Shown here one piece after another: positions 1 through 21,555 of a stretch of 21,555 nt of DNA; the first letter of the stretch is position 1, and each line of letters opens with the position of its first letter. The stretch is from assembly GCA_029932645.1 (NCBI GenBank), contig JAOZPR010000004.1, forward strand, positions 1-21,555, read 5' to 3'. Source of the DNA: Candidatus Aenigmatarchaeota archaeon. Its GTDB lineage: Archaea; Aenigmatarchaeota; Aenigmatarchaeia; GW2011-AR5; JAGGXF01. The position numbers were made by a program, and so were the translations under genes. Below the pieces are notes generated by a model that was given only the letters and a program-made list of their open reading frames with translations, was not told where the DNA came from and made no database searches.

Positions 1-1227
1 TTTCATAACCTCTTCAACTATCTTGTCTATGGCCACTTTCTTTTCCTCACCTGTTTCCATATTCCTTATCGTGACCTGCTTGTTGGCGAGGTCTTTTGGA
101 CCGACGATGATAACTGTATCTGCGTCTGTTGCTTCCAGTTGTTTTGAAAGCGAACGGCCCATCATATCTATCTCTGATATTATATTGCTTGCTCTGAGCT
201 GGTCAAGAATACGCAAAGCCTCTCCTGTTGCCTCACCTATTGGCGCGACATATACCTTTTTCTTTTTTGGTAGCGTGAATTTTTTGTCCTGCAAAACTTT
301 CACGAGCCTGTCCACGCCGATGGATATGCCCGTTGCAGGCTCCTTTTCTCCACCGAGAATCTCTGTGAGATTATCATAACGGCCGCCACCGCCAACACTA
401 ACATTCAGGCCAGCCATTATCTCGAAAACGTTGCCTGTGTAATACTCCAGACCGCGCACGAGTGATATGTCTGTTTTGAGCTGGCTGTCTATCCCGGCTG
501 CTTTTGCGAGGTCGATGAGTGCTTTAAGCTCTCGCAGGCCTTCTTCTCCTTCTTTATCCAACTGCAAAGAATCCAAATCATTTTTCTTTATAACATCAAC
601 GAGCTCTTCCACATCTTTATCAGGAAAGCTCTTCCTGAGTTCTTTTTTTACTTCGTCCCAACCAATCTTGTCCTGCTTGTCTATTATCCGGAAAGCTGCT
701 GGTATGTTTTCGATGCCAAACGAACGGACGACAGACTCCAAAATCTTCCTGTTATTTATTTTAATGGAAAACTCCAGACCAAGCTCCTTAAAAATATCTA
801 CAATTGGCTTCAGACATTCGAGGTCTGCCAACGGCGAGGTCGATCCAACAATGTCTATATCTGCCTGCATGAACTCGCGCCAGCGCGCAGCCTGCGGCTG
901 GTCATATCTCCAGACCTTGCCTATCTGATACCGCTTAAACGGCTTCTTGAATTTTTGCGATGCGACAACGCGCGCCATTGGAACAGTAAGGTCAAAGCGC
1001 AATCCGAGCGCGCGGCCGGATTTGTCCTTGAAAGAGTATATCTCCTTTTCTATGTCCTCGCCTGATTTCTTAGACAAAAGCTCAAGATATTCAAACGCGG
1101 GCGTGTCCATAGGCATGAAACCATATCTTTCAAAAGCACGCCTTATAACGTCTAGCAAAAACTGCCGCAAGGCAGCATCCTCGCCTATAAAATCCCTTGT
1201 TCCTTTTACTGGTTGCAACATGAACAT
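1..1227 (-). CDS. hisS: Histidine--tRNA ligase (3' end runs off the window)
   Basis: Not in the ORF track. Manual minus-strand translation from ATG 1227 (or 1221) gives MFMLQPVKGTRDF...FERYGFMPMDTPAFE, LRFDLTVP, RWREFMQADID, RGLEYYTG and SVGGGGRYD, all HisRS motifs. The frame agrees at the start, at GGRYD and at position 1. Confidence 0.96.
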   Translation of the reverse strand, partial: MFMLQPVKGTRDFIGEDAALRQFLLDVIRRAFERYGFMPMDTPAFEYLELLSKKSGEDIEKEIYSFKDKSGRALGLRFDLTVPMARVVASQKFKKPFKRYQIGKVWRYDQPQAARWREFMQADIDIVGSTSPLADLECLKPIVDIFKELGLEFSIKINNRKILESVVRSFGIENIPAAFRIIDKQDKIGWDEVKKELRKSFPDKDVEELVDVIKKNDLDSLQLDKEGEEGLRELKALIDLAKAAGIDSQLKTDISLVRGLEYYTGNVFEIMAGLNVSVGGGGRYDNLTEILGGEKEPATGISIGVDRLVKVLQDKKFTLPKKKKVYVAPIGEATGEALRILDQLRASNIISEIDMMGRSLSKQLEATDADTVIIVGPKDLANKQVTIRNMETGEEKKVAIDKIVEEVMK

Positions 1228-1284
1228 CACTAACATTAGATTGAGCCAAGAAATATAAAAAGTTTAGATGTTGCCAATAAAGTA

Positions 1285-1794
1285 TTACTTATTATTTTTC
1301 GTCTTTATTTGGACGACGTCGCCGATTGTGAGCGGCTCGGCCTTGCGTGGCTTTTTCTGCTGCTTCTCTTTTTCGGCCGCGGCTGCTTGTGTTTTCCTGG
1401 ATTTTTCATAGGGCTTTCCAGGCTCGTTGATTATATGTATCCGCAAGGCATACTGGAGTTTCTTGGCCGTTTGCTTGTCTGGCTTGGTTTTGCCTGCCAT
1501 TACACGCTCCAGATAAGAACGCTTAATCATTAGCAACTTTGCGAGCATCTTTGCTTCGTATTTCCGCTTTTTCATGCCTTCCCGTATCTGTTCAGCGTAG
1601 TCAGGAACAAGTTCAACTTCCTCGTATTGGACAGGCGCGTATGTCCTTCTTGCTCTTCCACGTGCTTCACGTGGCCGTGGCTCTTCCACAGGCTCGCCCA
1701 GTGAAGAACAAAACCTACATACAGAAAGAACAGTGCCCTCTATTTTTACCTTGTATACTCTCCCTGGCCTACCGCATATCTCACATTCTGTCAT
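1285..1794 (-). CDS. Archaeal multiprotein bridging factor 1 (aMBF1)-like Zn-ribbon + HTH protein
   Basis: N-terminal CEICG...VCRFC Zn ribbon, then ELVPDYAEQIR leading into an HTH, and a C-terminal LTIGDVV motif. Confidence 0.88.
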   Translation of the reverse strand: MTECEICGRPGRVYKVKIEGTVLSVCRFCSSLGEPVEEPRPREARGRARRTYAPVQYEEVELVPDYAEQIREGMKKRKYEAKMLAKLLMIKRSYLERVMAGKTKPDKQTAKKLQYALRIHIINEPGKPYEKSRKTQAAAAEKEKQQKKPRKAEPLTIGDVVQIKTKNNK

Positions 1795-1985
1795 TTGAAT
1801 ACCCGTATCCCTGATATTGGCGATATTGATAAAAAATACTGTACGCTTAGTTTTTTAAAATTATATAACTGGCTTGTATATATTAAGTGTAGTGATACTG
1901 TACTGATGTGATTATTCCTAATTTAGGTATTTAAATTTTGTTTTTTAAAGGTTTTTAGCTGTGGTATTGTGCGTTGTGATGTAGT

Positions 1986-4979
1986 ATGATAGAAAAATAT
2001 GACCCAAAGAAAATAGAAAAAGAAGCGCAAAAACTGTGGGAAGAGCAAAAAATAGCCAATAAGATTGTTGATTTCAAGAAGAATCTGGCGGAGCGCGGAA
2101 AAAAGTTCTACCTGCTGGACGGGCCTCCTTATGTTAACGGTGTGGCACATGTCGGACATGTAAAGACAATCGTGTTCAAGGATATGTGGGCAAGAATAAA
2201 GTTTATGCAGGGCTTTGCCTCATGGTTTCAGCCCGGGTTTGACTGCGGCGGTCTGCCAATAGAAAACAAGGTAGAAAAAGAACTGGGAATAAAATCAAAA
2301 CAGGATATAGAAGAAAAGGTTGGTGTGGATAAATTCATAGAAGCTTGCCAGGACTTTGCAGAAAGTAACAAGCCAAGATGGATGAAACTCTACAAGCAGT
2401 TGGCTGCCTGGAAAGCATGGCTAGAGCCATACATGACGCATAAAAACTATTATATTGAATCTGGTTGGTGGACTGTCAAGCAATTGTTTGAGAAAGGCTT
2501 GCTCGTAGAAGGCTACAAACCGGGTTTCTGGTGTCCACACTGTGAGACTGTTTTGTCTGGCTACGAAGTCACTGACTCTTATAAAGATGTTCAGGACCCA
2601 TCACTGTATATCAAATTTCCTGTGGCCGGTGTGGACAATGAATTCATTGTTGTATGGACAACAACACCATGGACTTTGCCTGCTAATGTCGCCGTTGTCG
2701 TGCACCCTGATGAAGCGTATGTTAAAGTCAAGGTTGTTGAAAAAAATGGTAAGGAAGACTTCTTAATACTTGCGGAGAAAAGACTTGAACCGGTTATGAA
2801 AGAGTGTGGTATTGAACAATATAAAATTGTAGAGAAGATGCCAGGCAAGGATTTGGAAGGACTAAAATACTTGCCTGCACTGGATGTGCCTGTCCAGAAA
2901 AATCTGGGCGAGAAGGCACATCAGATTATATTGTCAATACCCATCATGAAGAAGCGTGTTGTTTCTAAGGCGCATATAAAAGGCGAGGCCAGCAAAGAAG
3001 AGTTCGGTCATATGGTGGATATGGACACGGGATCTGGTTGTGTGCATACAGCACCTGGTCATGGTGATGTTGATAACAAACTTGGAAGACATTATGGTTT
3101 GCCAAAGCCATCACCAGTGGATTCGCAGGGTAAGATGACAGAGGATGCTGGCGAGTTCGCGGGAATGTTCGTCAAGGATGCGGACAAAAAGATAATAGAA
3201 AAACTAAGGGAAACCGGTGTCCTGTTGCACGCGGGCGTTGTAACGCACTCATATCCGCTGTGCTGGCGCTGCAAAGCACCGCTGATATACAGAATGAGCA
3301 AGCAGTGGTTCCTCAAGATAGACACGCTGAAAGACAAGATGATAAAGGAGAACGAAAAGGTAAACTGGCTGCCTGAATTTGCTAGGGAACGCTTCAGAAA
3401 CCTTCTCATAGATTCGCCAGACTGGGCCATTACCAGACAACGATACTGGGGAATTCCGCTTCCTATATGGACATGTGAGAAATGTGGAAAGAAAAAAGCA
3501 ATCGGCTCATTAGAAGAGCTAAAAAAATATTCTTTAGAAAAGCTGCCTAGTGATATTGATCTGCATAAAAATGTCGTAGACAAGGTTTTGCTCAAATGCG
3601 ACTGTGGCGGGCGCATGGTCAGGGAAAAGGATGTGATGGACGTCTGGTTTGATTCTGGCATATCGCCGTGGGCATCTCTCGGATATCCATACAAAAATAA
3701 AGAGCTGTTCGAAAAACTATGGCCCGTCGACCTTGTAAACGAATCTCAAGACCAGATAAGGGGATGGTTTTACACATTGATGTTTAGCTCTGTAGCAACC
3801 TTTGATAAAAAACCTTATGACACTGTTTGCCTGAACGGCTGGACACTAGATGAAAAAGGAGAGAAGATGTCCAAGTCTCTGGGAAATGTTATATGGGCTG
3901 ATGAAACGATGGAAACACTGGGCGCAGACGTCTTCAGGCTTTATTTCTGTGCTGGCCTGTCCCCATGGGATGTACAAAAGGTTAGTGTAAAAGAAGCTAA
4001 ACAACTGGGAAGAAACTTGAACATATTGTGGAATATTTATCAGTTTATGAGAACATATGCAAACAAACCTTCTGTGCTGGGAATGGAGAAAGCAAAATTA
4101 GAGAACAGCAAAATAGAGGATTTGTGGCTCTTGTCAAGAATTAACACGCTCGCAAAAGAGCTGGGCAGGCATTTTGAACGATTTGAGTTTCATCTGATGG
4201 GAAGAAAGCTGATTGATTTTATAGTAAATGACTTTTCAAGAACATATGTAAAACTGGTAAGAAAAAGGCTTTCACAAAATAATAAAGATCTGGGTGACAA
4301 ACAAGCAGCAGAGTTTGTGCTTTATGATGTTATGGAGAAGTTGCTGAGACTTCTGTGCCCAATAACTCCACACATAACAGAATATATCTACCAAGATTTA
4401 TATGGAACTGGGTCTGTCCATCTTCAGGCCTGGCCAACAGCAGATGACAGAATAATAGACACTGAACTGGAAAAGAAAATGACTGTGGCTTTGGAGGTGT
4501 TGACAAACATGAACGCCGTAAGGCAGGAAAAGGGTATCAAACTGCGCTGGCCTCTGTCGGGCGTTTCGATAGATTGTGATTTGGACCTATCAGAACTCAG
4601 GGGAATTATAAAGGAACTGGGAAACGTAAAAGATGTTAAACTGAAAAAAATTGACAAGCCTATGAAGATCTTCGTTATAGGTGAAAAAGACGTGAAAATA
4701 TCTCTTGATACCAGCATGAGTAAGGAATTGGAAGAAGAAGCTGCTTTAAGAGAGGTGCTGCGAAAAATACAATCCATGAGAAAGGCGGCATCACTAGTTG
4801 TGACAGACCATATAGATGTCCATATAAGTGAAAACGCAAAGTCACTTATCCAGAAATTTGAGAACGTGATAAAGGAAAGGGCTGGTGTAAAAAATATTAT
4901 ATTTGGAACTATAGAAAAAGGGGAAGTTGTAACATTTAAAGACAAAAAGATAACCATAAGCATAGAGAAGAAGGTCTGA
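1986..4979 (+). CDS. ileS: Isoleucine--tRNA ligase (archaeal type)
   Basis: DGPPYVNG, HVGH (HIGH motif), GFDCGGLPIE, WTTTPWTLPAN, GSGCVHTAPGHG, DWAITRQRYWG, DQIRGWF and KMSKS; 997 aa. Confidence 0.97.
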   Translation: MIEKYDPKKIEKEAQKLWEEQKIANKIVDFKKNLAERGKKFYLLDGPPYVNGVAHVGHVKTIVFKDMWARIKFMQGFASWFQPGFDCGGLPIENKVEKELGIKSKQDIEEKVGVDKFIEACQDFAESNKPRWMKLYKQLAAWKAWLEPYMTHKNYYIESGWWTVKQLFEKGLLVEGYKPGFWCPHCETVLSGYEVTDSYKDVQDPSLYIKFPVAGVDNEFIVVWTTTPWTLPANVAVVVHPDEAYVKVKVVEKNGKEDFLILAEKRLEPVMKECGIEQYKIVEKMPGKDLEGLKYLPALDVPVQKNLGEKAHQIILSIPIMKKRVVSKAHIKGEASKEEFGHMVDMDTGSGCVHTAPGHGDVDNKLGRHYGLPKPSPVDSQGKMTEDAGEFAGMFVKDADKKIIEKLRETGVLLHAGVVTHSYPLCWRCKAPLIYRMSKQWFLKIDTLKDKMIKENEKVNWLPEFARERFRNLLIDSPDWAITRQRYWGIPLPIWTCEKCGKKKAIGSLEELKKYSLEKLPSDIDLHKNVVDKVLLKCDCGGRMVREKDVMDVWFDSGISPWASLGYPYKNKELFEKLWPVDLVNESQDQIRGWFYTLMFSSVATFDKKPYDTVCLNGWTLDEKGEKMSKSLGNVIWADETMETLGADVFRLYFCAGLSPWDVQKVSVKEAKQLGRNLNILWNIYQFMRTYANKPSVLGMEKAKLENSKIEDLWLLSRINTLAKELGRHFERFEFHLMGRKLIDFIVNDFSRTYVKLVRKRLSQNNKDLGDKQAAEFVLYDVMEKLLRLLCPITPHITEYIYQDLYGTGSVHLQAWPTADDRIIDTELEKKMTVALEVLTNMNAVRQEKGIKLRWPLSGVSIDCDLDLSELRGIIKELGNVKDVKLKKIDKPMKIFVIGEKDVKISLDTSMSKELEEEAALREVLRKIQSMRKAASLVVTDHIDVHISENAKSLIQKFENVIKERAGVKNIIFGTIEKGEVVTFKDKKITISIEKKV

Positions 4980-4981
4980 AC

Positions 4982-5578
4982 ATGAAAAGATTACTAAAAC
5001 TCGCTGAAAAAATCAAAGATAAGAAACTTAGAGAAAAGACGATAGAATTTTTGAAAAATCCTGAAATAACAAACAAGAAATTCAAATATCCGGGTGCTGC
5101 TTTAAAGGACGCGCCAGCCGGCCCATCAGACTTTCACCATGCATATCCGGGTGGTTTGCTCGACCACACGTATTCTGTGACATTGTCGTGTATAAGCGTG
5201 GCAGAAAATCTTCAGAGGGTTTATCCGAACCTGAAAGTGAATATGGACCATCTAATCAGCGCTGGTCTCCTGCACGACATAATGAAGATTTTTATATTTC
5301 ACTGGGACGCGGGTATGGTAAAGCAGACCGACACACTTATGGACCATGGCATCTGGGCAGCAGCCGAGCTGTATGCACGGGGGTTTCCAGAAGAGGTCGT
5401 ACATATAGTTGCTTCACACTTTGGCCCGAGTGGACCCAACCCGCCACAGACAACAGAAGCGATAATTCTCCACCACGTTGACCAGCTGGATGCTATGGTA
5501 GATGCAAATATAAACTTCATAAAAAACCAGAAAATAAAATTATTACTTCTTCCAGAAGAAGAGAAACAAGGACAATAG
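4982..5578 (+). CDS. HD-domain phosphohydrolase (YhaM/Cbf1-like HD domain, no evident OB fold)
   Basis: HHAYPGGLLDHT, LLHDIMK, HIVASHFG and EAIILHHVDQLDA motifs. Starts 2 nt after the ileS stop. Confidence 0.8.
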   Translation: MKRLLKLAEKIKDKKLREKTIEFLKNPEITNKKFKYPGAALKDAPAGPSDFHHAYPGGLLDHTYSVTLSCISVAENLQRVYPNLKVNMDHLISAGLLHDIMKIFIFHWDAGMVKQTDTLMDHGIWAAAELYARGFPEEVVHIVASHFGPSGPNPPQTTEAIILHHVDQLDAMVDANINFIKNQKIKLLLLPEEEKQGQ

Positions 5579-5617
5579 CCTTTAAAAATATTTTAAATAT
5601 AGTTTTCTAGTGATTTG

Positions 5618-6676
5618 ATGAAAAAAGCAATAGAATTCTTAAGAGCAATAAAACCAAGAGACCATGTTATCATAGTCTCTCACAACGATGGGGATGGTAT
5701 TTGTTCATCCATATTAATGAAAAAATTTATGAAAAAGTATGCAAACATAGAACCAGAAAAAATCATAAGTCAGCCCATGCCTGTCGAGAAGAACCTTGTC
5801 CAGAGAATAAAATCCTATCTGCCGAATAAATTAATATTTCTTGATTTGGCCATGGACCAGCAAAGTAGTATAATAATGGAACTGAAAAAATATGCTAAGA
5901 TACTAATAATAGACCACCACCAAATAACCAAGAAACCGGCTGGTGTTGTATATTATAATCCAAGAGAAAAGGAACCGAATATCTATAGAAGCGCTTCTTA
6001 TCTTGTATATAAATTATGTTCATCGCTTGTGGATATGGGTAACTTTCTCTGGTTTGCTATCGTCGGGATAGTGTCTGATTATGAGATAAAAGATTCCATG
6101 GACCTGATAAAAGAAGCTGAAAAGAAATATCCAGAGTATATAAAAAAAACAGACCAAAAGTCGCTCCAGAAGTCTTTCTTTGGTAAGATTTCTGACATGA
6201 TAAATGCTTTCAAGGCAAAGAGGAATGCAAGACCGGAAAAAATAATAAAAATATTTGAGTCCACAGACCAGCCAAAAGACCTGATGTACTCGGACAGCGC
6301 AGTAGACCTTCTTAATGCCTATAAAGAAGTGGAAAATGAACTGGCTGCAATTAAAAAAGACCTTGAAAAAAACTCGGAGACTCGTGGTAAAATAATTTTT
6401 TACAAATTAAGATCTGGCTTAAACCTGAGGTCTGCGGTGTCAACAATAATCAGCGAGAAACATTTGGACAAACTTATTGTGGTCTGGCAAGAAAAAGAAG
6501 GGGAGATAAAACTAAGCGCAAGAAACCAAGACAAGGCAATAGACGCGGCCAGCGTGTTGCAAAGGGCTGTTGGGAACGGGACAGCAGGTGGGCACAAGGC
6601 AGCGGCTGGAGCAACACTAAAAAAAGAAGACTGGCCTAAATTCAAAGAAAGGCTGATAGAAATCGTGAATAAATAG
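5618..6676 (+). CDS. DHH/DHHA1 family phosphoesterase (RecJ/NrnA-like)
   Basis: SHNDGDG, FLDLA, IIDHH and a C-terminal SAR...GGHKAAAG. ATG at 5618; the ORF track starts at TTG 5615. Confidence 0.88.
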   Translation: MKKAIEFLRAIKPRDHVIIVSHNDGDGICSSILMKKFMKKYANIEPEKIISQPMPVEKNLVQRIKSYLPNKLIFLDLAMDQQSSIIMELKKYAKILIIDHHQITKKPAGVVYYNPREKEPNIYRSASYLVYKLCSSLVDMGNFLWFAIVGIVSDYEIKDSMDLIKEAEKKYPEYIKKTDQKSLQKSFFGKISDMINAFKAKRNARPEKIIKIFESTDQPKDLMYSDSAVDLLNAYKEVENELAAIKKDLEKNSETRGKIIFYKLRSGLNLRSAVSTIISEKHLDKLIVVWQEKEGEIKLSARNQDKAIDAASVLQRAVGNGTAGGHKAAAGATLKKEDWPKFKERLIEIVNK

Positions 6677-6686
6677 GCCGGCTTTT

Positions 6687-7342
6687 TTATGGCTTTTTTA
6701 CCAGAACAAAAGCATGGTCACCCTGATACGGACTCAATTCTATCTGCTCTTCGACCGCAAATCCTGCCTTTTTCAATTTATTAATTTCTTGCTTGTAAAT
6801 GACTTCTGGCGATTTCGTTACGTCTATACTCTGTGACTTAATAGCTATCATGCCAAACCCACTAGGCTTCAAAACATTTTTGCGTTTCTTATGAATATTT
6901 CCATTTCTTGCGGGTCAGCAACATCCACATAAATCAGATCTGTTTTTTCTATCCAGGAATATTCTTCTGCTTTTCTCGCGTCTGCTAGAATCGGTATGAT
7001 GTTTTTTCTCTTTTCAGAAACCGGTATCAACTCCCTCATCATTCTTTCAGCGAATTCCACTCCGTATATCAGGCCGTCTTTACCGATTATGTCACTGATG
7101 TGGCTTGCGGTTGTCCCCGCACTTATTCCCAAGTACAGGATTACCGAACCCGACCTGATAGGCAATGTTGTCAGCCCGTTTAAGATAGCGGCGGATAATT
7201 TGGAACGTGTTGGGTCCCACTCGCGATACTCAACACCAGCAGAAACAAAAAGTTTTTCTCCATAAACACGACTTCCCGGTGTTAGATTTTTTGTGTAAAT
7301 ATTTTTTCCGACTCGGAACACACCGTTAAATATTTCTTTCAT
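6687..7342 (-). CDS. flpA: Fibrillarin-like rRNA/tRNA 2'-O-methyltransferase, interrupted by a 1-nt frameshift at about 6871-6874
   Basis: VYGE...EYREWDPTRSKL, LYLGISAGTTASHISD, YGVEF and NIIPILADAR lie in 6869-7342. The C-terminal LKPSGFGMIAIKSQSIDVT...LSPYQGDH continues in the adjacent frame (6687-6872). Confidence 0.9.
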
Positions 7343-7357
7343 TGTATCACAGCATGA

Positions 7358-8335
7358 TTATTTTATTCTTCCTATCTCTTTCTCCATATCGTCTTTTAAT
7401 TTTGGTTCAAACCTACCTGAGTAATAGTCTATCTTTGCAGCCATCATAAGCTTTGATGCAAGGATTCTTGCTATCTTTCCTGCTTCACCCTTGGGCGCGT
7501 TTTGTATCCTTTTATCAAAGAATATGAGACCATACTTCGGCGGCTTTACTTTCTTTTTGTTTTTCAGGTGCCTGAACAGTGCCTTTTCAGCACCCAGCAA
7601 CTGAATGGTTGATGAAGACATTCTTGCGAGTCTTTCCAGAGACCCTGCTAATGCGAGTATTCTGGCCGCGAGCAGCGGCTCTATCAATGATGTAATGTTT
7701 GGACACGTCTCCCTGGTTGCTTCCTTGATATATTTCTCAAGTTCTTTCTTAAGCTGAAGCGCACTTAAAATGAACGAGGAATATGACTTTATAATTTCAA
7801 TATCTCTCTCGCTGAGTGCAAGACCAGAAGATGTTTTGAATCCCGGCATCTCTTCTCTTAGACCGTATTGGGCAACCTGCTTTACATACTTCTCATTATC
7901 AAGCTTGAGTTCGGGATAATGCAAACCGTACCATTCACAGAGATGTTCAAAAAATGTATTTATCTGTTTATTTAAGTCGTCTAATGTGCTAGATGCCTGT
8001 ACAATCAGTTTGTCCTTGGTTATGAACTTTTTGGCCTTTTTTTTCGTTATTAAAATTCCCAAGCTTGTTAAAAATTCATTCAGTTCCCTTGGTGTCTCAA
8101 CAAAACCCAATGAGAGCGCATATTCTCTTATTCTGTTAGAAATAATATCCCTGGCAAAACCGTCTTCTTTTGTTTCATATCCTTTGATAGAGTTGAAAAA
8201 AGTCTTTGGTATAGGCTTGGTTAAAACCCCGAGAGCCTCTTCTGGATCTGGTCTTATAAGCTGATAGTATAGAAGCTCTCCGCTGTCATCAAAAGCAAAC
8301 CAGCCTATAGGTGATTTGGTAATGTGCGCTATCAT
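7358..8335 (-). CDS. nop5: C/D box sRNP protein Nop5 (Nop56/58 homolog)
   Basis: EWYGLHYPEL, LAARILALAGSLERLARMSSSTIQLLGAEKALF, PPKYGLIF and GKIARILASKLMMAAKID; lies directly upstream of fibrillarin. Confidence 0.93.
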   Translation of the reverse strand: MIAHITKSPIGWFAFDDSGELLYYQLIRPDPEEALGVLTKPIPKTFFNSIKGYETKEDGFARDIISNRIREYALSLGFVETPRELNEFLTSLGILITKKKAKKFITKDKLIVQASSTLDDLNKQINTFFEHLCEWYGLHYPELKLDNEKYVKQVAQYGLREEMPGFKTSSGLALSERDIEIIKSYSSFILSALQLKKELEKYIKEATRETCPNITSLIEPLLAARILALAGSLERLARMSSSTIQLLGAEKALFRHLKNKKKVKPPKYGLIFFDKRIQNAPKGEAGKIARILASKLMMAAKIDYYSGRFEPKLKDDMEKEIGRIK

Positions 8336-8411
8336 AAGCTATTTAAAAGTTTTAATCTATTAAAACCTAAGTGATAAGACGGATGAAAAGAAGTGAAAAA
8401 CAGGTGTCTAT

Positions 8412-8603
8412 ATGGGAAAAATCAGAACAAAAGAAATCAAGAACGCTGCTTTTGAGCTTATAGAGCGTTATCCTGATAAATGGAAAAAAACATTTGAAGA
8501 GAACAAAAAGATAGCTGACGAACTAAATGTGTTCACGGAAAAGAAGGCCAGGAATAAGGTTATCGGTTATCTGACCAGAAAGGTCGCACGGGCCAAGAAA
8601 TAG
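8412..8603 (+). CDS. rps17e: 30S ribosomal protein S17e
   Basis: MGKIRTKEIK...FEENKK...KKARNKVIGYLTR; SD-like AGGTG upstream. Confidence 0.92.
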   Translation: MGKIRTKEIKNAAFELIERYPDKWKKTFEENKKIADELNVFTEKKARNKVIGYLTRKVARAKK

Positions 8604-8622
8604 ATACAGAAAATTAGAAAAA

Positions 8623-9690
8623 TTATCTTCTCGCGTATTTTCTGACATCAAAACCTCTTAGTTCTAGAACTTCTCTTGTTCTTCCTGTGATCAGAACGGG
8701 TTTGCGCCTCAAATCATCAATAGTTTTGGCGTTCACAAGCACCATTGCTATCTTTAATTCTTGTATGAATTGTTCTATCTTTTCGAGGACTTTTTCTTTG
8801 CTCTCTGTTGCTGGTCTTAAGAATGGGAGCGCGGCACCACATAGTAATGCACCAAGTGCCAGAGACTTTATCATGTCTATGCCACTCCTCACGCCACCTG
8901 ACGCTATTACTGGCATTTTCACACTTTTGCAACATTCTACAAGAGAAACAACAGTTGGTATGCCCCAGCCAGCAAATGTTTTTCCTATGCTTGTATCAGA
9001 CCTGTAAGATTCTACGAGTGGCCAACTTGTGCCGCCAAACCCTGCAACATCTATAGCTGACATGCCAGTCTTTTCGAGCTTAATTGCGGCCTCTCTTGAA
9101 ATGCCGCAGCCAGCCTCTTTAGCTATAACAGGTTTGGACAGCTCTTTGGCTACAAACCTTATTTTTTCTATTGTATCTTGGGTAATGTGCAAGCTTTGTT
9201 GGTCTCCTTCGGGCTGTACCAGTTCTTGTAAGATGTTCAGATGAACAGCCAGTGCGTCGGCATCTACCATATCTATAACACGCGTGATTTTTTCTTTTTC
9301 ATACTTCTTTAGTTGTGCAAAACCGATATTACCTATAAGAAATATGTTTGGCGCAACGTCTCGCACCTGGTATGTTGATTCCAGAGAAGGGTCTTCCAAG
9401 GCAGCACGCTGAGAACCCAGACCCATGGCTATGCCTGCCTGCTCAGCAGCCCATGCCAAGTTTTTATTTATTTTTTCAGCTATCTTCGTTCCACCAGTCA
9501 TGGCTTCTATCAATATCGGCGCCTTTAATTTTTTTCCGAAGAAATCTGTTGTCAAGTCCACATCATCGTAGGTTATGTCCGGTAGTGCCTGATGCGACAG
9601 AAAAACATCATCAAAGCCAGTCGCATGCATATCAACATCTTTTTCCAGACATATCTTTATGTGTTCTTCTTTTCTTTTTTCAGTTGACAT
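8623..9690 (-). CDS. fni: Type 2 isopentenyl-diphosphate delta-isomerase (FMN-dependent IDI-2)
   Basis: RKEEHI, AMTGG, GLGSQRAA, IGNIG, HLNILQELVQPEGD, KEAGCG, GFGGTSW, WGIPT and ASGGVRSG. Confidence 0.95.
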   Translation of the reverse strand: MSTEKRKEEHIKICLEKDVDMHATGFDDVFLSHQALPDITYDDVDLTTDFFGKKLKAPILIEAMTGGTKIAEKINKNLAWAAEQAGIAMGLGSQRAALEDPSLESTYQVRDVAPNIFLIGNIGFAQLKKYEKEKITRVIDMVDADALAVHLNILQELVQPEGDQQSLHITQDTIEKIRFVAKELSKPVIAKEAGCGISREAAIKLEKTGMSAIDVAGFGGTSWPLVESYRSDTSIGKTFAGWGIPTVVSLVECCKSVKMPVIASGGVRSGIDMIKSLALGALLCGAALPFLRPATESKEKVLEKIEQFIQELKIAMVLVNAKTIDDLRRKPVLITGRTREVLELRGFDVRKYARR

Positions 9691-9691
9691 T

Positions 9692-10243
9692 TTAACACCA
9701 TCTCTTATATAGATTATTATTTATTCCGAGGCTGTCAAGTATTTTCCCGACGACAAAGTTAATCATATCGCCAATAGCTTTTGGCTTATGATAAAACGCC
9801 GGACATGGTGGCAGTACGCTCACACCTATCTTTGATAACTTTAGCATATTTTCTATATGAATTGGTGAGAGCGGCGTCTCCCTCGGAACTAAGATTAGTT
9901 TTCTTTTTTCTTTTATCATTACATCTGCGCATCTCGACACGAGATTATCTGCAAATCCGGTTGCTATTGCTGATAATGTCTTCATAGAGCACGGGCATAT
10001 CACCATAGCATCAGCTTTGAAGCTCCCGGAAGCTATGGGAGCTTCCATATCATCTGGATCGAGAACCTTTCCAAAATCTTTGAGTTTGAAAATCTCTTTA
10101 TCATAATCTTCCAGCTCATGTTTCATAACTTTCTTGGCGTTTTTTGTGACTATTATAAAAAGCTCATGCTCTTTGAGTTTTTTAATTAGTTCCAACCCAT
10201 AAATTACTCCGGATGCTCCTGTTATTGCAACAATGACTTTCAT
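9692..10243 (-). CDS. ubiX: UbiX family flavin prenyltransferase (prFMN synthase)
   Basis: [44 protein letters not shown] and PAFYHKP. The likely start is ATG 10243, just after the ipk stop; the ORF-track start at 10297 overlaps ipk. Confidence 0.93.
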
Positions 10244-10244
10244 A

Positions 10245-11093
10245 TCAATTCGCCCCAGTAGCATGTGCCGTAATCCTTGTTCCTGGCACGCTTTCACCTT
10301 TAAGAGCCTTTTCTATCCTTCCTTCGACAAGCCCATTTATAATCAAAGAATCGACACCACACTCTGTGAATATTTTAAGCATCTTCTCAACCTTTGAAAG
10401 CATGCCACCAGTAACATCTGTTCCATAAGAACCAGCGAGATATTTCCTAACTTGGTTTATATTATCACTTGATATTTCTGGTATAATATCCAAATCCGTG
10501 TCTTTTGTTGGGTCTCCTTTGAGAACGCCGTCAACTACGCCACAGTTTATTATTTTGGTTATGTTGAATCCTTGTTTTTTCAGTTCTCTCGCCAGATAAT
10601 AAAATATTTCCTCTGTTGATATGATTGAGCATCCCATTGCTGTGTCCAAGGCAACATCCCCGTATGGAACAGGTATCATGTTGTACTTGAGCAAAATCTT
10701 TATTGGCTCGATGTACATGTACTTAATCTGGCTGTTTTCAGCTATACCAGAACTGGACAAACTGATGGACATCGCGTTTTCTCCGGTATCTAAGAGTTCT
10801 CTAACAACCAGCCTGTTCAATCTAGAAGCAGCATCCTGAACCTCGGCTATTCCTTTGTAGCTTTCTTTGTTTATAATTCCTTTATGCGTCTGATACTTGT
10901 TGGCGGCGGAATGTGGAAAAGAACCACCGCCATGACCAACAATCAGTCGCATGTCCTTTTCTTGTCTGGCATTGTGTATCTCCTTTGTTATGCGTTTTAT
11001 AACACCTGGTCTAAGTGTAAACGGCTTGGTCTTATCTGTCAGCAAACTACCGCCAAGTTTTATCATGATTAATTCCGACTGCATGTGCACCAT
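10245..11093 (-). CDS. ipk: Isopentenyl phosphate kinase
   Basis: Amino-acid-kinase fold: [20 protein letters not shown] (IPK His), PVPYGDV and [10 protein letters not shown]; located within the MVA cluster. Alternative start ATG 11084. Confidence 0.9.
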
Positions 11094-11176
11094 CCATGAG
11101 AGAAATATTTCAGTATCTTTTTAAGTGTATTACGAATCGTAGATCAACGAACTGATTTGAAAAAAATTCAACAGCT

Positions 11177-11578
11177 TCATCCTTCTGCTTCAATAAAACC
11201 GTTGTCTGCATCTACCTTTATTTTTTGCCCTGTTTTTATGATTTCTGTGGGATTCTTTTCTGGCTTATCTATCAGCGGTATGCCAGATATTATCGCACCC
11301 ACAGCTACTATAGGCTCTGACTCAATGTTTATCATGGCTTTTGGCGTCAGACCGTTTTTCTTGAGCTGAAAAATTACATAGCTTCCGACAGTTGAACCAC
11401 AGCCACGAGGAAAAATCAGAATCTTGTCTGCGACACATTCTCCGAAGATGTCGCTTTCTTTGTTCATAATCTTTCCTGTCTTCGGATCAACATCGCCGAG
11501 AAAACTAATAGCGTCTTTTGTTACAAGTGCCTCGCCTTCAGCCAGACCCTTTGATACGACTCGTCCTTTAATAATCAT
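11177..11578 (-). CDS. Phosphomevalonate dehydratase small subunit (AcnX swiveling domain, DUF126)
   Basis: GRVVSKGLAEGEALVT, ISFLGDVDPKTG, GCGSTVGSY and EPIVAVGAII; overlaps the large-subunit stop. Confidence 0.88.
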   Translation of the reverse strand: MIIKGRVVSKGLAEGEALVTKDAISFLGDVDPKTGKIMNKESDIFGECVADKILIFPRGCGSTVGSYVIFQLKKNGLTPKAMINIESEPIVAVGAIISGIPLIDKPEKNPTEIIKTGQKIKVDADNGFIEAEG

Positions 11579-12741
11579 TCTATTATCTCCTCTATCCCAC
11601 CAAAGGATATCTTCTGTTTACATAGCTTTTTCAGGTACAAAGATGCCTTGCCAGAATTGGTTGCCGTGTTTCTGAAACCCATGTCTTCTATAGGTGAAAC
11701 AACAGGACATGTATCACAAATCACTTTTGCACCGGCTGTCTTGATGGCCTTGGTATATCCTTTCTTGTCAGCCTCTTCTTTAACAGCTCTTGAAGTATAA
11801 ATCCACAGTTCTCTCTTCAACTGCTTGTTTTTTACTTTTTCTGCTATAGTTTTTATCTCGCCCAAGGAGCAGTGTGGGCAACCTATGACAACATGATCCA
11901 CGTCTTCCGTGTCTGACAAATCCTTTTTTACTTTTTTGATATCTTCTTCTTTCACTTCTATTGTCTCTGGCTTGTCTAGTGACCACTCTGGTGTCTGTCC
12001 TTTTACAAAGAAGAGAGCAACAGCGCCGGATGCTGCCATCGCAGCACCAAGAGCTTTGAGTTGCTCTTCTGTTGAGCGCTGCTCGAGCTCGAACGCAGGA
12101 ACCTTGTTCTTGACCAGCCTGCCGGCGTAAACACCAAGCGCACCGAAATCTGAAATGGTCTTAAGTTTGACTTGCGCCTTTATCAAAAAATTTGCAACCC
12201 TGTTCTCGCCGAGATGATAACCATAATTAGCGGTTTTTCCTATTATCGCCGCTGCCAGAGACGATGGTCCGCCTTCTCGGTTTGTTCTAGCGCCTAAGAC
12301 AGAATTAGCAAACGAAACAGCAGACGACTCTGACCATGCGATATGCTCGCCTGTGCTCGGCCGAAGGCCGATGAGATATGGTGTGCATGTGCATGAAATA
12401 TTAACACCTATTTTTCTGAAAATCTCTATAATTTTCATCTGCTTCTCGGCAAAACTTTTTTTCACTCCCATTGCTTTCCAATCACAGAGGTCCATGCCAG
12501 CTGGATTGAGATATGTGTTCACAGCTACCTTGGCGCCGTTATCAGAAAAAAATTTTATGAAATCTGTACCTGCATCTCCAATGGTTTTGTAAGAAACGCC
12601 GGCCAGTTGGGCAGAGCTCACCGGTATTAATTTGTCTGCTTCATAAATTTTTCCTAATGCGACAAGAAGTTCGATTGCCTTTTGCTTGGCAATGCCTTCT
12701 TCGCCGTTATAAATCCTTTCTTCCTCTTTTGTTAAGTACAT
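11575..12741 (-). CDS. Phosphomevalonate dehydratase large subunit (aconitase X catalytic domain, DUF521)
   Basis: MYLTKEEE, GVSYKTIG, SCTCTPY, AWSESSAVSFANSVLGARTNREGG, IGCPHCS, DTCPVVSP and TNSGKA. The PMDh function is assigned from the mvk/ipk context. Confidence 0.88.
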   Translation of the reverse strand: MYLTKEEERIYNGEEGIAKQKAIELLVALGKIYEADKLIPVSSAQLAGVSYKTIGDAGTDFIKFFSDNGAKVAVNTYLNPAGMDLCDWKAMGVKKSFAEKQMKIIEIFRKIGVNISCTCTPYLIGLRPSTGEHIAWSESSAVSFANSVLGARTNREGGPSSLAAAIIGKTANYGYHLGENRVANFLIKAQVKLKTISDFGALGVYAGRLVKNKVPAFELEQRSTEEQLKALGAAMAASGAVALFFVKGQTPEWSLDKPETIEVKEEDIKKVKKDLSDTEDVDHVVIGCPHCSLGEIKTIAEKVKNKQLKRELWIYTSRAVKEEADKKGYTKAIKTAGAKVICDTCPVVSPIEDMGFRNTATNSGKASLYLKKLCKQKISFGGIEEIIE

Positions 12742-12755
12742 TTTTCATCAACAAC

Positions 12756-14054
12756 TCAGTCAATAATTTCAACATAATCTCTGATACTTATTTTGTCTTC
12801 AAGTGGGGCCTTTACCTTGACAAAGTGTTGCGCGTCCTTATCAAAGGGTATTGTACAGTCCATGCCAAGCTTGGTAGTTTTTCTTGTTTTCGGGTCTGCT
12901 GATGGGTCGAGTGAAGATCCCCGTTCGTTCTTTTTTATCACGAGATCTTTGTCTGCCTGGAATCGTGTCGCGATAGCCCACTCTATCTCATTCGGGTCAA
13001 ATATGTTGATATCCTCATCCACCACTATGACATGCTTGAGCGACTTGTGACCACGGAACGCGGCCTCTATAGCTTGTTTACCATCGTCTGCCTTTGTGTT
13101 TTTAATAGCCACGACAGCGTGCAACCATGAACAACCACCAGGAGTAATGTAAACGTTTTTGCATCTACAAACCTTGTTTACCTCGTTGAATATGACTGGC
13201 TCCTTCGGGACGCCCATCAATATTTTATGCTCGAGCCCGCTAGGAAGTATCGTGTGATACACTGCATCTTTCCTGATAAATATTTTCTTTATCTTAATAA
13301 CAGGCTGTTTTCTCACTATGTCGTATGTTTCTGTAAGATCCACAAAAGGTCCTTCATCGTGTGTTTCGCCAGTTAACTCGGCTATCATAACTATATCTGA
13401 GCACGGAACAACATGCCCGTTTATGTCAACTGTTTTAGTCATCTTTAGTGTGTTAGATATCTCAAGTTCGCTTTGGCCTGCGCCAACAGATATTGCAGAT
13501 GCCAATAAAACATTCGGTTCCATGCCTATGCATATTGCAAACTCTTTAAGACCCCTATCAATATACTGGCTAAAGTGCCTCGGCAATATTCTCGCGGCCA
13601 GCTTGTCTTTTCCTATGACCATCATCCGATGAAACGAGCAATTTATCCCGTACTTGGGATCGTTCGCAATAACAACGCTCGCGGACATGTATGGACCACC
13701 GTCCTTTTCAAAGTGCGTTAATATGGGTAAGCGGGACAAATCAGTGTCAATCTCCTCATAATTTTCTTTTACTATCGTTGGTTTGGATGGGTTGTTGATG
13801 GCATCGGAAACTTTGAACAGTAGGTTTTTTTCATCTATATCGAGCGCTTTGCAAAGCAGCTGCCTTGTTGGGCAGAGGTTTGCTATTACTGGGTATTTAG
13901 AATGTTCGCCACTCTTCAAAACAGGCTTTGTAAAAAGAATCGGCCGGTCTTGGAGTTTTTTGATGATAGATGCCATTTCATATTCAACAGAAACCGGTCT
14001 GTCTATCTTTACCAAAATACCATCAGCATCTAACTTCTTGACAAAATCTAACAT
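12756..14054 (-). CDS. UbiD-family prFMN-dependent decarboxylase; probable trans-anhydromevalonate 5-phosphate decarboxylase (AMPD)
   Basis: LPILTHFEKDGGPY, SFHRM, EGPFVDLTETYD, GGCSWLH, KHVIVVDEDINIFD, EWAIATRFQAD and GSSLDPS. The AMPD function is assigned from context. Confidence 0.85.
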   Translation of the reverse strand: MLDFVKKLDADGILVKIDRPVSVEYEMASIIKKLQDRPILFTKPVLKSGEHSKYPVIANLCPTRQLLCKALDIDEKNLLFKVSDAINNPSKPTIVKENYEEIDTDLSRLPILTHFEKDGGPYMSASVVIANDPKYGINCSFHRMMVIGKDKLAARILPRHFSQYIDRGLKEFAICIGMEPNVLLASAISVGAGQSELEISNTLKMTKTVDINGHVVPCSDIVMIAELTGETHDEGPFVDLTETYDIVRKQPVIKIKKIFIRKDAVYHTILPSGLEHKILMGVPKEPVIFNEVNKVCRCKNVYITPGGCSWLHAVVAIKNTKADDGKQAIEAAFRGHKSLKHVIVVDEDINIFDPNEIEWAIATRFQADKDLVIKKNERGSSLDPSADPKTRKTTKLGMDCTIPFDKDAQHFVKVKAPLEDKISIRDYVEIID

Positions 14055-15089
14055 TCAACCACCAACCTGATTTTTATCCGTTTTTATTTTTTTAACGCCT
14101 TCAACACCTATGTTTGTGATTATTGCCTTGCCACCAGCTTTTTCAATAGCTTCTGCTACCTTTTTCTGATCATCGGCAACAGCTATCATTATCCCGCCCC
14201 CGCCCGCGCCAGACATTTTTGCACCAAATGCATCTGCTTGCAGTGCAGCATTACACAGCTTTTCCAAAGCAGAATGGCTCACGCCAAGCTGCCCTAACAG
14301 CTCGTGGTTCTTGTTCATCAGTGCTCCGAGCTCTTTCAAGCTGTTGTTTTTTATGGCTATTATAGAATCTTGTGATATATTATCTATTTCGTCCAACAGT
14401 TTTTTCTTTTCTGGATTTTGCTGCAAAAGTTTGCGTACATTGCCGACCAGTTCCCCGGTATTACCACCAATACCGGTGTCACCAATAACAATAGGTATCT
14501 TTTGTTTGATATCTAAAATCTTGATTTGTTCTGATTTTCTGAATGCTATATAACCACCATAAACAACGGTACTGTTGTCTATGCCAGACGGCGTTCCGCC
14601 ATGAGCTATGATATCCCCCTGATAAGTCATATCACTTATCTCTTTCTTTGTCAGATTCATTTGGTAAAAATCACCGAGAGCCGAAACAACAGATGCAAAC
14701 AAAGACGAGCCAGAACCAAGCCCGCTTGCTATCGGTATGTCAGACCTTAGTAAGAGTTCAAACGGCACAAAACCATGCTCAGCAACAAACAATGATATAA
14801 TATATTTTATCGGGGAAAAGATGTCGTCTTTGGACATCTGCTTTAGCGATTCATAATCTTCTTCTTTTCGCAGTTCATCCACGCGCTGCTTTAAGCGTGA
14901 AATTTCTGACTCTGTCAGTTGCTGTATCATATCAAGCCTTTTGTCTTTGACCGTGATGCGTCTATGATTGTTTTCAGTCACTTCAGCAACAGACCTGATA
15001 TCGACAGCTGCAGCAATGCCAAGCTTGTCATATACGACCGCATGTTCACCAAAGAGTATGACCTTACCCGGCGCACTTGCACCAAACAT
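14055..15089 (-). CDS. mvk: Mevalonate kinase (GHMP family)
   Basis: SAPGKVILFGEHAVVY, PIASGLGSGSS, HGGTPSGIDN and KMSGAGGGG. Start placed at ATG 15089 because AGGTG precedes it; the ORF-track start at 15134 is the alternative. Confidence 0.93.
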   Translation of the reverse strand: MFGASAPGKVILFGEHAVVYDKLGIAAAVDIRSVAEVTENNHRRITVKDKRLDMIQQLTESEISRLKQRVDELRKEEDYESLKQMSKDDIFSPIKYIISLFVAEHGFVPFELLLRSDIPIASGLGSGSSLFASVVSALGDFYQMNLTKKEISDMTYQGDIIAHGGTPSGIDNSTVVYGGYIAFRKSEQIKILDIKQKIPIVIGDTGIGGNTGELVGNVRKLLQQNPEKKKLLDEIDNISQDSIIAIKNNSLKELGALMNKNHELLGQLGVSHSALEKLCNAALQADAFGAKMSGAGGGGIMIAVADDQKKVAEAIEKAGGKAIITNIGVEGVKKIKTDKNQVGG

Positions 15090-15215
15090 CAAAACACCTG
15101 CTTCTTTTTTTATAAACACCTGTTTCTCTTTCATAGATAGTTTTTTTACAATACTTTGTTTAAAATACTTTGTTAAAAGATTTTATAGTTTAACAACAAA
15201 CAAATATATCGACAT

Positions 15216-15377
15216 GCGCCTGTGGTCTAGTTGGTTAGATTTCGTCGCTGTTTGAAACAGCGGTGAAAAACAAAGACGTTGCCTTCACACATTATATATA
15301 ACATGGGAGAAACGGCAGAGATCGGCAGTTCAAAATCGTTGTTGCTGGCAACAGCGAGGAATATCTGCCCGGGCGCA
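15216..15377 (+). tRNA. tRNA-Val(CAC) with three introns (about 15239-15274, D-arm; about 15289-15311, anticodon loop; about 15335-15363, T-loop)
   Basis: Removing the three inserts gives a 74-nt cloverleaf: GCGCCTG-TG-GTCT-AGTTGGTTA-GGAC-G-TTGCC-TTCACAC-GGCAG-AGATC-GGCAG-TTCAAAT-CTGCC-CGGGCGC-A. Each insert folds into a relaxed BHB-like motif. CCA is not encoded. Confidence 0.88.
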
Positions 15378-15418
15378 TTGTTATTTTTATCTTCTTTAGT
15401 TCTATCTTCTTTATTTTT

Positions 15419-16069
15419 CTAGTCACATATTTTTGTTCCGACATGCTCGCCATTGAGAATCTGAAGAATTATTTTCGGGTCGTGGCCGTTGCAAACAATC
15501 GTAGGTATTCTTGCCCTTTGTATGACTTTTATCGCTGTCGGGTCAACAACGCCATAGTTGTTTGGGCTGACCTCTACGGCAAACCTATCAAGGTCTTCAA
15601 AACTTATTTTATCCAGCTTCTTCGCGTTTTTATTCTTTTTCGGGTCCTCTTCATAGACGCCATCAACATCTGTTAATATGATGAATAAATCTGCATTAAT
15701 CATTTCTGCTGCCAATGCTGCATTTGCATCTGAACTTCGACCAGGCTCGATGCCGCCAGTTACCTGTACCTCTTCTTTTTCATCTATGTCTGATAAACTA
15801 AAAACCGGCTTGCCTTTAAGCAAAAAAGAAAGTAACCGAACATTGGCACGCATAATATCAATATACATCTCTTCTTTTTCATCGTCGGTAAGATTGAAGG
15901 GTTCAATGGCTTTTGCATATTGTCTCGTCATGCCTCCCCCGCCAATTCCAATAACGAGCTGATTGACCTGCAGCAATTGAATAACAGAAACAAGTTTCTT
16001 TATATACTGCTCTCTTGGCCCTTCTGGGCCTATGGCCAAAGACCCGCCAACCTTGATTACCAGCTTCAT
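15419..16069 (-). CDS. pyrH: Uridylate kinase (archaeal type)
   Basis: VIKVGGS, GIGGGGMTRQY, TGGIEPGRSSD, TDVDGVYEEDPKKNKNA and VVDPTA. Confidence 0.88.
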   Translation of the reverse strand: MKLVIKVGGSLAIGPEGPREQYIKKLVSVIQLLQVNQLVIGIGGGGMTRQYAKAIEPFNLTDDEKEEMYIDIMRANVRLLSFLLKGKPVFSLSDIDEKEEVQVTGGIEPGRSSDANAALAAEMINADLFIILTDVDGVYEEDPKKNKNAKKLDKISFEDLDRFAVEVSPNNYGVVDPTAIKVIQRARIPTIVCNGHDPKIILQILNGEHVGTKICD

Positions 16070-16155
16070 ATGATTATAATCATCGTCTAAAGAATAAATA
16101 GTTTATTTTCAGATATACTGAAATAAAAGCAATGGAGAAAAAAAGCTGATAAAAC

Positions 16156-16178
16156 AAAAAAATTGGGCTAGTACACCC
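16156..16178 (-). terminator. Short hairpin plus U7 tract after the lysine-rich microprotein
   Basis: The minus strand reads GGGT-GTACTA-GCCC-AA-TTTTTTT, starting at the last base of the TAG. Confidence 0.5.
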
Positions 16179-16267
16179 TATCTCTTCTTTCTCTTTTTTG
16201 TTTTCTTCTTGGCTTTCTTCTTTACTTTCTTCTTTTTCTTCTTGGCTTTCTTCTTTTTCTTTGCCAC
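16178..16267 (-). CDS. 29-aa lysine-rich basic microprotein (MAKKKKKAKKKKKKVKKKAKKKTKKRKKR)
   Basis: GTG start at 16267 with SD-like GGAGTGTGA 5 nt upstream (16273-16281). AAG and AAA codons alternate in frame up to a TAG stop. BRE/TATA lies upstream and a U-tract downstream. Too short for the ORF track. Confidence 0.72.
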   Translation of the reverse strand: MAKKKKKAKKKKKKVKKKAKKKTKKRKKR

Positions 16268-16317
16268 AACAATCACACTCCGTTGAAAAAATTTACAATT
16301 AATTAATGTTGTTTAGT

Positions 16318-16333
16318 CATATAAATAAGTTTC
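16318..16333 (-). promoter_or_regulatory. BRE-TATA promoter of the lysine-rich microprotein
   Basis: GAAACTTATTTATATG on the minus strand, about 50 nt upstream of the GTG; 15/16 identical to 19491-19506. Confidence 0.55.
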
Positions 16334-16418
16334 TATTATTTTTTTTCCAAAACTTTTAGCAAATTTTTTTTAAAAAAATATAGAAATCTGAAAAAATCGA
16401 AAAAAATAAAAGAAAGAA

Positions 16419-16581
16419 TGGGCCCGGCGAGATTTGTTCAGGCTCTTATTTTTGAAGAACCTTTTGAACACGCGACCTCCAGTTAGCCCAGATGTTCCAA
16501 GCATTTCCCATTTTGCTTGGAAGTCGTATAAGACTGGCGCTCTAATTGCCCGATTGCATCTCCAGGCTAAGCTACGGGCCC
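16419..16581 (-). tRNA. tRNA-Ile(UAU) with three introns (16546-16561, D-loop 19/20; 16485-16526, canonical 37/38; 16434-16463, T-loop 58/59)
   Basis: Spliced 75-nt product: GGGCCCG-TA-GCTT-AGCCTGGTTA-GAGC-G-CCAGT-CTTATAA-ACTGG-AGGTC-GCGTG-TTCAAAT-CTCGC-CGGGCCC-A. BHB central helices are GCCT/GGGC, CTTA/TGGG and GTTC/GAAC, each with 3-nt bulges. There is one U-U mismatch in the T-stem. A T-rich tract follows. Confidence 0.9.
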
Positions 16582-16653
16582 AACATCTAAAAGTTATTGG
16601 CTTAAAACACTTTAAAACCTATATTTTAAAACCTTTCTCATCTCTATATTTTT

Positions 16654-17553
16654 ATGCTCAGAAGAAGCGATCTGGAAGATAGGGTGACAGATGTTCTAGA
16701 AAAGAGTAATTTTGATGTTCTAAGATATCATGGATGCTTTGACATAGCAGCCAAAAGAAAAAAAATATTGCTACTAAAGGTCCTCGTCAATATTGATTCA
16801 TTTCAAGAACAGCAAAGTGAAAATCTCAAGATAGTTTCGAAAAGTCTTTGCGCTTTCCCATTATTGATTGGGATTAGAACGAACAAAGAAAAATTAAAGG
16901 AAAACATTATTTACGAGAGATTTTATCTGACAACAATGAATCCAGAAACCTTAGAAAACATATTCTCCTCGTTCTCTCCAAAGATATTTAGAAAACGCGG
17001 TGGCATGTTCGTTGATATATATCCTGAAAGGCTGAGGCTCGCCAGAGAACGCCGTGGTCTGACCCAAGAGGAATTGGCAAAAAAAGTGGGGACAACGAAA
17101 AAAACGATATATGAGCATGAAAAGACTGAAAAGAAGATGTCCAAAGAATTTGCCATAAAACTGGAAAAGGTTTTAGATAAGAACATCATCAAGCCATTTG
17201 CTCTGAAAGAAACAGTGTTCGAGAATATTGAAAAAAAACCGAAAACACGGTTTGAAACCGAAGTTTTTAGGGAGTTTAGAAGAATAGGGTTTGACGCAAA
17301 TTTTGTAGAGCAGAAACCATTTAATATTATTGTAAAAAGTAAAAAAGAAAAAATGATACTGACAAAGGCTGAAACCCAAAAGAGGTGCCAAAAGATAGAT
17401 GAACTGAAAAAACTTTCTGCGTTCTTCAAGTCCCTCCCACTATTAATAACAAAAGAAAAAGGACTGGAGCTTTCTGTACCAACACTGGAAAAAACCGAAC
17501 TTAACGAGTTTAAGAGTGCAAACGAGCTAATGAAATTTTTGAAAAGTTTTTGA
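16654..17553 (+). CDS. Archaeal HTH-type transcriptional regulator (COG1395/MJ1164-like, Cro/C1 HTH)
   Basis: CFDIAAKR, LLLKVLVNIDS, RGGMFVDI and the HTH LRLARERRGLTQEELAKKVGTTKKTIYEHE. Confidence 0.82.
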   Translation: MLRRSDLEDRVTDVLEKSNFDVLRYHGCFDIAAKRKKILLLKVLVNIDSFQEQQSENLKIVSKSLCAFPLLIGIRTNKEKLKENIIYERFYLTTMNPETLENIFSSFSPKIFRKRGGMFVDIYPERLRLARERRGLTQEELAKKVGTTKKTIYEHEKTEKKMSKEFAIKLEKVLDKNIIKPFALKETVFENIEKKPKTRFETEVFREFRRIGFDANFVEQKPFNIIVKSKKEKMILTKAETQKRCQKIDELKKLSAFFKSLPLLITKEKGLELSVPTLEKTELNEFKSANELMKFLKSF

Positions 17554-17609
17554 GCGTTTCGTTGTGTTTAAAAACTTATTCTTTGAAACTGTATAAACGT
17601 AAGGTTTAA

Positions 17610-17667
17610 ATATACTTCCATGCACATATATTTTGATATACTTCCATGCACATAATTATGTATGGAA
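17610..17667. repeat. 19-bp exact direct repeat plus an imperfect inverted copy in the thermosome promoter region
   Basis: ATATACTTCCATGCACATA occurs at 17610-17628 and 17636-17654. TTCCAT (17642-17647) and ATGGAA (17662-17667) flank the perfect palindrome ACATAATTATGT (17650-17661). Confidence 0.85.
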
Positions 17668-17714
17668 CCGGTTAATAGTTAATATATAAAAAATATACAA
17701 AAAGAGGTGATAAG

Positions 17715-19361
17715 ATGCTTGGACAAACTGGGGCACAGCCCATCTTTATTCTCCCGGAAGGGACGCTAAGACAGATAGGAAAAGATGCCCAAAAAGCAAA
17801 CATAACCGCAGCTACAGCAGTAGCAGACAGTGTTCGAAGCACACTCGGACCAAAAGGCATGGACAAGATGCTCGTTGACACAATAGGGGACGTGGTCATA
17901 ACCAACGACGGTGCGACAATCTTGGATGAGATGGAGATAGACCATCCTGCAGCAAAGATGATGGTTGAGGTAGCGAAGACACAGGAAGATGAAGTCGGCG
18001 ACGGAACAACAACAGCAGTTGTTCTGGCTGGAGAACTACTGAAAAAAGCAGAGCGCTTGATAGATCAAGAAATTCACCCTACGATTATAATCAGAGGCTA
18101 TAGAATGGCAAAAGACAAGTCACTGAAAATCCTCGAAAAAATATCAAAAGACGTTTCTATTAACAGTCCTGAGCTGGAAAAAATAGCACTAACAGCCATG
18201 ACAGGAAAGGGCGGTGAAGCAGCAAAAGACTCTTTGGCGCAGCTGGCAGTTAAAGCTGTTAAGAGTGTTGCTGAAGACGACACAATAGACACGGACAATA
18301 TCAAAATAGAAAAAAAGCAGGGTGGAAGCATTGATGATACAGAACTGATAAAAGGACTTGTTATTGATAAAGAGGTTGTGCATGCGGCCATGCCAAAAAG
18401 CGTTAAGAATGCAAAAATAGCGTTGATTGACTCTGCACTGGAGGTTAAGGAAACAGAAACAGATGCACAGATAAGAATAACAGACCCAGATCAGCTGAAG
18501 GGCTTCATAGAACAGGAAAGCAAGATGCTTAAAGAAATGGTAATGAAAATCGTAAAGTCTGGGTGTAATGTGGTCTTTTGTCAGAAAGGTATAGATGACC
18601 TTGCCCAGCACTACCTGGCGAAAAACAAGATAATGGCTGCACGAAGGGTCAAAAAAAGCGATATGGAAACACTGGCAAAGGCAACTGGAGCAAACATAGT
18701 GACGAACTTGGATGAACTCACAGACGATGAACTTGGTCATGCAGGCATAGTAGAAGAGAAAAAAATAGCTGGCGAAGAAATGATATTCGTACGTGAATGC
18801 AGAAACCCAAAAGCAGTATCCATACTAATAAGGGGTGGAACAGAGCATGTCGTGGATGAAGCCAAAAGAGCAATGGAAGATGCAATTTTGGGTGTTGCCT
18901 CGGCAATTAAATCAGGAAAAATAGTGACCGGCGGTGGATCGACAGAAATAGAAATAGGAAGGAATTTGAGAGAATTCGCAGAAACAGTTGGTGGCCGTGA
19001 ACAGTTAGCAATAAATGCGTTTGCCGATGCTCTGGAGATTATACCAAAGACCCTGGCAAGCTCCAGTGGTATGAACACAATAGATACGCTGGTAGAACTT
19101 AGATCATTGCATGAAAAAGGCAAAGTAGCTTACGGTGTTGGTGTTCTAAAAGGAAAATGTATAGATATGGAAGAAGCTGGGGTAATAGAACCGATAAAGA
19201 TTAAAACACAGGCAATACAAAGTGCCAGTGAAGCAGCAGAAATGATTCTAAGGATAGACGATGTGATTACGGCGAGTAAGATGGGTGGTGGAACACCCAG
19301 GGGACCAGGAGCTGGGGGAATGGGACCAGGAGCTGGGGGAATGCCACCTGGCATGATGTAA
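17715..19361 (+). CDS. ths: Thermosome (group II chaperonin) subunit
   Basis: [56 protein letters not shown] and a GGM-rich tail; SD GAGGTGA. Confidence 0.97.
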
Positions 19362-19490
19362 GCCGAGCTTGCTTTTTCTTTTTTATTTATTAATTTTAAT
19401 TATTTTCATTAAATCAAATGAATTTTACTCGTTCTGTTTCTCATTTCATTGTTTGGACAGGGGGATTCATGATTTATCGTGGTATTATTA

Positions 19491-19506
19491 GAAAGTTATT
19501 TATATG
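19491..19506 (+). promoter_or_regulatory. BRE-TATA promoter of the coiled-coil/pilin-like gene cluster
   Basis: GAAAGTTATTTATATG about 45 nt upstream of ATG 19551. Confidence 0.5.
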
Positions 19507-19550
19507 GCTGAAAATAATACTTTTAGTAGCTGTAAATGGGGGTTCTAATT

Positions 19551-20090
19551 ATGGAAACAGATGATTATGAGCTGATTCCTTTAAATCCTATAAGAAGACT
19601 TGAAAAAAGGATTGAAAGAATTGAAAACGTCAAAGACAAGGAAATCTTTGATGAACTTTTACAGACGATTAAAATAAACCAGGAAACTGTAGACCAGCTA
19701 ACAAAAATGAATACAGCCCTTGTAAAAGAAATTACAACCCTTTCTGGCTCAATAGAAAATCTGAGCAGCAAATTGTCCGACTTCTTAGAAAGAGTTGAGG
19801 TCGAAAGCTTGGAAGCGCCTGACGAGGAATATGAAAAGATAAAAGAAGAAAATAAAAAATTCGCGGAGAAAGAAGAAAAGCTAACAGAAAAGGTACAGAT
19901 GCTTGAGAAAAAAATTAATGCCCTTCTTTTATCGAGCCTCGCCAAGAAAAGAATGGCGCAAAGAGTGCAGCGGTCTCGCAGACCAGGGGCACCAAGACCA
20001 GTTGGTATTGCTGGCGCGCCGAGACCAAATGTATCCATGCCTGCTGCAGGACCAGAACCAAGAAAAAAGATAGGGTTGCCACTTCCATAA
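19551..20090 (+). CDS. Hypothetical coiled-coil protein with a Pro/Arg-rich C-terminal tail
   Basis: Heptad-like E/K/L-rich segments and a low-complexity RRPGAPRP tail. Start at 19551 (GGGGG upstream) or 19536. Confidence 0.7.
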   Translation: METDDYELIPLNPIRRLEKRIERIENVKDKEIFDELLQTIKINQETVDQLTKMNTALVKEITTLSGSIENLSSKLSDFLERVEVESLEAPDEEYEKIKEENKKFAEKEEKLTEKVQMLEKKINALLLSSLAKKRMAQRVQRSRRPGAPRPVGIAGAPRPNVSMPAAGPEPRKKIGLPLP

Positions 20091-20106
20091 AGGTTAGGCA
20101 GATTTT

Positions 20107-20691
20107 ATGATAAAGGCCCAAACAGAGGTTTTGACAACACTGCTGATATTCGTCGTGACGCTTTCTGTAGTTACATCTGTCTATATGTTTGGTATCCCGC
20201 TTATTGAGAAAAATAAGGACATGGCAACGCTGGAGAGAGCAGAAGATTTTATTAAGAGTCTCAACATAAAAATAAAAGGTGTTGCAAACGGCGGCTCGGA
20301 CCAGATAGAATTTAATCTTCCAGGACTTTTTGTGTTCAATGAAACAAATGAGAGCATTCAGGTTGTTCTAAAAACAACTGGAACAAAATACGCAGAAGGT
20401 GGCTGGATTTCTCTGAGTATGGGCAATAAAACTACTGGGAGATGGGGCATTGATGAACCGGAGATAATAGAAGTCAGAAGCATAAAATTGGCGAATAAAA
20501 AATATATAAGCACTTTTAGGCTGAAATACCGGCAGCTTGATGCTCAGCAGAAGTCTTATAAAATATCACTCGCTTCTGCCTCGGGGGGTTCCCTTGTAAC
20601 AGGCGAGGGGCATAACATAATTCTAACATACGCCGGAACAAGTGAAAATGAAGGTTTAATAAATACGATTGTTAAGATAAATATTATATGA
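20107..20691 (+). CDS. Type IV pilin-like protein with a class III signal peptide
   Basis: MIKA|QTEV followed directly by a hydrophobic helix (LTTLLIFVVTLSVVTSVYMFGIPLI) and a beta-rich soluble domain. Confidence 0.65.
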   Translation: MIKAQTEVLTTLLIFVVTLSVVTSVYMFGIPLIEKNKDMATLERAEDFIKSLNIKIKGVANGGSDQIEFNLPGLFVFNETNESIQVVLKTTGTKYAEGGWISLSMGNKTTGRWGIDEPEIIEVRSIKLANKKYISTFRLKYRQLDAQQKSYKISLASASGGSLVTGEGHNIILTYAGTSENEGLINTIVKINII

Positions 20692-21134
20692 AAGGTCAGT
20701 ACAGAATCATCAGTGAGGTTTTGTTGTTCGGCATTGGTATTGGTATAGCTATTCTTGTTCTGACAACTTATCAATCACTAAATAAATCGATTGGCAAACT
20801 CACATTCTACGACCAGCTAGAAGAGGTGTCTAACTTCGTGACAGCCAGTGTTGTAAAGGTCAGCCAAACCAGCGGAGATAGTTGGTTAATCTTAGAAATA
20901 CCAGAGAAATTGTCTGGAAGAGAGTATAAAATTATTCTCGATAATAAGACCTATTCAGTAGCGTATCTCATAGTCTCGGATTATAGAAATAGTAATATCC
21001 AAGTGCAAAAACAACTTTTTAATATGACCAACGATAATATTGATTATGGAGAAGTCTTGAGCACAGCCAGATATATAAACATCAGTCGGTGCTCTGGTAA
21101 AATTAGGATAAAAAGGTGCGAATATGAAGAATGA
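20688..21134 (+). CDS. Type IV pilin-like protein with a class III signal peptide
   Basis: MKG|QYRIISE followed by a hydrophobic helix (VLLFGIGIGIAILVL); ATGA overlap with the preceding gene. Confidence 0.65.
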   Translation: MKGQYRIISEVLLFGIGIGIAILVLTTYQSLNKSIGKLTFYDQLEEVSNFVTASVVKVSQTSGDSWLILEIPEKLSGREYKIILDNKTYSVAYLIVSDYRNSNIQVQKQLFNMTNDNIDYGEVLSTARYINISRCSGKIRIKRCEYEE

Positions 21135-21555
21135 AAAAAACAGATACCTAAACCTGGATCAACATATTATTAAACCATTTGACTCGTCGCTCGATGATTA
21201 TAAATTACGGCTAAAACTTAAGCATGAGAATAAAAAAACCGTTGAACAGGCCCCTGTTTCTATTGAAATCGGAGATGTTGCCGAAACAGATAAAGTTTCT
21301 TTTTCTTCTGGCTTCAAACCACGAAAAAAAATGATAAAGATAAGAATAAGGCCTGTTGAGAAAGTGGCTGCTGAAAAAAAAGATGTGCTAAAAGATGTGT
21401 GGAAAGAAGAGCCAAAACCAATAAAAATGCATCTAATTGAGAAGAAGGAAGAAAAAGAGAAGCTGAAAGAAAATAAGGAAATGCTAAGAGAAAAAAAAGA
21501 GACTAAAGAAAAAATAGAAAAGAGGGAAACACATAAAGAAAAGAAAATAGAAAAA
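21124..21555 (+). CDS. Partial ORF with a K/E-rich low-complexity region (runs off the window)
   Basis: ATG 21124 preceded by AGGTG; MKNEKNRYLNLDQHIIKPF... stays open to the window end. Not in the ORF track. Confidence 0.7.
   Translation, partial: MKNEKNRYLNLDQHIIKPFDSSLDDYKLRLKLKHENKKTVEQAPVSIEIGDVAETDKVSFSSGFKPRKKMIKIRIRPVEKVAAEKKDVLKDVWKEEPKPIKMHLIEKKEEKEKLKENKEMLREKKETKEKIEKRETHKEKKIEK

Follow-up and report, generated by a model that had tools for sequence, protein, structure and literature searches.

A three-intron tRNA-Val(CAC) gene in an Aenigmatarchaeota genome in which all tRNA genes found are interrupted

Thermoproteales carry up to three introns per tRNA gene, and intron transposition is established in this order (PMC4033280, PMC8450103, PMC3239211); Pyrobaculum calidifontis has 71 introns in 46 tRNA genes (PMC8450103). 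The earlier high for the share of disrupted tRNA genes was 87% (PMC3239211). In Asgard genomes 92 to 95% of tRNA genes are interrupted (PMC11291895), and a motif-free census of this group gave 97%, an average of 2.2 introns per gene and a maximum of five (bioRxiv 10.64898/2026.10.13.758758). ARMAN-2, which has an ε2 form of the splicing enzyme EndA, has 56% of its tRNA genes disrupted (PMC3239211). EndA of the α4 type is classically strict in specificity (PMC3239211), and α4 enzymes with an L3 loop were described from several DPANN lineages with more tRNA disruption, broad specificity of the loop being a correlation there rather than the result of an assay (PMC5829648). The route by which introns enter archaeal tRNA genes has been called open (bioRxiv 10.64898/2026.10.13.758758). 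A tRNA-intron census for Aenigmatarchaeota was not found in the literature searched, and Figure 7 of PMC5829648 may include one. A three-intron gene, a saturated tRNA set and five introns in one gene are none of them new for archaea. Added here are gene-to-gene copies of introns, two Pro introns swapped between species, near-identity across species with saturated silent sites for half of the D-arm introns (intron 1 of the Val(CAC) gene included), and a five-intron tRNA-Phe in a relative.

The window, a 21,555-nt stretch of an Aenigmatarchaeota genome (G000; 719 kb, 89% complete), contains a tRNA-Val(CAC) gene with three introns (Table 1). The gene was modeled with our own covariance-style parser, which compares DNA with a cloverleaf profile built from 24 intronless tRNAs of related genomes and allows optional introns at any junction. 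The locus scored 79.8 bits; the highest score among 200 dinucleotide shuffles was 1.0. The initial annotation had proposed inserts of 36, 23 and 29 nt, the removal of which leaves a 74-nt tRNA-Val(CAC), and the parser arrived at the same coordinates, lengths and product; dropping the splicing-motif term altered neither the insert lengths, all three of them, nor the product. The product spliced in silico forms a complete cloverleaf with every stem position paired and the conserved tRNA residues present, and ARAGORN (-rp) identified it as a tRNA with anticodon CAC. From the unspliced window, no tRNA was reported by ARAGORN or Rfam, and the gene was not among the 31 places listed by an RF00005 search of G000. 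A split or permuted tRNA gene was rejected, as the four exons are collinear within 162 nt. TATA-like hexamers peak 32 to 36 nt 5′ of the tRNA genes of G000 (n = 41), and the one predicted as the promoter of this gene is given in Table 1; sigma-70 promoter scans are unsuited to archaea. The gene is flanked by genes for a mevalonate kinase and a UMP-kinase-like protein. The ORFs counted contain 2,342 GUG codons, and no second Val(CAC) gene was found among the 41 tRNA genes of the 89% complete assembly; one could lie in the unassembled part.

Table 1. Features of the tRNA genes in the window, and the swapped Pro introns elsewhere in the genome
Feature	Position	Strand	Details
TATA-like hexamer, predicted promoter	15182..15187	+	34 nt 5′ of tRNA start
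tRNA-Val(CAC) gene	15216..15377	+	own parser; three introns, four exons, 162 nt
Exon 1, tRNA positions 1-22	15216..15238	+	parser; identical in G001 and L359
Intron 1, 36 nt, at 22/23	15239..15274	+	13-bp hairpin; central helix 3/4 pairs, G18·A mismatch
Exon 2, positions 23-36	15275..15288	+	anticodon CAC at 15286-15288
Intron 2, 23 nt, best register 36/37	15289..15311	+	central helix 4/4
Exon 3, positions 37-59	15312..15334	+	parser
Intron 3, 29 nt, at 59/60	15335..15363	+	9-bp hairpin; central helix 3/4, A57·G mismatch
Exon 4, positions 60-73	15364..15377	+	parser; CCA not encoded
tRNA-Ile(UAU)	16419..16581	−	introns 19/20 (16546-16561), 37/38 (16485-16526), 58/59 (16434-16463)
Swapped Pro D-arm introns	G000:C5:10633-10929	−	vs L168:10202-10404

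[quoted passage not shown] For the anticodon-loop intron, a junction at 36/37 had been preferred over 37/38, and this choice holds: the first register gives 4/4 central-helix pairs and three inner pairs, the second only two and none, and the spliced product is identical for both. No outer helix directly adjoins the 3′ bulge of intron 2; in intron 3, the T stem serves as the outer helix. The purine-purine mismatches previously noted in the central helices of the D-arm and T-loop motifs were confirmed as G18·A and A57·G. The G18·A mismatch belongs to the 22/23 site, since G18 lies opposite A in every intron at this site in G000 (4/4) and in G001 (4/4), a genome of the same genus. The 59/60 introns of most other genes have a fully paired central helix. 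Single junctions were modestly above chance (P = 0.017, 0.017 and 0.022; 5,000 shuffles of each intron). Minimum-energy folding left the central helices of introns 1 and 3 unformed, and the folding energy of intron 2 was no better than that of shuffles (z = −1.3). From these motifs we infer that the tRNA-Val(CAC) precursor would be spliced at the predicted junctions.

One EndA gene, encoding 207 aa, was identified in G000 (C27:32447-33070), with single PF01974 and PF02778 matches in the same gene and a score above the TIGR00324 cut-off, and tblastn identified no second EndA paralogue in the 89% complete assembly. An RtcB gene is also present. The EndA sequence is closest to M. jannaschii α4 and N. 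equitans α; it has an insert of six residues relative to the former and aligns without gaps to the latter, and 15 residues separate the presumed catalytic Tyr and His. Its acidic C-terminal loop, which we take to have a role in tetramer assembly, aligns to that of M. jannaschii. As judged from one gene in an assembly that is 89% complete, the enzyme is likely an α4 homotetramer, and a diverged β subunit could be unassembled. The Tyr-to-His insert, which would correspond to the L3 loop of PMC5829648, occurs in 28 of 29 EndA loci examined in the order. These include the intron-poor genomes G009 and G025, where 14/14 and 18/19 of the best RF00005 rows are uninterrupted genes of 71 to 75 nt; the presence of the loop in intron-poor relatives argues that it permits an intron load and does not cause it. 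In family f7, a second, multi-unit EndA of ∼400 aa occurs beside the single-unit one in 7/7 genomes searched, including G008 (L250, on G008:C2).

The explanation that we consider highly probable is the splicing of one precursor to a normal 74-nt tRNA, with the introns as tolerated, mobile inserts. The Val(CAC) gene would be transcribed as a single precursor in which the three inserts fold into relaxed BHB motifs; the sole EndA would cut these, RtcB would rejoin the exons, and CCA would be added after transcription. A putative α4 EndA with the Tyr-to-His loop insert would accept the mismatched motifs. Each motif is built from contiguous genomic sequence, so no splicing order would be forced. 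The most likely history of the introns is one of accumulation as tolerated, mobile inserts: a permissive EndA would let them persist, they would spread between tRNA genes by copying through the conserved exons, and they would turn over fast. Pure tolerance fits poorly with two features described below, namely that no gene is intronless and that many D-arm introns are nearly identical between species.

The Val(CAC) genes of G001 and of the metagenome locus L359 have introns at the same three sites as the window gene. The exons of the G001 orthologue are identical at 73/74 positions, the sole change being U27·G43 to C27-G43, and intron 1 is identical at 36/36 positions in both G001 and L359. Introns 2 and 3 share 50% and 71% identity with those of G001, with pairing kept. 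In G001, intron 2 is 36 nt long and has a fully Watson-Crick central helix (U33·G to U33-A) and a 5-bp inner helix, changes that favor the 36/37 register, and intron 3 has one two-sided and one one-sided pair change. Covariation was no better than in a shuffle control (149/500), for three sequences of which two are nearly identical. Outside the genus, the Val(CAC) intron sites differ (15/16 and 37/38 in G002, 23/24 in G003 and 13/14 in G024, with an intronless gene in G006), and the three introns of the window gene are therefore likely genus-level gains. Among 70 genomes of the order, two contained the intron 1 hairpin. No match to the exon-3 pattern was found in viral contigs, or to the tRNA-Val(CAC) gene in plasmids.

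Contigs from metagenome runs covered the same locus. One contig of run X4 covers the whole region unbroken with two differences, neither inside the gene, and one from run X6 extends across the gene and matches it throughout; an assembly artefact is thereby ruled out. A low-depth contig of run X13 (depth 3.7) matches the window in the exons and intron 3 and has 11 differences within intron 1, so the sequence of this intron is not invariant; by our reading of the table of differences, the base of the hairpin would still pair in this allele. No DNA contig skipping any intron was found in the eight runs, for which it should be noted that contigs drop rare variants. That the locus as a whole is a pseudogene or an assembly artefact giving no mature tRNA is very hard to credit. 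Two of its central helices contain mismatches, and GUG could possibly be read by tRNA-Val(UAC), which can do so by wobble; however, the 73/74 exon identity is held between species that have reached saturation at silent sites, pairing within the inserts is retained in G001, and the X4 and X6 contigs span the gene.

Across G000, 41 tRNA genes were identified at 52 to 98 bits, the best rejected candidate of the parser scoring 16 bits. Introns were present in 41/41, with a total of 67 introns in 15 site classes: 20 genes had one, 16 had two and five had three (Val-CAC, Ile-UAU, Asn, Gly-UCC and Ser-UGA). The earlier suggestion that the whole tRNA set may be intron-invaded is thus borne out by the census, while three introns per gene is not the rule (5/41). 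Three variable-arm introns were re-placed by directed search. A motif-free parse returned the same 20/16/5 split, with identical lengths in 35/41 genes. At least three central and at least two inner pairs could be formed by 39 of the 41 non-canonical introns, compared with 0 to 7 in 20 shuffles. The census used an intron limit of 140 nt, and a few genes with very long introns may be absent from the 41. ARAGORN without its intron option reported two tRNA genes; standard tools miss most such genes, so the tRNA counts of such MAGs are too low.

In G001 (∼811 kb), 44/44 tRNA genes are interrupted, by 72 introns. In other genomes, where loci were picked by RF00005, which favors intact genes, the interrupted share was 32/33 (G002), 31/31 (G003), 24/25 (G024), 16/18 (G004), 23/24 (G006) and 17/18 (G012), with one low-scoring row left out of each of the G003 and G006 counts. 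Val(UAC) is intronless in G002, and one or two genes are intronless in each of G004, G006, G012 and G024, Val(CAC) being among them in G006. G004's gene for tRNA-Phe(GAA) (L243:631-851, plus strand) has five predicted short introns, at 14/15, 30/31, 37/38, 42/43 and 59/60, and its tRNA-Asn(GUU) gene (L243:351-534, plus strand) has four predicted BHB introns. Once spliced, these match the intronless genes of the congener G017 at 67/74 and 63/73 positions, respectively. In G006 and G012, genes that seemed to hold four or five introns were rejected as such, because single long introns had been split by the 140-nt limit and the genes have at most three introns at a limit of 230 nt; four-intron calls in G003 and at L356 look like the same artefact and were not counted. 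At L273, L254, L266 and L358, introns of 165 to 180 nt in G006 and G012 and apparent inserts of >230 nt in G004 were observed, and these long introns could hold nested elements or guide RNAs.

Selection might instead keep at least one intron in every tRNA gene, for example through a need in maturation or a function of the intron RNA, with the gene and its splicing the same as above. We regard this as unlikely, albeit with several observations in its favor. Regional shuffling of introns gave an expectation of 3.9 and 4.1 intronless genes for G000 and G001, where 0/41 and 0/44 were seen (permutation P = 0.005 and 0.003), and Glu(UUC) and Gly(CCC) each have a single intron that lies at different sites in the two genomes. 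These genomes are nevertheless non-independent and the test was picked after the data had been seen; G002 has its intronless Val(UAC) (P = 0.58), G004, G006, G012 and G024 have their few intronless genes, and the X13 contig differs at 11 places inside intron 1. The conservation of D-arm introns between species also favors selection, with 9/23 of those shared by G000 and G001 at least 90% identical compared with 1/37 of the other shared introns (Fisher P = 0.0004), in genomes whose four-fold sites are 44.5% identical overall and 41% and 49% identical in two genes flanking the Val(CAC) gene. Of the D-arm introns of G000, 12/24 had a copy of at least 94% identity in G001, compared with 1/43 of the other introns at 90%. 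Conserved and diverged D-arm introns could not be told apart by their upstream identity (P = 0.23).

Copies of introns in other tRNA genes support the reading preferred here, that of mobile inserts. Partners of at least 80% identity in another tRNA gene were identified for 9/67 introns in G000, 4/72 in G001 and 15/62 in G002, compared with 0 to 2 in shuffles. Asp and Gly(UCC) have an identical 91-nt intron at 59/60, and three more genes have 84-nt relatives of it. Judging by these identities, copying of introns between tRNA genes within genomes is plain. Outside tRNA genes, no convincing intron copies were found in G000, and a general repeat or MITE source was rejected on this basis. Comparison of 41 orthologous pairs from G000 and G001 gave 74 intron sites, 60 of which were common to both species and 14 confined to one. 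In the neighboring Pro(UGG) and Pro(AGG) genes, a 28-nt and a 19-nt D-arm intron trade places from one genome to the other, with 100% and 95% identity (Table 1).

Outside their tRNA genes, G000 and G001 share 221 exact runs of at least 36 nt, and four-fold identity is at least 0.7 in 10 of 471 genes, which makes some recent exchange between the two species likely. High-identity tracts with G001 occur in C14, C33, C35, C40 and other contigs of G000, against a mean protein identity of 79%. A P value of 2e−13 for the identity of intron 1 was discarded as an overstatement because the two genomes share such tracts. The near-identical D-arm introns could be explained by exchange or by selection. Two assembly breaks of G000, C14/C4 and C17/C27, have 55-nt overlaps and end at the 37/38 border of Val(GAC) and Arg(UCU); they may reflect intron alleles in the population.

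The initial annotation had also raised the hypothesis that such introns block tRNA-targeting integrases. For the Val(CAC) gene this fits, as its longest exon is 23 nt and the attP of SSV1 is 44 bp (PMC3293823). PF00589 had no match in G000, which is weak evidence in an 89% complete MAG, and G000 contains no duplicated tRNA pieces other than two 55-nt contig overlaps. As a general role, retention of introns for breaking attachment sites nonetheless seems improbable, more so than a selected need for introns: 30/41 genes of G000 are free of introns between position 49 and the 3′ end, leaving the T arm and 3′ end unbroken, six have D-arm introns only, and in G001, equally saturated, a gene of the integrase family lies intact ∼0.5 kb upstream of tRNA-Ala(UGC). 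It can also be reasoned that an integrase could target intron-containing sequence. At Val(CAC) itself, no att site was identified, with no piece of the gene elsewhere in G000 at an E value of 0.01 and no PF00589 match; two att-like tRNA duplicates in G000 were dismissed as the 55-nt contig overlaps. The G001 gene lies on G001:C23 (L218 / L151:1824-1926) and is an intact 280-aa ORF of the tyrosine-recombinase family. The neighboring tRNA-Ala(UGC) has a D-loop intron only, and no att duplication was found there; Ala(UGC) was not found in G000.

Like Thermoproteales, G000 carries as many as three BHB introns in a single tRNA gene, with the D arm, anticodon arm and T loop as their places, and its load of 1.63 introns per gene compares with 1.54 in Pyrobaculum calidifontis. 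Near-identical introns across tRNA genes make up 13% in G000 and 24% in G002 (80% identity), and 28% in Thermoproteales with different clustering. Unlike Thermoproteales, G000 belongs to an unrelated, DPANN lineage and has one EndA gene, its product likely α4, rather than an (αβ)2 enzyme with the crenarchaeal loop, and no intronless gene was found in G000. Near-saturation in the Asgard groups Freyarchaeia, Atabeyarchaeia and Jordiarchaeia (92 to 97%) is matched by 41/41 in G000 and 44/44 in G001; in both settings many D-arm and T-loop sites are missed by standard tools, genes have up to five inserts, and the EndA features appear permissive rather than causal. In Asgard the load is higher (2.2 per gene) and copying between tRNA types amounts to 1.5%, whereas copying is plain in the G000 lineage, and the Asgard genomes mostly have two EndA paralogues whereas G000 has one EndA gene. 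With the disrupted DPANN tRNA sets, G000 shares a small genome, non-canonical introns including those at 59/60, a tRNA-Ile(UAU) and an EndA whose catalytic unit has a loop insert. Its disrupted share is far higher than that of ARMAN-2, and its EndA is of single-unit rather than three-unit build.

A more speculative proposal, which we also consider unlikely, is that the tRNA genes of this genus cannot be intronless and that their introns are cassettes, exchanged between genes and between co-occurring species via conserved exons. If so, the twelve near-identical D-arm introns, the swapped Pro introns and intron 1's third allele would be snapshots of such exchange in progress, with all cassettes processed by the simplest, one-gene splicing enzyme. 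Interest lies less in the Val(CAC) gene alone than in the clade, as a setting in which intron arrival and the specificity of a one-gene EndA can be tested. It offers close genome pairs with recent gains, losses, copies and swaps, and it has intron-rich and intron-poor relatives within one order, which makes arrival routes and any benefit testable. It also allows a biochemical test of a one-gene EndA with the DPANN loop against mismatched motifs at ∼15 tRNA positions.

The second three-intron tRNA that had been noted in the window was identified as tRNA-Ile(UAU) (Table 1). It shares an identical D-loop intron of 16 nt with Ile(GAU). The TiaS domain PF08489 had no match in 31/31 genomes searched, which fits AUA decoding by tRNA-Ile(UAU). 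A tRNA-Pro(AGG) gene was found in G000 (C5:10633-10725, minus strand), G001 (L168:10303-10404) and G002 (L189:1737-1880), and Pro(GGG) was found in none of the three; archaeal tRNAs rarely have A as the wobble base. Positions 8623 to 15134 of the window (minus strand) encode a mevalonate kinase, a UbiD-like protein, two aconitase-X-like subunits, isopentenyl phosphate kinase, UbiX and a type 2 IDI, a cluster that we presume to represent the archaeal modified mevalonate pathway.
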